In this document: positions 1 through 64,000 of the stretch, piece by piece
Numbering within the stretch: the stretch's first letter is position 1
Layout of the letters: every line of letters begins with the position of its first letter
Assembly: GCA_016181005.1 (NCBI GenBank)
Contig: JACPAE010000001.1
Coordinates: forward strand, 179,885-243,884
DNA from: Candidatus Aenigmatarchaeota archaeon
GTDB taxonomy: Archaea; Aenigmatarchaeota; Aenigmatarchaeia; CG10238-14; SCSR01
Length of the DNA stretch: 64,000 bases
Direction: 5' to 3'
The notes under the pieces: model-generated
The model's input: only the letters and a program-made list of their open reading frames with translations
Told to the model about the DNA's origin: nothing
Databases searched by the model: none
Translations under genes and position numbers: made by a program

Positions 1-90
1 GAAATATGGATCAAAAGAATGAGTGTAACCAAAAAAGTCTGATCTAACTTTAGGTAAAATACTACTCATAAAGACTCTCTCATAAATTAG

Positions 91-194
91 TGGACTGGTG
101 GGGATTTGAACCCCAGGCCTTCTGCTTCAGCGACCTCTATGCCATCTGCGGAATCACTCTATGCAGACGATCTACCAGACTGATCTACCAGCCC
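91..194 (-). tRNA. Intron-containing tRNA with Ala-type identity elements (G3:U70, A73). About 30 extra nt lie in the anticodon arm. Anticodon unresolved: GGC if two short insertions flank the loop, CTG if one non-canonical intron at 33/34.
   Basis: Minus strand reads GGGCTGG-TA-GATC-AGTCTGGTA-GATC-G-TCTGC-[37 nt]-GCAGA-AGGCC-TGGGG-TTCAAAT-CCCCA-CCAGTCC-A. The backbone closely resembles archaeal tRNA-Ala. A direct repeat GCATAGAG occurs twice inside the insertion. Confidence 0.6.
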
Positions 195-603
195 ATATAT
201 CTAATTGGAGAAAATAAAATTAACCTTTCTTCAACTTGGCCCACTTTAATTTCTTCCTATCCCTTCCCATCTTAAAACTCTTCCCACACTTGGAACTGCA
301 CCAATAGCTTACGTTGCCGGTTGGTCCAACAAACATCTTTCCAGTTCCCCTAGCAATGTTGGAATTGCAGAATGAACATTTCATCCTAATTACCTGGCTT
401 CCATCTTTCCGGCTGACTCCATCTCAGTCTCTCTTAGCATAAGAACGTCCTTTATCCTAATCGGACCAATTACATTCCTAGTCAAAATCTTTCCCCTGTC
501 TGGTCCATCCATCACCCTGCATCTTACCTGCATCACACCCTTAACACCAGTCCTGCCCATCAATTGCAATACCTCGGCCGGGTAAGATTCTCCTGCCATT
601 CAA

Positions 604-972
604 TCACTTCTTCAGAGCCTCGATGCCCTTTACAATCTCTTTTACAAGATCGTCGCCTTCACCGGCGTCGACAATGCAAATAGCGGACGACTGCACATCC
701 AGTCCGGCAGCCCTTCCCAGCTCGGTCTTCATAGGAACATAGATGTAAGGTATTCTCTTCTCGTCGCACAGCGCTGGCAAATGCATGACAATCTCTTCAG
801 GATCAACATCAGAAGCTATCACCAAGAGTCTCGCATTGCCCCTCTCGACCGCCTTTGTGCTTTCATTCACACCTTTTCTTATCTTCCCGGTGTTCCTCGC
901 TGCCTCCACAGCCTGCAATGTCTTTTCACCCAGCTCCTTTGACACCTCGAACCTAACATATGATTTCGGCAT
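604..972 (-). CDS. rpl7ae: Ribosomal protein L7Ae
   Basis: 122 aa with the typical L7Ae core [19 protein letters not shown]...[14 protein letters not shown]. Stop codon is TGA. Confidence 0.9.
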
Positions 973-991
973 ACTACCACATCCTCTATTT

Positions 992-2653
992 CTATTTATG
1001 CGTAAAGTATAAAACAGTTTCCCTACCTTGTTTGTTCACTCTTGCAAAGCCGATTCTTGGAAACTGCACCAATGAGCCGACCTTCAACTTTTTAATACTG
1101 GGCTCGGCAACACCCTTTACAACCTTACCGTCAGGCATCACCACCTTGATTTTCGCATTCGGTCCCGAAACCCAGTGGATTTTCTGGATATCATACTTGA
1201 CATTCTCCGATGTCACCACCGAATTCTTGTCCAGTTTTGCCGAAAACAGGTTCATAAAGCCGACTTCCCTTCCTTTAAAATTCCTATAATCCTCCTCTTC
1301 CACGTAAATCGCATTCGTATCCACATGAATTCTTCTTCTCCCTCTTCCGGGAAAATCAGGGTGCAACTGGGCTTCGACAGTTCTTGGTTTCGAGTTCTTT
1401 ACGGAAATTTTCACAGGATTCAAAACAGCAAAATACCTGTTTGCCTTCGAGTCTATCAATTTCCTGTTATCCGCATAAAGAATCTCCACAGGCATCTTAA
1501 CATCAGCTAAACTTAGCCCCATGTTAATTATAAAATTCCTAATGGCATGAGGTTGAACGCCTCTTTTCTCCAATGACTTGAGGCTCCAAGTTCTTGCGTC
1601 ATCCCATCCACTATAAACTTTCCTTTCAATTAACTTTCTAGATTCTGTTTTACTCAGCCTTACGCCTTCTAAGTTAAGAATTCCATAATGCAAAATTTCC
1701 GGCTTATTCCATCCCATCGCATTCCAAATAAACTCCTCCATCATGTCTTCTATAACCAAATCCTTCCCGCGCAATATGTGTGTCACACCCAGCATATGAT
1801 CATCAACAGCCCAAGAGAATTCTAGCATCGGCCACACTTTATATCTTTTTCCAACTCGGGGATGCCTCCTTTCTGCAACCCTAAACAAAACTCTATCCCT
1901 AAATGCAGGGTTAGGATGCTGCATGTCCGTTTTTAATCTTAAAGTCACTTTCCCCTCTTTGTACCTACCATTTAACATCTTTTTCCATTTCTCAGTATTC
2001 CTTTCGCTTGTCTGTTCTCTGTGTTTGCAGACAACTCCGTTAGCTCTATTATCGCGCAAAGTTTTTGCATCACATTCACAAACGTAGGCAATATTTTTCT
2101 TTATCAAATCTTCTGCGAGTTTGTAGAAAATTTTAATTCTATCTGATTTGTAAACTATTTTGTGATATTTAACACCCAGCCATTTCAAGTCGTCTGTTAT
2201 CATTTTGTAAGCTTCTGGAATTATGAACTTCTCCTCGCTCCCTATCGTGTCGTCAAAAACAAGCAGAAGCCTTCCTTTGTAGCGCTTCACGTATTCGTCA
2301 TTCAAAATGGCCATTCTAGCGTTTCCTATATGCAATGGACCGGACGGATACGGCGCAAGCCTCATCACGACCTTCCCTTTCGCATTCGGAAGTTCAGGCA
2401 GCCCAGTTTCAACAATTTTCTTCTCCTCCAGCCTTACCCCCAGCTTGCCCAAAAGATTTCTCTGCTCCTCCAACGTCTGCGAGTTCACATCGTCTACTAT
2501 TTTCTTTACCTCTGCAACAACTTGAGAGATATCTGACTTGAGCGACGGCTCCTCTGCAAGGACCTTCCCTATCACGGCCTTGACTTCCGCCTTGCCTCCA
2601 TACTCAACCGCATTTAGAAGAGCATGCTTGTAAATTACATCCCTCATATCCAA
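992..2653 (-). CDS. gltX: Glutamyl-tRNA synthetase, archaeal class I
   Basis: 553 aa. HIGH motif present ([17 protein letters not shown]) and a KMSKS-like [10 protein letters not shown]. Ends with tandem stops TAG-AAA-TAG. Confidence 0.88.
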
Positions 2654-2669
2654 TTAGAGAATTGGTAAG

Positions 2670-3500
2670 CTAATAAAATATTACAGATGCATAGCCTGTG
2701 ACCGGCAGCATTGTCTCGTCTATGTCGGCGGACGTGCCGTAGCCTACTACCCTACCCCTTTTCGCACCCATCTCCTTTGCGGCAAAAATAGTCGTGGCAA
2801 TAGCACCATACCCACACACTCCTTTATTTTCACCCTTCACCCTGCTGAACAAGTCCTTGCAGTCCAGCTTTGTTATACTTTTGAAGAGTTGTCTGTCCGC
2901 AATTTCAACGAATTCCTTCTGTGCGGCCTTGGAAAGGTCAGAACTGCCTATGATTTTCCACCCGCCCATGGCCTTGGCAAGCTTCCCAATCATCCTCCCG
3001 ACAGCTCTGCAGTTCTCAAGGAATTCCTTGTCCGGCAATTGGTCGTTCACTGCAATAGGTAGCATCTTGAACTCCCCAATTTTGTGCAGCAGAAACGGGA
3101 GCTGTACCTCTATCGAGTACTCCTGTTCGTGTGCAAACGCGTCGAACTCCACCATTCCACTTTCCTTCAGCAACCTGTCCGCAAAAAAATCATCAACCAC
3201 AACCTCTCCAATAGGAGTCTTCCACAAACAGTTCCTCATCGTGGTAAAAGCAGAGCCGTATGCGGCATGGTTGCTGCCTATGATTACAAAATTCGACTGG
3301 TCCACAGCGGAATAAAATTCCGTGGCCACTTTCCCGGAGTATATGTATGACGAATGCGGAACCAATGCCGCAACTACCCTCTCCTTCAGCTTTTTTGTCT
3401 TTGCATTCTCTAGAAAATAATCCAGCTGCTTCCTCAAATTGTCTGGATTTAGGTCATAAAGCATGCCTGCTGCGATTGGAGATCTGAGTATCACTACCAT
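2670..3500 (-). CDS. MEMO1/AmmeMemoRadiSam-B family protein
   Basis: 276 aa. VPHSSYIYSGKVA resembles the MEMO HAGYxYSG motif. Stop codon is TAG. Confidence 0.5.
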   Translation of the reverse strand: MVVILRSPIAAGMLYDLNPDNLRKQLDYFLENAKTKKLKERVVAALVPHSSYIYSGKVATEFYSAVDQSNFVIIGSNHAAYGSAFTTMRNCLWKTPIGEVVVDDFFADRLLKESGMVEFDAFAHEQEYSIEVQLPFLLHKIGEFKMLPIAVNDQLPDKEFLENCRAVGRMIGKLAKAMGGWKIIGSSDLSKAAQKEFVEIADRQLFKSITKLDCKDLFSRVKGENKGVCGYGAIATTIFAAKEMGAKRGRVVGYGTSADIDETMLPVTGYASVIFY

Positions 3501-3621
3501 TGAATTAAACTTGGCGCGTCAGAAATTAATCTTTAACACTAGCATTCCAAAGTATGTCTTTTTAAATAAATGAATAAGTATAAATATTTTACAGGGGAAC
3601 TTTAATTAAGGGTGCGATGTC

Positions 3622-3906
3622 TTGGCAATAAAACAAAAATTCGGTCCGAAACTTTTTTTCAGACTAAAGCCTGTGAAAATGCTGACATCGCTCAAGTCCG
3701 GCCCTAAATACGCGACCATAATATCAAAGGAAACTGACTGCACCTATTCCCACACTGTCAAGCTGCTGGATATGTTCCAGGAATACGGCCTTGTCGACTT
3801 TGAGAAGAAGGGAAGGATAAAAATAGTCAAGCTCACAGACTTTGGAAATGAGGTTGCAAAAAACATGGACACGATTCTTACAAGCCTTGCCAAAGCTAGG
3901 GTGTAG
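3622..3906 (+). CDS. Small winged-helix DNA-binding protein
   Basis: 94 aa. Pattern LKSGPKYATIISKETDCTYSHTVKLLDMFQEYGLVDFEKKGRIKIVKLTDFG is typical of small archaeal wHTH regulators. Confidence 0.45.
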   Translation: MAIKQKFGPKLFFRLKPVKMLTSLKSGPKYATIISKETDCTYSHTVKLLDMFQEYGLVDFEKKGRIKIVKLTDFGNEVAKNMDTILTSLAKARV

Positions 3907-3913
3907 TGTCAAC

Positions 3914-4144
3914 ATGCCGGAGAACAAAGGTAAACTTTTGAAGGAGTATGAGAAGATGATAAGAGAGCCCGGCAAGTACACCGAGGAGCAGTTCCAGGAA
4001 ATAGAGAAAGAGCTCAGCGAGGATGTGCATGAGACTTCCGAGGGCCTTGGTATAGAGGATGAAGAGAAAAAAGGCGAAGAGGCTTACCCTGAAATAGCGG
4101 ACTCGATAAAGAAAGAAGCTGACGAAGAAGAGGATGAGGATTAG
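3914..4144 (+). CDS. Small acidic protein (hypothetical)
   Basis: ATG at about 3914 gives a 76-aa ORF with a poly-acidic C-terminus EEEDED. It overlaps the listed 100-aa ORF in the same frame. Confidence 0.3.
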   Translation: MPENKGKLLKEYEKMIREPGKYTEEQFQEIEKELSEDVHETSEGLGIEDEEKKGEEAYPEIADSIKKEADEEEDED

Positions 4145-4148
4145 CGGA

Positions 4149-5069
4149 TTAACTCAACAGTTCCAAGCTTTTCATCCCTTTCGCATACCATTCCTTCAGT
4201 TGCTCTTCAGTATAAAGCTCATATTCCTGCGAGAGGTATCTTGCATGCCCTGTTAGCCTGTCGACAATCGGGCCAGGTACACCAGCAGATATCATCTGCG
4301 TTTTGAAATATTTCCTCAGAGAATGTGCATGGAGTTCATACCTCTTCCCGATCTTCTTGCTCACCTTCCTGAAGACATTGTGCAGAATGAACTGCAGGTT
4401 CTGGTAACTCATCTGGCTTCCATCATGCGTTGCGAATAAATGTGCATCAGGGCCGAGCTGGTGTCCGTTGTTCTTCCTGTGATCCATGTAAGACTGCAGT
4501 ACTTTCTTCGCCTCTTCCGACATGAAAGTAAGCCTTGATTTCCTTTCCTTAGCTGTCAATCCCTTCACCCTGACGGTTGCAGGCGAAGAGTTTAGGTCTA
4601 CATCAGACAATTTAAGATTTCTCAACTCACCGATTCTGAGCCCGGAAGAAGCAAGCATTAAAATTATGGTCTTTGCCCTTGAGCTGGAGTGCGACAGAAC
4701 GTTCTTCAAGTCAACTTTTGACGGCAGCGTATCCTCATGTACATTATACATCTTCATAGTCACTTTTCCCTTCAAGTCTATTCCGTTTGACAGGAAAAGC
4801 TTCTTCACCGATGCACCCCAAGCACCTACGGTCTTAGGCGCCATGTTCTGGTTCGCAAGCGCAATTACAAAATCCTTGTAAGTCTCTTCCGGGTCCAGCG
4901 ATTTCTCCCGCAACTTCTCCACAAAACCGTCAAGGTCATCAATCTTCATTGTCTTGGCAAAAAGGTTAACGCCCTTTAGATATGTCTTGGCGGTGTTGTC
5001 GCTCCTCGTTAGAAGCTTTAGCTCACCAAGCATCTTGTTCACAGAGTTGAACTTCATTAGATGTTCCAT
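4149..5069 (-). CDS. xerA: Tyrosine recombinase, XerA-like integrase family
   Basis: 306 aa with catalytic R...HxxR...Y pattern (LRIGELRNL; HAHSLRKYF; LTGHARYLSQEY). Confidence 0.75.
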   Translation of the reverse strand: MEHLMKFNSVNKMLGELKLLTRSDNTAKTYLKGVNLFAKTMKIDDLDGFVEKLREKSLDPEETYKDFVIALANQNMAPKTVGAWGASVKKLFLSNGIDLKGKVTMKMYNVHEDTLPSKVDLKNVLSHSSSRAKTIILMLASSGLRIGELRNLKLSDVDLNSSPATVRVKGLTAKERKSRLTFMSEEAKKVLQSYMDHRKNNGHQLGPDAHLFATHDGSQMSYQNLQFILHNVFRKVSKKIGKRYELHAHSLRKYFKTQMISAGVPGPIVDRLTGHARYLSQEYELYTEEQLKEWYAKGMKSLELLS

Positions 5070-5097
5070 GATACCACTATGTCAACTTAAGAATTTA

Positions 5098-5817
5098 TCA
5101 CTTCTCATTCCTGTCGCACTTGCTCCTGTACTCGCACATGTTGCACATCCAGTTCATATCGTCATTCCTCTTCGCCTCGTCTATCGGCAGGACGTCCTTT
5201 ACCAAAAGCTCGTGCAAGACTCTGAACCTTTTAATGATGTCCATGCTGTGCATTTCGTCATACGGTATTTCAAATGCCCTTGTCTTCAAGTTCTTCTTGT
5301 CTATGTAGAGTATGATTCCGTCCTTGATCCCTGTGGCATGCATGTAGAACTGCAGCTGCATAACGTGGTTCTTGTTGGCTGTATCAGCCCTTCTTATGTC
5401 CGCAACTGACTTCACCTCGATTATCATCTTCCTTCCGTCCTCAACGGCTATGACAACGTCGTCAAGCCTGCCCGAGACCATGAAATCCTTAAAGTCCTTC
5501 TTTATCGGAATCTCAGACTCGAGAAACTTTATCTTGTCCGCATTCTTCTCGTTCTTGAAGACATGCATCACAAAATCATGCAGAAGGTTGCCAACCTCGA
5601 AAATCTTCAGCCTGTCCGGGTCAGTTTCCATCGGATGCTTGTAGGAATACCAAACCTTCCTTATGCAGTTGCCGATCTCCGAAGGATAGTATCTTCCTAT
5701 CTCTTTCGGCTTCCTTTCCCTTTTGATGTGCGCCTCTATGAGCTTGTCAAAGTCTATGATGGAAACACCTACTATAATTAGAATGCGACATTCACATAAA
5801 GCTGACCAGAGCCCATT
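5098..5817 (-). CDS. Cas4-like PD-(D/E)XK nuclease with Fe-S cysteine cluster. No canonical start codon; start unresolved.
   Basis: Nuclease motif DDVVIAVEDGRKMIIEVKS. C-terminal Cys triad WMCNMCEYRSKC. The N-terminal Cys (YYPSEIGNCIRKVWY) lies upstream of the first ATG at 5629-5631. The frame is open back to the TFS stop at 5821-5823. Confidence 0.55.
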   Translation of the reverse strand, partial: NGLWSALCECRILIIVGVSIIDFDKLIEAHIKRERKPKEIGRYYPSEIGNCIRKVWYSYKHPMETDPDRLKIFEVGNLLHDFVMHVFKNEKNADKIKFLESEIPIKKDFKDFMVSGRLDDVVIAVEDGRKMIIEVKSVADIRRADTANKNHVMQLQFYMHATGIKDGIILYIDKKNLKTRAFEIPYDEMHSMDIIKRFRVLHELLVKDVLPIDEAKRNDDMNWMCNMCEYRSKCDRNEK

Positions 5818-5820
5818 TCC

Positions 5821-6144
5821 CTAACTGTATTCCCGCCATCTCCAGCTGCATTCCTTGCATTGGTAGAACCTTGTCGGCGGCTCGTCACCTCCCCTTGTCT
5901 GCTGCATCGTCCAGTATGCGTCCCTTATAACGCCGCACTTTGGGCACAGGATTTGCGTAACAGGAAACTCCTCCTTCTCATCCTCTACAACTATGACCTC
6001 CTTCTTCTCAATCTTCCTGGTGTCCGACAATTCCAGCTTTTCGTTCAACCTCGTTTTGTTTCCGCACGAGCGGCAATAAAGAAACTTTGCACTGAATTCA
6101 GTCTTCACATTCATCAGGTTCCCGCATTTGTCACAGAATTTCAT
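5821..6144 (-). CDS. tfs: Transcription factor S (TFIIS-like cleavage factor)
   Basis: 107 aa. N-terminal zinc ribbon CDKCGN...CRSCG and C-terminal CPKCG...QQTRGGDEPPT...CKECSW. Confidence 0.85.
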   Translation of the reverse strand: MKFCDKCGNLMNVKTEFSAKFLYCRSCGNKTRLNEKLELSDTRKIEKKEVIVVEDEKEEFPVTQILCPKCGVIRDAYWTMQQTRGGDEPPTRFYQCKECSWRWREYS

Positions 6145-6348
6145 AGATTGAATAATAGCAGAAAGGATATATTAGGTATGGTGATAGTAAAGCGGGGCTT
6201 CCGATGGCTCCTTTACACCAAAGATAGAAAGAGGGTTCTGGGCAAGTTCAGGGCAAAGAAGGATGCACTGAAGAGGGAGAGGCAGATAATATTTTTCAAG
6301 TATGCCAAAGGCAGGAAATGATTTAAAGAGCGACTTGCATTTATTTTC

Positions 6349-6894
6349 ATGGCTATGGAGTCGCAGGCAAAGCTCAAGACCGGAGACAAAGCACCTGGTT
6401 TCAGCCTGAAGGGAGTCGACGGAAAGAATTATTCCTCAAGTGATTTTTCAGACTCGGAAGGCCTGCTGGTTGTTTTCATGTGCAACCACTGCCCTTATGT
6501 AAAGGCAAGACTTGACGCAATAATTGGCCTGCAAAATAAATTCGGCGGAAAAGTTTCGATCGTTGGGATAAACAGCAACGACCCGAATTACGAGGGCGAA
6601 GGCTTTGAGAACATGGAGAAATTCGCAAAGGAGCGCGGCATAAACTTTCCTTATCTTTTCGACGAGACTCAAGAGGTTGCCAAATCCTACGGGGCCACGT
6701 GCACTCCGGACCCGTTCCTTTTCGACAAATCCATGAAGTTGGTGTATCACGGCAGGATTAATGATGCCCTCACTTTAGACGGCGAGCCTAAGGAAGACAT
6801 AATGGAAGACAACATGAACAAGCTTCTGAAAGGAGAGGAGATTGCAGAGGATTTCCTTCCGTCTATGGGATGCTCAATCAAATGGAGGCAATAA
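6349..6894 (+). CDS. Thioredoxin-fold redoxin-family protein
   Basis: 181 aa with a CxxC active site (CNHCPY) in a redoxin context. Confidence 0.65.
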   Translation: MAMESQAKLKTGDKAPGFSLKGVDGKNYSSSDFSDSEGLLVVFMCNHCPYVKARLDAIIGLQNKFGGKVSIVGINSNDPNYEGEGFENMEKFAKERGINFPYLFDETQEVAKSYGATCTPDPFLFDKSMKLVYHGRINDALTLDGEPKEDIMEDNMNKLLKGEEIAEDFLPSMGCSIKWRQ

Positions 6895-7111
6895 AGAATA
6901 AAATGTCCCCGGCCGAGGGACAAAAATCTTGGCTTACGCCAAGTTAGTTTCTAAGAAACCACTATCGCTTTCTTGATTTCTTAGCGCTTCTTTTAGCCAC
7001 TTACTTTCACCTCTTGGTCACCAGAAACAAAGTTTTGGAAAACCATGCTTCCAGCATCTATATCACTATAGAGTGGTTAAACTTTAAATATCTTTCGGTA
7101 AATCGATAAAA

Positions 7112-7975
7112 CTATATTACATGCCTGGAATTGATTAAATTCATCCTTCCAGTTTCATCATCAGAAAAAATAAGTGTGCCACTCGAATCTCTTCTTTCCG
7201 GATTAAATCCAAGAGCATTCGCTAGCCTTTCAATTTCTCCAAGCATAGTTGCATGCGAAATACTTACACGACCGTTATTTTTCGTTCCTTGGCTTGCTAG
7301 AATAACATCAAAAGCAGATTGCTGCAAATCAGGATTTAATTGAGACAATACTTGTGAATATCCCAAGTCTTCCATAAGCCATGTGTATACTGCTTTGGAC
7401 CTTACTGCAACTTGTGGATATTCCGCAGAAGTTCTTTTTCTGAATACAGTTGACCTGATGTTATGAACACTCCTTATCCTAGGTACAACAAAGTTCTCAT
7501 AAAAATCAAAATCATCGCTTTTGCCACTCAACTGTATAGTGTACCTATCGTCCTTTGCTAATGGTGCACCATCCATTAAGTAAACCATAAGAAGCTCAAC
7601 AGCCTCTGAAGTGAGTTCAAGAGGGAGCCTAACCCCTTGAAACCAGTCTTTTCTTGACGGTTGGAATTTTCCCCATTTCTTCCTCTCCTCAACAAAAGGG
7701 ATGTCACCTGTAATTTCATACCTCAGCAAAACTATAACCGGCGTACTCAAGCCGTATTTACATTCAAAATATTCTAGTTCTTCTGCAAAATATCTCTTTA
7801 GTTTTTTGTGCACAATTTTAACAGTAAAGTCAACTTCTGAAGACAGGTTTTCGTAATTAATTGCCCTGGCATCACCACGTCTTTCATACAAAGATTTTGC
7901 AGCTGATATAAGGTCAGGTATTTGAAGTTCTCGCATTCTCCTAATAATATAATGAAGATTTAAGAAATTTAACAT
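7112..7975 (-). CDS. Hypothetical protein
   Basis: 287-aa ORF. No motif I can place confidently. Confidence 0.35.
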   Translation of the reverse strand: MLNFLNLHYIIRRMRELQIPDLISAAKSLYERRGDARAINYENLSSEVDFTVKIVHKKLKRYFAEELEYFECKYGLSTPVIVLLRYEITGDIPFVEERKKWGKFQPSRKDWFQGVRLPLELTSEAVELLMVYLMDGAPLAKDDRYTIQLSGKSDDFDFYENFVVPRIRSVHNIRSTVFRKRTSAEYPQVAVRSKAVYTWLMEDLGYSQVLSQLNPDLQQSAFDVILASQGTKNNGRVSISHATMLGEIERLANALGFNPERRDSSGTLIFSDDETGRMNLINSRHVI

Positions 7976-8016
7976 TAAAGCGAAGATTTAAATCCATTGA
8001 AACGAAAATTAAAGGA

Positions 8017-8169
8017 ATGGAAGCCTACTGCATGAAGTGCAAGACGAAGAGGGAAGTAAACAATCCCGAGGAGACTGTCACCGAAAAGAGAATAAGGATT
8101 ATGAAGGGCACGTGCACCGTCTGCGGGACGAAGGTCGCCAAGATTCTAGGAAAGGCCAAGCAGATTTAA
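8017..8169 (+). CDS. Small zinc-ribbon protein (DUF5679-like)
   Basis: 50-aa ORF MEAYCMKCKTKREV...GTCTVCGTKV with two CxxC pairs. Below the ORF-track size cutoff. Confidence 0.45.
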   Translation: MEAYCMKCKTKREVNNPEETVTEKRIRIMKGTCTVCGTKVAKILGKAKQI

Positions 8170-9155
8170 ACTAAAACTCCATTTCGGATACTTGCTCTGC
8201 TGGTGTGCCTTGAAACAGCCTGGTTGTAAAGGCTTTCCGCCATGAGAAATGTTCTATTAACATTTGGTTTACCTTCAACAAATCCTTCCGGAAGAGTGCC
8301 AAACCCTTTTCTCAACTCAACAGCTTTCCGGAAATAACTCTCATCGCCTGTAATCAAATAAACCAGCGGCCAGTACATCGACCATTCCATTTCATTGCCT
8401 TCACCAAGACTGTGATATAAACCATCCCACTTGTCACCTTTATACCTCTTTGCCCCGAACGTCCCTTCCAGCTCAGTCTTTGCCCTGTCCAGTATCTCGT
8501 CTCTTGCCCTGTCGTCAACGACCTGTTTTGGATAAAGCAGAAACAATAGGGCAAGGTCTACTTCCCTTGTCTCTGTCTCTCTCGGCAATAATCTATGTAA
8601 ATTGTCTTGTGCAGATTCGATCAAAGCATCAACATACCCATCTTCATTGAAAATCCTCTTATATGCAGACACGCCTCTTATTATAGAACCCAGAGTACTG
8701 CTTCTAAGCTGTCTAGGTCCTTCTTCCCAGATTCCGTAATCTGGGCATCTCCATGCTTCAATGCAACGTAAATAATCCAGCAACAATCTAGACCTTTCAT
8801 AGTCCCTCTCTTCTGAAACAAGTTCAAGCACGTTACTCGCGGCGTCAAGTTGGATCCACCCCCACTTTTCTCTGAATTCTTGCAAATCAAAGTTGTATCT
8901 AGGATGAAAAAACATCCACTCTTCTGTCGGCTTTACTTCAGCATGGTATTCTAATTTTTTCCTATGGTTATCAACGATTTTTTGAAATGCAACTATGACT
9001 TTTGACCTAGAATGTTCTGGAAGACCTAGACTAATCCAGTAATTGTCCCTCAGCCAGTAGGCAGTCATATCAGGATTCCTTGTATCGGCCGTAGCTGGGA
9101 ATAATCCATTCCCATGTTGATATTGTTCAATATTTGCCAGTCGAAAGTTTGGCAT
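8166..9155 (-). CDS. Glycoside hydrolase family 15-like protein (glucoamylase/trehalase-type catalytic domain only)
   Basis: 329 aa. YWLRDNYWISL and GIWEEG resemble GH15 catalytic motifs. No N-terminal beta-sandwich domain. Confidence 0.5.
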   Translation of the reverse strand: MPNFRLANIEQYQHGNGLFPATADTRNPDMTAYWLRDNYWISLGLPEHSRSKVIVAFQKIVDNHRKKLEYHAEVKPTEEWMFFHPRYNFDLQEFREKWGWIQLDAASNVLELVSEERDYERSRLLLDYLRCIEAWRCPDYGIWEEGPRQLRSSTLGSIIRGVSAYKRIFNEDGYVDALIESAQDNLHRLLPRETETREVDLALLFLLYPKQVVDDRARDEILDRAKTELEGTFGAKRYKGDKWDGLYHSLGEGNEMEWSMYWPLVYLITGDESYFRKAVELRKGFGTLPEGFVEGKPNVNRTFLMAESLYNQAVSRHTSRASIRNGVLV

Positions 9156-9266
9156 AGTGCTCCTACCAACTAATTAAACTTTGGTTTTTCCAGCTTAAAT
9201 CTTGTGTTTGTATTCGAAACACCAATTCGCTTTCCAATACAGGCAACTATCATATAAGATCGATGA

Positions 9267-10538
9267 TCAGCGTTCAAACTCTGCATACGAAGAACCGAAT
9301 AACCAAGGTCCGCTGCCACAACTGGACAAGTCTTGTTTTTCAATTACCAAACTTGTAGGATTTTTAAGTTGAATTAAAATTACAAATAAGAATCTACTAT
9401 CACTAAATCCATCTCGTGGTTCGTAACAATAAACATTTCCATCTGCATTCACATCTTTAAATTCCCTGTCTACAAAACCTGAATTTTTCGGATTAAAATA
9501 ATAAGTGCCGACTTGTAAATTAGGTACGGACGTTCCAACAGAAAACACTCCTTTCACAGGATTTATATTGTCATGAGCTAAGGCTATATGCGAATCTTCT
9601 GGATAAGTTTCTTTAGTCCCTTTAGCAAACCAAACTCCCTGTGCAGTTCCTTCAACATCTTGATTTACCTCGCCACAAAGAGGTTCGACTATTCTTCTCA
9701 TGTCGCTATTGCCCAAAAGAGAATAAAGATTGGACTTGACATCTGGTATGAAATAATCCAGAGGGCACACACGGTGCAGAGGTTCATCATACCACCTGTT
9801 TCTATTAGCATAGCTAAGCTCTGGAGTTCTCAAATCAGCCAAGCCGAAATCAGAAGATCCACCAACAGTCCCCAGAGGCTCACCAGCTTTTAACAAAATA
9901 GGTGAGGAGAAAAAGCTCTTTTCGCAATTCTTGTAATTTATTCCACCTGTCTCATATTCCTTGCAGTTGCTAGGCTGGCCAAAACTTTGCATTAATTTTT
10001 CAGATAAGGAAGCGAGGTGAATGAAATACCCTTTTACCTCTTCGCAAGCAGAGAAATCCATTTTATAATCAGTTATTCGTTGCCCGTTCATTGTGTATTC
10101 CGAAGAATCAATCCTAGTAACCCAAATGTCTCCTGGTGCGACAATTGATGCGCTGGAACTACTCGACTGGCCTTGAAATCCTTTGAGATGGAAGTAAAGG
10201 TGATTCGTAGGAAATACATGCCCGCTAGGGTTGAAGTTTCCAAGAGGGACAATGTTGTTCAGATTTGATAATGCTATGTGAGGGACAGTGAAAAATTCTT
10301 TATTTGAACCGCATGAAGGTAATCTCTGGAATGGACTTCCAAATCCAGAACCAAAAGGGTTCTCTATTTCTTCTTGCACTTCTGTATAATTTGCTTTTTC
10401 CTCTTCAGTAGAATTATCGGTTTCATTGGTTTTGTTCATCTCGTCTGTGATAGAAGTGCAGCCAGCAAGGAAAACAACAAATATAAGCAATAAATATTTC
10501 ATAAAATTATTTGGTTTTCCGAAAGGTTTAATATGCAT
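9267..10538 (-). CDS. Secreted lipoprotein, unknown function
   Basis: 423 aa. Signal peptide with lipobox LLLIFVVFLAGCTS. Confidence 0.5.
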   Translation of the reverse strand: MHIKPFGKPNNFMKYLLLIFVVFLAGCTSITDEMNKTNETDNSTEEEKANYTEVQEEIENPFGSGFGSPFQRLPSCGSNKEFFTVPHIALSNLNNIVPLGNFNPSGHVFPTNHLYFHLKGFQGQSSSSSASIVAPGDIWVTRIDSSEYTMNGQRITDYKMDFSACEEVKGYFIHLASLSEKLMQSFGQPSNCKEYETGGINYKNCEKSFFSSPILLKAGEPLGTVGGSSDFGLADLRTPELSYANRNRWYDEPLHRVCPLDYFIPDVKSNLYSLLGNSDMRRIVEPLCGEVNQDVEGTAQGVWFAKGTKETYPEDSHIALAHDNINPVKGVFSVGTSVPNLQVGTYYFNPKNSGFVDREFKDVNADGNVYCYEPRDGFSDSRFLFVILIQLKNPTSLVIEKQDLSSCGSGPWLFGSSYAEFER

Positions 10539-10804
10539 AATTCAAATTTAGAATATGCTTTCAAAACAATACATGGCATGGGGAGCAATAGTTGTCAGTG
10601 TCCTCATTACAGCCACGGAGTTTTTGGCTTTGCCGAACTGGCTGAATTACGTATGGGCTCTTCTGGTACTCCTATGGGGTGTACTGGCTTTAACGGGCAA
10701 ATAGAACAAGATGCGATTATGCCTGCAAGGAGAAATAATTATTATGATTTATCAGGTCAGTCGAGTTTCAATGAGCGTATTAAACATCATGGAGAATAGT
10801 CTAA

Positions 10805-11062
10805 ATGCAAAAAGATGCTAAAATTGGGATTATTATATTAGCATTGGCAATAAGTGCTCTCGGATTCGTTTTCTATATGAATGTTTATGAGCCTTTGAAA
10901 TTCTTGGACAACCCTCTTTTCGGAGAAGGTTTAGGAAATCTTTGCGTTAGCGAAGAAAACTGCAGAAATTTTTGTCATACGAATAGAGGGCAGTGTAACG
11001 AATATTGCCAAGAAAATTCTTCGAATGAACTTTGTAATATTTTGTTTGGAGGAAGAGGATGA
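10805..11062 (+). CDS. Small secreted Cys-rich protein
   Basis: 85 aa. N-terminal TM/signal segment, then multiple Cys residues. Confidence 0.3.
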   Translation: MQKDAKIGIIILALAISALGFVFYMNVYEPLKFLDNPLFGEGLGNLCVSEENCRNFCHTNRGQCNEYCQENSSNELCNILFGGRG

Positions 11063-11679
11063 AAGAAGGCAAATTTAATTTGGATAAAATCCTTATCGCC
11101 TCAGGATTTGTTGGAGGAATTATATTTTTTGCAACTATCTACTTCCTACTGCCGTTGTTTTATCCTGAGTTTGATCCTGTGAATCAGACAATAAGTGAGC
11201 TTGGAGACTCTCATAGTCCTGTAAGGATATTTGCAAATGTGTTCGGCTTCAGCATGTTTGGAGTTCTTATCATGCTTTTTGCAGTCGGGATTTTCAGATC
11301 GGACGAAATAAACATGTTAGGTAAAACTGGTGCAGTATTCTTCCTTTTAGCAGGAGCTATGATGTATTTGGTCGGGATTTTTTACAGTAAATCGAACTTT
11401 TCGACAATGGCAACTCTCCACAACATAGTAGCCAACTACCAGTTTCCAATACTTGCTATGGGATTGGTTCTATTCGCCTTAAGTATCGCGTTAAACAAGA
11501 AGCTGAGATGGCTGACCCCAGTTATATTAATTCTGGGAATAGCAACTCTTATTCTGGCATATGTTTTCTTTTTCACGAATGATCTGCAAAATAGGGGAAT
11601 CTGGCAGAGATTTGCTATTGGTATACCTTATATTATTGTGATGATTATTTCAGTGGTGTTGTACAAGGAACGAAATTAG
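11059..11679 (+). CDS. Integral membrane protein
   Basis: 206 aa with about 6 hydrophobic segments. Confidence 0.45.
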   Translation: MKEGKFNLDKILIASGFVGGIIFFATIYFLLPLFYPEFDPVNQTISELGDSHSPVRIFANVFGFSMFGVLIMLFAVGIFRSDEINMLGKTGAVFFLLAGAMMYLVGIFYSKSNFSTMATLHNIVANYQFPILAMGLVLFALSIALNKKLRWLTPVILILGIATLILAYVFFFTNDLQNRGIWQRFAIGIPYIIVMIISVVLYKERN

Positions 11680-11693
11680 GAGTTGCGATAAAT

Positions 11694-12158
11694 ATGAAAC
11701 GAATAAAGCTGGCTATATCCATTTTGATTCCGTTAGCTGTAGGTTTCCTGGGATCATTATTCACAACGCCTTCTATTGGAACATGGTACACAACTATAAA
11801 CAAACCGGCATTCAATCCACCGGACTGGATTTTCTTTCCTGTATGGACGACATTATTCATATTGATGGGGATATCACTCTACCTAGTCTGGGAAAACTCG
11901 ACAAAGAAAAGCGGTAAGAGGTCGTTCTACATATTTGGCATACAGCTAACACTGAATCTTCTATGGTCTATACTGTTCTTCGGCATGCACAAACCGTTGT
12001 ATGCATTAATCGATATAGCAGTTCTATGGGTAGCTATACTTCTAACACTGCTTGAGTTTCGCAAGTTTTCTAAAACAGCTTCACTGTTGCTTCTCCCTTA
12101 CTTGGCTTGGGTAACATTTGCTACAGTGCTAAACTTTTCAATAGTGTTGCTGAATTGA
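11694..12158 (+). CDS. tspO: TspO/MBR tryptophan-rich sensory protein
   Basis: 154 aa. WYTTINKPAFNPPDWIFFPVWTTLF is the classic TspO signature. Confidence 0.8.
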   Translation: MKRIKLAISILIPLAVGFLGSLFTTPSIGTWYTTINKPAFNPPDWIFFPVWTTLFILMGISLYLVWENSTKKSGKRSFYIFGIQLTLNLLWSILFFGMHKPLYALIDIAVLWVAILLTLLEFRKFSKTASLLLLPYLAWVTFATVLNFSIVLLN

Positions 12159-12159
12159 T

Positions 12160-12399
12160 ATGATAATTTCCGTTAAAACCATTCCAAACTCGAAAAGGAT
12201 TGAGGTAAAGAAATTAGGGGAGAATGCTTATTCTGTAAGGCTGGACAAACCTGCCGTAGACGGGAAGGCAAACTCCAGATTGATAGAAGTGCTCTCAGAT
12301 TATTTTAATGTTTCAAAGTCTTCGGTAAATATAGTTAAAGGATTCAGGAGCAGGGAAAAGATTGTAGATATTATTCAGGAGCATAGTTCTCCACGGTAA
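12160..12399 (+). CDS. DUF167/YggU family protein
   Basis: 79 aa. IISVKTIPNSKRIEV...YSVRLDKPAVDGKAN...L matches the DUF167 pattern. Confidence 0.55.
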   Translation: MIISVKTIPNSKRIEVKKLGENAYSVRLDKPAVDGKANSRLIEVLSDYFNVSKSSVNIVKGFRSREKIVDIIQEHSSPR

Positions 12400-12465
12400 T
12401 AGGTAGACCGGTCGATAAGACAGAAGCAATTACAATAGTTTTATTACCCAAAACAATATAGGTGT

Positions 12466-13020
12466 ATGCAAAGCTCTACAATCGAGCAGAAACTGGAGAG
12501 CATGCCGCCGAATTTTCTCGCTTCCTTAATTTGTGGCATAAACGACAAGCCCGAACTGTCCAGAAAACTCCTAAGTTATTTTATGAGGAAAAAAGGTAGC
12601 TCAGGCATTTACTTGACTCTGGACAAGCCTGGCATGACGATAAAAGAAGAGATGATAAGAAACAAAATACCAGTGGAAAACCTTTACTTTGTCGATCTCA
12701 TATCTGAGGCGTCAGGTGCAGGTATCCAGCGCGACAACATTCTTTTCTCCAACTCGCCTTCAAACCTCACTGAAATAAGCATTATAATAAGCGGTGCCAT
12801 TAAGAACATGAAAGCTGAGAACAAGTTTCTAATCTTCGATACGTTGTCCACGTTGTTCAGCTACAATCCGCAACCTTTGGCTTTAAAATTCACCCATTTT
12901 ATGTCGACAATGATAAAGAATCTCAATGTATCAGGCGTCTTTATCATAATAAGAAACCAATTGGATGAAAGAGCAGTGTCGTTTATTTCAGGATTTGTCG
13001 ACGAAACAATAGAGATATGA
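12466..13020 (+). CDS. Hypothetical; degenerate RecA/KaiC-like (DUF835-like) domain
   Basis: 184 aa. GSSGIYLTLDKPG resembles a P-loop region but lacks GKT. Confidence 0.3.
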   Translation: MQSSTIEQKLESMPPNFLASLICGINDKPELSRKLLSYFMRKKGSSGIYLTLDKPGMTIKEEMIRNKIPVENLYFVDLISEASGAGIQRDNILFSNSPSNLTEISIIISGAIKNMKAENKFLIFDTLSTLFSYNPQPLALKFTHFMSTMIKNLNVSGVFIIIRNQLDERAVSFISGFVDETIEI

Positions 13021-13024
13021 TGTT

Positions 13025-13330
13025 ATGGCACATTTGGGCTTTGAAATCGGCGAAGTTTTTTCTTTATTCATAATTTTAGTAGGCTATGTAATTATTATCA
13101 TAGAGTTTGTAAATCATAAAAACCTGTTGCATTTGTTTTTAGCATATACATTTCTTTTAGTTGGATCAATAGCAACAGTTGTAGAAAGTTTTTATCTCGC
13201 GGATATTATGAATCTAGTTGAGCATGTTATCGGAATGGCGGCAGCGGGTATCGCATTCGGCATCACATCGTTTTTAGCATATAGAAAAATAACTGCTCTT
13301 GACAGTGGGATAAAAAGAAAGTTGAGATGA
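13025..13330 (+). CDS. Small membrane protein
   Basis: 101 aa with three hydrophobic helices. Confidence 0.35.
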   Translation: MAHLGFEIGEVFSLFIILVGYVIIIIEFVNHKNLLHLFLAYTFLLVGSIATVVESFYLADIMNLVEHVIGMAAAGIAFGITSFLAYRKITALDSGIKRKLR

Positions 13331-13334
13331 GAAA

Positions 13335-13655
13335 ATGGCAAATACACTGATAGTGTTATTGGACTTCATAGGATTTTTAGGTTTTACTGTAGCTTTTGTA
13401 TATTCGCTTAAAAACTTCCAAAAGACAAGGCACATCTCAGTAACATGGCTGCCATTTACTTTAGGCATGGCGTTTTTGGCAGCATTTTTATTCTCTAACA
13501 TCTTAGAATGGTCAGATTTCCATTTAGAAGTTTTAGACATACATCCGCAAACTCTGGACGAGATAGAAAATTCAATTTTGGTTGCTGCAATAGTCAGCAT
13601 TTTCACCTCAGTTCTGGTAACCCGCGAAGAATTTCTTAAGCCAGTATCAAGGTGA
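13335..13655 (+). CDS. Small membrane protein
   Basis: 106 aa with three hydrophobic helices. Confidence 0.35.
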   Translation: MANTLIVLLDFIGFLGFTVAFVYSLKNFQKTRHISVTWLPFTLGMAFLAAFLFSNILEWSDFHLEVLDIHPQTLDEIENSILVAAIVSIFTSVLVTREEFLKPVSR

Positions 13656-13722
13656 AATACTGCATTTATTTCTTACGTTTTGAAATGTAATACTTAAATA
13701 TTAGTAATACTAAATAGTTTGT

Positions 13723-13980
13723 ATGAAGGTAGAGAGGATAGAGTACCTAACTAGAGTAGGGCCTAAAGGTCAAATGATGTTGAAAAAAAACGTAAGGGAG
13801 ACACTTCACATAAAGCCTGGTTCTTTGGTTAGAGTTCTCGCTACAAAAAGCGAAGGCAAATTTCAACCAGTAAGTAAAGAAGACATGATAGCAGAAGTTG
13901 AAAGAATAGCAAAACTAGCTGGAAAACATTGGCCTAAAGGCAAAACATCAGTTGATTTAGTTAGAGAAGAAAGGCGGTAA
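13723..13980 (+). CDS. vapB: AbrB/SpoVT-type antitoxin (VapB-like)
   Basis: 85 aa. Swapped-hairpin-like N-terminus. Sits 1 nt upstream of a PIN-domain gene. Confidence 0.7.
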   Translation: MKVERIEYLTRVGPKGQMMLKKNVRETLHIKPGSLVRVLATKSEGKFQPVSKEDMIAEVERIAKLAGKHWPKGKTSVDLVREERR

Positions 13981-13981
13981 A

Positions 13982-14395
13982 GTGAGAGTTGTAGTTGATA
14001 CTACTGTTTTGGTTAGTGTATTTTCGGACAAAGATAAATTCCATAAAGACGGAATCAGACTTTACTCGGATATTCTAGACAGGAAAATAGAACCTATTAT
14101 ACCAACTTTAGCTTTCCCAGAAACCTGTGGTGTTATTAGAAGAATATTAGGCGAACATATTGCAATTATGGTAGAAGACCAGTTGAATTTGCTTGTAGAT
14201 AATGAAGTGCTTAAAGCAGAAGAATTGACAATCAAAAGAATGAAAAGCTCGGTTGAAAGCGCCATAAGATATAGTGTTAGAGGCGGTGACGCAGTATTCA
14301 TTTCTTTAACAGAGGAATTTGATGCGAAACTTGCAACTTTCGATGAGGAATTAAAAAAGAAAATAAAGGGCAGAGTAAAGTTATTCAAAATATAA
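13982..14395 (+). CDS. vapC: PIN-domain toxin VapC
   Basis: 137 aa. N-terminal VVDTTVLV and conserved acidic residues of a PIN domain. Confidence 0.8.
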   Translation: MRVVVDTTVLVSVFSDKDKFHKDGIRLYSDILDRKIEPIIPTLAFPETCGVIRRILGEHIAIMVEDQLNLLVDNEVLKAEELTIKRMKSSVESAIRYSVRGGDAVFISLTEEFDAKLATFDEELKKKIKGRVKLFKI

Positions 14396-14498
14396 TAGCT
14401 GTGAAAAATAGGTGAGGAAAGAATATTTTTTGTTTCAATACAATTTTAGAAAGTGAGAGTTCGTGATGTGAAATACGGCGAAATCAAAATAAGACCAG

Positions 14499-14825
14499 TC
14501 ATTTAGTTAAGATTGCTTTTGGTTTTGCTATCCGCTCTGCGTATTCATTCGCTAGGGCAAGTTCCAAGTCTAGCAAACGTCTTACAAATGTATTCTCCTT
14601 GTCAATAGTATACAATTGCGTCTTTCCATATTTTCTAGTTGATTTAAGAATTCTGAACTTGACAAAGTCTTTCCATATATTGAAAAAAGTTGTCTTGGAT
14701 ATACCTGAACCCTCGATTATTTCCTTCTTGGAATAGTCAAATGGCATATTGTCTATCAGAAAATCTATTACTCTAAGCTTAGGAGTGTTGCCAACATATT
14801 GTATTAAAATCGACTCGTCTTTCAT
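14499..14825 (-). CDS. Winged-helix transcriptional regulator
   Basis: 108 aa. KKEIIEGSGISKTTFFNIWKDF looks like an HTH. Confidence 0.5.
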   Translation of the reverse strand: MKDESILIQYVGNTPKLRVIDFLIDNMPFDYSKKEIIEGSGISKTTFFNIWKDFVKFRILKSTRKYGKTQLYTIDKENTFVRRLLDLELALANEYAERIAKPKAILTK

Positions 14826-14895
14826 TTTGCATCATAGATACTATCTAGTATCAAGTATTTAAATATAGCCTTTCAAAGGTATTAAAAGTGAACTT

Positions 14896-15171
14896 ATGAG
14901 TTTCGATGAGGAAATACAAGCTGTTATTATCCACCAATTATTTAGAAAGCAAAAGTGGATGGCCAACCACATAGCATATGATAAAATTAAGAAATGGGTT
15001 GTGGCTGGTTTAAGAGGCAAGAACGGAAAAGAAACCGATCATGGCCTGAAGCAACTAATCAAAGAAAATCTAATTATACCCAAGCCTACAAATTATGGAC
15101 TGCAAATCAGTTTGAACATAGAATTTAAAGAGGAAATAGATAGGAGGATGAAGAAATTCTACGATGTTTAG
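14896..15171 (+). CDS. Hypothetical protein
   Basis: 91-aa ORF. AAAAGTGAAC motif lies 10 nt upstream. Confidence 0.35.
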   Translation: MSFDEEIQAVIIHQLFRKQKWMANHIAYDKIKKWVVAGLRGKNGKETDHGLKQLIKENLIIPKPTNYGLQISLNIEFKEEIDRRMKKFYDV

Positions 15172-15235
15172 AACTAACTCATGTTTCTTATAAAAAGTGA
15201 GAGTTGGAGAGATTTAAAGATTATTATTTATTTAA

Positions 15236-15793
15236 TTGTTTATGTCTACAAAGAGCGAACAACCATCTAAATTACTTGAACAAATGAAACAAGAATTGTA
15301 TAGAGTGATTGGCAACTACGCAGACAGATTAAATGTTAACAGGTTAAGGTCATATATAGATGCTTTTTCAATTCCCCAAACAACTTCATCCCAAATTTTA
15401 TTGTCAAAACTACAGGAACTAAAAAGAGGCCCTTATCTTACCCCAGAAGTTTTTAGACAATTTCGTCAAGAATTTCCGCCAGAAACGTCACCTGATTTTC
15501 ATGGGAGGTATGGAATTCTAACGTCTTTCGAGCATAGCATCGAAAGGTATGGTGAAGATGCATTAGCACATCTTATTTTATCATCACGGTCGTATCATGC
15601 TCTTTTGAGATCTGGGATTGAAACTATAAGTGAATTAAGAACATTTATTGAGACCCCACCACCTTACTACACCGAAGATTACAGAAAGGCAGGAATGCAT
15701 CCACTTAAGATTATACGTAACATAGGTGAAAAAGGAGCCTCCGAAATCCAAAGAGCATTAGAAGGATTTGATAATTTAAGAGCAAGGAAATGA
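15236..15793 (+). CDS. Hypothetical protein with C-terminal helix-hairpin-helix DNA-binding motif
   Basis: 185 aa. SYHALLRSGIETISEL...LKIIRNIGEKGASEIQRAL is HhH-like. AAAGTGAGAGTT lies 30 nt upstream. Confidence 0.4.
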   Translation: MFMSTKSEQPSKLLEQMKQELYRVIGNYADRLNVNRLRSYIDAFSIPQTTSSQILLSKLQELKRGPYLTPEVFRQFRQEFPPETSPDFHGRYGILTSFEHSIERYGEDALAHLILSSRSYHALLRSGIETISELRTFIETPPPYYTEDYRKAGMHPLKIIRNIGEKGASEIQRALEGFDNLRARK

Positions 15794-15896
15794 ACTCCCT
15801 CCGAAAGACAGGTATATCGGAGATTGTTTTCATGTTGTTACTCATATGTAGTGAGGAATAGAAAAGCTTAAATATAACTGAATACTCTATAAAGAT

Positions 15897-16184
15897 ATGC
15901 CTCAAGAAGTTAGAAGTGAATTGCAGTTACAACTGGAAAGTAGGGGTTACGAATTTTTAACTAATGTGAATCCTATGATTGAGACTGGAATACCACAAAG
16001 AGCCGACCCTAAAACAGGAATGCTATATTTTGATCGTGTATTGCGCATGTATCCAGCTACTGATACAGAAATAGCTAATAGATATTCTCATTTTGAAAAT
16101 ATTTTAGTTACAGACGCCTATGACATACACGGGAATCCTATTCCTGATTTCCGAGCTGTTTATGTAAGACGTCAACAAAAATAA
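15897..16184 (+). CDS. Hypothetical protein
   Basis: 95-aa ORF. Confidence 0.3.
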   Translation: MPQEVRSELQLQLESRGYEFLTNVNPMIETGIPQRADPKTGMLYFDRVLRMYPATDTEIANRYSHFENILVTDAYDIHGNPIPDFRAVYVRRQQK

Positions 16185-16469
16185 GTCCTAAACACGTTTA
16201 AAAACTGAGAAATAACTATTATTATCTACGATGTTGTGGTGCAGAATATATGTTGGTGTGAGTTATTCTAACGAGTAAGTGCATACACAACTGCACCGTA
16301 AATAGCTAAATGGTAAGAGACAAATCTAAGTGCTTTCAAGACTTCGTTAGTGGTCATTTCTTCCAAACTTTGTCTATAAGGTACATTTCTAGCATTATTT
16401 ATAAGCAGTCCAGCTAGAGGTATAAAATCCTGAATTTTGTAGTTTCTTCTTAAATCGTAGGACATATGA

Positions 16470-16945
16470 CATAATTCATCTATTAAATATTAAAGATTAG
16501 TATATCATATCCTTCATCACATATTTTCGTGAGTATAATAATTTGCAAATTTCTCATTATCTAGCAGATTCTAAATCGGTAAAATAAGCCGAAATGACGT
16601 AAAATCAGCCTTTTTTAACCTATTAAATACGATAATAAAACATATACTATATTATATATGAAAGAGTGACTAATAAATTTTGCCAAAAATGAGAGAAATC
16701 AAGTATATATTATAAAATATAATAGGGAAAATAGATATTGGTGAGACTTTATCGGTAAGTGAGGGTTAATATAATTAAGAATAAAACATATGTTGTAAAA
16801 TATAAATAGATAGAGATGGACTGTATTATATATTTAAGTGAGGATATGTTTTTGAAGGTAAAACTTTTATCTCTATAACGCCAAAGTGAGAGTTAACCGA
16901 AAAGTATAAAAGTGAGAAAAGCCATATAATAGTATAGAGTGAGAT
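16470..16945. promoter_or_regulatory. AT-rich non-coding region with at least 6 copies of an AAGTGAG(A/G) motif. Candidate promoter or origin-like region.
   Basis: GGTGAGACT at 16740; AAGTGAGGGTT at 16758; AAGTGAGGAT at 16836; AAAGTGAGAGTT at 16883-16894; AAAGTGAGAAAAG at 16908; AGAGTGAGATC at 16935. Confidence 0.5.
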
Positions 16946-16946
16946 C

Positions 16947-17576
16947 ATGTTTGGATGGGTAAAAAGGCTATTCAAGCGAAGCGAAGCGCTTCAAAGCGCT
17001 TCAAGCGATTTAACATCGCTTCAAAGCGATACTCAAGCGCTTGAAAATCAATCGCTTCAAAGCGCTTCAAATATTTCGGATATAGATCAAACGGAATCTA
17101 GACCTCTCGAAATTGAAAAAGGTTCCTTACATCTCGGTATTGCGGCTGGCTATACAGGCCGAGTTTTAAGGGATATTGAGGCTTCTTTACTTCGAATTGA
17201 AGCTCAAATGGTCACAAAAGACTGGATGACGCTTCAAGTAAAGGACGATATTGATAAACGTTTAGAAACAATCCAAGAGGCTTTGTACGGGATATCAGGA
17301 ATTGCTAAAACTCTACCTCCATCTGAACAAGCTAAAATAATGGATAAAATACAGTCAATCGAGTCTAATTTACCCCTAACACCACAGATGCAAAGGATAA
17401 TGGCTGTATTGGAATTAAATAAGGAAATCTCTTATGATGAGCTTGCTGCTAAATTAGGCATTCAAGTATCTGCTCTGAGGGGGTTACTCTCTCAAATGGC
17501 CAAAAGAACCCAAAGAATCGTTAGAACAGAAAAAGAAGGCAAAGGATGGGTTAAAATCAGTGAAACGACGCTTTAA
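16947..17576 (+). CDS. Repeat-containing protein with C-terminal winged-helix DNA-binding domain
   Basis: 209 aa. N-terminal LQSAS-type repeats, central coiled coil, C-terminal wHTH (LELNKEISYDELAAKLGIQVSALRGLLSQMAK). Confidence 0.5.
   Translation: MFGWVKRLFKRSEALQSASSDLTSLQSDTQALENQSLQSASNISDIDQTESRPLEIEKGSLHLGIAAGYTGRVLRDIEASLLRIEAQMVTKDWMTLQVKDDIDKRLETIQEALYGISGIAKTLPPSEQAKIMDKIQSIESNLPLTPQMQRIMAVLELNKEISYDELAAKLGIQVSALRGLLSQMAKRTQRIVRTEKEGKGWVKISETTL
16975..17075. repeat. Iteron-like direct repeats of CGCTTCAA(A)GCG, about 8 copies, including the perfect palindrome TCAAGCGCTTGA
   Basis: Region reads ttcaagcgaagcgaagcgcttcaaagcgcttcaagcgatttaacatcgcttcaaagcgatactcaagcgcttgaaaatcaatcgcttcaaagcgcttcaaat. 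A related CGCTTTAAAT x2 lies just after the stop at 17572-17595. Confidence 0.6.
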
Positions 17577-17647
17577 ATCGCTTTAAATCGAGCGATGTGG
17601 AAATGTACTCCTTCGAAAGCTAGATATTCTTAAATAAATGAATTTCA

Positions 17648-18232
17648 GTGGTATTTATGTCAGAAGGTGAAATGGTAGAAATAGTGAAGGAATTAGCTAA
17701 ATTTGATGATTTCAAGATGCTTAAGGAGCCATTAGTGCTTTCTCCCGATATGGTTATAGAATGGGATGGAAAGAGAATAGGGATGGAATTCAAACAAGGT
17801 TTATACTCTTCTGATATAGCTGCTGGTATAGGCCAATTGTTGTTGGGTAAGGTGGTTTTTGCTCTACATGAAATGTGGTTAGTCTTTCCGAAGGCTCAAG
17901 TTCCTAAAAGATTATCCCTAAGTTGGTATGAGACAATGACAACTGTCGGAATAAAACCTTATTGGCTGGATGTCACAGGATTTACCAGAATTGATTATAA
18001 GGATTGTGCAAAATTAACTAAGATGGATGATATAAGATATCAGTGGCCAATGAGATACATTAATATACCTTCTTACCAGAAAGAAAAGGCAAAAGAAGCG
18101 GAACTAGTTAGTGCTCCACTTCAATCTGCAATGAGGACATACCTCGATTTTATCGAAAACACCAGCTCTAACGAAAGTATGGCATTTCCTGCAAGGTACG
18201 TTGACCTTACCAATGAATGGACTAAACTTTGA
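17648..18232 (+). CDS. Hypothetical protein
   Basis: 194-aa ORF. Confidence 0.35.
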   Translation: MVFMSEGEMVEIVKELAKFDDFKMLKEPLVLSPDMVIEWDGKRIGMEFKQGLYSSDIAAGIGQLLLGKVVFALHEMWLVFPKAQVPKRLSLSWYETMTTVGIKPYWLDVTGFTRIDYKDCAKLTKMDDIRYQWPMRYINIPSYQKEKAKEAELVSAPLQSAMRTYLDFIENTSSNESMAFPARYVDLTNEWTKL

Positions 18233-18325
18233 CATATTACACCCCTCGGAGTTAGACCGATCTAAACCGAAATATATATTATAGCTTTCCTAGTATATAA
18301 GTGTTTGACTTTTCTAGGAGATAAA

Positions 18326-18667
18326 TTATAGGGAATTCCTTACTGACTCTATCTTCTGCTTAACCGACAAATAGCGCAAGATTGTCCTTATGCTCTCCCC
18401 AGGCTTGATTCTGACCATTTTTATCTTCATGAAAGGCGGGACGCCCTCTTGAACTTCTACGGTCTGCCTTAGGTACTTGTCGATAAGGCGAGAGACTGTC
18501 TTGTGGTCCATTCTGCATCTTCTTCCAATCTCCCTGTACCACAACCAAGTGTCTTTTGCCTCCTGCAGGCATTTAACGATTTTAACTACGTTTTTAAGCT
18601 CGTCTCGGCGTATTTTACCCTCTTTCTTATCTTCAATGCTCATGTTTATCTCCTGGAAACTGAACAA
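18326..18667 (-). CDS. Winged-helix transcriptional regulator
   Basis: 113 aa. WLWYREIGRRCRMDHKTVSRLIDKYL looks like an HTH. Confidence 0.45.
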   Translation of the reverse strand: MFSFQEINMSIEDKKEGKIRRDELKNVVKIVKCLQEAKDTWLWYREIGRRCRMDHKTVSRLIDKYLRQTVEVQEGVPPFMKIKMVRIKPGESIRTILRYLSVKQKIESVRNSL

Positions 18668-18805
18668 CTAACAAACCCTCTCCCCAGTTGGGGTATTTTC
18701 TTACTGTAATTAGAATTTACTGATAGATAAAGCTTAGAACTTGTATTCTTCAAGCCTGTAAAGTTTTGTAGCAGTGCTGCGTAATGCAAATAACATCTAT
18801 CTGGC

Positions 18806-19081
18806 TCAGTTTGACTTTACCACACATCTATGCAGATTCCCAGTCGTAAACCTCCTCTCACGCCCGTTTTTCCCAGCCGTATAGTTCATTGCTAACTCTT
18901 TTATTATCCTATAGACATCTTGCCGGGCATGCCCATTCTCTGAATCTAAACGCAAAGACAGTTCTATGTAACTTTGACTCAAGCTAAACCCGTCAACGAA
19001 TTCAGTTTTGTAGTCACTTACTTTCAAACCGTGTTCATTAAATATACTTTTCGCTGTCGCATGAAATCTAGGTATTGACAT
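18806..19081 (-). CDS. Hypothetical protein
   Basis: 91-aa ORF. Confidence 0.3.
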   Translation of the reverse strand: MSIPRFHATAKSIFNEHGLKVSDYKTEFVDGFSLSQSYIELSLRLDSENGHARQDVYRIIKELAMNYTAGKNGRERRFTTGNLHRCVVKSN

Positions 19082-19242
19082 GTCTGAAAAGTCGTCTATG
19101 TCAGCTGGTTTGATTGTTACGTGGACGTCAAAAACGCCATCCTCCGGAGAAAGAACAACAGGATCGAATGTTATTGTCGTGGCTTGATATTTTGAAGGTA
19201 TAAAACCCTACATTAACTTGGGCGTTTCAAATATAAAAGGTT

Positions 19243-20604
19243 TTAATAAACATCGGGTAACACCTGCTGTATTGTATCCCCTCTTTTTGGGCCTGTCGAA
19301 ACTGTGGATACAGGAACGTCCAAATACCTGTGGATAAATTCTATGTATGCTTTCGCATTTCCGTCCAGTTTCTTGTAATCCGTCACACCGCTAGTATTGT
19401 TCCATCCAGGCAAAGTTTCGAATTGCGGGTCGACGTCGTAGAGAAGATTCGTGTTGCTAGGAAAATGTCCTGTCTTACCGTATCTAGTGCAAACCTTGAT
19501 TTCAGGCAGTCCGTCCAAAATATCCAGCTTTGTCACAGCAACAGAGTATCTGAACCTCTGCGGTCCGCCAACCACGTTTAGTGCGTACTGTGCAACCACA
19601 AGGTCTTGCCATCCTGCCCTTCTTGGTCTTCCTGTTGACGCACCATATTCCTTTCCCTTGGCTCTGATAAACTTCCCAACGGCTAGAGAGTCGCCTTTCA
19701 CAGCTCTTTCAATATCCTTTTCTGTCAATACCTCAGGATTATCCTTGCTTACGTTTTCGATGTCGGCCGCCGTTCCTAGTTCAGTTGGGAAAGGGCCTGC
19801 CCCCACCCTAGTAACATAAGCCTTCATCACACCGATAAAGTTGTCTATAGGAGGGATGCCTAGGGCACCAGTGTACGAGCCGCCAGGCACTGTGCTGGAA
19901 GAGGTTACATACGGGTAAGTTCCTGCGTCTAAATCCAAAAGCACAGCCTGTGCACCTTCCAATAATACATTAGCGCCCACGTTCTTCCTGAAAAATTCAA
20001 CAGTATCCTGAACAGACAAGTAACTTTGCAATTTTTTCAACAACGCTCTTTGCTCTTCCAGCAATTGCTCAGGGTCAAGTTCGAGACCGAATTCATCCGC
20101 ATGGATTCTGACATTTTGAATGAAACGGGCGCCGTCGTCAAGCAAATCCAGCACCCGAATGCCAGTCCTGTCAGCCTTCAGCATGTAAGCGACACCGATT
20201 CCTCTCCTAGTCGTCCCTATACCTCTCGAAAGTTCTTTCCTCTCTTCCACCTTGCTGTAATAAGGAAGTATAAGATGGGCCCTGTCAGACAGCACCAGTC
20301 TTTCAGGACTTGGAAAGACGCCTACAGAAAGCAAACCTTCCTTCCCTTCAATCTCACTGTAGAGAAGGTTGTTAAGATTCACTACCTCTCCATTGCCGAT
20401 GACATGTACTTTTCTATCATGCCTTATACTAGACGGAATGTTGTGCGATGCAACTTGGATCTCTTCATCGGTCACGACAGTATGACCAGCATTATCCCCG
20501 CCGTTGTAGCGGACTATAATGTCGTATTTTTCAGCCAGAATATCTACTATCTTTCCTTTGCCCTCGTCACCCCAATGCATGCCGAAGATTGCCGTGACTG
20601 TCAT
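19243..20604 (-). CDS. purA: Adenylosuccinate synthetase
   Basis: 453 aa. GDEGKGK P-loop and GGDNAGHTV motif. Confidence 0.9.
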   Translation of the reverse strand: MTVTAIFGMHWGDEGKGKIVDILAEKYDIIVRYNGGDNAGHTVVTDEEIQVASHNIPSSIRHDRKVHVIGNGEVVNLNNLLYSEIEGKEGLLSVGVFPSPERLVLSDRAHLILPYYSKVEERKELSRGIGTTRRGIGVAYMLKADRTGIRVLDLLDDGARFIQNVRIHADEFGLELDPEQLLEEQRALLKKLQSYLSVQDTVEFFRKNVGANVLLEGAQAVLLDLDAGTYPYVTSSSTVPGGSYTGALGIPPIDNFIGVMKAYVTRVGAGPFPTELGTAADIENVSKDNPEVLTEKDIERAVKGDSLAVGKFIRAKGKEYGASTGRPRRAGWQDLVVAQYALNVVGGPQRFRYSVAVTKLDILDGLPEIKVCTRYGKTGHFPSNTNLLYDVDPQFETLPGWNNTSGVTDYKKLDGNAKAYIEFIHRYLDVPVSTVSTGPKRGDTIQQVLPDVY

Positions 20605-22103
20605 CGGTATCCCGTTGCAGGTTTACCTCTACTTAATGTTATTGATAAAGGTGACATCACTTGCAAAATTGCATTAGCGTGCAATTCAGGAATGTTGGAA
20701 GAACCAGATTTTCTTATGCCATCCCTGATTTGCGCAAGCGCAGGCATTAAATGATTTCTCAAAGGACCGGTGTATGGTACTGTAGTCTCGAAACCTTCTT
20801 CAAATCTTGTATGGCCGTAACGTAGACCAGACCACTCTTGCGCCTTTCTAGAACCTTCACCCCAATAGCGTTTCACTTTAACTTCCATCCATTTACCATC
20901 AACTTCTCTTCTTTCAACATCTTCAGGTCCGTTGCTCTCTTCCGTTCCTGCAACATAACCCCCAGCCATTACATAATCAGCACCTAAAGCTAGTGCAACT
21001 TGGATATCGCCAGCGGACATTATCCCACCGTCTGAACAAATAGGTATGTAAGTACTTGTCTCGCTGTAATACGAATCTCTAGCTCTCGACACGTCCAAAA
21101 CAGCGCTGGCCTGCCCCCTACCAACTCTTATTTGTTCTTGAGTTATGCAGATAGATCCAGAACCCATACCAATTTTCACAGCGTCGGCCCCATTATCTAC
21201 CAAAAACCTGAAACCATCAGCTGTTACAATATTTCCAGCCACTACAGGAATATGTGGGAATTCTCTTTTCAAGTACCTTAGAGTTTTTTCAAGATATTCG
21301 GAATAACCCTGCGACGTATCTATAACTAGAAAGTCTGCTTCAGCATCTATCAGAGCTTTTGCTCTTTCAGCATAGTCGTGTGTATTTACTGCAGCACCTA
21401 CAGCATACCTCTTCGCATCATCCAAAAGTTCATAAGGGTTGTCTTCATGCGCTCTCATGTCCCTTCTAAATACTAATGACTTTAATCTTCCATCACTCGT
21501 TATTATAGGTAACACACTATGATGACCCTCTCTTAGCTTTCTGTTCGCCCTCTTTATATCATCCGTTATCTCATTCTCGTAGGCAACGTCCAACTCTTCC
21601 AAAGGTTTCATCCTTTCATACACTTTTGATGAGGCATGCACATCAATATCAAAATCATTATCTGTTAAAAGACCAAGCAGTCTTCCAGTAGGGGTGCCGT
21701 CTTCTGTTACTGGGAATTTGGAATATCCTGTCTCACGCATTCTTTCATAGGCATCTGAAATTGTAGCAGAAGGCAACAACACATCAGGAACCACGAATCC
21801 TGCTTTAACTCTTTTCACGTTTCTAACTAGCTTGGCTTCGTCCGCTATTGGTTGGCTACAATAGATTACACCTGCGCCGCCAAGCCTAGCTATTGCCGTT
21901 GCCATGGAGTCTCCAGTCACACTCTGCATGGCAGCAGTGAGTATAGGAATTCTTAATCGTATCGCATCCTCACCCTTTGTCAGGTTTACGGACAAGTCAA
22001 CATCATCGACAGAAATAGTTTCCTTAACTAGTCCGGGAAGCAACAAGTATTCTTGCAACGTCCTAGAAAAATAAGATTCGGAATCTATTATAGTTCCAGC
22101 CAT
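20601..22103 (-). CDS. guaB: IMP dehydrogenase with CBS pair
   Basis: 500 aa. Catalytic loop GSICITQEQIRVGRGQASAV. Overlaps purA by 4 nt. Confidence 0.9.
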   Translation of the reverse strand: MAGTIIDSESYFSRTLQEYLLLPGLVKETISVDDVDLSVNLTKGEDAIRLRIPILTAAMQSVTGDSMATAIARLGGAGVIYCSQPIADEAKLVRNVKRVKAGFVVPDVLLPSATISDAYERMRETGYSKFPVTEDGTPTGRLLGLLTDNDFDIDVHASSKVYERMKPLEELDVAYENEITDDIKRANRKLREGHHSVLPIITSDGRLKSLVFRRDMRAHEDNPYELLDDAKRYAVGAAVNTHDYAERAKALIDAEADFLVIDTSQGYSEYLEKTLRYLKREFPHIPVVAGNIVTADGFRFLVDNGADAVKIGMGSGSICITQEQIRVGRGQASAVLDVSRARDSYYSETSTYIPICSDGGIMSAGDIQVALALGADYVMAGGYVAGTEESNGPEDVERREVDGKWMEVKVKRYWGEGSRKAQEWSGLRYGHTRFEEGFETTVPYTGPLRNHLMPALAQIRDGIRKSGSSNIPELHANAILQVMSPLSITLSRGKPATGYR

Positions 22104-22134
22104 AGAATATTAGTGGAGATTAAAAAATAAATCC

Positions 22135-22248
22135 TTATCGTCTCTTTCGTTTCTTCCTGCAGTTCTTGCATAGCCATAAATAGCCAGACTTGAAGAGCTT
22201 TCCAACCTCTTTCACAGAACCCTTACAATTATCGCAGTGAGTATGCAC
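22135..22248 (-). CDS. Small zinc-ribbon protein with basic tail. Possibly an L24e/TRASH-like ribosomal or RNA-binding protein.
   Basis: GTG-initiated 37-aa ORF VHTHCDNCKGSVKEVGKLFKSGYLWLCKNCRKKRKRR. Lies between guaB and map. Not in the ORF track. Confidence 0.35.
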   Translation of the reverse strand: MHTHCDNCKGSVKEVGKLFKSGYLWLCKNCRKKRKRR

Positions 22249-22280
22249 AATTTATAGTTTTGTTTCAAACAATATAAAGC

Positions 22281-23144
22281 TCATTTCACTATAACGCTCT
22301 TCTCGGTGACAGCCACCATACCGTTGCTTTCCTCCTTTAGGGGAGGGTATTCCATCAGGGCCCCCGCATCTGTCAGCTGCTTTAATGCCATGTCGATTTT
22401 CAGCGGGGAGATGTCCGTTATCCACCTCTGTGTGAATGGCAGCTTCTCAAATTTTCCTTGTGCCATCTCCAGAATCTTCCTTGCTTCCCACATCCTTACA
22501 GGAGCATCCCTCAAGAACTGGAAAATTCCTGTAGGCGATGATTCTACCACAAAGCCGCTACCGTCTGTCACGAAGACCTCCATCGCGTAAACCTTGCCAG
22601 CCTCTATTTCGTCCTGTATTTTGTTCTTCCCGTTCGGAATGGAAGGATCAGCATGCTGGCTGTACCTGTCCACCCTATGTCCTGCAAGGTTCCGGATGAC
22701 ATTAAACCCGAGCCCGTTGACAGTTTCCTCACAAACATCGGAAATCTCCCACACCTTTGTTCCAGGTTTGAACAGTTTCAAAGTCTCCTCAAGTGCCTTT
22801 TCAGAAGCTTCAATTAACGGATGCGACTTTTTGCCTATGCAAATCGTAAACGCCCTGTCGCACGGATATCCGTCGACCTGGACACCAATATCCACCTTGG
22901 CCATGTCACCCTCCTTCAAAATCAGTGAATCGTTTCTGCTGGGCGTGTAGTGCGCTGCAATTTCATTTATCGAGATGTTTACAGGCCAGGCTGGCTTGCC
23001 GCCGAGTTCTCTAATCTTATTTTCTATTGTCTCGGCCAACTCCAACGCATGTGCATTCTCCTTGGCGCATTCCCGCGCAAATTCTATAACCTCGTTGGAA
23101 ATTGAGAACGCTCTTTCATAAGATTCCAATTCCTCATTTTCCAT
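22281..23144 (-). CDS. map: Methionine aminopeptidase, archaeal type 2
   Basis: 287 aa with M24 fold residues (DIGVQVDGYPCD; HxxxH region). Confidence 0.85.
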   Translation of the reverse strand: MENEELESYERAFSISNEVIEFARECAKENAHALELAETIENKIRELGGKPAWPVNISINEIAAHYTPSRNDSLILKEGDMAKVDIGVQVDGYPCDRAFTICIGKKSHPLIEASEKALEETLKLFKPGTKVWEISDVCEETVNGLGFNVIRNLAGHRVDRYSQHADPSIPNGKNKIQDEIEAGKVYAMEVFVTDGSGFVVESSPTGIFQFLRDAPVRMWEARKILEMAQGKFEKLPFTQRWITDISPLKIDMALKQLTDAGALMEYPPLKEESNGMVAVTEKSVIVK

Positions 23145-23180
23145 ACAACCACTTTTATATCCGACCGACTAAATCTATTA

Positions 23181-23795
23181 ATGGTCTTAAGGTTAAATTG
23201 GACAATTTCTTTTTTCATAGCGTGCGTAGCAGTGTTTTTCCTGCAAATACTTCTGCCGATAGACTGGGAGATGTTTTCATTCACGCCTGCGTTGGCAATG
23301 GAAAGGCCATGGACATTTGTCACGGCGATGTTCATGCATGCGAACATTACCCATCTTTTCTTTAACATGTTCGTGCTTTTGATGTTCGGGCTTATGCTCG
23401 AAAACATCATAGGCCACACAAAGTATGCAATAATCTATTTCACGTCAGGCATAATCGGGAGCATAGGCTATCTCCTTACGGCAAGCAGCTCAATGATACC
23501 TGCGGTAGGTGCGAGCGGGGCGATATACGGCATTATGGGAACTATGGCAGTTTTGATGCCTTTCCAGATGGTCTGGGTTTTCGGGTTCTTCCCTATGCCT
23601 ATGGTAGTCGCAGCAGCTTTCTGGGTTCTTTCAGAATTTATTGGTTTGTTCGCTCCAGGAAATATCGCGCACGGGGCTCACCTCGGAGGCCTTTTCATGG
23701 GATTTTTGTCCGGCGCATACTTGAGATGGCGATACATGAAACACCAAAAAAGGCGGAGAGTTGGAATAACAGGCTATGCCGACTGGGAAATGTGA
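23181..23795 (+). CDS. Rhomboid-family intramembrane serine protease
   Basis: 204 aa. GASGAIYG catalytic Ser motif and AHGAHLGG His in a 6-TM protein. Confidence 0.8.
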   Translation: MVLRLNWTISFFIACVAVFFLQILLPIDWEMFSFTPALAMERPWTFVTAMFMHANITHLFFNMFVLLMFGLMLENIIGHTKYAIIYFTSGIIGSIGYLLTASSSMIPAVGASGAIYGIMGTMAVLMPFQMVWVFGFFPMPMVVAAAFWVLSEFIGLFAPGNIAHGAHLGGLFMGFLSGAYLRWRYMKHQKRRRVGITGYADWEM

Positions 23796-24142
23796 TGTGC
23801 GGTCTTTTTAAGAGTGTAGAACAAACAATATTTATTGTAAATGTCATCCCAAACCTTAATGAGCATTATGTATGTACTAGGTTTTGTTAAGGTTAACTTC
23901 TCGATCAGATGCTGATTGGGGATGATTCCTTTTCTCAAATTTTCTGGATGACCCAAAAGTTCTAATTTATCATTGGTCTTCGCTAGGTTGAGATAGGATA
24001 GCTGGAACCCCTTGGAACGCCGATCTTGTAACAATTCTTCAGCTGTCCCTCAAAAATCCTTATGGTTGATAGATATGGGAAACAAAACTTGGGTAAGACT
24101 GGTGCTTACAAAATACAGAAGTAGGAAAGACAGGAAATAGAA

Positions 24143-24229
24143 TTATCGCCGCTTTCTAGCCCTTTTTCTCCTTCTCATTCTCTGCTTCTTGGTTTTTCTC
24201 CTTCGTCGTCTTTTTTCTCCCGATGCCAT
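24143..24229 (-). CDS. Highly basic 28-aa peptide, ribosomal-protein-L41e-like
   Basis: MASGEKRRRRRKTKKQRMRRRKRARKRR. Lies about 20 nt downstream of ogg. Not in the ORF track. Confidence 0.35.
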   Translation of the reverse strand: MASGEKRRRRRKTKKQRMRRRKRARKRR

Positions 24230-24249
24230 AGCAATTAACTTTGTTTTCC

Positions 24250-24891
24250 TTACTTAAAAATCATTCCAGTTTCCTTCGACCAAAGAACTATGTCCAGTTC
24301 GTCCAATGTTATCCCCAATTTATCTGCGAAATTTTTCATCTTACTTTCTATTTCCAAATATTTCTTCTCTGTTAGGGACTTTGGTATCTCATCAATCACA
24401 CCAAGTTCCTTCAGGTTCTTCAGTATATGCACATCCAATATCGCAAGCTGATTGTTGCTCAAGCCTATATTCCTAATAAAATGCGAACTCTCCTTCAGTC
24501 CACATCCTTTGACATTTTCCCTCACCCATTCCCTCAAGGAGGTCGGATCATCAGCAAGTTTCATTAGTTCACTTTTCAAAGCCAGTTTCCCGTTAGATGT
24601 GAATTTCCTCCTAGCATCCACTATCCGCGACGCTTTCTGTTCATTGAACCTTACAGCATTCAAAAACGGTTTTATTTGGTCTTCATTTCCAGTAAACAGC
24701 ATTCTATTTTCAACCAAACTTTTTATCGCACTCCATGCGCTTGTCGCTTTTGACTGGGGTGTGCATATACAGAATGCAAGTTCGGCAAAAACTTTTTCAT
24801 CCGATTTATCCAATACAGACTTGAATTCATCCAATCTTTTCCTAATCTCATCCTTTCTTCTCTCATGCAGTTGCACAAGTTCTTTACTCAC
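24250..24891 (-). CDS. ogg: N-glycosylase/DNA lyase (archaeal Ogg2-type 8-oxoguanine DNA glycosylase)
   Basis: 213 aa. HhH-GPD-like region ELAFCICTPQSKA with downstream Lys and Asp. Confidence 0.65.
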   Translation of the reverse strand: MSKELVQLHERRKDEIRKRLDEFKSVLDKSDEKVFAELAFCICTPQSKATSAWSAIKSLVENRMLFTGNEDQIKPFLNAVRFNEQKASRIVDARRKFTSNGKLALKSELMKLADDPTSLREWVRENVKGCGLKESSHFIRNIGLSNNQLAILDVHILKNLKELGVIDEIPKSLTEKKYLEIESKMKNFADKLGITLDELDIVLWSKETGMIFK

Positions 24892-25354
24892 TAAACCGCC
24901 TTCTAAAATACTTCCAGAATTTTGACCTAAAGTTTAAAAATCGTTTGCTGAATCCGAAGATGTATATAAGCAAAAGCCCGCCTATTATCTCAGAGATTAC
25001 AATATATGGTGTTAGCTGGATTCCAAACGCACACGTATCTATGAACGAGTATTGTTTGAAAGGGTAAAAGAGGGGTATATCACTGTTTAAATCCTCTATA
25101 AGGTGAAATATCACACCCAGCGATACAGCAACTGCAACTTTCTTGTTTCTTGTAATCGCATATGTGGCAAGCCCTGCTATTGGGAAGAAAAATATAGTGT
25201 GTGCCAAGAATCTTGTGCACGGAAACCAGCCAATCAAGAACAATCCCTTGTCGATTATGTCCGGCAGCAAAGCTCCGAATATTGCCGCTAGTGCTGGAAG
25301 GAATAGCATTGAAGCAACTAGTGCCGTTATTCCTGCATGCCCTAGAATAAGCAT
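24884..25354 (-). CDS. Membrane-bound metal-dependent hydrolase-like protein (DUF457/YdjM-like)
   Basis: 156 aa. Multi-TM with His residues. Confidence 0.4.
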   Translation of the reverse strand: MLILGHAGITALVASMLFLPALAAIFGALLPDIIDKGLFLIGWFPCTRFLAHTIFFFPIAGLATYAITRNKKVAVAVSLGVIFHLIEDLNSDIPLFYPFKQYSFIDTCAFGIQLTPYIVISEIIGGLLLIYIFGFSKRFLNFRSKFWKYFRRRFSE

Positions 25355-25942
25355 TCAATCACTTTTAGATACACGTGGCTTAAGCTTATTAGATTTGATG
25401 AATTTTAAAATTTTCTCAACTGTCTGGTTTATTGTCAGATTGGAACTGTCTATAATCAAATCTGCAATCTTTTTCTGGCTCATATAATCAAACCCATAAA
25501 TATTTTTAAATAGCTTTATTTCAGTAGCTTCCCTTTCTAAAACCTTTTTCAACGCTTTGGTAACAGGGACATTGTCTCTTTTGGAGGTCCTCTCCGCACG
25601 TTTTCTTTTCGATGCATAAACCCAAATTTTATGATCGGCAATGTTTTTCAAAAAATGTATAGACAGGCTTCCTTCCAGTACAATATTTCCTTTTCTTGCC
25701 TTTCCAATTTGCAATTCGTCAATTCTTTCGTGCAAACTTTTACTCGTACCTCTTTTTGTCTTAAGAAAAGATATTGCAGCCTCCGTTTCATTTTTCTTTC
25801 CAGACATTTTTTTGAAGTATTTCCCGGGAGAGAAGTATTTCATTTTCAACTTCTTTGCTACAAATCCACCAACAGTAGAAGCTCCAGAACCCGGTGGGCC
25901 CGATATAGCAATCACTAGTTTTCTCATATAATGTGTTGGCAC
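25355..25942 (-). CDS. cmk: Cytidylate kinase, archaeal type
   Basis: 195 aa. P-loop ISGPPGSGAST plus NIVLEGSLS, RKRAERTSKRDNVP and NIYGFD, matching archaeal Cmk. Confidence 0.85.
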   Translation of the reverse strand: MPTHYMRKLVIAISGPPGSGASTVGGFVAKKLKMKYFSPGKYFKKMSGKKNETEAAISFLKTKRGTSKSLHERIDELQIGKARKGNIVLEGSLSIHFLKNIADHKIWVYASKRKRAERTSKRDNVPVTKALKKVLEREATEIKLFKNIYGFDYMSQKKIADLIIDSSNLTINQTVEKILKFIKSNKLKPRVSKSD

Positions 25943-25966
25943 AGCTAAGAAAAATAGTTTGTCATT

Positions 25967-26287
25967 TTATCCAAGAAGCCTGATCTCTATCTTCACACTC
26001 TGTGGTATGTTTACCCTCATTATCTGCCTTAAGACTCTGTCATCTGCCTGAACGTCGAGTACCCTCTTATGAATGCGCATTTCGAACTTATCCCAAGTCG
26101 CGTTACCGTGGCCAGTTCCGTCGCCAGATGGGGTCTTTAGTGTTGTTATTCTCATTCTCTTTGTCGGCAAAGGAATCGGACCTCGGTAATCAATGCCAAA
26201 TTTTTTGGCAATCTCCCTGATCTCAGCACAAATTGTATCCAATTCCTGCGAATCTTTGCTGCTGAGCTTTATTCTTGCAGTCTGCAT
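25967..26287 (-). CDS. rps10: Ribosomal protein S10
   Basis: 106 aa. IRLSSKDSQELD...GPIPLPTKRMRITTLKTP is the S10 signature. Confidence 0.9.
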   Translation of the reverse strand: MQTARIKLSSKDSQELDTICAEIREIAKKFGIDYRGPIPLPTKRMRITTLKTPSGDGTGHGNATWDKFEMRIHKRVLDVQADDRVLRQIMRVNIPQSVKIEIRLLG

Positions 26288-26340
26288 AACCAGTTAATTG
26301 ACAGGTGTAATTTAAATTCTTTTCGTAAGCAAGAATTAGA

Positions 26341-27621
26341 TTACTTGGCCTTGACCACATCCAAAACTACGCCAGCAGCGACAGTCATTCCCATGTCCCT
26401 GATTGCAAACCTTGCCAAATGCGGGAACTCCGACTGCTTCTCCAAAACCATCGGCTTCAACGGCTTTACCTTTATTCGTGCAGCGTCTCCAGTTTTGATA
26501 AAGTCAGGCTTTTCCTGAACAACCTGCCCAGTCTTCGGGTCAAGCTTTGCAGTTATTTCTTCAATCGTGCATGCAATAGCCGCTGTATGCGCGTGGAATA
26601 CCGGAGTGTAACCGGCTGTTATCACTGTCGGATGCTGCAAAACTACAATCTGTGCTGTGAATTCCTTGACAACCGTTGGCGGGTTGTTCGGATGACCGGC
26701 AACATCACCTTTCTTTATCTGGGACTTGTCAACGCCTCTAACGTTGAATCCTACGTTGTCACCAGGCTTTGCTTCAGGCAATTGCTGATGGTGTATTTCT
26801 ATGCTTTTTACTTCACCCACTACACCTGATGGTTCAAAAACTATCTTGTCGTTCAGCTTCATGACGCCTGTCGCAACCTTGCCAACTGGAACTGTTCCAA
26901 CTCCTGTAATCGAGTAAACATCCTGGATAGGCATCCTCAGCGGCTTGTCGGTCAGCTTTGCAGGCTCTTTCACATGCTGGTCCAACGCCTCAATCAATGT
27001 CGGTCCGTTGTACCATGACATCTTGTCCGACTTTTTAGCTACATTGTCGCCGACATAAGCAGAAACTGGAACGAATGGAACTTCCTCGATTTTGTATCCA
27101 ACGCCTTTCAGCAGGTTCGTAACATCATTCTTTATTTCATCAAATCTCTTCTGGTCGTAATTTGCAGCGTCCATCTTGTTGAGTGTGACAATCAATTGGC
27201 TTATCCCCAAAACCTTCATCAGCCAGACGTGCTCCTTTGTTTGGTCTTGCACACCCTCGCCAGGTTTGGCAGAGACAACAAGAATGCCAACATCAGCCTG
27301 CGAAGCGCCTGTAATCATGTTCTTGACGAAATCCCTGTGCCCAGGAGCGTCGATAATAGTGAAATACCATTTCTGCGTCTCGAAAGGTCTGTGCATGATG
27401 TCAATTGTAACTCCCCTTTCTCTCTCCTCCTTTGCCTTGTCCATGACGAATGCGAATTCAAATGTCTCCTTCTTCAGCTCAGTAGCCAGCTCCTTGAGCT
27501 TTCTCATCTCCTCTTCCCTGATGGCGCCAGTGTCGTACAACAGCCTGCCTACTAGGGTAGACTTGCCTGCGTCTACGTGGCCTGCTGTTAATAGATTGAT
27601 ATGAGGTTTGCTAATTACCAT
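26341..27621 (-). CDS. tuf: Elongation factor 1-alpha
   Basis: 426 aa. [10 protein letters not shown]-loop, DAPGHRDF and NKMD motifs. Confidence 0.95.
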
Positions 27622-27692
27622 TTCTTCACCGAATTTTGCTTTAATCTAATTTAAAAGATAGGTTTAAATAAATTACTTTAAACTAACATAAC

Positions 27693-27998
27693 ATGCCTTA
27701 TAGACTATATAACAGTTTGAGGTCAGACGTTATGCATATTATGGATGGCGCAAAACAACTTGATTTAGACGGTTTAGGGCCAAGTCATTATGCCCGCATT
27801 TATCGCAAAATAGAAGATTTTAAAACATTGGGTATTATTGCAGGAGATCCCGTGAGGGTTGGAGTGTCAGTTTTTTATGGAAATCGTAGTCGGGGCTCCC
27901 AAATAACAGTATATCCAGTTAATTTAGAAAGAGCTAACTATTGTTTAAGAAGACTAGATGGACTAGGTAAACGTCGAATTGTTCTAGACGAAATTTAA
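27693..27998 (+). CDS. Hypothetical protein
   Basis: 101-aa ORF between tuf and fusA on the opposite strand. Confidence 0.3.
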   Translation: MPYRLYNSLRSDVMHIMDGAKQLDLDGLGPSHYARIYRKIEDFKTLGIIAGDPVRVGVSVFYGNRSRGSQITVYPVNLERANYCLRRLDGLGKRRIVLDEI

Positions 27999-28009
27999 GA
28001 AAAATTTAA

Positions 28010-30168
28010 CTAAATTTCCGGTTTAGGCACGTCCTCATTCAAGCCTTTCCTCTTCCTTATTGATTTAACTGTATCTTCAAACAAGTCCTTAGGCACCCGT
28101 TCAAATGTAGTTTCAACCAAAGAGTAGAATCCCCTGCCGCTTGTGGCCGACTTGAGCGAAGCGTCAAAACCAAATATGTCGCTGACAGGAATCTTGGCGC
28201 TGATTACGGAAGCCCCCCGTTCGTCCTTCATGTCCAGAATCTGCCCCCTCCGATTCTCAATCTCCTTTATAGCGTCACCGATAAGTTCCGTAGGAATGTC
28301 TACCCTAATAACCTGCTTCGGCTCCAATAACTGCGCGCCAGCCGCAAGCATAGCCTGCCTTATAGCCCACCTTACCGCAGGCCTTATCTGCCCCTCGCCT
28401 CTGTGCACAGGGTCTTCGTGAAGTTCCGCGTCCATCAGCTTTACTTTCAATCTCATGCATGGCTCTCTTGCCAGCGGCCCGTCTTCCATAACGTCAGTAA
28501 AAGCATCCTTGACCATCTCTATAATCTCGTTCAAATACTGGATGCCCTTTGTCATGTCTATCAAAACATTTCTGTTGTGCATCAAAAGTATGTTTCTGGC
28601 CTCGTCATAGTCCATCCCGGTTTTCTTGAATTTCTGGAAAAGCTCTATGTTCTTTCTTTTAATCTCGCCCTCGCTTGGAAGGTCGCCCGCAAGCATAGCC
28701 TGATAAATCCCATCCTCCAAAGGTTCTACTATGATGTCGAATTTGTTGTGCTTGTTCGGGGACTTGCCTTCTATTTCAGGGGATTTGTCAAACAAAGCCT
28801 CCCGGTAAACGACAATTGGCTTGGACATATCTACATCAATTCCCAAGTCCCTCAGTTTGTGCTCAACTTTTATTTCCAGATGCAGCTCTCCAAGGCCGGA
28901 AACAAGGTATTCCCCAGTCTCTTGATTAATTTTGACAACAAGCGTCGGGTCCTCCCTGCCAAGCCTCTTCAGTATGTCGACCAGCTTCGGCAGCTCCATG
29001 GGATTCTTCGGCTCGATGGACTTGGTGACAACAGGCTCGAATATGTGCTTTATTTCCTCGAAAGGCTCAATCACTTTTCCAGCGTCTGTTATGGTCTCTC
29101 CTGTGAATGCATCAGGTATGCCGACGATGCCGACAATATTTCCTGCGGTGATTTCATCGACAGGTATTCTTTGTATCCCCCTGTAAACAACTACTTGTTG
29201 CAGTTTCTGCGTTTTATGCTGAGTTATTAAATAGACGTCCTTGCCCTTGAAAATTTTTCCGGAGAATATTCTTCCTGCAGCGACAAAGCCAACATGAGGA
29301 TCCGGAACCATCTTCGTCATTATCATCGCAAGGGTTCCATCAGGATCGCATGCCAGCATGTCTTTTCCAACATCGTTGTTCAAATCACCCTTCCATATTT
29401 TCGGAATTCTGTATTTCTGCGCATCTAAAGGATTAGGCAAGTGTTTTACAATCATGTCGAGCACCACTTGGTGCATCGGGGCTTTTTTCGCAAGCTCGTC
29501 TTCTTTTCCTTGGATTGTCAAATCGATTATTTCCTTGAATGTCATTCTGGTCTTCTTCATGTAAGGGATCGATATTGCCCAGCGCCTGAAAGCTGATCCA
29601 AACGCTACTGTGCCATCCATTACATTCACAAGCCATTTCTGCTTGTACTCCTCCGGCGCGTACTTTTGGATATAAATGTTGACGTCGCGTATAACTTCCT
29701 CGAACCTTTGCATCATCTGCTCTGGAGTAAGCTTGAGTTCACGAATGAATCTGTCAACTTTGTTGACGAATAAAACTGGCTTTACATACTCTCTCAACGC
29801 TTGACGAAGAACTGTCTCTGTCTGTGGCATTATTCCTTCCACTGGATCTATAAGGACAATAGTTCCATCAACTGCTCGCATTGCGCGTGTGACATCACCT
29901 CCAAAGTCAACGTGACCCGGAGTATCTACAAGATTAATCAAGTAGTCCTTGCCGTCATATTCATGAACCATTGAAACATTAGCACCATAAACTGTGAGTT
30001 CTCTCTTTCTTTCCTCTGGATCGAACCATGTGACCATCGCTTTTCCAGCCATCTCCTCAGCAATCATGCCGGCGCCGGCCATTAAATTGTCAGTTAATGT
30101 GGTTTTTCCATGGTGTACAAACCCGTAGATATAGCGATAAACTAAATCTATTGCGAGGACGTAGCCAT
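28010..30168 (-). CDS. fusA: Elongation factor 2 (aEF-2). N-terminus disrupted: the GTP-binding P-loop is encoded upstream of the first in-frame start codon.
   Basis: The 690-aa ORF begins MAGAGMIAEE, but YIYGFVHHGKTTLTDNL (G1 motif) lies in frame upstream with no ATG/GTG/TTG. An ATG at 30166-30168 sits in the -1 frame (MATSSQ*). The C-terminal region HRGEGQIRPAVR matches the EF-2 diphthamide-site region. Confidence 0.85.
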
Positions 30169-30172
30169 GTTC

Positions 30173-30511
30173 CTAATTCTTGCCGGATCCTTCATTGTTT
30201 CTGTGATCCTTTCCGTCATTTCTTTCTTTGCTATGATTTTCACCTACATTCATTGACTTTAGATTCTGATTTAAACTCCAAACCTTATAAGAGTTGTTAA
30301 TTGTAGAATTTAACACATTCATTCTTTCCACCAAATTTAACAAAGATCTTGTAGTTCTCTCACTTCTATTTATTTTTAATTGAACTTCTCTTTTACTTAA
30401 CAATTTCTTCTTTTCGAAGAATTTTATTATATCTGAAAAGTTTACAGAACTTTTCCTTTGAAAAGGATATAATGTATAAAATATATCTAGATTTTCGCTG
30501 CTAAAGTCCAA
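30173..30511 (-). CDS. Hypothetical basic protein inserted between rps7 and fusA. Possible wHTH.
   Basis: 112-aa ORF. Its TAG stop (30173-30175) is in frame with the EF-2 N-terminal coding region. Confidence 0.4.
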   Translation of the reverse strand: MDFSSENLDIFYTLYPFQRKSSVNFSDIIKFFEKKKLLSKREVQLKINRSERTTRSLLNLVERMNVLNSTINNSYKVWSLNQNLKSMNVGENHSKERNDGKDHRNNEGSGKN

Positions 30512-30592
30512 CCCATTTAATAAAACATTTAATTATTTCCACTTAGTTGTATTAGGTTCAACGAGATGTTTTAAAATTTTCCTTAAATCGAA

Positions 30593-31195
30593 TTACCTTG
30601 CGCCTTCGGCTTCCTTCTCTATCCTTTCCCTTTCCCTTATGGCGTCGCTCTTCTGGTTGTCCCTGTTGTACGTCGCCATAATCTCGTTCGCCAACGCATC
30701 CACCATAGTCTCCTTCTTCCCAAAAGCCTTCTTGTACGCCGCCTGCGTTATTATCTTGAGCGCGATGTCGACCCTCCTCTGCGGCGCTGTTATGACAGCC
30801 CTCCTGACTATAATGCCGCCCACTTGGTATCCTGCAATCTCCTCCCTCAGAGCCGCATTTTCGATTGCTCTGACTAAAACTTCTATAGGATTAATCTTTG
30901 TTCTTTCGTAAATTTTATCGAACGCCTCCTTGACAATCCTGTAAGTTGTCACGTATCTGCCTACAACTCTCCCCGACGTTATCAGATGCTTCCTTCCCTT
31001 GTGGCCAGGTACCATCATCTTCATTATAAGCCTCTCAACAATGTTCATCTTTGACTTGTAGAACTGCTGCCTTGATAGCCTGCCGGAACTTTTCGGAACA
31101 AGTCGTGGTGAAAAATTGATGTAATTCTTTAATCCCGTATCATTTACCTGAATTCCGCTTACGTCCCACTTGTCAAAAATCTTGATGTCAGCCAT
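30593..31195 (-). CDS. rps7: Ribosomal protein S7
   Basis: 200 aa, S7 family. Confidence 0.9.
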   Translation of the reverse strand: MADIKIFDKWDVSGIQVNDTGLKNYINFSPRLVPKSSGRLSRQQFYKSKMNIVERLIMKMMVPGHKGRKHLITSGRVVGRYVTTYRIVKEAFDKIYERTKINPIEVLVRAIENAALREEIAGYQVGGIIVRRAVITAPQRRVDIALKIITQAAYKKAFGKKETMVDALANEIMATYNRDNQKSDAIRERERIEKEAEGAR

Positions 31196-31199
31196 TCAA

Positions 31200-31622
31200 C
31201 TACCTTGCGGGTTTCTGCTTCTTCCCAGACAGAATCTGGCTCAATGCCACACCGTTGACTGCAGACACCTTGTATTTCAATCCCCACATGCTACCTACAG
31301 AGCCTCCCTGAGATCCTCCAACGCCTTCGATAAGAACCTCGTCATGCTCGTTGATTTGGTCTATTGCATGGTTTCCCGGAACAAATGCTGTCACCTGGAT
31401 ATTATTCTTAATCAACTGCACTCTGACAGCTTTAACTAGTCCGGATGAAGGTTGCTTTTGCTCTACAGTCCTTTTGCTGATGACAAGCCCCTTTACCTGC
31501 GGCGCGCCTTGCAGGGGATCCTGCTTCCACAGCTTTTTCTTTTTTCTGACGTAATCCACCTTTTTCCATCTATAGTGTTTCCTTATTTTAAGCAGTTTTC
31601 TACCTGCAAATTCTCCTGGCAT
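31200..31622 (-). CDS. rps12: Ribosomal protein S12
   Basis: 140 aa. PQVKGLVISKRTVEQKQPSSGLVKAVRVQL matches S12/S23. Confidence 0.9.
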   Translation of the reverse strand: MPGEFAGRKLLKIRKHYRWKKVDYVRKKKKLWKQDPLQGAPQVKGLVISKRTVEQKQPSSGLVKAVRVQLIKNNIQVTAFVPGNHAIDQINEHDEVLIEGVGGSQGGSVGSMWGLKYKVSAVNGVALSQILSGKKQKPAR

Positions 31623-31626
31623 TCAT

Positions 31627-32049
31627 TCACCTTATTGTAAGTTCATTGATGTCATGGTTTCTTTGTAATAGCTCTTTATATAACTTTAAATGCCTGCCGT
31701 CCCTTCCGATTACTATAGCCTTGTTCTTCTTGTCAACTATGACCTCAACTATATTTCTCCCGTTTTCATTCCTAACTCTTACAGAATTCGCCTGCGGTAT
31801 CAAATTTTTAGCGAACTTGTCTATATCTTCCGAGAATTCGAAAATTTTTATGTTCTTCTTTATCAAGTTCTCGGTGTTTTTGACACTGTTACCTTTTTTT
31901 CCAATCGCTCTTCCAACATCACCTTCATCTATGACAAAGTAGACGTAATTGGAGTTGTTGTCAATTATACAATCACGGACACTCACACCAGTGAGCTTTT
32001 CAAAGAGCGCAACCAATCGTATGCTTTCTGTGTCAAAGATTATCGGCAT
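31627..32049 (-). CDS. nusA: Archaeal NusA-like protein (two KH domains)
   Basis: 140 aa. GKKGNSVKNTENL and IGRDGRHLK are KH GXXG motifs. Confidence 0.85.
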   Translation of the reverse strand: MPIIFDTESIRLVALFEKLTGVSVRDCIIDNNSNYVYFVIDEGDVGRAIGKKGNSVKNTENLIKKNIKIFEFSEDIDKFAKNLIPQANSVRVRNENGRNIVEVIVDKKNKAIVIGRDGRHLKLYKELLQRNHDINELTIR

Positions 32050-32052
32050 AAC

Positions 32053-32316
32053 TTATCCTTTTATAACAAGCGCGGATACTGGAAAAGGCTTACCGCAAAT
32101 AACTCCAAGTTCCCTGCTGGTTCCGTCGAATGTTTCCAACTTTACCTTTGAGATTTTCGTATTGTGTTCAAGTTCCTTCCTTACATTGGAAGACAAGTTG
32201 TTTGATACTACAATTAATCTTGGTTTGTTTGTTTTTATATAAGTTATCGTTTCATTATACCCGATTATTGCTTTGTTTGATTTAATCGCTTCTTGTACCT
32301 CTTCGGTCAGTACCAT
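32053..32316 (-). CDS. rpl30e: Ribosomal protein L30e
   Basis: 87 aa in the conserved position between rpoA'' and nusA. Confidence 0.85.
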   Translation of the reverse strand: MVLTEEVQEAIKSNKAIIGYNETITYIKTNKPRLIVVSNNLSSNVRKELEHNTKISKVKLETFDGTSRELGVICGKPFPVSALVIKG

Positions 32317-32761
32317 TTTTATCTTTGAAATTAATTGTAGCGAGGGTTTAAATAGTTAATAACAATTTTATAATATAGGGAATTTATGGACTTATCAGAA
32401 ATAGCAAAAGCTATCGGATTAGGAGCAGTTGGTGTCGCAGTTGTAGATTTAACGTTGCGAGATGGTTATTTATCATCAATACTAAATGACATACGAAGAG
32501 CAAGAGAAGTTAGGGCAACATTACTTGAAATGATGTACGGCAATGGTTTATGGGGATGTGGTGTTAGATACACAAAAGAAGCGGCATTTGGTATATACGA
32601 TAACTTTGTTTCAAGAGACCTTTTCAGTTATTTCACTATGAGAGAAGTAAGAAGAGTGAAAAAAGAATATGGAATTACGTAATGTTATTATTTTTCCTTA
32701 GATTTAGTCCATTTTAAAATATTGTTAATAGCTTCTGGCGTTGTCTTGTTGTTGTCAGATA

Positions 32762-33880
32762 TTACTCTTCGCTTCTCACTATAAGGTCAAACATTCCAGT
32801 TCCTGCCGGCACAATCTGCCCCACCATGACATTCTCAAAGATTCCCTGCAAGTTGTCAATCTCGTTCCTTATCGAAGCCTTGACAAGATGCTTTATCGTC
32901 TCCTCGAAGGCAGCCCGAGCAAGAATAGAAGTCTTCGCTCCTGCAACACCATAGCGCCCTATAGAATCAACAGCGCCGCTAAATGTCATAATGTCGGCAA
33001 CAAGAGTAACATACCTGACATCCACGTCAAGCGCCTGCTCCTGCATTGTCTTCAAAGCCTCCCTTATTATGACGCTCCTTGCGGCTTCTATGCCTAGCAC
33101 AGATTCTATCTCATAAATGTCATTTGTGAACGTTTTCTTCTCATCGACTTCCTTTATTTTCAGCACATCGCTCAAATTAGTTCCTATAGTGTTTATTATC
33201 CAGTCATCCTCCTCTTTTCTAACAAGAGCGTTTTTAATCCCTTTAACTCCCGTAACAGACAGCATCAGAATCTTTTCTTTCAGCTTCTGCAGCTCCTTAA
33301 CGTCATCAGTCTTCGCTATAACTGAAATCTTATCCTCCCTAGACCTGACATTCACGTTCTTCACAGACTCTTTGATAATCCTTTGCATCACATCAACCCT
33401 TCTCTTGTCGGAGACTTCAATTTCTATCGCGTTCTCGTTCAAGTTCAGCGAGATCCGATTAATGAGATTCATAACCTTCTTTTCTATAACAAATTCCGCA
33501 AGTTTAGCGGCCTCGGTCGCATTGTTGCTTTCTCTCTTCAAATATATGGTCATCATGGGAGTCTCGGGCGTCTTTTTGGCATCGAAAATTTCTATTAGCC
33601 TAGGCAGGCCATAAGTAACTCTTATCCCGGCTGTTCCTGCAAAGTGATAAGTACGCATCGTCATCTGTGTAGCTGGTTCAGAAATGCTTTGGGCAGCAAT
33701 TATTCCTATTCCCTCGGCCGGTTCAAATCTGCCTTGAAGATAAACTTTCTTGACTTCTTCAAGCAGCTTCTGCTTCTTCTCCGCATTCAGTCTCATTTCC
33801 TTCCCGACATTCTCCACTTCTTCCAGCAATTTACTAGGCAAGTTGTCTTCATGCGAATTTGTCTGCGATTTCTCTGACAT
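32762..33880 (-). CDS. rpoA2: RNA polymerase subunit A''
   Basis: 372 aa. GIGIIAAQSISEPATQMTMRTYHFAG. Overlaps the upstream gene by 32 nt. Confidence 0.9.
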   Translation of the reverse strand: MSEKSQTNSHEDNLPSKLLEEVENVGKEMRLNAEKKQKLLEEVKKVYLQGRFEPAEGIGIIAAQSISEPATQMTMRTYHFAGTAGIRVTYGLPRLIEIFDAKKTPETPMMTIYLKRESNNATEAAKLAEFVIEKKVMNLINRISLNLNENAIEIEVSDKRRVDVMQRIIKESVKNVNVRSREDKISVIAKTDDVKELQKLKEKILMLSVTGVKGIKNALVRKEEDDWIINTIGTNLSDVLKIKEVDEKKTFTNDIYEIESVLGIEAARSVIIREALKTMQEQALDVDVRYVTLVADIMTFSGAVDSIGRYGVAGAKTSILARAAFEETIKHLVKASIRNEIDNLQGIFENVMVGQIVPAGTGMFDLIVRSEE

Positions 33881-36800
33881 TTATTCCTCCACTTTCTATT
33901 TTTGACGGATCCAAACCATCCTCGCCCGGCACAAACTGCACTATCCTGTTGGCGCTGTCCCTTACAGTACCGTCGTATTCGACTTTCAAATCCTGCAGCG
34001 CACCGACCAGCCTTCTTTCCATATAACCGCTGTGCCTTGTCTTCAGCGACTTGTCCATAAGCGACTCCCTGCTGTTGATAGCATCGAAGAAGAATTCAAA
34101 CGGCGTAACACCGTCCTTGAACCCTCTACTGACGAATCCTGTCGCCTCCAAGCTCAACGTTCCTGGCTTGAAATGCGGAAATGTCCGCTGATAATAACCC
34201 TTCTCTATCCTCTCACCCATAACCATCTCCTGCCCGACCATCGCAGCAGTTTGCACAATGTTCACAACCGATCCCCTGGCACCGCTCCTCACCATTGCAA
34301 GTGTAAAGTTGTCCTTCAAATACTTCTCAAGAACTTTTTGCACATCATTCAACCCGTTCCTCAGGATTGTTTTGACAATGTGGTCAAGGCTCTCCTTCGG
34401 CGACCTGCCGACAAGAAGCTTCAACTCGCCCCTCTCATATTTCTTGTTTGTGTCGTCAACATCTTTCCTCAGGGTTTCTATAATCTCCTTTATGTCCTTC
34501 TTCGCATTCTCCGGCAGGTCCTGGTCAGACAAGCTGATGGAAAATCCAATAAGCATAAGATAGTTTATCGCCAGCCTTGTAACATTGTAGATGAACTTTT
34601 TAGTAGCCTCGCCGCCGTACACCTTTTCCATCTTGTCTATTATTTTTCCGGCCTCGGCTCCGATGGCAACTTTGTCTATAGCCCCCTTTAAAAGCCTGCC
34701 ATTCTCTATCACGACACTTTCCCCTGTGTTCGATTTGAATTCGAGCGAGAATCCTTTCGGCAGGAACGTGCTGAACACTTCTTTTCCTGTAAGATGCTCC
34801 TTGTCCGGCAACTCTATGCTCTGGTCGACAGCCCTTACAAGCTGCGTGAACTCTTTTCTTGAAAGTTTGACATTGTCCTGTGTCAGAAGATACGATCCGG
34901 TTATGTGGTCACGTATGGCTCCTATGACAGGCCCCGAGAATCTCGGGCTTCGTATGTGCTTCGGCACCATCATCAAATTCTCCACCTCAACCTTTGCCTC
35001 TTCTGTCTGTGGCACATGAAGGTTCATCTCATCCCCGTCAAAATCGGCATTGTAAGGAGTGGTCGCGCTGAGATTCATTCTGAAAGTTTTGAAGGGCATG
35101 ACCTTGACTTTATGCCCCATCAAGCTCATCCTGTGAAGGCTGGGTTGCCTATTGAAAATAACAATGTCGCCGTTCTGCAAATGCCTCTCCACAATGTAGC
35201 CAGGGGCAATCTCGGTTGCTATCTCGCTCTTGTTCAAATCGGTTATCTTCTTTCTCCTTCCGTCGGGCCTGATTACGTAATTTGCTCCCGGCCAAATCTC
35301 TGAACCGTTCAGGACGAGCTTTTTGAGCTCTTCCAAGTCGCTTTCGTTAACTTTGACAGGCATTGTCAATTCTTTCGCGATGACTTCAGGAACTCCAACC
35401 TCGTCAATATCGATCATTGGATCTGGTGAGATGACAGTTCTCGCAGAAAAGTTAACCCTCTTGCCGGCAAGGTTTCCTCTGAATCTCCCTTCCTTGGTCT
35501 TCAACCTCTGCGACAGTGTCTTAAGCACCCTTCCCGATCTGTGCCTTGCAGGCGGGACTCCAGACAGCTCATTGTCGAAATAAGTTGATATATGGTACTG
35601 CAAAAGTTCCCACAAGTCTTCAAGTATAAAGTCTGGCGCACCCAAGTCGATGTTCTCCTTTAACCTGTCATTAATCCTTACTATGTCAACAAGTTTGTGC
35701 GTGAGGTCGTCCTCGCTCCTCTCCCCTGTCTCGAGTGTGATAGACGGTCTTACGGTAACAGGCGGTATAGGCATCAGCGTCAGCACAAGCCACTCCGGCC
35801 TCACCTTCAAGCCGATCACGTCAAGGTCCTCCTGTGAAATCTTCTCCAACATTTCCCTCACCTCGCCAAAATTCAGCGTCCTTGCTCCTTCGACAAACGT
35901 GTAAGGCTTGATGAACTTGAACTTCTTCTGCTCAGTATTGCAGTGCGGACACTTTTTTCTGGACATTGTCACAAGCTCTTTAAAGTTCATTTTCTTCCCC
36001 CTGGCCTTTTCAATGTCCTTGGGATCAACGAGCATCTTGACGCACTTGTGGCAAAACATTTTCAAAAGCGCAAAAACAATTTTCGAATAGTGTACATGTA
36101 TGATGGGTTTTGTCAGTTCCAAGTAGCCGAAATGCCCGTGGCAGTCTCCCACATTTCCCCCGCAAGTCCTGCATCTCACACCAGGATCTATAACCCCAAG
36201 CCTCGGGTCCATCAAGCCACCTTCAATCGGATAGCCTTCTTGGTCGTAAAGCTCTGTCTTGGTCAGCTTGGCCGCGGCAATGCTCTTCACCATCTCAGGC
36301 GAGACGATTCCAAATTCCAGCTTGCTCACCTTCATCAGGTTCTCGTCGACAACAATCTTCGGATAAATAAGCATGCTCTTGAGCTCGTCCAGCATAAGCT
36401 TGAACGCGTAGCTCATCTCCACATCAACTATCTTTGACTCTCCATGTATCGGGCAAATTTTTTTGTTCTTTACGCGGTCCTGAATGGAAACCAAGCCGCA
36501 GAGGGTGCAGATACATACAGTCGTCTTGTCAGAGTCGAACCTTTCTTTCAGCACAAGCGACGCACCATGAGCTATGAGGCAGTCCTTCTCCATCTCACCA
36601 AGCCTCAGACCGCCTTCCTTGCTTCTTCCTTCAGTCGGTTGCTTTGTCAGCAGCGTCACAGGTCCCCTCGATCTCGCATGTATTTTGTTTGAAACAAGAT
36701 GATCCAGCTTCTGGTAAAACGTGCTTCCGATAAATATCTGAGAGTCGAATCTCTTTCCTGTCCTGCCATCGTACATTATTTCCTTCCCGTCGTTTCTAAA

Positions 36801-38132
36801 TCCATGAGCCACCAAAGTGTTTCTAAGTTCATTCTCCGGCGTCGGGCTGAACGCAGACGCATTCACGTACTTGCCAGTAAGCGCAGCCACCTTGCCTGCG
36901 ATAATCTCCAGCAACTGCCCCATAGTCATTCTTGACGGAATGCCGTGGGGATTGAAAATTATGTCCGGCACAATACCGCTTTCTGTGAACGGCATGTCTT
37001 CAGACGGAACAACAAGGGCGATTACACCTTTCTGGCCGTGCCTTGACGCAAGCTTGTCGCCGATTTCAGGAACCTTCATGTCCCTAACAGCAACTTTAAT
37101 CAGCTTTGTGCCGTCAGTAGTGTCGGTTATGAAAACCCTGTCAACAACTCCATGGTCGCCATGCCTAAGCCTTAAAGAAGTTTCGCGTATGTTCTCCAGG
37201 CCTGTGACAAACTTGTCCATGGTACCCAAGAACCTAAGCGGCGACACCCTCCCGATTATCACCTGATCCGATTCCAAAATTGTTTCCGGATTCGATATCC
37301 CGTCTTCCGGCAGATGCTTGTATGAGTCCTCGCCAGCATAACCTCTGACGCCGGCCTCAGGTATCGCTATTATGTCCTCCTGGCCTCCAAGATACCTTTT
37401 TTGCTCCGCTTCATAAGACCTGTACATGTAGGACCACAGAACACCTTTCTGCAAAGAGCCTGCATTTATGACTATGCTGTCTTCCATGTTGTACCCATCA
37501 AAGGACGCCACTGCAATTATCAGATTGTTTCCGTTCGGATGGGTATTGTAAGGGATGACATCGTATGCATGGGTCTGCACCAAGGGCCTTTGAGGGTAAA
37601 TCATCACGTTCGACTTGGTGTCGACTCTGGAAAGGAAATTCGTGGCAAAAATTCCAATGGACTGCCCGACCATTTTAGCCCCGTAGTTGACCCTGTCCCC
37701 CCTGTTGAATTCTGGGAACGGAATGAAAGATGCAGAGAAACCCAAAATTACTGCTGGATCCATTTCAATATGAGTGTGGTCCGGCGTAAGCTCGTTCTCA
37801 TCAAGTGCAATCAAAGAGTTTTCCTCCTCCTCGCTGTCAAGATACTCAACAACGCCGGTCTTCACCAATTCACTCCAGTTAATCTCACCTTTCTTCAATT
37901 TCTCCACTAGCTCTTTCGTCAATTTCGGGACTCCCCTCTCGACAACAATCAACGGCCTTCTCACTCTTCCGGATTCCGACAGAATTCTGACTTCGTCCAA
38001 ATTCCGGTGGTAAACTACATTTACTTCATAGGGTATAACCCCGGCCCTTCTCTTTTCCCTGATATCTCTAACAAGCTTTTCCGGATCTGCCGTGTCGCCA
38101 ACAAACTTGCCGTCAAAAAATATCGTGCTCAT
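33849..38132 (-). CDS. rpoB1-rpoA1: RNA polymerase subunit B' (C-terminal half of RpoB, residues 1-599) fused in frame to subunit A' (residues 600-1427)
   Basis: The B' part has GRHGQKGV, FDGYNMEDS, GEMEKDCLIAHGA and a C-terminal zinc ribbon. The A' part has MKVSKLEFGIVSPE, zinc ribbons and NADFDGDEMN. I read the junction DNA as ...gac gag aac ctg atg aag gtg agc..., with no stop. Confidence 0.85.
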   Translation of the reverse strand: MSTIFFDGKFVGDTADPEKLVRDIREKRRAGVIPYEVNVVYHRNLDEVRILSESGRVRRPLIVVERGVPKLTKELVEKLKKGEINWSELVKTGVVEYLDSEEEENSLIALDENELTPDHTHIEMDPAVILGFSASFIPFPEFNRGDRVNYGAKMVGQSIGIFATNFLSRVDTKSNVMIYPQRPLVQTHAYDVIPYNTHPNGNNLIIAVASFDGYNMEDSIVINAGSLQKGVLWSYMYRSYEAEQKRYLGGQEDIIAIPEAGVRGYAGEDSYKHLPEDGISNPETILESDQVIIGRVSPLRFLGTMDKFVTGLENIRETSLRLRHGDHGVVDRVFITDTTDGTKLIKVAVRDMKVPEIGDKLASRHGQKGVIALVVPSEDMPFTESGIVPDIIFNPHGIPSRMTMGQLLEIIAGKVAALTGKYVNASAFSPTPENELRNTLVAHGFRNDGKEIMYDGRTGKRFDSQIFIGSTFYQKLDHLVSNKIHARSRGPVTLLTKQPTEGRSKEGGLRLGEMEKDCLIAHGASLVLKERFDSDKTTVCICTLCGLVSIQDRVKNKKICPIHGESKIVDVEMSYAFKLMLDELKSMLIYPKIVVDENLMKVSKLEFGIVSPEMVKSIAAAKLTKTELYDQEGYPIEGGLMDPRLGVIDPGVRCRTCGGNVGDCHGHFGYLELTKPIIHVHYSKIVFALLKMFCHKCVKMLVDPKDIEKARGKKMNFKELVTMSRKKCPHCNTEQKKFKFIKPYTFVEGARTLNFGEVREMLEKISQEDLDVIGLKVRPEWLVLTLMPIPPVTVRPSITLETGERSEDDLTHKLVDIVRINDRLKENIDLGAPDFILEDLWELLQYHISTYFDNELSGVPPARHRSGRVLKTLSQRLKTKEGRFRGNLAGKRVNFSARTVISPDPMIDIDEVGVPEVIAKELTMPVKVNESDLEELKKLVLNGSEIWPGANYVIRPDGRRKKITDLNKSEIATEIAPGYIVERHLQNGDIVIFNRQPSLHRMSLMGHKVKVMPFKTFRMNLSATTPYNADFDGDEMNLHVPQTEEAKVEVENLMMVPKHIRSPRFSGPVIGAIRDHITGSYLLTQDNVKLSRKEFTQLVRAVDQSIELPDKEHLTGKEVFSTFLPKGFSLEFKSNTGESVVIENGRLLKGAIDKVAIGAEAGKIIDKMEKVYGGEATKKFIYNVTRLAINYLMLIGFSISLSDQDLPENAKKDIKEIIETLRKDVDDTNKKYERGELKLLVGRSPKESLDHIVKTILRNGLNDVQKVLEKYLKDNFTLAMVRSGARGSVVNIVQTAAMVGQEMVMGERIEKGYYQRTFPHFKPGTLSLEATGFVSRGFKDGVTPFEFFFDAINSRESLMDKSLKTRHSGYMERRLVGALQDLKVEYDGTVRDSANRIVQFVPGEDGLDPSKIESGGINVREIADKFA

Positions 38133-38136
38133 ATCA

Positions 38137-39612
38137 TCACTTCTTCAGCATGTCAAAGACAGGCTTTAATTCCTTCTCCTGCAGTCCTCTTGACACTTCC
38201 GCCATCGACGCCAAATATTTTCTCAAGCCAATCGTCGCGCCTTCCGGCGTTTCCGAGGTGCACAATTTTCCAAAATGTGTGGGATGCAGTTCCCTGGCCT
38301 CAAAGTGTTCCTGGGTTGATGTAAGCGGGGATAGTACGTTCCTCATATGAGAGATGGTTTTAATGTAGCTGCCTCTCTCAAGCCTCTGGCTGACTCCGGT
38401 CCTTCCACCTACCCACGAGCCAATGGCAAGTGCCGACACCAGCTGGTTGCTGAGGACGTTGGATTCTATAATCGACTGCAACGGAGGCAGCCTCCCCCTC
38501 TTTGTCAGCTTTTGGTAGTTGTACGTCACCCTTGTTATCAATCCCCACTTGCCCAAAAGAATCGATCTTAGAAGTATCTCAAGCAAATCCCCGGATTGCC
38601 TGAGCCTCTTGTTCGAATAATGATCCAAGTCGTCCTCGTCGATCTTGTTCAAATGCAGCTTTATGATCTTCTCAATCGCCTTTGCAAGGAACAGTGCCTT
38701 GGCCATTCTGTCAGGCGGCTCCTGTCCAAGATGCGGAAGCAAGTAGCGGTCGATTATCTTCACGGCACGCTGTATTCTGTACTCCAACTGCGGTATTTTC
38801 AAGTGCTTCCCGATTTCGTCCATGGCATCGTCCTTGTTGACTGCCTGGTTCTCGTAAAGATTGATGTAGAATTCCTCCTGCACATCCTCGTCTGACGACA
38901 CAGCATTCACAATATTCCTGTCATTATCCAAGCCCAACGCCTTTATCAAGATGCCTAAAGGAAGTTTTGTAACATTCGCGAAACTTATTGTCAGCAGCCC
39001 GTCAACCCTCCTTTCAATCAGGTGCCTCTGCACGTAACCGTCCTTTTCGGAATGGATCCTTGCTATTTCTGCAATGTTGGTTGAGCCTAGTTTGGATACT
39101 ATTATCCTGTTCGATGCGATCTCCTCTACAAGAACAAGAATTCTTTCGGTCCCGTTTACGATGAAATACCCGCCGGGATCATCCGGATCTTCGCCAGCTT
39201 CAATCAACCCCTCACGCGGCATTTGCGACAATGGACATATCTTCGACTTGAGCATCACAGGCATGTCTCCGAAGTTGACAATCACAGGCTCACCCTCCTG
39301 CTTGTTTATCACAGGCGTTATCTCGACATACATCGGTGCGGCATAAGTGAGATTTCTGGTCCTCGCCTCTGACGGCATGATTGCTCTGACGCTGCCGTCC
39401 GCCTCCTTGACAGTCGGCTCTCCTATCTTGAAATCGCCCAGCTTCAGCTTTATGTCTCCAACGTCCGGGACATCTGGCTTGATAACGCCGATCTCACTCA
39501 GGACTTTTCCTATCCTTCTCATGATGAAATCGTTGTAGGACTCGATCTGGAATTTCGAAAATCCCCTTTCACGTATTTGGCTTTTTAACAGCGGGACGAA
39601 GAAATCTTTCAT
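38137..39612 (-). CDS. rpoB2: RNA polymerase subunit B'' (N-terminal half of RpoB)
   Basis: 491 aa, N-terminal RpoB domains. Lies 4 nt upstream of the B'/A' ORF in a different frame. Confidence 0.9.
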   Translation of the reverse strand: MKDFFVPLLKSQIRERGFSKFQIESYNDFIMRRIGKVLSEIGVIKPDVPDVGDIKLKLGDFKIGEPTVKEADGSVRAIMPSEARTRNLTYAAPMYVEITPVINKQEGEPVIVNFGDMPVMLKSKICPLSQMPREGLIEAGEDPDDPGGYFIVNGTERILVLVEEIASNRIIVSKLGSTNIAEIARIHSEKDGYVQRHLIERRVDGLLTISFANVTKLPLGILIKALGLDNDRNIVNAVSSDEDVQEEFYINLYENQAVNKDDAMDEIGKHLKIPQLEYRIQRAVKIIDRYLLPHLGQEPPDRMAKALFLAKAIEKIIKLHLNKIDEDDLDHYSNKRLRQSGDLLEILLRSILLGKWGLITRVTYNYQKLTKRGRLPPLQSIIESNVLSNQLVSALAIGSWVGGRTGVSQRLERGSYIKTISHMRNVLSPLTSTQEHFEARELHPTHFGKLCTSETPEGATIGLRKYLASMAEVSRGLQEKELKPVFDMLKK

Positions 39613-39616
39613 AAAA

Positions 39617-39847
39617 TCAACCCTTTATCACGACCCTATAGTAGACAGTCTCTCCGGCAACGGCAGATTTTCTGCCTATCTTCACAACATCGCCGAGTTT
39701 CCCGCCGAGATTCTGGATGACTGGGTCGTTGGACGAAATTCTCGGTAGCTGCCTGAGCGTTATTCTGTATTTTTCCAAAAGTTCCTTTTTCTCATTGTCA
39801 TTAAGCAAGACATGCTTCGGCACCAACTCATTCTTGGTTATGTCCAT
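39617..39847 (-). CDS. rpoH: RNA polymerase subunit H
   Basis: 76 aa. GDVVKIGRKSAVAGETVYYRVV is Rpb5-like. Confidence 0.88.
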   Translation of the reverse strand: MDITKNELVPKHVLLNDNEKKELLEKYRITLRQLPRISSNDPVIQNLGGKLGDVVKIGRKSAVAGETVYYRVVIKG

Positions 39848-40013
39848 CTCCTTTATTTTAACACCTCAAAGAAATCGAACCGGGAGAACAGACGATGTGC
39901 ATTCTCAAGTGTAGAGTGGTGTGTTTGTACCCAAGCAATAATTATCCCCACGAGGCCGATTTGATATCCTAAATATTATTTCAAAGTTCTTAAATGTTTC
40001 GGTTACTGTAAAG

Positions 40014-40140
40014 CGCCCGAAGCGGGATTTGAACCCGCGTTTGCTGTCATAGTTTAATGATCACAGCCGTGACAGGGTTATGCGACAACTCTGCATCCTA
40101 GGCCATTCTCCCAGGTTTAACCTGTCTAGACGATTCGGGC
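40014..40140 (-). tRNA. tRNA-like element: perfect T-arm and 7-bp acceptor helix enclosing 127 nt. Interior does not fold into canonical D or anticodon arms. Either a multi-intron pre-tRNA or a tRNA-derived pseudogene.
   Basis: 5' GCCCGAA ... GCGGG-TTCAAAT-CCCGC-TTCGGGC-G 3'. Internal hairpin CTGTCA-N20-TGACAG. About 50 nt in excess of a mature tRNA. Confidence 0.45.
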
Positions 40141-40188
40141 TTGTTGAATAATAGAATGTGGTTGTTTATAAATTTGAGATAAGAGGTA

Positions 40189-40320
40189 GAAGGACGCAGT
40201 GCAGTTCCCGTGGTCAAGCCACAGTACAAAGCACCACGCTGGAGAGTTTAACTTCCGTGTTCGGATTTCCCTACTTTTAGAGTATATGGGAACGGGTGGA
40301 ACCTCTCCGCTCTGGTCCTT
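40189..40320 (-). rRNA. rrf: 5S rRNA, standalone, with an approximately 21-nt insertion after the CCCAT segment
   Basis: Minus strand reads GGACCAGAGCGGAGAGGTTCCACCCGTTCCCAT[ATACTCTAAAAGTAGGGAAAT]CCGAACACGGAAGTTAAAC...GTACTG...GGGAACTGC...GCGTCCTTC. Universal CCGAACACGGAAGTTAA motif present, and helix I closes via GAAGGAC/GTCCTTC. Confidence 0.8.
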
Positions 40321-40390
40321 CAATAACTTTATGAGGTATTCAATGTTTTTAAACATGTAGTATAACGAATAAATGTTTTGTCATATTTCA

Positions 40391-40870
40391 TTAAAGCATA
40401 GGGGTGTGAGCCATTTTATTCATGACATAGCTAGGTAGTTTTTCAAGGAACCGTAGGCGCCTTTCTGATACACTGGTATTTGGATTAACAAAACAACGGT
40501 CTGCATCCCACAAATCAGCTACTAGCGTTCCTGAAGCATAGTTTAGACCACTATGCCTGTTGCCAATAGTTGTAACACTATACACCATTCCTATCTGCGG
40601 GAGTCTTACTGTGAAATAACTATATATACGGTGGCCAGTAACAAAATCAAGCATCTGGGAGTGTTCTCTATAATCCGCGAATCCTCTTAGCGGGTGGCTT
40701 CTCCAAGCATCTCCTGGTATTTCGGCAAGTCTATTCATTATGTGCTCTAGCCTTTGACTATGCGCTTCGTAATTTCTTACTGGATGTTTTGCAGGATGAT
40801 TGGTTGTAGCCGGTAGTGGTTGATTGGCAGCTTCTTCAATTTCCTCAATCGGTGTAAATGTAGAATTCAT
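40391..40870 (-). CDS. Hypothetical protein
   Basis: 159-aa ORF. Weak resemblance to LAS/M15 peptidase His/Asp motifs, not convincing. Confidence 0.3.
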   Translation of the reverse strand: MNSTFTPIEEIEEAANQPLPATTNHPAKHPVRNYEAHSQRLEHIMNRLAEIPGDAWRSHPLRGFADYREHSQMLDFVTGHRIYSYFTVRLPQIGMVYSVTTIGNRHSGLNYASGTLVADLWDADRCFVNPNTSVSERRLRFLEKLPSYVMNKMAHTPML

Positions 40871-41013
40871 ACATTTTACTATATGCCAAAAACATTAATA
40901 GATTCTACTTATGCAGGTGAAATCAGGGTTTTGTCGGCGTTGGAAGGTAAACACAGTCGATTATACGACTATGATACAGATCCATTGGCAGAACCTATAG
41001 GTTATGAAAAATG

Positions 41014-41124
41014 TCCCGAAGGAGAGATTTGAACTCTCAACCTCACCGTATCCGGTAGAGTGCTGATCACTAGCACAATAGTACTAGGCTACAGCGGCGC
41101 GCTCCACCATTGAGCTACTTCGGG
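41014..41124 (-). tRNA. tRNA-Tyr (GTA) with 39-nt intron at canonical 37/38 position
   Basis: CCCGAAG-TA-GCTC-AATGGTG-GAGC-G-CGCCG-CTGTAG[39 nt]A-CGGTG-AGGTT-GAGAG-TTCAAAT-CTCTC-CTTCGGG-A. C1:G72 and A73 are archaeal Tyr identity elements. Intron CTAC pairs with GTAG, consistent with a BHB. Confidence 0.8.
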
Positions 41125-41170
41125 AATGTGATACTCCGTATTTATTTACAAGTTCTTCATCTTAATAAAT

Positions 41171-42616
41171 CTAATTCGCCTTCACCAAAGCCTCTTTCGA
41201 GACAGAACTTCTCCTGATCTTCCTTCTGTCGGCATAAACCATTGTCGCCTGCGGCAAAGTCAGATTCCCAACAACATCAACAACCGGCTTTATCCTGTAC
41301 GTCAGCACGCGGTCCTCCCTTGCCTTCATGGTGTCTATCCTCCACCTCAACTCCATGCCCCCAGGAACTTTCGTTATCTTCGGCCTCAACGTGTCAAACT
41401 GCTCAACAATTCTCACAAGCTGCGGCACTACGTCAATCACTTCCACGTCCTTGATCTCGTGGAACGCCCTGTTCCTCGCCTCCACCAAAACCACAATCTC
41501 CTTACCCCTTCTAATTTCTCCCCTGTGGCTGGTGCCCTTGTGAACGCCCGGCGTTGCAAAGAACTTGTATCCGGCATAAACAGCCCCGAACACTATCGCG
41601 GCAGCAACCCAAAGCCTCCATATCTCAAAGCTGTATTTAATCGTATACTGAGCCCCTGGCGCCAGTGTGGGAACTGACCACGAATACACTATTCTATTGC
41701 CGGCAGACTGTTCGCCCGGCTCTACATCGGGCGAGAAAAGAACCGTCGCCATCTTGGGAACAGATTCTGTCAACGTGAAAGGCGGCAAGTCAACATTGCC
41801 CCGATTAATTATTGTAATCGTTGTCGTAGTTGCAACCACGTTGTAGGAAGTTTGTTTTGATACATATTCCGTTGGAAGCTGCGTTACAGTATTTACGTTG
41901 AAATTCAACGACTTGGCATACTTGAGCTGGTTGTTAGCATCCCTTAATTCGGCCTCCACGACATAGCCGCCCGGCGGCGCATAATTATCCAAATCAAAAC
42001 TCTCGGCGATTCTTAGGGAAGACTTGGTTCCTATGCTTTCTATAGTCTCAGTGAAAGTCTGCACAATGTCAGCGCCTCTCCTGATTGTCAGCTTGAGGAA
42101 ATACTTGTCCGAGAGAAAATCGTCAGCGTTGTAAACTTGCGATATTATCCTAACCTTTTCTCCTGGATTCAATGCATACTTTTCCAATGACAGTTCGCTG
42201 ATGAAAACAGGGGTTTTCCTTTGCACGGTTGCGAAAATGCTCTTCGTGTCGGTGACAGAATTGTCGCTTGTTGACATGACGGTAATCGAGTATTCCACTG
42301 TCTGCGGATCGGCGAGGAAATCAGGAGTAAAGTCGATTCTAACAGTTTCCTGCTCATTCGGCCCTACATCTATCAGGAATTTCTCCGCTGAAACCCCGAT
42401 TTGCGTTGGAACAGGATTGAATATGGTCAAGGTGAAAGTGTCAGCGTTAGACCGTGAATTAACAATTACAACATCCACGCTTGAAGTTTCGCCTGTGAAG
42501 AGAGTGGGATTTGTTTTTGGGATTTGGACTGATACGCCTGCGGCAAATGCGGCAGCAGTTACGCTGAGCAGAACTGCAATAAAACTGAGAAGCACGGCTT
42601 TTCTCAAAGGGACCAC
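41171..42616 (-). CDS. Cell-surface protein with N-terminal signal peptide and a TM segment near residue 330
   Basis: 481 aa. Ser/Thr-rich beta-strand-like ectodomain. Confidence 0.4.
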   Translation of the reverse strand: MVPLRKAVLLSFIAVLLSVTAAAFAAGVSVQIPKTNPTLFTGETSSVDVVIVNSRSNADTFTLTIFNPVPTQIGVSAEKFLIDVGPNEQETVRIDFTPDFLADPQTVEYSITVMSTSDNSVTDTKSIFATVQRKTPVFISELSLEKYALNPGEKVRIISQVYNADDFLSDKYFLKLTIRRGADIVQTFTETIESIGTKSSLRIAESFDLDNYAPPGGYVVEAELRDANNQLKYAKSLNFNVNTVTQLPTEYVSKQTSYNVVATTTTITIINRGNVDLPPFTLTESVPKMATVLFSPDVEPGEQSAGNRIVYSWSVPTLAPGAQYTIKYSFEIWRLWVAAAIVFGAVYAGYKFFATPGVHKGTSHRGEIRRGKEIVVLVEARNRAFHEIKDVEVIDVVPQLVRIVEQFDTLRPKITKVPGGMELRWRIDTMKAREDRVLTYRIKPVVDVVGNLTLPQATMVYADRRKIRRSSVSKEALVKAN

Positions 42617-42656
42617 TAATACTATTTAAATTCCTTCTGGCTTAAACTTAACCTGT

Positions 42657-43283
42657 CTATTTCTTTTTCTTCAACTTGTCTATCAGCTGGTTGACAATTG
42701 GCTTGAAGACTTCCTCTTTAGGGCCTGTCTGGAAGTAGTAGGCCTTGTTGTACTTCTTCCTGTAAAAGTTGTACCAGGTTAAGTTCTCGATAGGCTGTCT
42801 CCTGATTATCTCCGACTTTTCTGCAGGGTAGCCCACAGTGACAATTCCAACCGGCCTTATGTCAGCCGGGATTCCGAAAATCTGCTTCACCTTGTCCTCG
42901 TCCAAAGCTCTTATCCAGTTGGCGCCGAGGCCTAACATCTGGGCTGTCAAAACCATTATAGTTGCTACGCTTGCAGTGTCTTGGACAGCGTAAACATTCT
43001 CCCCCCTTTCCTGGTACTTCAGGCTCAATTTCTTCGTGTCAGCGCATACGATTATGTTCACAGGCGCGCTTTTAACCGCGTCCGATTTTAGAGAGGCATT
43101 GTACAGCTGGCTCCTGGCGTCTTCATCGTCCTTGACAACAATGAATTCCCAAGCCTGCAGGTTTCCTGCAGATTCCGCATAGTTGGCCGTGTAGAGAATG
43201 ACGCCGATAAGCTTGTCGTCAACATCCTTCTTCTCATATCTCTTGACTGTTGCACGTTTTGTTATAGCATCGAAAAAGTCCAT
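42657..43283 (-). CDS. Nitroreductase-family flavoprotein
   Basis: 208 aa. KRATVKRYEKKDVD...NLQAWEFIVV is the nitroreductase signature. Confidence 0.75.
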   Translation of the reverse strand: MDFFDAITKRATVKRYEKKDVDDKLIGVILYTANYAESAGNLQAWEFIVVKDDEDARSQLYNASLKSDAVKSAPVNIIVCADTKKLSLKYQERGENVYAVQDTASVATIMVLTAQMLGLGANWIRALDEDKVKQIFGIPADIRPVGIVTVGYPAEKSEIIRRQPIENLTWYNFYRKKYNKAYYFQTGPKEEVFKPIVNQLIDKLKKKK

Positions 43284-43526
43284 TTATCCACTAGATTAAT
43301 TTGTTGTTTAAAATCTTTATAGTTTGCGTGTAAAGCCGCAACTTATGCAGACATGCAGCTGTTCGGACTTGGCATCGTCATCCGGCGAAACAATGGTTCT
43401 TCGAACTAGATTTTTCCTCAAGCCAAGACTCCTCAAGCATCTCAGGCAGAAGCTGGTCCAATTGAAGGTGTAGTTGAAGTACATACTCTCCTTTAAAATT
43501 AAATTAATGCCAATTTAAATCTATTT

Positions 43527-45224
43527 ATGGACTATTCCGTTCTTGCAGAAGTTTATGAGAAGCTCGAGTCTGTGCCGTCCAAGCTCGCGAAGGCGGACAT
43601 ACTTGCGGAATTTCTAAAGAATGTGCCGACCAGCGAATTGCACAAAGTCGTTCTCCTTGTACAAGGCAGGGCTTTTCCAGGATATTCGGAGCAGGAGCTG
43701 GGAATAGCGTCTCAGACGATGATCAAGGCAATTTCCAAAGCTACAGGACTGAACACTTCCCGTGTCGAGGAGAAGTTCAAGAAAACAGGCGACCTTGGGC
43801 TGACGGCTGAGGAATGCATAAAGTCAAAGAAACAATCCACACTTCTGAGAAGGAAATTGACTCTGGATCATGTTTTTGAAAACATGAAAAAGCTGGCAAC
43901 CATAACAGGCAGCGGATCGCAAGAAAGAAAATTAAGCCTGATAGCAGAATTGATTGTGTCCGCAAAGCCGAACGAGGCAAGGTACATTGTAAGGACGATA
44001 CTCGGTGATTTGCGTGTAGGCGTTGCCGAAGGAATAATTCGCGACGCTATCGTCAATTCGTTCCTGGAGCATTCCACCAAGGAAGAGAAAGAAAAGTCTG
44101 CAGCAGCTGTTGAGAACGCTTGGAGCATGATTAATGACCCCGGGGAGGTCGCAAAGATAGCAAAGGAAAAGGGCATTAAAGGCTTGGAAAAGATTGGTGT
44201 CCAACTTGGGAAGCCGCTGCAGGTGATGCTGGGCGTCGCCGCAGAAAAGATAGAGGATGTGGTCGAAGAGTTCGGAGAGGTTTTTGCGGAGTACAAATAT
44301 GACGGCATGAGAGTCGTGATTCAAAAGAAAGGCAATCATATATGGCTCTTCACAAGGAGGCAGGAGGACGTGACAAGACAGTTCCCTGACATAGTTGAGC
44401 TTGTCCGCAAGTGCTTGAAGGCTGACGAGTGCATTGTTGAAGGCGAGGCATTAGGGATTGACCCTAAGACTGGATATCCTCTGCCATTTCAAACACTCGG
44501 CCAGAGGGTGCACAGGAAGTACGATATTGAGAGGATGGCGAAGGAGATACCAGTACAGGTAAACCTTTTTGATGTAATGTATGTTGATGGCAAGTCGTTG
44601 TTTAACGAACCTTTGAAAGAACGAAGGAAGGAATTGATGAAGATAGTGAAGCCGATTGAAGGAAAGTTTCAAGCCGCCAAAAACATCTATACCAAAGACT
44701 TGAAGAAGCTGGAAAAGTTCTACGAGGAGGCGCTAAAGAACAGACAGGAGGGGATTATGTTGAAAGTTCCAGATACCCCTTATGTCTTTGGTAGACACGT
44801 CGGAACGATGTATAAAATAAAACCAACAATGGAGAATCTTGATCTTGTTGTTATCGGTGCGACATGGGGCGAAGGCACAAGAGCTAGATGGTTAACAAGT
44901 TACATGCTGGCATGTAGAGACGAGGGTACAGGAAAACTTTTGGAATGTGGGATGATCAGTACGGGGTTAAGTGAGGGGGAGTATAAACAGACTACACAGA
45001 TGCTAAAGCCCTTAATAATAAGAGAAGAAGGTAGAACAGTCTGGGTTAAACCAAAAATAATTATGGAAGTAGGCTATCAGGAGATACAAAAGTCACCAAA
45101 TTACAGTTCAGGATTTGCACTTAGGTTCCCTAGATTTATTAGATTTAGACAGATCGATAAATCCGAGCCAGATTCTTTGGATAGAGTCATAGCACTTTTC
45201 AAATCCCAAGGAAGGGCAGGATAA
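43527..45224 (+). CDS. lig: ATP-dependent DNA ligase
   Basis: 565 aa. Adenylation motif EYKYDGMR (KxDG) and downstream ligase motifs. Confidence 0.93.
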   Translation: MDYSVLAEVYEKLESVPSKLAKADILAEFLKNVPTSELHKVVLLVQGRAFPGYSEQELGIASQTMIKAISKATGLNTSRVEEKFKKTGDLGLTAEECIKSKKQSTLLRRKLTLDHVFENMKKLATITGSGSQERKLSLIAELIVSAKPNEARYIVRTILGDLRVGVAEGIIRDAIVNSFLEHSTKEEKEKSAAAVENAWSMINDPGEVAKIAKEKGIKGLEKIGVQLGKPLQVMLGVAAEKIEDVVEEFGEVFAEYKYDGMRVVIQKKGNHIWLFTRRQEDVTRQFPDIVELVRKCLKADECIVEGEALGIDPKTGYPLPFQTLGQRVHRKYDIERMAKEIPVQVNLFDVMYVDGKSLFNEPLKERRKELMKIVKPIEGKFQAAKNIYTKDLKKLEKFYEEALKNRQEGIMLKVPDTPYVFGRHVGTMYKIKPTMENLDLVVIGATWGEGTRARWLTSYMLACRDEGTGKLLECGMISTGLSEGEYKQTTQMLKPLIIREEGRTVWVKPKIIMEVGYQEIQKSPNYSSGFALRFPRFIRFRQIDKSEPDSLDRVIALFKSQGRAG

Positions 45225-45313
45225 GCTTTAATATCTTTCTATCCGAGTAATTATTACCCAGTGACAAGAATGCTTATAAGCTTTAAATTTAAAATCAATT
45301 TAATCGTGGTAAA

Positions 45314-46129
45314 ATGGCTTTAGCATCTAACAAAACGATGGACGCCCTGAAGGGCATCGGCTTGAACCTGTACGAGAGGAAATTGTGGGTGGCTTTGCTA
45401 GCCAGAGGAACATCCACTGCCGGCGAATTGTCAGAGATTGCCAATGTCCCAAGGTCGAGAAGTTACGATATCTTGCAGAGCCTGGCAGAAAAGGGATTTG
45501 TTATTGCACAGCCGTCAAAGCCTTTGAGGTACGTGGCGATTCAACCGAAGGAAGCGCTGGAAAGGGCGAAGAAGAAACTCGAGGAAAACATGCGGTCGAC
45601 TTTGGATAGGATGGACGATTTGAAGGCATCGCCGGTGATAAAGGAATTGAGCGAGATTCACAGCAAAGGACTTAACATTGTCTCACCAGAGGAAATAACC
45701 GGGGCGCTGAAAGGAAAATATTCAGTTATGCAGCAGATTGGCAGCATGATAAAGACTGCGAACAAGAAAATCAATATTGTCACCACTGCCGAGGGCTTGA
45801 ACGACCTTTATGAAAACCATATGAATGAGTTGAAAAAGGCTTCTGAAAGGGGAGTTAGAGTGCAGATTGCTGCAAGCGGTGCAGAAAAGGTGGCGGATGC
45901 TATCAAGAGTCTGACCAGCGTTGCCGAAGTCCGCACGTTGAATGCCAAGGATATGCCGATTGCCGGAAGATTCACAGTTGTGGACGGTAAGGAATTAGTT
46001 TTCTCATTAACAGACCATAAAGTTCACGACACACAGCACATGGCTTTCTGGAGCAGGAGCGAGCATGCCGCAGGCAACTTGATGGATCCTTTATTCAAGA
46101 TGATTTGGGAAAACTCCAAACGGGTTTAA
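45314..46129 (+). CDS. trmB: TrmB-family transcriptional regulator
   Basis: 271 aa. N-terminal wHTH LYERKLWVALLARGTSTAGELSEIANVPRSRSYDILQSLAEKGFV. Confidence 0.75.
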   Translation: MALASNKTMDALKGIGLNLYERKLWVALLARGTSTAGELSEIANVPRSRSYDILQSLAEKGFVIAQPSKPLRYVAIQPKEALERAKKKLEENMRSTLDRMDDLKASPVIKELSEIHSKGLNIVSPEEITGALKGKYSVMQQIGSMIKTANKKINIVTTAEGLNDLYENHMNELKKASERGVRVQIAASGAEKVADAIKSLTSVAEVRTLNAKDMPIAGRFTVVDGKELVFSLTDHKVHDTQHMAFWSRSEHAAGNLMDPLFKMIWENSKRV

Positions 46130-46150
46130 ATAATTTCTCTATTTAAAATT

Positions 46151-46825
46151 TTATGTTTCAGAACTTCTCATTAAAAGATTTTCTAGTGCTTCATATCCTC
46201 TTGCAGCATCTTTCCTTTTAACCAAAAAATTTAATTCTGTCAATGAAGAAACAATTTCAATCAAGTTTACATTTTTCCATAAAAGTTCTTTTGTCATTTG
46301 GTAAAGAATACCAGGTGTGTAAAGAAAGTCCTCAGAAAATTTTAAAGACAATTGGTTAAGATTTTCTTCTATGTGTGTTATCTTTTCATCTTTAAGCAAT
46401 TCAAGCAACTTTTTCTTATGTTTTTCATTAGAAATTATCGAGACATTAATATGGCCATGCACAATATTCAAAATATCACCTTTCTCATAGTCAATTAAAT
46501 TGTATATGGACTTTAACTTTCCAAAAAGCGATGGTGATTTATGAACAGTTATATCACATAGCCCCGATTTCATAGTAAGCTCTGTATCATGTTCAAACAC
46601 TTTCTGCATATCTTTACTATCATATTTTTTGGTCATTTCATCTGCATATCGACGAAGTGCCATCATCACTGCGGATGTCTTTACTTGTTTGTCTAGTTCT
46701 TCTTCTATCCTAGGCTTTAATAGTTCTGCAAGTGAGCCATAATTGATTAACTTCTTTTTCATTGCTTCGTATGCGAATGGCATGTCATTAACGTATTTTT
46801 TCACTAAATGACTTATTGTGACCAT
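46151..46825 (-). CDS. Hypothetical protein
   Basis: 224-aa ORF. Confidence 0.35.
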   Translation of the reverse strand: MVTISHLVKKYVNDMPFAYEAMKKKLINYGSLAELLKPRIEEELDKQVKTSAVMMALRRYADEMTKKYDSKDMQKVFEHDTELTMKSGLCDITVHKSPSLFGKLKSIYNLIDYEKGDILNIVHGHINVSIISNEKHKKKLLELLKDEKITHIEENLNQLSLKFSEDFLYTPGILYQMTKELLWKNVNLIEIVSSLTELNFLVKRKDAARGYEALENLLMRSSET

Positions 46826-46905
46826 AACATTTCTCCAACATTTTGTTATAATAATAACGTTAAGTTATTATATATATAAAGCTAATGGTACAGAGGTGAT
46901 TAAAA

Positions 46906-47198
46906 TGCAAACACAAACTGAAAACGGTAGAGAAGGGCTGAGACATGCTCTCAGTTTAATGGGTGTAGTTGACACACATGATGCAGCTACACCCGAAATG
47001 ATAGAAAATAACCTGAGAATAGGTCCACGACAGACATACCACTACGCTCTAAAAGCAGGTGACAGGATTACAGGACACCTGATCGCGTATTTACAAGGCG
47101 GTACAGTGACTGTCGAACATAGACGAGGATTAAATGATGAAGGAGAACCACTTGCGACATATGGATGGCAAATGGGGATGAGGTATCATGGCACATAG
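46906..47198 (+). CDS. Hypothetical protein
   Basis: Probable start at MQTQTENG within the listed 126-aa ORF. Confidence 0.3.
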
Positions 47199-47283
47199 AA
47201 GACGAATGAGGCATCGGCTGACGTTTTTAAATCTTTTGAATCTGTTTGAAAACTTAAATAGATTAAATATGAGGTAATGGATA

Positions 47284-48384
47284 ATGACAACAAGACCCAA
47301 AGGTGTAATACCTGCTTTACTTACGCACATGTTTGACAATGGAAAAATTGACTATGATAGTATCGATAGACATGTAGAATTTCTAATTGCAAATGGTGTG
47401 CATGGAATAGTACCATGTGGAACGACAGGACAAAGCCCAACTATTTCTTGGGAAGAACATGAAGAAATAAATAAAACAGTTATTGCAGCTAGAGACAGAG
47501 CAAATAGTAAAACATCAGTAATTATCGGCGCTGGCTCTAATAATCTAATAGAAGCAGTCGAATCGACAAAAAAGGCTACTGAAGAAGGTGCAGATGCAAC
47601 TCTTCACGTCACTGGTTATTACAACATGCCAACACAAGAAGGATTTGCCAATTATTTTCTGGGCGTAGCAGATGCAGCCTCTGAAAAGGGTGTGATAATT
47701 TACAACATTCCAGGAAGAGGACACCCGCTTATACTACCTGAAACAATGGCAGCTCTTGCAAAGGCAAGGAAAAATATATGGGGAACAAAGGATTCGACAG
47801 GTGGTAGAGTAGCTGGTCACAAGCTTTACAATGAAGAAAGAAGTTTATGGAGAGCAATAAGGCGTGAAGCGAATATGAGAGGTCTTTCTCTTTTCGGAAT
47901 TTGGTCAGGTGATGATCCTGTGACTTGTGCAATGATGACAGACCCAGAAATACGTGCGAATGGCGTTATTTCAGTTTGGGCTAATGTATTTCCACATGTT
48001 TACGCAAAAATGGTAGAAGCAATTTTGAGGCATGATTACAAAGCCGCAGAAAAGATAGATAATTCATTAAAAGAACTTAATGGTCTTGTTGGAGTAAGGA
48101 CTGGTTATTATTTTCCAGTAGGAAGTGAAAATATTTATGTAGAAGATGATAATTTCAGGAATCCACAACCAGCGCAATTTGTAGCTTATACTCTTGGTTT
48201 GACAAATTCTCCGATGGTAAGGTCACCAATGATTGTACCTCCGAAAGAAGTTCAAAGAAAAGTTGGAGTAGCTTTGCATAGATTATTTGTTGAACATGAA
48301 GACTACTTTGGTCCTATAACCGAATTTTATCATCCCCAACCTTCAGTAGCAGATAGGTTGATGGAATATAAAGAAGTGGTGTGA
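47284..48384 (+). CDS. dapA: DapA-family class I aldolase (4-hydroxy-tetrahydrodipicolinate synthase-like) with C-terminal extension
   Basis: 366 aa. GVHGIVPCGTTGQSP and Schiff-base Lys context IWGTKDSTGG. Confidence 0.7.
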   Translation: MTTRPKGVIPALLTHMFDNGKIDYDSIDRHVEFLIANGVHGIVPCGTTGQSPTISWEEHEEINKTVIAARDRANSKTSVIIGAGSNNLIEAVESTKKATEEGADATLHVTGYYNMPTQEGFANYFLGVADAASEKGVIIYNIPGRGHPLILPETMAALAKARKNIWGTKDSTGGRVAGHKLYNEERSLWRAIRREANMRGLSLFGIWSGDDPVTCAMMTDPEIRANGVISVWANVFPHVYAKMVEAILRHDYKAAEKIDNSLKELNGLVGVRTGYYFPVGSENIYVEDDNFRNPQPAQFVAYTLGLTNSPMVRSPMIVPPKEVQRKVGVALHRLFVEHEDYFGPITEFYHPQPSVADRLMEYKEVV

Positions 48385-48388
48385 TAGA

Positions 48389-49165
48389 ATGACTATAAAA
48401 GTTGCTTTAGGTGGATATGGAAGGATGGGAAAGATAGCTGAAAGTTATTTTGCTTCCGATCCGGATATAGAGATTGTTTATGGGGTCACAAGAAATCCTC
48501 CAACTAGAAATTCAGGTCAATTTCCAATTTATCCACCAGAGGTATTGTTAAGTGGCGATTTACCAACTGTTGATATGTGGTTAGATTTTTCTAGACCTGG
48601 AGGTGCGATGCAAAATATACCAACTGTAGTTAAAAAAAGAATCAAACCAATTATAGGAACGACAGGATTTGCTACAGAAGAGCAACAATATTTGAGAAAT
48701 GTACTAGAAGAATCTGGGATTCCTTGTTTTTGGGATTCTAATTTTTCTCTTGGAGTAAATGTAATGGCATATTTGGTAGAACAAGCTACTAAATCACTTC
48801 AAGGTTATGATGTAGAAGTTGGAGAAAGACATCACAACAGAAAAAGAGACGGTCCTAGTGGAACTGAATTAAATATTTTATTTAACGCCATTCGGAGAGT
48901 AAGAGAAGAAGCAACTGAAACATATAGAGAACCTACTAAAGATCATTTGAGAAGACTAGAAGAAGTAGGTCTATCATATCAAAGAGCAGGCGATAATCCC
49001 GGGAGACATGAAGTAGTCTTTGGTGGAAATAGAGAAGAACTAGTAATTTCTCATCAAGTTTTTGAACCCGTCGTTTTTGTCGGTGGCGCTAAAACTGCAA
49101 TTTTATGGTTGTACGAACAAAATACCTCTGGTATATACAGGTTTAGAGACATTCTAGGAATTTAG
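48389..49165 (+). CDS. dapB: Dihydrodipicolinate reductase-like protein
   Basis: 258 aa. N-terminal Rossmann VALGGYGRMGK. Adjacent to dapA. Confidence 0.7.
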   Translation: MTIKVALGGYGRMGKIAESYFASDPDIEIVYGVTRNPPTRNSGQFPIYPPEVLLSGDLPTVDMWLDFSRPGGAMQNIPTVVKKRIKPIIGTTGFATEEQQYLRNVLEESGIPCFWDSNFSLGVNVMAYLVEQATKSLQGYDVEVGERHHNRKRDGPSGTELNILFNAIRRVREEATETYREPTKDHLRRLEEVGLSYQRAGDNPGRHEVVFGGNREELVISHQVFEPVVFVGGAKTAILWLYEQNTSGIYRFRDILGI

Positions 49166-49178
49166 CCAATAAAATAAG

Positions 49179-50522
49179 CTAATAGACTTTTCTTATCTCG
49201 TCTTGAACCTGCTTTACAAAATCTCCCAACCTAACGCCTTGCTTTTCCCCACCATCGTAATTTGACCTGACGGAAATTGTTTTACTCTCTTCCTCTTTCT
49301 TGCCTATAACGAGAGAGTACGGAATCTTTTGCAATTGTACATTTCTTATCTTGTATCCGATTGTGTTAGATTCATAATCACCGACAACTCTTATACCACT
49401 TTCCAAAAGTTCTTTCTCGACCGAGCGCGCATAATTTTCATTCTGCTCGGACAGCGACAAGACTGCAACTTGCACTGGCGCGAGCCAGACAGGGAACTTG
49501 CCTTGATAGTGCTCAATCAAAATTCCGATGAACCTCTCAAGTGAGCCGTATATGACACGATGGATTACAATCGGAGTGTGCTCTTTGCCATCCTCGCCCG
49601 TGTAAGTTAATTGGAATCTACCCGGCATCTGGAAGTCCAGCTGTATGGTTGCGCACTGCCATTCCCTTCCCATCGAGTCCTTTATGTCCACATCAATCTT
49701 CGGTCCGTAGAATGCACCCTCCTTTTCCTTTATCTCAGCCTTTATGCCGTTCTTTTTCGCAACCTTGACAAGAATGTCAACAGCTTTATCCCACTGCTCC
49801 TTCGTTCCCATATGCTCCTCTGGCATCGTTGAAATCTTTACGGTATACTTCAGATCGAAAATGCCATAGAACTTTTTCATCAATTCTATCTGTTCGTGCA
49901 TTTCACCTTCTATCTGGTCTTCCGTGACAAAAATATGTGCGTCATCTTGCGTTAATGATTTAACCCTGAACAAACCGCTTGCGACGCCGCTCAGCTCGTT
50001 CCTGTACAAGACATCAAAATCGGATATCCTTAATGGAAAGTCTTTATAGCTCCATTTCTTGGATTTGTAGAAAAGGAAAGTGGACGGACAATTCATGGGC
50101 TTCAAGCCAAACTCTTCATTTCCAAGCTTGGTGATGAACATATTGTCCTTGTAGTGGTCCCAGTGGCCGCTTACCCGCCACAATACAGTATTTGCAAGCG
50201 CAGGAGCAGATATTTCTATGTAATTCCTTTTGGACAGCTCATTTCGTATAAAGTCAATCAGGATGTTCCTTAGTTTCAGCCCCTTGTCGTGCCAGTACAC
50301 CATCCCGGGCGACGGCTCTTGGAAGCTGAACAGGTCGAGTTTTTCACCGATGATTCTGTGGTCTGTTTCCGGCAGGCCCGCAAAGTCACTTCTCTTTATC
50401 CTCGCCATCATTGCGTGTTCGCTCAAGTTCTCCTCGTGCTTAACCTTCCCAAATTTCTCCTCTTTCTTCGAATAAATTTTTGCTGTCTCTGCCAGAGGAT
50501 GTCCCTTGACTTTGATGTGCAA
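49179..50522 (-). CDS. thrS: Threonyl-tRNA synthetase catalytic core plus anticodon-binding domain. TTG start, or joined to the upstream editing-domain ORF by frameshift.
   Basis: 447 aa. Begins (L/M)HIKVKGHPLAE, matching the conserved CKGHPLSE linker of archaeal ThrRS. Class II motifs present. Confidence 0.85.
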   Translation of the reverse strand: MHIKVKGHPLAETAKIYSKKEEKFGKVKHEENLSEHAMMARIKRSDFAGLPETDHRIIGEKLDLFSFQEPSPGMVYWHDKGLKLRNILIDFIRNELSKRNYIEISAPALANTVLWRVSGHWDHYKDNMFITKLGNEEFGLKPMNCPSTFLFYKSKKWSYKDFPLRISDFDVLYRNELSGVASGLFRVKSLTQDDAHIFVTEDQIEGEMHEQIELMKKFYGIFDLKYTVKISTMPEEHMGTKEQWDKAVDILVKVAKKNGIKAEIKEKEGAFYGPKIDVDIKDSMGREWQCATIQLDFQMPGRFQLTYTGEDGKEHTPIVIHRVIYGSLERFIGILIEHYQGKFPVWLAPVQVAVLSLSEQNENYARSVEKELLESGIRVVGDYESNTIGYKIRNVQLQKIPYSLVIGKKEEESKTISVRSNYDGGEKQGVRLGDFVKQVQDEIRKVY

Positions 50523-50787
50523 CTTGATTCGGATTTGCCAAATCCCTGCTCAAATGCGCGAAAGGATATATCAAAATCTTCTTGCACTTCACCTTGCCGA
50601 GAAAATTCTTCACATCATCTATAGCCTTCTTCCCGACAGATTCGTCGTCACTGTCCTCAACTGAAACAAAGAGCACAACAACGTCTTTGAGCCTGTATTT
50701 TTTTTTGGTTACTTCCTCAGCCTGCTTTATCTCCCTTTTAGTCGGCTCGTATTCGATAAAGTCAGCATGAGACTGCAAAATACGCAT
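50440..50787 (-). CDS. thrS-ed: Archaeal ThrRS N-terminal editing domain (D-aminoacyl-tRNA-deacylase-like), in a different frame from the catalytic ORF
   Basis: 115 aa. ...KKILIYPFAHLSRDLANPNQVA matches the archaeal editing-domain VYPYAHLSSDL region. The last 20 or so aa are out-of-frame read-through of the catalytic ORF. Confidence 0.7.
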   Translation of the reverse strand: MRILQSHADFIEYEPTKREIKQAEEVTKKKYRLKDVVVLFVSVEDSDDESVGKKAIDDVKNFLGKVKCKKILIYPFAHLSRDLANPNQVAHQSQGTSSGRDSKNLFEERGEIWEG

Positions 50788-50839
50788 AAAGCATCAAAAG
50801 TAATTAGTTTTTATAAGTTTATGAAATATTAGCAATTAA

Positions 50840-50912
50840 AGCCCCGTCGTCTAGTGGTCAAGGATACGAGACTCTGGATCTCGGGACATCGGTTCGAATC
50901 CGATCGGGGCTA
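50840..50912 (+). tRNA. tRNA-Gln (CTG)
   Basis: AGCCCCG-TC-GTCT-AGTGGTCAA-GGAT-A-CGAGA-CTCTGGA-TCTCG-GGAC-ATCGG-TTCGAAT-CCGAT-CGGGGCT-A. A1:U72 is typical of archaeal tRNA-Gln. Confidence 0.85.
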
Positions 50913-50947
50913 CTTAGTTATTAAAACAATGATTAGAATGTAACTAA

Positions 50948-51691
50948 TCACTGAACACCAATAGGCAATACCTTAATTTGTGCAGGGACACGATCTGCAA
51001 ATTCTTTTCTTACCATATTACCTTCATCTGCTACAAGCGGTCTTCCAAGGGCATCATACCTGCCAGAATTAGCCGCGACAGAATAGTCCACACAGTTCGA
51101 AACAGGATTCAGAACTGGATCAAGTCCTTTTTGCCATTCTGAACAGTATCCCCACAAATTAAATCCAGGAACTACTTTTATTTCAGAAGGTAAAATTCCA
51201 ATTACTTCTCCGTATTGCGGGCGATTTGATTCTTGTCGCTTTTCTCGAATTACAGGGGACTGTTGTCCAGAAGGTTGTACAGGATATTCTGCAGAGCTGT
51301 TCATTTGTGATGTAATTGCAATACCTCCTACTAATGCAAGAAAGCCTAGAGCAGTAAGATGTCTTCTAACATGAAATCTATCCCAGTTCTCTCTAGCATA
51401 ATCTAGAGCATCTCCAAGCGTATATTCACCAGGTATTCTAAGCCTCCTTTTTTGATAAGTATACAAGCCATCTAAGACAATTCCGTTTTGTAAAGCTTCT
51501 CTAACTTGGTTTCTTCTTTCCCCGTTTCCTAATACACTATCAGGCTCTACTAAAGGCTCTTCTCCAGATTCTCCATACGCTCTTGATAAAGCGGCAATTT
51601 CCTCTGGAGGTATGCCAAAAAATTTACGGTTTCCATACATTGCCAAACTTGCAAAGAATTGGCGTAAATTTCGTTTTCCTTCAAATTTCAT
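50948..51691 (-). CDS. Hypothetical protein with one TM segment
   Basis: 247-aa ORF. Confidence 0.3.
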   Translation of the reverse strand: MKFEGKRNLRQFFASLAMYGNRKFFGIPPEEIAALSRAYGESGEEPLVEPDSVLGNGERRNQVREALQNGIVLDGLYTYQKRRLRIPGEYTLGDALDYARENWDRFHVRRHLTALGFLALVGGIAITSQMNSSAEYPVQPSGQQSPVIREKRQESNRPQYGEVIGILPSEIKVVPGFNLWGYCSEWQKGLDPVLNPVSNCVDYSVAANSGRYDALGRPLVADEGNMVRKEFADRVPAQIKVLPIGVQ

Positions 51692-52037
51692 TTACCCACC
51701 TGTTATATCACTACCGTCTCTTTCTCCTGTTACTGCCTAGTTTAACTTCATTTAGTCTTTGCTTTAAATAATTAATTCTGTTTTGGAGGAACTGCATCTC
51801 CTTGACGCTTCTAGCAAAAAACAATGATTGCTGGGCATCGACCAACTGGTCTTTCAAGAACTCGTTATGGCCTTCGATTAGGCCGTTTCCAATCTTGCCT
51901 CTAAAGCCGTTTGACATGTCACTATATAGTAGTTACTGGTATATAAGCTTTTCGGTTTTCACTATTTAAAGGTAGCGAAATTTATTAATCGGGAAGTTAC
52001 ATGTCTAAAACTTAATCAAACGCTACAATAATAGTTT

Positions 52038-53459
52038 ATGGAGAAAGTCCTGCAGATTGTCCTGAAGAAAATCAGGCCCAAGGCATCTGACGAAAAAAGT
52101 CTGACAGAACTGGCTAAAAGAGCTGTGGAGCTGGCGAATGAAGTATCCAAAAAATACCACGCCAAGGCTATTCTGGCCGGCAGTCTAACTCGGGGCACAT
52201 GGCTTCCAGGGAAAAGAGAATTCGATGTATTCGTTTTATTCCCTCCTGACCTGCCAGAAGACAAGCTGGAGGATTACGGTCTGGCCGTAGGCAAGGAAGT
52301 GGTAAAGAGGTTGAAGGGAAAGTTTTTCGTAGAATACGCGCAACATCCTTATACGTCGGGCATCGTCCAAGGAATAAGCATAGACATAGTGCCCTGCTAT
52401 GAGGTCGAGTCTGCGGAAAAGATAAAATCGGCAGTCGACAGGACGCCTTTCCATGTGAGATACATAGAGAAGAACCTGCCGTTGAAGCTGGCCGACGACG
52501 TGAGATTGTTGAAGCAGTTACTTTCGGCTAACAGGATATATGGGGCAGATGCAAAGACTCAGGGATTCTCCGGCTATGTCTCCGAATTGCTCGTAATTAA
52601 ATACGGCGGATTCTCCAATGTTATAAAGGCGACTTCAGCATGGCAGCCCGGCACGATCATTGACTTGGAAAACAGCTACAAGAAAGAGGATTACCAACAG
52701 CTCATCAGAAGTTTCAAGGGTAACCCGCTGATTTTAATTGACCCGACCGACAAGAACAGGAATACAGCCTCCGCTTTGTCTGTGGAGAATTTTCTGAAAT
52801 TCAAAAAGTTGGCCAAGAGTTTTATAGCAAAGCCTAATGCCAATTACTTCTTCGAAAGCAAGACCAAGCCATTAACTGGCAGGGAGCTTGAAAGGATACT
52901 GGCAGGAAGGAAGACGGAATTAATTGTCGTAAAGTTCAAGCCGCCGAAAGTGGTCCCGGACATTCTTTGGCCTCAATTAAGAAGGTTCACTGAAAGACTT
53001 TCGAATATTCTGGAAGAAACCAAATACGAGTTTAAAGTTTTAAGAAGCGATTGTTATACCGACGAAAAGGATGTGGCAATTGCTTTGTTGGAAATGGAGA
53101 TTTCGAAATTACCTCCTATTCAAAAAAGAATTGGGCCGAGCGTCTTTGATATTAAAGATGCATCAAGATTTTTGGAAAAATACAATCAACCTTTAGCAGG
53201 ACCTTTTGTTGAGGATGATAAATGGGTTGTTGAGATAAGAAGGAGGTTCGTTACTGCCCATGAGAAAGTCTCGGATAGTCTAAAGAACAAAGAAGATATT
53301 TTGAAAGCGAAGGGCGTACCGAATTACATCGCCGCTCAGCTGGCCAAACGGTTTGAAATCGTATCCGATGGGGAAAAGCTTGTAAAATTGGCAAGCAAAA
53401 ACAAGGAATTCGGAATTTTTCTTCGGAATTATTTCAAAAAGGACAAGCCTGCTTTATAA
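52038..53459 (+). CDS. cca: CCA-adding tRNA nucleotidyltransferase, archaeal class I
   Basis: 473 aa. GSLTRGTWLPGKREFDVFVLFP is the nucleotidyltransferase motif. Confidence 0.88.
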   Translation: MEKVLQIVLKKIRPKASDEKSLTELAKRAVELANEVSKKYHAKAILAGSLTRGTWLPGKREFDVFVLFPPDLPEDKLEDYGLAVGKEVVKRLKGKFFVEYAQHPYTSGIVQGISIDIVPCYEVESAEKIKSAVDRTPFHVRYIEKNLPLKLADDVRLLKQLLSANRIYGADAKTQGFSGYVSELLVIKYGGFSNVIKATSAWQPGTIIDLENSYKKEDYQQLIRSFKGNPLILIDPTDKNRNTASALSVENFLKFKKLAKSFIAKPNANYFFESKTKPLTGRELERILAGRKTELIVVKFKPPKVVPDILWPQLRRFTERLSNILEETKYEFKVLRSDCYTDEKDVAIALLEMEISKLPPIQKRIGPSVFDIKDASRFLEKYNQPLAGPFVEDDKWVVEIRRRFVTAHEKVSDSLKNKEDILKAKGVPNYIAAQLAKRFEIVSDGEKLVKLASKNKEFGIFLRNYFKKDKPAL

Positions 53460-53671
53460 CCATTTCGTCTGTTTCCATTTCTTCCCCTCAATACAGTGTC
53501 CATAAGTCTTCTGCCTTCCATTGAGTCGATATCGTAATTCGTGCCACACTGCAGACAATCCAAGTAAAATCCATATTCATATCTCTCGGATTCAAGATAC
53601 ATGTCGCCGCGGCATTTCCCGCAGGCTTTAAATAACCACGTATTTCTTAGTTCGGACAGCCTGTAAGGCAT
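53429..53671 (-). CDS. Small zinc-ribbon protein
   Basis: 80 aa with CGKC...CLQCG. Confidence 0.35.
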   Translation of the reverse strand: MPYRLSELRNTWLFKACGKCRGDMYLESERYEYGFYLDCLQCGTNYDIDSMEGRRLMDTVLRGRNGNRRNGYKAGLSFLK

Positions 53672-53706
53672 ATTGAATATTAAACCGTTAAGAATAAATT
53701 CATATT

Positions 53707-54630
53707 ATGCTGGAGATAACTTTCCTCGGCACTGTGTCGGGAATACCTACAAGAGACAGGAACCATTCAGCCATAATTTTCGAGCACTATACTGATACCA
53801 AATCGACATTGCTGTTCGACTGCGGCGAAGGGACACAGAAGCAGCTGATGCTGGCAGGGATAAACTTCATGGACATTGACAACATATTCATTTCCCACTG
53901 GCATGCCGACCACTTTGCAGGGCTGATTCCTTTAATCCAGACGATGAACATGGAAAAGAGGAGGAAAGAATTGAAGATATACGGGCCGGAGGCGGAGAGA
54001 TTCGTAGCAGACATAATTGACTTGGGATACTTTGGTTTGAGGTTCCCGATAGAGGCAGTTAACGTGCCGTTCGAAGGCGATGAGATAACGACTATATTAG
54101 ATGAGGAGAACTTTGAAGTTTGTTCAGTGCCAATGCTGCATACAGTTCCCAGCGCCGCTTATTGCTTCAAGGAAAAGGACACATGGAACATTGACTTGGG
54201 AAAGTTGAAAGAACACGGTCTGAAGCGCGGTGTTTGGCTGAAGAAATTGAAAAAACATAACGAGGCAGAGTACAAGGGGAAGAAAATAAAGATAGAGGAC
54301 GTCTCAAACAAGAAGGAAGGCTTGAAGGTTGTTTATACAGGCGACACAAAGCCGAATGAAAATACAGTAAAAATTTCTGAGAATGCGGACATGCTTATCC
54401 ATGACGGCACTTTTCTCGAGCTTGACGAGTCAAAGGGCAAATACCATGCAGATGTTGGCGAGGCTGCGAAGATTGCGGAAGAGGCTAACGTGAAAAAGCT
54501 TATACTAACCCACATCAGCAGGAGATATAACAAGGAGGACATCAAGGAGATGGAGGAGAAGGCAAAAAAAATATTTCCTCATACGACAATTGCACATGAT
54601 ATGATGAAGCTTACTTTGAAGAAAAACTGA
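53707..54630 (+). CDS. rnz: Ribonuclease Z (tRNase Z, short form)
   Basis: 307 aa. Metallo-beta-lactamase HWHADH motif. Confidence 0.85.
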   Translation: MLEITFLGTVSGIPTRDRNHSAIIFEHYTDTKSTLLFDCGEGTQKQLMLAGINFMDIDNIFISHWHADHFAGLIPLIQTMNMEKRRKELKIYGPEAERFVADIIDLGYFGLRFPIEAVNVPFEGDEITTILDEENFEVCSVPMLHTVPSAAYCFKEKDTWNIDLGKLKEHGLKRGVWLKKLKKHNEAEYKGKKIKIEDVSNKKEGLKVVYTGDTKPNENTVKISENADMLIHDGTFLELDESKGKYHADVGEAAKIAEEANVKKLILTHISRRYNKEDIKEMEEKAKKIFPHTTIAHDMMKLTLKKN

Positions 54631-54632
54631 AA

Positions 54633-54941
54633 TTATTCTATATAAGCTGTTACTGAAGGAATTCCTAAGAATCTTTCCGTCCTTTCTCTAATCTTAACTT
54701 TAGCACCAATTGGATAAGGAAAATACCTTGCATTATACACTTCTATAACTCTTCCGTCTTCTCCTATTATTTTATAACTATAGCCGGAATAGGTGGGAGT
54801 GGCTGCTAGATTAAAACCTCTAAACTCTGGTCCACCCAAGTCTGGAATAGGAAGTAGTGTATCACTACGGTTGATTACTTCTCCCGTGTATGTTAGCTCT
54901 TCCGTCCCGAAAAGTCTTCTGACTATATTCCAATCAACCAT
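54633..54941 (-). CDS. Hypothetical protein
   Basis: 102-aa ORF. Confidence 0.3.
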   Translation of the reverse strand: MVDWNIVRRLFGTEELTYTGEVINRSDTLLPIPDLGGPEFRGFNLAATPTYSGYSYKIIGEDGRVIEVYNARYFPYPIGAKVKIRERTERFLGIPSVTAYIE

Positions 54942-54993
54942 AATCTTAAAGTGAACGAACAGTTATTTAAAGCGCGCACTTGTATGAATATCT

Positions 54994-55509
54994 ATGAACT
55001 GGGTGATGGTTGGTTTTGTCGTAGCAGCTATAGTCATTTATTCCTTGGTGTACTTGACCAATCCCAAAAACGTAAAAACTGCTTTCAATGCAACTATTTA
55101 TCAATTATTCCACCCAAGCGAAGGTTTCATGTACCTGATAATAGCGGCATTTTTCATCTCAAGCATGCTGATACTCATCCTGCCCAAAGAGCAGATTGTG
55201 TCTTGGATAGGCAGGGAGTCGGGCTGGAAGGGGTTAACCATAGGCGCTGGGCTCGGTGCTGTGACGCCAGGCGGGCCTTTCCTGACATTCCCTATTTTGG
55301 TGGCGTTCACGCAGTCTGGAGCAGGTGTTGGCGCCATAATATCATATCTGACGTCATGGTCCCTCCTAGGCGTGCATAGAGTTTTGGCATGGGAAGTTCC
55401 TTTCTTAGGCTGGAAGTTCGTCCTGGTGAGATTAGCCGTGTCGCTGCTAGTGCCGATAGTTCTGGGCTTCTTGGGGCAATGGCTTTATGATGCGTTGAGA
55501 TTAGAGTAA
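54994..55509 (+). CDS. Integral membrane protein
   Basis: 171 aa with 5-6 TM helices. Confidence 0.4.
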   Translation: MNWVMVGFVVAAIVIYSLVYLTNPKNVKTAFNATIYQLFHPSEGFMYLIIAAFFISSMLILILPKEQIVSWIGRESGWKGLTIGAGLGAVTPGGPFLTFPILVAFTQSGAGVGAIISYLTSWSLLGVHRVLAWEVPFLGWKFVLVRLAVSLLVPIVLGFLGQWLYDALRLE

Positions 55510-55514
55510 GCCGG

Positions 55515-56183
55515 TCAGCATTCATTACCATTCCGTATGCCAAACCTGCTAAAATCAGGAATGTTGCCCCTAGTAAAATATTTGAAAGCAGTTTCCCCAG
55601 GTCTTGTAAACAGTATTTTACCATCGTACCCGTCAACAAAGAGCAGTTCTGTATAAGGAGGTTCGTTCCCCCTAAGTTCAACCCTTTGTATGACTAGATC
55701 CAGATAATTATCGTCGTTTGCACGCACAACATAAGATGGCAGATGATAGTAAGGCTCACCATATACACCGCCTCCAAATTCCGCCAGACTTTTTATTTTC
55801 ATTGTGCCATTTGCCGATGTAACACTGAAGACAGTTTTGCCTTCATAACCGCCTGTTACAAATGTTGCCCTGCCCGGCTGGTAATTCACACACCGGGCCC
55901 ACTTATAGAGGGCATTCTCAGGTTCTTGAAGGAACCTTTTAATGTCATTTAATTCGCGTTCGTCTGCCGGGCTTATTGTGGGGCTTATTGTGATTTGTTG
56001 GGTTGCAGAAGTAGTTGGAGACGCCTGCGCAGTTATTTGAGGTTGCGAGTGTCTAGTTGGTGCGTCACGCAATCTTCCAGACAAACTTGACGCGACCGCA
56101 AAAAACATCCCCAGAGAAAGCACTCCAATAATTGCTAACATTTCCAGTATGTTATCCTTGTTGACGTACTTTCCAATAGGCAT
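55515..56183 (-). CDS. Secreted or membrane-anchored hypothetical protein
   Basis: 222 aa. N-terminal TM/signal segment. Confidence 0.35.
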   Translation of the reverse strand: MPIGKYVNKDNILEMLAIIGVLSLGMFFAVASSLSGRLRDAPTRHSQPQITAQASPTTSATQQITISPTISPADERELNDIKRFLQEPENALYKWARCVNYQPGRATFVTGGYEGKTVFSVTSANGTMKIKSLAEFGGGVYGEPYYHLPSYVVRANDDNYLDLVIQRVELRGNEPPYTELLFVDGYDGKILFTRPGETAFKYFTRGNIPDFSRFGIRNGNEC

Positions 56184-56239
56184 GGCCGATCCCTAAACCT
56201 AAAGTGGAAACCAACTTTTATAAATGGTTGGAATATGGC

Positions 56240-56923
56240 TTAATTAACATGTCTGAGCAGTTTAATGCAGTAATTCTTATCTTTTAAAATTTTACAAACA
56301 GATAATGGTACATAATAGAAGATACCTTTACTTAATTTTCCCCATCTTACACGAACTGAATAGTGTTTAGTTAATTTACATTCGTCCACTAAATATGACA
56401 TCAAATCTTCATAGTGATATTGCCAAATAACTCCAGTCTTACCTTTTCTGATAGACCCGTCTCCATCTATCAAACCAGATAAAAATGCAAAGATTTCTTT
56501 TGGTCTGTAAGTTCCGTCCTTCGGAGGAAATTCGTCATGCAAAATTTTAGAATAAACACGTATTACAGTACTTCCTCTATAGAGAGAAATAGTAGGTTTT
56601 AATCCTATTTTTTGTAACAATTCTATAACTCTTTGCGATATATCTTTGTCCCTAGAATGGTCCAAACCAAATTTTATTGTATACTGGTGTTTTTCTTTGA
56701 ATTTACATCCGTCGGCATAATAAAGACCTAATAACCATTCTAGTTCCCACTCCGATAATCTATCAAGATATATTTGTTTAATTCTAGTTCTACTCCTTTT
56801 GTAATAGCTGATTAAAGACTTTCCTACCCTAACTCCAAATTTCTTATAAATAGCACTAGCTAATTCTGAATAGCTTAATTCCTCACTTTTTATAAATTCT
56901 ACAACTTCTTTTGGGTGCATCAT
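56240..56923 (-). CDS. Free-standing double-motif LAGLIDADG homing-endonuclease-like protein
   Basis: 227 aa with two LAGLIDADG motifs: LLGLYYADGC and LSGLIDGDGS. Confidence 0.75.
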   Translation of the reverse strand: MMHPKEVVEFIKSEELSYSELASAIYKKFGVRVGKSLISYYKRSRTRIKQIYLDRLSEWELEWLLGLYYADGCKFKEKHQYTIKFGLDHSRDKDISQRVIELLQKIGLKPTISLYRGSTVIRVYSKILHDEFPPKDGTYRPKEIFAFLSGLIDGDGSIRKGKTGVIWQYHYEDLMSYLVDECKLTKHYSVRVRWGKLSKGIFYYVPLSVCKILKDKNYCIKLLRHVN

Positions 56924-56996
56924 GATAACACCAAATACAATGTCTGTATACTAGAAGTAATAAAGTTAATCCGAGTTCATTTCCCCAGACGTTTAA

Positions 56997-57096
56997 TGGA
57001 CCGGGAGAGATTTGAACTCTCGTCCCCCTGCTTTCTTAGATATACGGAGCAAAGTCGTATAAGACAGGTGCTCCAACCAGACTAAGCTACCGGTCC
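56997..57096 (-). tRNA. tRNA-Ile (TAT) with 25-nt intron at canonical position
   Basis: GGACCGG-TA-GCTT-AGTCTGGTTG-GAGC-A-CCTGT-CTTATA[25 nt]A-GCAGG-GGGAC-GAGAG-TTCAAAT-CTCTC-CCGGTCC-A. TATACG of exon/intron pairs with intron CGTATA. Confidence 0.7.
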
Positions 57097-58041
57097 ATGT
57101 ATTTATATCATTGTGCAATCGATTTATTAATTATGTTCGATAAGACCATCTTGATAAACAAGGTAATAAATGCCCTGCAGGACAACGGCTACGAGACTTT
57201 TGTCACTCACGGCTCTTTCGACATTGTCGCAAGGCAGGACAGGCTGATTCTGATAAAGACTCTGATGAACATAGACAGCCTTGAAGAGTCGCATGCAATG
57301 GACTTGAAAGCTGTTTCCTATTTTCTGTCAGCCCACCCTTTCATAGTTTCAATCAAAAACAACCGGGAGCATCTGAATGATGAGACAGTCTATTCAAGGT
57401 TCGACGTGCCTGTCGTCACGCCCAAATTAATGAGGGTAATGCTAGAAGACGACGAATTGGTAGTCTCGCACTCTTCAAAGGGAAGGCACACGCAGGAAAT
57501 CAACACTTTTACCTTGAAGGAGAAAAGGAAGGAATTGGGCTATACCTTGCAAGTTCTTGCAAAGCAGATCGGGATTTCCAAGAAGGCGATGTACGAGATT
57601 GAAAAGAAGAGGGTGAATCCGCAGAGAGAGAATGCACATGCATTAGAGCGGCTGTTGGGAACAGAGCTGGCATTGCCATATGAGATGAAATTTGAAGAGC
57701 CTACCTATATCAGGCCAAAAACAGTTTTCCAGAAGATTGTCAGCAGGGAGTTCGCAAGGCTGGGAATAGACAATTCAACTGTCAGGTCAGCGCCCTTCGA
57801 AATTATCGGAAGGGAAAGTTTCTCTATTATCACCAATTTGTCAACAACACCTTCAGAGATTAAAAAGGAGATTGAAGAAGTGAGGGGTCTGGCAAATGTG
57901 TTCTCGTCAAAGACAGTTCTTATTTCCAAGAGATATGTGAGGACTTGTGTCGAGGGCATACCTGTCGTCTCGGAGCAGGAACTGTCAGAGTTGCAGTCGT
58001 CGAAAGAGCTGTCCGAAATTATAGATGAAAGGACTTACTAA
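57097..58041 (+). CDS. COG1395-like archaeal transcriptional regulator with XRE-type HTH
   Basis: 314 aa. HTH LGYTLQVLAKQIGISKKAMYEIEKKR. True start is probably the internal MFDKTILINK. Confidence 0.55.
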   Translation: MYLYHCAIDLLIMFDKTILINKVINALQDNGYETFVTHGSFDIVARQDRLILIKTLMNIDSLEESHAMDLKAVSYFLSAHPFIVSIKNNREHLNDETVYSRFDVPVVTPKLMRVMLEDDELVVSHSSKGRHTQEINTFTLKEKRKELGYTLQVLAKQIGISKKAMYEIEKKRVNPQRENAHALERLLGTELALPYEMKFEEPTYIRPKTVFQKIVSREFARLGIDNSTVRSAPFEIIGRESFSIITNLSTTPSEIKKEIEEVRGLANVFSSKTVLISKRYVRTCVEGIPVVSEQELSELQSSKELSEIIDERTY

Positions 58042-58100
58042 AGAAGAAAAATCCTATCAACTAGCAACAATTAAATAGTTGATGTTTAAATGAGTTACTT

Positions 58101-58694
58101 ATGGACAGATTTAATCCAGAACAATTTCCTTATTTGCTGAAGTTGCTTGAACTGCACGGTGGCAACTACCCTATTGCTATAGGTATGTATTACGGTTTGG
58201 CTAGAGTTATAGGAACATATCCTAGAAGGTCGAAAGTTTTAACGCCTGATGGTATACGAGAAGTGGTCACTGGTAGTGACATTGAAGTCAAAAATTGGAT
58301 TGATGCTACTTTACAAGATCGCATAGCTGAGATAGGAGTAACTGCATTAACTGGGACTCTCTTGAATAGAAGTTATCCACAGTCTCAATTTGAAAGAGAA
58401 TTAAGAAGATTGGTAGAAGTAAATAGACAAACTAAATCCAAAGTTTTAACCTTTTACCTAACACATGATGGAATGATTTATTATAAAACTGTTCCATACA
58501 ACCCATCCCGCGTTAGCATGTTTAGAGTTTCACAAGAAGAAATTCAAGATGCTGAACATGTAATAAAAACAATTAAAGTCGCTGAGTACTTTCCTAAGAG
58601 GGATGATGCAGGGGGTCTAATTAGTGAAGATGGTTATGTGATAGATACCCCAGTTTTCGAAAGCAAATTTGGCGAATTAAAATTACAAGAATGA
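58101..58694 (+). CDS. Hypothetical protein
   Basis: 197-aa ORF. Confidence 0.3.
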   Translation: MDRFNPEQFPYLLKLLELHGGNYPIAIGMYYGLARVIGTYPRRSKVLTPDGIREVVTGSDIEVKNWIDATLQDRIAEIGVTALTGTLLNRSYPQSQFERELRRLVEVNRQTKSKVLTFYLTHDGMIYYKTVPYNPSRVSMFRVSQEEIQDAEHVIKTIKVAEYFPKRDDAGGLISEDGYVIDTPVFESKFGELKLQE

Positions 58695-58819
58695 TTTTTA
58701 GATTGTCAATCGGCTTGCAACAGTTAAATTTTCAACCTTTCCTACAACAGAACCTAAAACCGTAAAACTTAAATATGTGTATGTAGGTATATCTTATCTG
58801 TTAGTTTATTTGGTGAACC

Positions 58820-60460
58820 ATGGCAAACGCAATGATAGGTCAATTGGGAGGTCAGCCTATATTAATTCTTCCAGAAGGAGCTATGAGATCCACAGGCAAG
58901 GACGCGCAGAGAAATAACATTGCTGCTGCAAGGGCAGTTGCAGACGCTGTAAGAACAACTCTCGGCCCAAAGGGCATGGACAAGATGCTTGTCGATTCCA
59001 TAGGAGACATTGTCATAACGAACGACGGGGTCACAATTTTGGAGGAAATGGACATCGAGCATCCTGCCGCAAAGATGATGGTAGAGATTGCCAAGACGCA
59101 GAACGAGGAGGTAGGCGACGGAACTACTACCGCGGTAATTATTGCCGGCGAGCTGTTAAAGAAGGCAGAGGATTTGCTTGAACAGGAAATCCACCCTACA
59201 GTTATCACAAGAGGCTTCAGGCTGGCAAAGGACGAGACGTTGAAAATTTTGGAGCAGATTGGCAAGCCCGTCTCTATTGACGACACTGAAAGCCTTAAGA
59301 AAATCGCAATGACTTCGATGTACGGCAAGTCCGCTGAAAAGGCTTCGGCGCATCTGGCCACTGTAGTTGTCGATGCGATAAAGATGGTTGCCGAAAAGAA
59401 CAACGGAAAGATCCAGGTCGATTCGGACAACGTAAAAAGGGAAAAGAAGCATGGCGGAAGCTCGGAAGACACTGCCCTGGTAAGGGGCATTGTTGTCGAC
59501 AAGGAAGTAGTTCATCCGGCAATGCCTAAGACAGTAAAGGAGGCAAAGATAGCACTTTTGGATGTGGCACTGGAAGTAAAGGAGACAGAGACCGATGCGG
59601 AAATCAGGATAACATCACCAGATCAAATGCAGGCCTTCATAGAGCAGGAGCAGAAGATGCTCAAGGACATGGTTGAGAAAGTTGTCAAGTCTGGAGCAAA
59701 TGTTCTCTTATGCCAGAAGGGGATTGACGATGTCGCCCAGCATTATTTGGCAAAGAAAGGGATACTGTCCTGCAGAAGGGTGAAAAAGTCGGATATGGAG
59801 GCATTGGCCAAGGCGACTGGCGGAAGAATAATTTCAAACTTGGACGACCTGTCGACTGAAGACTTGGGTTATGCAAAGGTTGTGGAGGAAAGAAAGGTCG
59901 CAGGAGAGTCGATGACTTTTGTTGAAGAGTGCAAGGATCCAAAGGCGGTAACAATTTTGGTCAGGGGCTCTACAGAGCATGTTGTCGATGAGATTAATAG
60001 GAGCATAGAGGATGCAGTCGGTGCTGTGGCTTCGGCGCTGGAGGAGGGCAAGATCGTGGCAGGAGCGGGCTCTCCAGAAGCAGAGGTCTCCAACAGGCTG
60101 AGAAAGTTTGCAGAAAAATTCTCCGGAAGGGAGCAGCTGGCGATAAAGGCGTTCGCGGATGCAGTAGAAGTTGTTCCAAGAAGCCTGGCCGAGAACGGCG
60201 GATTGGACCCGATTGACACTTTGGTTGAATTAAGAGCAGCGCATGAGAAGGGGAATGTAACTTACGGCGTTGACTTGACCAATGGCAAAATCAGCGACGC
60301 ATTTACAGCTGGAGTCATCGAGCCGCTGAAGGTCAAGACGCAGGCAATAATGTCGGCCGGAGAGGCTGCAGAAATGATTTTGAGAATCGACGACGTAATA
60401 ACTGCTGGAAGGCTTGAGAAGGGGCCTTCAATGCCCTCTGGAATGGACCACGAAGAGTAG
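58820..60460 (+). CDS. ths: Thermosome subunit (group II chaperonin)
   Basis: 546 aa. [18 protein letters not shown] and GDGTTT motifs. Confidence 0.95.
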
Positions 60461-60556
60461 CTAAATTCCATAGGTATGTAAGTAACGGCTAATTCTTGTA
60501 AAAAATTCCTAATTAAAAAGCTTTTATCCCACACTTCCAAATAATAATAAGACACC

Positions 60557-61000
60557 ATGCCACGAAGAGACGACGAAGTGGAGCTTCCTTATTCGCCAGT
60601 GAAAAGATGGGAAAGAAGATTTGACACAAGCCGCCATGGAGACTCCAACCATGAATTCTTCCGGGAATTGATCTCGATAATCAGGATGAACCAGGAAATT
60701 GTCGACGAGATGGTCAGGGCCAACGACGCCTTGAGGATAGAGCTGTCCAGACTGCCAGCAAGACTGGAGGAAGTCGCAAAGAACATCAACGAGTTGATAG
60801 GCTACATAAAGGCGGCTGCTGCGGACGACAAGGGAACACCTGCAGAATCGGCGGAGGTAACCGGCAAAGTGGATCAGCTGATAGAGCTGAATAAAAAGCT
60901 GCTAGAAGCAAACGAGAACATCAATGCAGTGCTTGATTCTATAGAAAAGAAGCTAAAGCGCCCTCTACCGCCACCGGCATTTAGACCGCTAGTTAGATAA
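60557..61000 (+). CDS. Coiled-coil protein, hypothetical
   Basis: 147 aa, immediately upstream of the pilin genes. Confidence 0.3.
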   Translation: MPRRDDEVELPYSPVKRWERRFDTSRHGDSNHEFFRELISIIRMNQEIVDEMVRANDALRIELSRLPARLEEVAKNINELIGYIKAAAADDKGTPAESAEVTGKVDQLIELNKKLLEANENINAVLDSIEKKLKRPLPPPAFRPLVR

Positions 61001-61022
61001 GAAGAAAAATGCAATTAATTTT

Positions 61023-61667
61023 ATGAAGGGAGTAACTACAATCATCGCAGCTATAATCATAGTTGCAATTTCGGTAGGCCTCACGTCCACAGCCTACATT
61101 TGGGGCAGGCCGCTGATAGAAAAGCGGCAGGAGACGACCGTGACTGAAACGGTTTTCTCAAAGTTCAGCCCTGACAACCCGAGCTCTCTGCCGAAAATTA
61201 TAGAAGACGTGGCGAACAACAGAGGCGTAAGAACGTTCACCGTAAATGCAGACGGGATTTGGAAATTAGACGAAGGCGAAGATTCCATCGCGTTTACCTT
61301 CACAAGCAAGACGTCGAACATAGCGATAGGCACGTCCAATCCAATCTCGCTGACCGCCGGCGTCCAGTGCGCCCCGAAACCATCCCCTGCAAACGGCACT
61401 ATCGGCCGTGACAGCTCTTCTGTCGTCTGCGCTAACGCGACATCCGGTGATGTCTTCTCGATAACTTACAAAATCTACTTCCGCGAGCTTTACGACAACC
61501 CGCTCAGCCCGACAGCAAAAGGCTTCAAGATAGACTTGCTTAAAGACCCCACAGGGCTTACAGTGTCGTCCGGAAGGACGGTGAAAATCATCTTTGACGA
61601 CAGCCAGGAGCAGGCATCAGGCAGTGTAACCTTAATTACAAAGAAAATAAAAATCTTACTTATATGA
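61023..61667 (+). CDS. Archaeal type IV pilin-like protein (class III signal peptide)
   Basis: MKGVTTIIAAIIIVAISVGL is a class-III-signal N-terminus. Confidence 0.65.
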   Translation: MKGVTTIIAAIIIVAISVGLTSTAYIWGRPLIEKRQETTVTETVFSKFSPDNPSSLPKIIEDVANNRGVRTFTVNADGIWKLDEGEDSIAFTFTSKTSNIAIGTSNPISLTAGVQCAPKPSPANGTIGRDSSSVVCANATSGDVFSITYKIYFRELYDNPLSPTAKGFKIDLLKDPTGLTVSSGRTVKIIFDDSQEQASGSVTLITKKIKILLI

Positions 61668-62086
61668 AAAAATCCCAGACGCTTGTCGTGCAGTTCGTAA
61701 TCTTCGTCATCATGGGCCTAACTTTTTCACTGGCCGCGGCCGGCTTGCTAAGGATGCAGTCTGACTTTATAAAACAGGATATATTGGATTCTGCGACCGA
61801 GCTTGTAGCAGAGCAGGTGTCCGCGAATGCAATAATGGCGACATCTTCATGCAAGTCGTGCGAGCAAGTAAGCCTGAAGTTCAATGTAAAAAGAATAGCG
61901 GATTACTCGCCGATTATAGGGCTTGGTGCAGATTTGACTGTGTCAGTTGAGCCGGAAAACAAAGTGGTTGTATCCACCCTCCACAATCTCAAGTATTCGG
62001 TTATTTACAAGCCCGGTTCGGCATCCACGATAAAACCCATAAATTTAACGTATGAAAAAACCAAGAATAATTTAGTGGTATCATGA
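61664..62086 (+). CDS. Second pilin-like protein
   Basis: MKKSQTLVVQFVIFVIMGLTF N-terminus. Overlaps the previous gene by 4 nt. Confidence 0.45.
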   Translation: MKKSQTLVVQFVIFVIMGLTFSLAAAGLLRMQSDFIKQDILDSATELVAEQVSANAIMATSSCKSCEQVSLKFNVKRIADYSPIIGLGADLTVSVEPENKVVVSTLHNLKYSVIYKPGSASTIKPINLTYEKTKNNLVVS

Positions 62087-63804
62087 AAAGGTCTTCTCTC
62101 GCCTTCAAAAAATTGGTAGAAGGGTACAAGAAAACACATATGCGAGAGGCAGAATTCATAATAGGTCCAGGCTCGTTTCCGTTATCTATGCAAGCTGCCC
62201 CGCAGCAGCAGGAGGAAGAAAAGCCGAAAGAAGTAGAAGGATTCTCTATACCGCACTTTCAAAAAGGCGCTGTCAAGATAGGTTCCTTGGAAGCCGCGGA
62301 AGAGGGGCTGCCACTCTCTATATCATATCCTTTGATTCCCAGGCATCCGTCGAAAGGCGAGCCCATCTTCGCATATGCGAAGATTTCTTGGGATGATAAA
62401 AACAGCAGGTACTTTTACAATCTAGTGGAGCCCGTCCTGACGCCCAAGATTGCCGATGTTTACGGAAGAATAAAAGAGATGCTGGAGCAGCGTCTTAACG
62501 TAGACTTTACAAAAATCAAGAAAATTGAGGCGAAGAAGTTTCTCAACGAACAGATCAACGATATCATAAAGGTCTTCAACTTTGCGATTACGCCGGGCGA
62601 GAGGACCATATTAAAGTACTACATACAGCGCGACTTTATCGGGCTTGGCGCACTTGAGCCGCTGATGCGCGACCCCAACATCGAGGACATCAGCTGCGAC
62701 GGCGTCGGCATACCAGTTTTCGTGTTCCATAGGAACACTGGAATAGGATCGATAGCGACGAACATAGTTTTCAACGACCCTGATGAGTTGGACTCCTTTC
62801 TGATGAGGCTGGCGCAGTTGAGCGGTAAATCAATTTCGGTCGCAAGCCCGTTGCTCAACAGTATCCTTGTGGACGGTTCGAGAATCCAGGGCACGCTCGG
62901 GACCGACATCGCCAGAAGAGGCAGCAACTTTACCATAAGAAAGTTCACAGAAGAGCCTTTGACACCGGCCCATCTTATGAACTACGGAACAGTCGATTCC
63001 ACGCTGCTTGCATACCTATGGTTCGTTGTCGATTACGGAAAAAGCGTTCTTGTCTCCGGCGGAACAGCAACCGGCAAGACTTCATTGCTGAATGTGATAT
63101 CGCTTTTCATCAGGCCTGAAAAGAAAATTGTCAGCATCGAGGATACAGGCGAATTAAGGCTGCCGCATTCGCACTGGGTGCCGTCTGTGGCAAGGACTGT
63201 GATAAGTGCGGAAGGCAGCGGGGAGATAGGAATGTTCGAACTCCTGAGAGAGAGCCTGAGGCAGAGGCCCGACTATATAATAGTAGGCGAGGTAAGGGGC
63301 AAGGAAGCCTACATTCTTTTCCAACAGATGTCGACGGGCCATCCGAGCCTTGGAACAATACACGCGGAAAATATGGAAAAGTTAATCGACAGGCTTACGA
63401 CAGCGCCTATATCGCTTCCCCCGGTGCTGATAAGCAGCTTGGACGTCGTCCTGTTTCTGGCGAGGCTGAGGTACAGGGGCAAGTTCGCAAGGAAAGTGGT
63501 GGAAGCTGTGGAGATGATTGATTTCAATATGGAAAAGAACAAGCCCAATGTCAACTATGTATCCAAATGGAATCCAAGAACAGACAAGTTCGATATCCTG
63601 AACAAAAGCATCCTCTTGAAGCAGATTGCCGACATGGGCGGCCTTGCCGAAAAGGACATAAGGGACGAGATTGAAAGGAGGATACTTATACTTGAGTGGA
63701 TGAAGGCAAGGAACATTGTGAACTACAAGGATGTCCATAAGATACTGGCCTATTATTATGCAAACCCTGAAAAATTATTGTATGCGATTCAAGGTGCAGC
63801 ATAG
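62083..63804 (+). CDS. Type II/IV secretion-family ATPase (archaeal pilus/archaellum assembly ATPase, PilB/FlaI-like)
   Basis: 573 aa. Walker A GGTATGKTSLLN, Asp/His boxes. Confidence 0.88.
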   Translation: MKRSSLAFKKLVEGYKKTHMREAEFIIGPGSFPLSMQAAPQQQEEEKPKEVEGFSIPHFQKGAVKIGSLEAAEEGLPLSISYPLIPRHPSKGEPIFAYAKISWDDKNSRYFYNLVEPVLTPKIADVYGRIKEMLEQRLNVDFTKIKKIEAKKFLNEQINDIIKVFNFAITPGERTILKYYIQRDFIGLGALEPLMRDPNIEDISCDGVGIPVFVFHRNTGIGSIATNIVFNDPDELDSFLMRLAQLSGKSISVASPLLNSILVDGSRIQGTLGTDIARRGSNFTIRKFTEEPLTPAHLMNYGTVDSTLLAYLWFVVDYGKSVLVSGGTATGKTSLLNVISLFIRPEKKIVSIEDTGELRLPHSHWVPSVARTVISAEGSGEIGMFELLRESLRQRPDYIIVGEVRGKEAYILFQQMSTGHPSLGTIHAENMEKLIDRLTTAPISLPPVLISSLDVVLFLARLRYRGKFARKVVEAVEMIDFNMEKNKPNVNYVSKWNPRTDKFDILNKSILLKQIADMGGLAEKDIRDEIERRILILEWMKARNIVNYKDVHKILAYYYANPEKLLYAIQGAA

Positions 63805-64000
63805 TGGGATTTTACACAAGGACGTCATTCAGGATTTTCGGAATGTTCAGCGACAACTTGGGTATTTTTTTTCCCGAGCTGGGGGACGACATCAAGCGCG
63901 CCGGGATGCAGATTTCAACTGACGAGTACATCAGCATAGGCGTGATGACTTCTGCATTGGTGCTTCTTCTCGAGGTGCCGTTGCTCTCTTTCATCTTCGG
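63805..64000 (+). CDS. Partial TadC/FlaJ/PilC-like membrane platform protein (5' end only)
   Basis: GTG start immediately after the ATPase stop. Hydrophobic N-terminus VGFYTRTSFRIFGMFSDNLGIFFPELGDDIKRAGMQI... runs off the window. Confidence 0.45.

Follow-up and report, generated by a model that had tools for sequence, protein, structure and literature searches.

Introduction

The canonical archaeal way of reading AUA as isoleucine without also reading AUG is tRNA-Ile2(CAU), in which C34 is encoded and the wobble base is the agmatidine made by TiaS. A tRNA-Ile with a genomically encoded UAU anticodon has been described for a small number of archaea. Among 167 archaeal genomes, tRNA-UAU was found only in K. 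cryptofilum and N. equitans (PMC6000648), and tRNAscan-SE 2.0 lists it as 'Ile3', which makes Ile2 unnecessary (PMC8450103). Both organisms, which belong to phyla other than Aenigmatarchaeota, are without tRNA-Ile2(CAU); the Korarchaeum tRNA-Ile(UAU), reported to be derived from the tRNA-Ile(GAU) of the same genome, is also encoded by an intron-bearing gene, like the one described here (PMC6000648, PMC8450103, PMC3895270). ARMAN-2, -4, and -5 likewise possess tRNA-Ile(UAU) and are without TiaS and tRNA-Ile(CAU), as reported by Fujishima et al. 2011; in the ARMAN-2 precursor, a 25-nt intron at position 37/38 forms part of a strict hBHBh' motif, and the ARMAN-2 endonuclease cleaves this precursor in vitro (PMC3239211). 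The restriction of UAU tRNA-Ile to a few lineages, as given in the initial annotation of the locus studied here, is therefore right as to its rarity (2/167 genomes, PMC6000648), while the ARMAN genomes have to be added to the list (PMC3239211).

The eukaryotic cytoplasmic tRNA-Ile(UAU) is AUA-specific and also has an obligatory anticodon-adjacent intron, which pairs with the anticodon, but its splice sites are recognized by a ruler mechanism, whereas archaea use a bulge-helix-bulge (BHB) motif (PMC4090602). In yeast, Pus1 depends on this intron for converting residues 34 and 36 to pseudouridine, and the pseudouridines sharpen the discrimination of AUA versus AUG (PMC4090602). Mycoplasma mobile, a prokaryote without a C34-modifying enzyme, also uses UAU for AUA; this tRNA-Ile2(UAU) is bacterial and has no intron, its U34 is unmodified, and IleRS (Arg865) and ribosome are co-adapted (PMC3575796). 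In haloarchaea, an engineered U34 tRNA-Ile binds AUA, AUG, and AUU (PMC3895270). In the literature searched, nothing relevant to TiaS, agmatidine, or UAU in Aenigmatarchaeota or other DPANN turned up beyond the ARMAN study, and no paper ascribed the trait to Aenigmatarchaeota.

Here, we analyzed a 64-kb stretch of genomic DNA, referred to as the window, from an archaeon of the Aenigmatarchaeota, which are placed in the kingdom Nanobdellati, i.e. in DPANN. From its sequence, the segment 56997..57096 is very probably a functional gene for an AUA-reading tRNA-Ile(UAU), the 'Ile3' of tRNAscan-SE. Judged by the published description, the gene resembles that of ARMAN-2 (Micrarchaeota, DPANN) in its UAU anticodon and in the 25-nt intron at 37/38 with its hBHBh' motif. 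The two belong to different phyla, and the lack of TiaS was read from genomes for ARMAN, while it is deduced indirectly here.

Results

Anatomy of the tRNA gene

The Rfam model RF00005 (gathering score 29) matches the minus strand from 57096 to 56997 with 55.4 bits and E = 3.2e-9, exactly at the coordinates of the initial annotation, which gave no strand. The match is full-length (model positions 1-71), and the 26 unaligned bases are all located inside the anticodon loop. With its cloverleaf, its D- and T-loop sequence, and a score above the gathering threshold, the segment belongs to the tRNA family. In minus-strand order the gene reads GGACCGG-TA-GCTT-AGTCTGGTTG-GAGC-A-CCTGT-CTTATA, followed by the intron and the 3' exon, for which hand reading of the sequence gives A-GCAGG-GGGAC-GAGAG-TTCAAAT-CTCTC-CCGGTCC-A. 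The acceptor stem comprises 7 bp (GGACCGG/CCGGTCC) with the discriminator A73, the D stem 4 bp (GCTT...GAGC), and the anticodon stem 5 bp (CCTGT/GCAGG). The variable loop of 5 nt (GGGAC) is of class I, and the T arm is canonical (GAGAG-TTCAAAT-CTCTC). The sequence after A73 is TTA, so the gene does not encode CCA.

In E. coli, the Ile identity elements outside the anticodon are A73, A37, A38, C4:G69, U12:A23, and C29:G41. Compared to this set, which may not be the archaeal one, the gene carries A73, A37, A38, C4:G69, and U12:A23, while 29:41 is U:A. After BHB splicing, the mature loop C-U-UAU-A-A has 7 nt with U33 and A37, as expected for tRNA-Ile(UAU) or 'Ile3'. Upstream, inside the 36-bp gap to a divergent HTH gene, the element TTAATAAAT possibly represents an archaeal TATA box. 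The tRNA is found in a 100% identical copy, together with the downstream ORF, on a 1.1-kb Logan contig (L001, run SRR12113432). The coordinates of the features are given in Table 1.

Table 1. Features of the tRNA-Ile(UAU) gene and its immediate surroundings, with positions in the window.
Feature	Position	Strand	Content and basis
pre-tRNA-Ile(UAU), whole gene	56997..57096	-	precursor of 100 nt; 75 nt when mature, CCA not counted
5' exon	57058..57096	-	acceptor 5' strand, D arm, CCTGT, loop C32 U33 U34 A35 U36 A37; sequence and BHB geometry
Anticodon TAT (UAU), positions 34-36	57059..57061	-	sequence; the same in all 18 distinct mature sequences of orthologues
Intron CGACTTTGCTCCGTATATCTAAGAA, canonical 37/38 position	57033..57057	-	25 nt; single BHB solution
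Central BHB helix, 5' strand C32 U33 U34 A35	57060..57063	-	4 bp; pairs with intron TAAG
Central BHB helix, 3' strand TAAG	57035..57038	-	intron nucleotides 20-23; followed by AA/A bulge with 3' splice site
Intron CGTATA, partner of TATACG (57056-57061)	57041..57046	-	alternative helix competing with BHB
3' exon	56997..57032	-	A38, GCAGG, GGGAC, T arm, acceptor 3' strand, A73; sequence and covariation
A/T-rich TTAATAAAT, putative TATA box (possible)	57122..57130	-	about 26-34 nt upstream of mature 5' end; read by eye
HTH_3 (XRE-type) gene, divergent neighbour	57133..58041	+	Pfam PF01381; kept in all related loci
LAGLIDADG-domain ORF	56240-56923	-	directly 3' of tRNA
Hypothetical ORF	55515-56183	-	3' of tRNA, with the LAGLIDADG ORF

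The intron and its splice sites

At archaeal splice sites a 4-bp helix separates two 3-nt bulges; when the site is the canonical one, this central helix includes the first two bases of the anticodon, paired with intron nucleotides (PMC4090602). A scan for this geometry gave one solution for the precursor, with the central helix CTTA:TAAG, the bulges TAC and AAA, and an inner helix h' of 2 bp (GA:UC). The 5' bulge is formed by U36-A37/C and the 3' bulge by A-A/A38, with the slash marking the splice site, and the 5-bp anticodon stem serves as the outer helix. This geometry fixes 37/38 as the position of the splice sites, and the mature loop becomes CUUAUAA. The precursor thus shows the hBHBh' arrangement of archaeal BHB-spliced pre-tRNAs, with positions 32-35 paired with the intron, in a weak fold of -2.5 kcal/mol. 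Together with the Rfam match, the splicing solution supports the tRNA-Ile with a genomic TAT anticodon of the initial annotation, and the intron length of 25 nt given there is that obtained from the scan.

The initial annotation also held that any plausible exon boundary would leave the loop C-T-TAT-A-A. The BHB solution does so, whereas ARAGORN in its intron mode (-i) cuts after U34 (position 38 in its own numbering) and reports Ser(UGA). If the intron were cut there or elsewhere, the anticodon would be UGA or another one, and the gene would not encode a tRNA-Ile; the program favors such a reading also for orthologues, which it names variously His, Ser, Ala, or Tyr. We rejected the Ser(UGA) call because there is no BHB motif at that cut, 37/38 being the only BHB solution, and because the short class-I variable loop of 5 nt is incompatible with a tRNA-Ser. 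In addition, CUUAUAA is restored in 21 loci, although their introns, of 13-45 nt, are very different. A mis-assigned anticodon is hence exceedingly improbable, and the assignment as tRNA-Ile(UAU) is retained. In its default mode ARAGORN misses the gene, because it then looks for no introns.

The pairing of TATACG with the intron segment CGTATA, pointed out in the initial annotation, does occur in the minimum-free-energy fold of the anticodon arm (-7.2 kcal/mol, compared to -2.5 kcal/mol for the strict BHB), but it lies outside the BHB motif and competes with it. The orthologue in locus L004 retains this alternative intron pairing as TATATGG:CCGTATA. For the whole precursor the minimum-free-energy fold is not a cloverleaf, because the intron segment TTGCTCC pairs with GGAGCAA of the D arm. 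These folds of the arm and the precursor are competitors in folding and do not offer alternative splice sites. As the strict BHB is weak and the minimum-free-energy folds favor other pairings, splicing is deduced here from the motif geometry and from the orthologues, whereas the ARMAN-2 precursor was cleaved in vitro.

Conservation in Aenigmatarchaeota

The thermosome gene (58820-60460), located 1.7 kb from the tRNA, has its best match, at 91% identity, in an 'uncultured archaeon', and the thermosomes of named Aenigmatarchaeota MAGs are 78-81% identical to it. RNA polymerase homologues, among the best 120 matches listed, also bear Aenigmatarchaeota names at NCBI. The same tRNA was found at the same place in 20 related loci, divergent from the HTH gene and upstream of the thermosome gene; in about 20 Aenigmatarchaeota loci, tblastn places the start of the HTH gene 36-60 nt from the 5' end of the tRNA. 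In the following, 21 loci refers to these 20 and the window, with the exact copy on contig L001 left out.

In each copy CTTATA precedes an intron, 13-45 nt long, at 37/38 or, in L005, L007, and L022, at 38/39. The intron at one of these positions is kept in 21/21 loci, with widely varying length and sequence; of the same loci, only a part also carries an intron in the neighbouring gene for tRNA-Val(UAC). In orthologues with an uninterrupted anticodon stem the central helix is CTTA:TAAG, CTTA:TGAG, or CTTA:TAGG. Splicing guided by the BHB motif restores CUUAUAA in 21/21 loci, and in the resulting 18 distinct mature sequences the CUUAUAA loop, A73, and U12:A23 are invariant. Six orthologues, with several introns or with the intron at 38/39, were mis-spliced by template-guided automatic removal and had to be re-spliced manually, using the cloverleaf as a guide. 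Over the 18 mature sequences, 99.7% of the cells of the cloverleaf are paired and 13/21 pairs show changes on both sides, values that are somewhat favored because the mature orthologues were hand-spliced and partly cloverleaf-guided; 0/500 shuffles and no slid register approach them.

Many orthologues carry one or two additional, non-canonical introns (L003, L004, L005, L007, L008, L010-L013, L015, L020, L022, L056, L069, and L080). The additional introns of the D loop, at about position 20/21, have the central helix CTGG:CCAG; others follow position 9 or interrupt the D arm, the anticodon stem (27-30), or the variable region. The orthologues of L008 and L015 have three introns in one tRNA.

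The conserved loop, the compensatory changes, and the synteny indicate a functional, vertically inherited tRNA and not a pseudogene. Directly 3' of the tRNA, the LAGLIDADG-domain ORF and the hypothetical ORF might instead point to a pseudogene or to a tRNA recently acquired with a mobile element, which would not be a core component of translation, and these ORFs are missing at this place in L002 and L004. However, tRNA, HTH gene, and thermosome gene are syntenic in 20 other loci without the LAGLIDADG ORF, the perfect cloverleaf carries compensatory substitutions, and the insertion adjoins the tRNA but does not surround it. We regard this explanation as highly improbable and consider the tRNA to be part of the vertically inherited gene set. 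Judging from the sequences compared, the UAU solution with an anticodon-adjacent intron is common to Aenigmatarchaeota; what is new is the further phylum, with ATA as its major Ile codon as counted in the window, and the retention of the intron in every member examined.

With intron detection switched on, ARAGORN assigned a wrong identity (Ser, His, Ala, or Tyr) to 12 of the 21 genes, left 6 uncalled, and named 3 as Ile(tat). As the program misnames or misses most of them, MAG annotations may under-report tRNA-Ile(UAU).

AUA codon usage and the TiaS system

The 16,054 codons of 49 non-overlapping window ORFs include 514 ATA, 451 ATT, 237 ATC, and 442 ATG. The usage of ATA, which the initial annotation proposed to check, is accordingly high: ATA accounts for 514/1202 Ile codons (43%) and for 32 of every 1000 codons, more than any other Ile codon of the window, and it is frequent in the genes for EF-1alpha, EF-2, RNA polymerase, and the thermosome. 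A tRNA-Ile(UAU) is therefore heavily needed.

The window, a small part of the genome, was also surveyed for components of the alternative system. Pfam searches of about 40 of its ORFs detected no TiaS/DUF1743 domain and no IleRS. Four tRNA genes were detected in the window: three are for Ile(UAU), Tyr(GUA), and Gln(CUG), the fourth has no clean anticodon assignment, and a CAU anticodon is found in none of them. At related loci CAU genes do occur; their 5' end reads AGCGGGG and their anticodon stem has GGG:CCC, a combination that we take to be the signature of archaeal initiator tRNAs.

The genome may nevertheless encode a redundant system, with TiaS and tRNA-Ile2(CAU) retained besides tRNA-Ile(UAU), in which case AUA decoding would not be independent of TiaS. 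We found nothing positive in favor of such redundancy, with the gene survey covering 64 kb of the genome. Against it, no archaeal case described combines UAU with CAU/TiaS (PMC3239211; PMC8450103), strong purifying selection acts on the UAU gene throughout the phylum, and ATA is the major Ile codon of the window. We therefore consider redundancy improbable. By analogy with the described cases, this lineage of Aenigmatarchaeota is probably without the tRNA-Ile2(CAU)/TiaS system. As in Nanoarchaeum, Korarchaeum, and ARMAN, tRNA-Ile(UAU) would replace tRNA-Ile2(CAU) and its agmatidine modification by TiaS. As the gene encodes T34, TiaS chemistry cannot apply to its product.

Following established archaeal tRNA biology, the transcript would be trimmed by RNase P and RNase Z, and the splicing endonuclease would cut the intron at both bulges, after which the halves would be ligated. 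CCA would have to be added enzymatically because the gene encodes none, and A37 would probably be modified to t6A. The mature tRNA-Ile(UAU) would be charged by IleRS and would read AUA by a U34:A pair. Misreading of AUG could be avoided by a modification of U34; alternatively, tRNA, ribosome, and IleRS could be adapted to one another, as described for Mycoplasma mobile.

Genomic neighbourhood

In the closest relatives (L002 and L004), the interval between an ArsP-like gene and the tRNA is free of the LAGLIDADG and hypothetical ORFs. The region 55515-56923 looks like a strain-specific insertion beside the tRNA, whose only other copy is on Logan contig L001. On the plus strand, genes for a CCA-adding enzyme and for an RNase Z-like metallo-beta-lactamase are adjacent to each other (52038-54630), 2.4-5 kb from the tRNA, and this gene order is also kept in L002, L004, and L015. 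The location of this pair near a CCA-less, intron-containing tRNA may be a coincidence, or it may represent a small tRNA-maturation neighbourhood.

Further observations concern the RNA polymerase genes. On the minus strand, 33849-38132 is occupied by one ORF of 1427 aa, in which B' (Rpb2 domains 4-7) continues in frame into A' (Rpb1 domains 1-5), while B'' (38137-39612) and A'' (32762-33880) are encoded by separate genes. At the B'/A' junction, near 36330-36345, the sequence AAC CTG ATG AAG resembles a TGATG stop/start overlap with one extra base. With a junction probe of 241 aa, 0 of the best 120 homologues listed covered both halves. As no listed homologue spans the junction, the two subunits are either fused specifically in this lineage or joined by an assembly error of 1 nt.

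The default filters of Rfam missed the fourth tRNA of the window (91-194, minus strand, 52 bits). The strands of its anticodon stem are separated by 37 nt, without a clean BHB motif, and the only splice that gives a 7-nt loop with U33 leads to the anticodon CUG. Its body (G1:C72, A73) is unlike that of tRNA-Gln(CUG) at 50840-50912. It adjoins a class-I synthetase of the GluRS/GlnRS type (992-2653), and a gene for a phage-type integrase (4149-5069) lies at a distance of about 4 kb. Between about 8000 and 20000, the G+C content is 0.36-0.40, compared to 0.41-0.48 elsewhere in the window, and several ORFs have no Pfam match; this low-G+C region, with the integrase at 4149-5069, may be an integrated element. 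The 5S rRNA (40186-40323, minus strand, 64.6 bits) has about 20 extra nt (AUACUCUAAAAGUAGGGAAAU) in a hairpin loop that contains 3 nt in the family consensus. Located 700 bp upstream of the 5S rRNA is a tRNA-Tyr(GUA) (41014-41124), whose intron comprises about 40 nt.

Discussion

The retention of the intron in 21/21 loci, as well as in ARMAN-2, in Korarchaeum, and in all eukaryotic tRNA-Ile(UAU) genes, raises the question of whether it is kept because it is needed for modification of the anticodon and is not a neutral passenger. We know of no intron dependence of the Pus1 type in archaea, and we regard this explanation as rather doubtful. If it were true, an intron-dependent modification of U34/U36 in DPANN would constitute a deep archaeal-eukaryotic parallel in AUA decoding without a modified cytidine.

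The trait itself is of a known kind, rare in archaea overall and established for DPANN and Korarchaeum, and our current understanding of the mechanism is unchanged. The initial annotation, which suggested an unusual strategy of AUA decoding in this organism, pointed in the right direction but overstated its case: the strategy is typical of the wider DPANN group, with the ARMAN genomes as precedent (PMC3239211). AUA/AUG is the one spot in the genetic code where a plain wobble U is dangerous, and since a plain U34 endangers the discrimination between these codons, lineages that naturally use UAU are natural experiments in the avoidance of misreading. In a further DPANN phylum, a UAU anticodon with an anticodon-adjacent intron is fixed, and ATA is the dominant Ile codon there. 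This adds to a picture in which TiaS-independent decoding would be a DPANN-wide feature and not a matter of a few isolated oddities.
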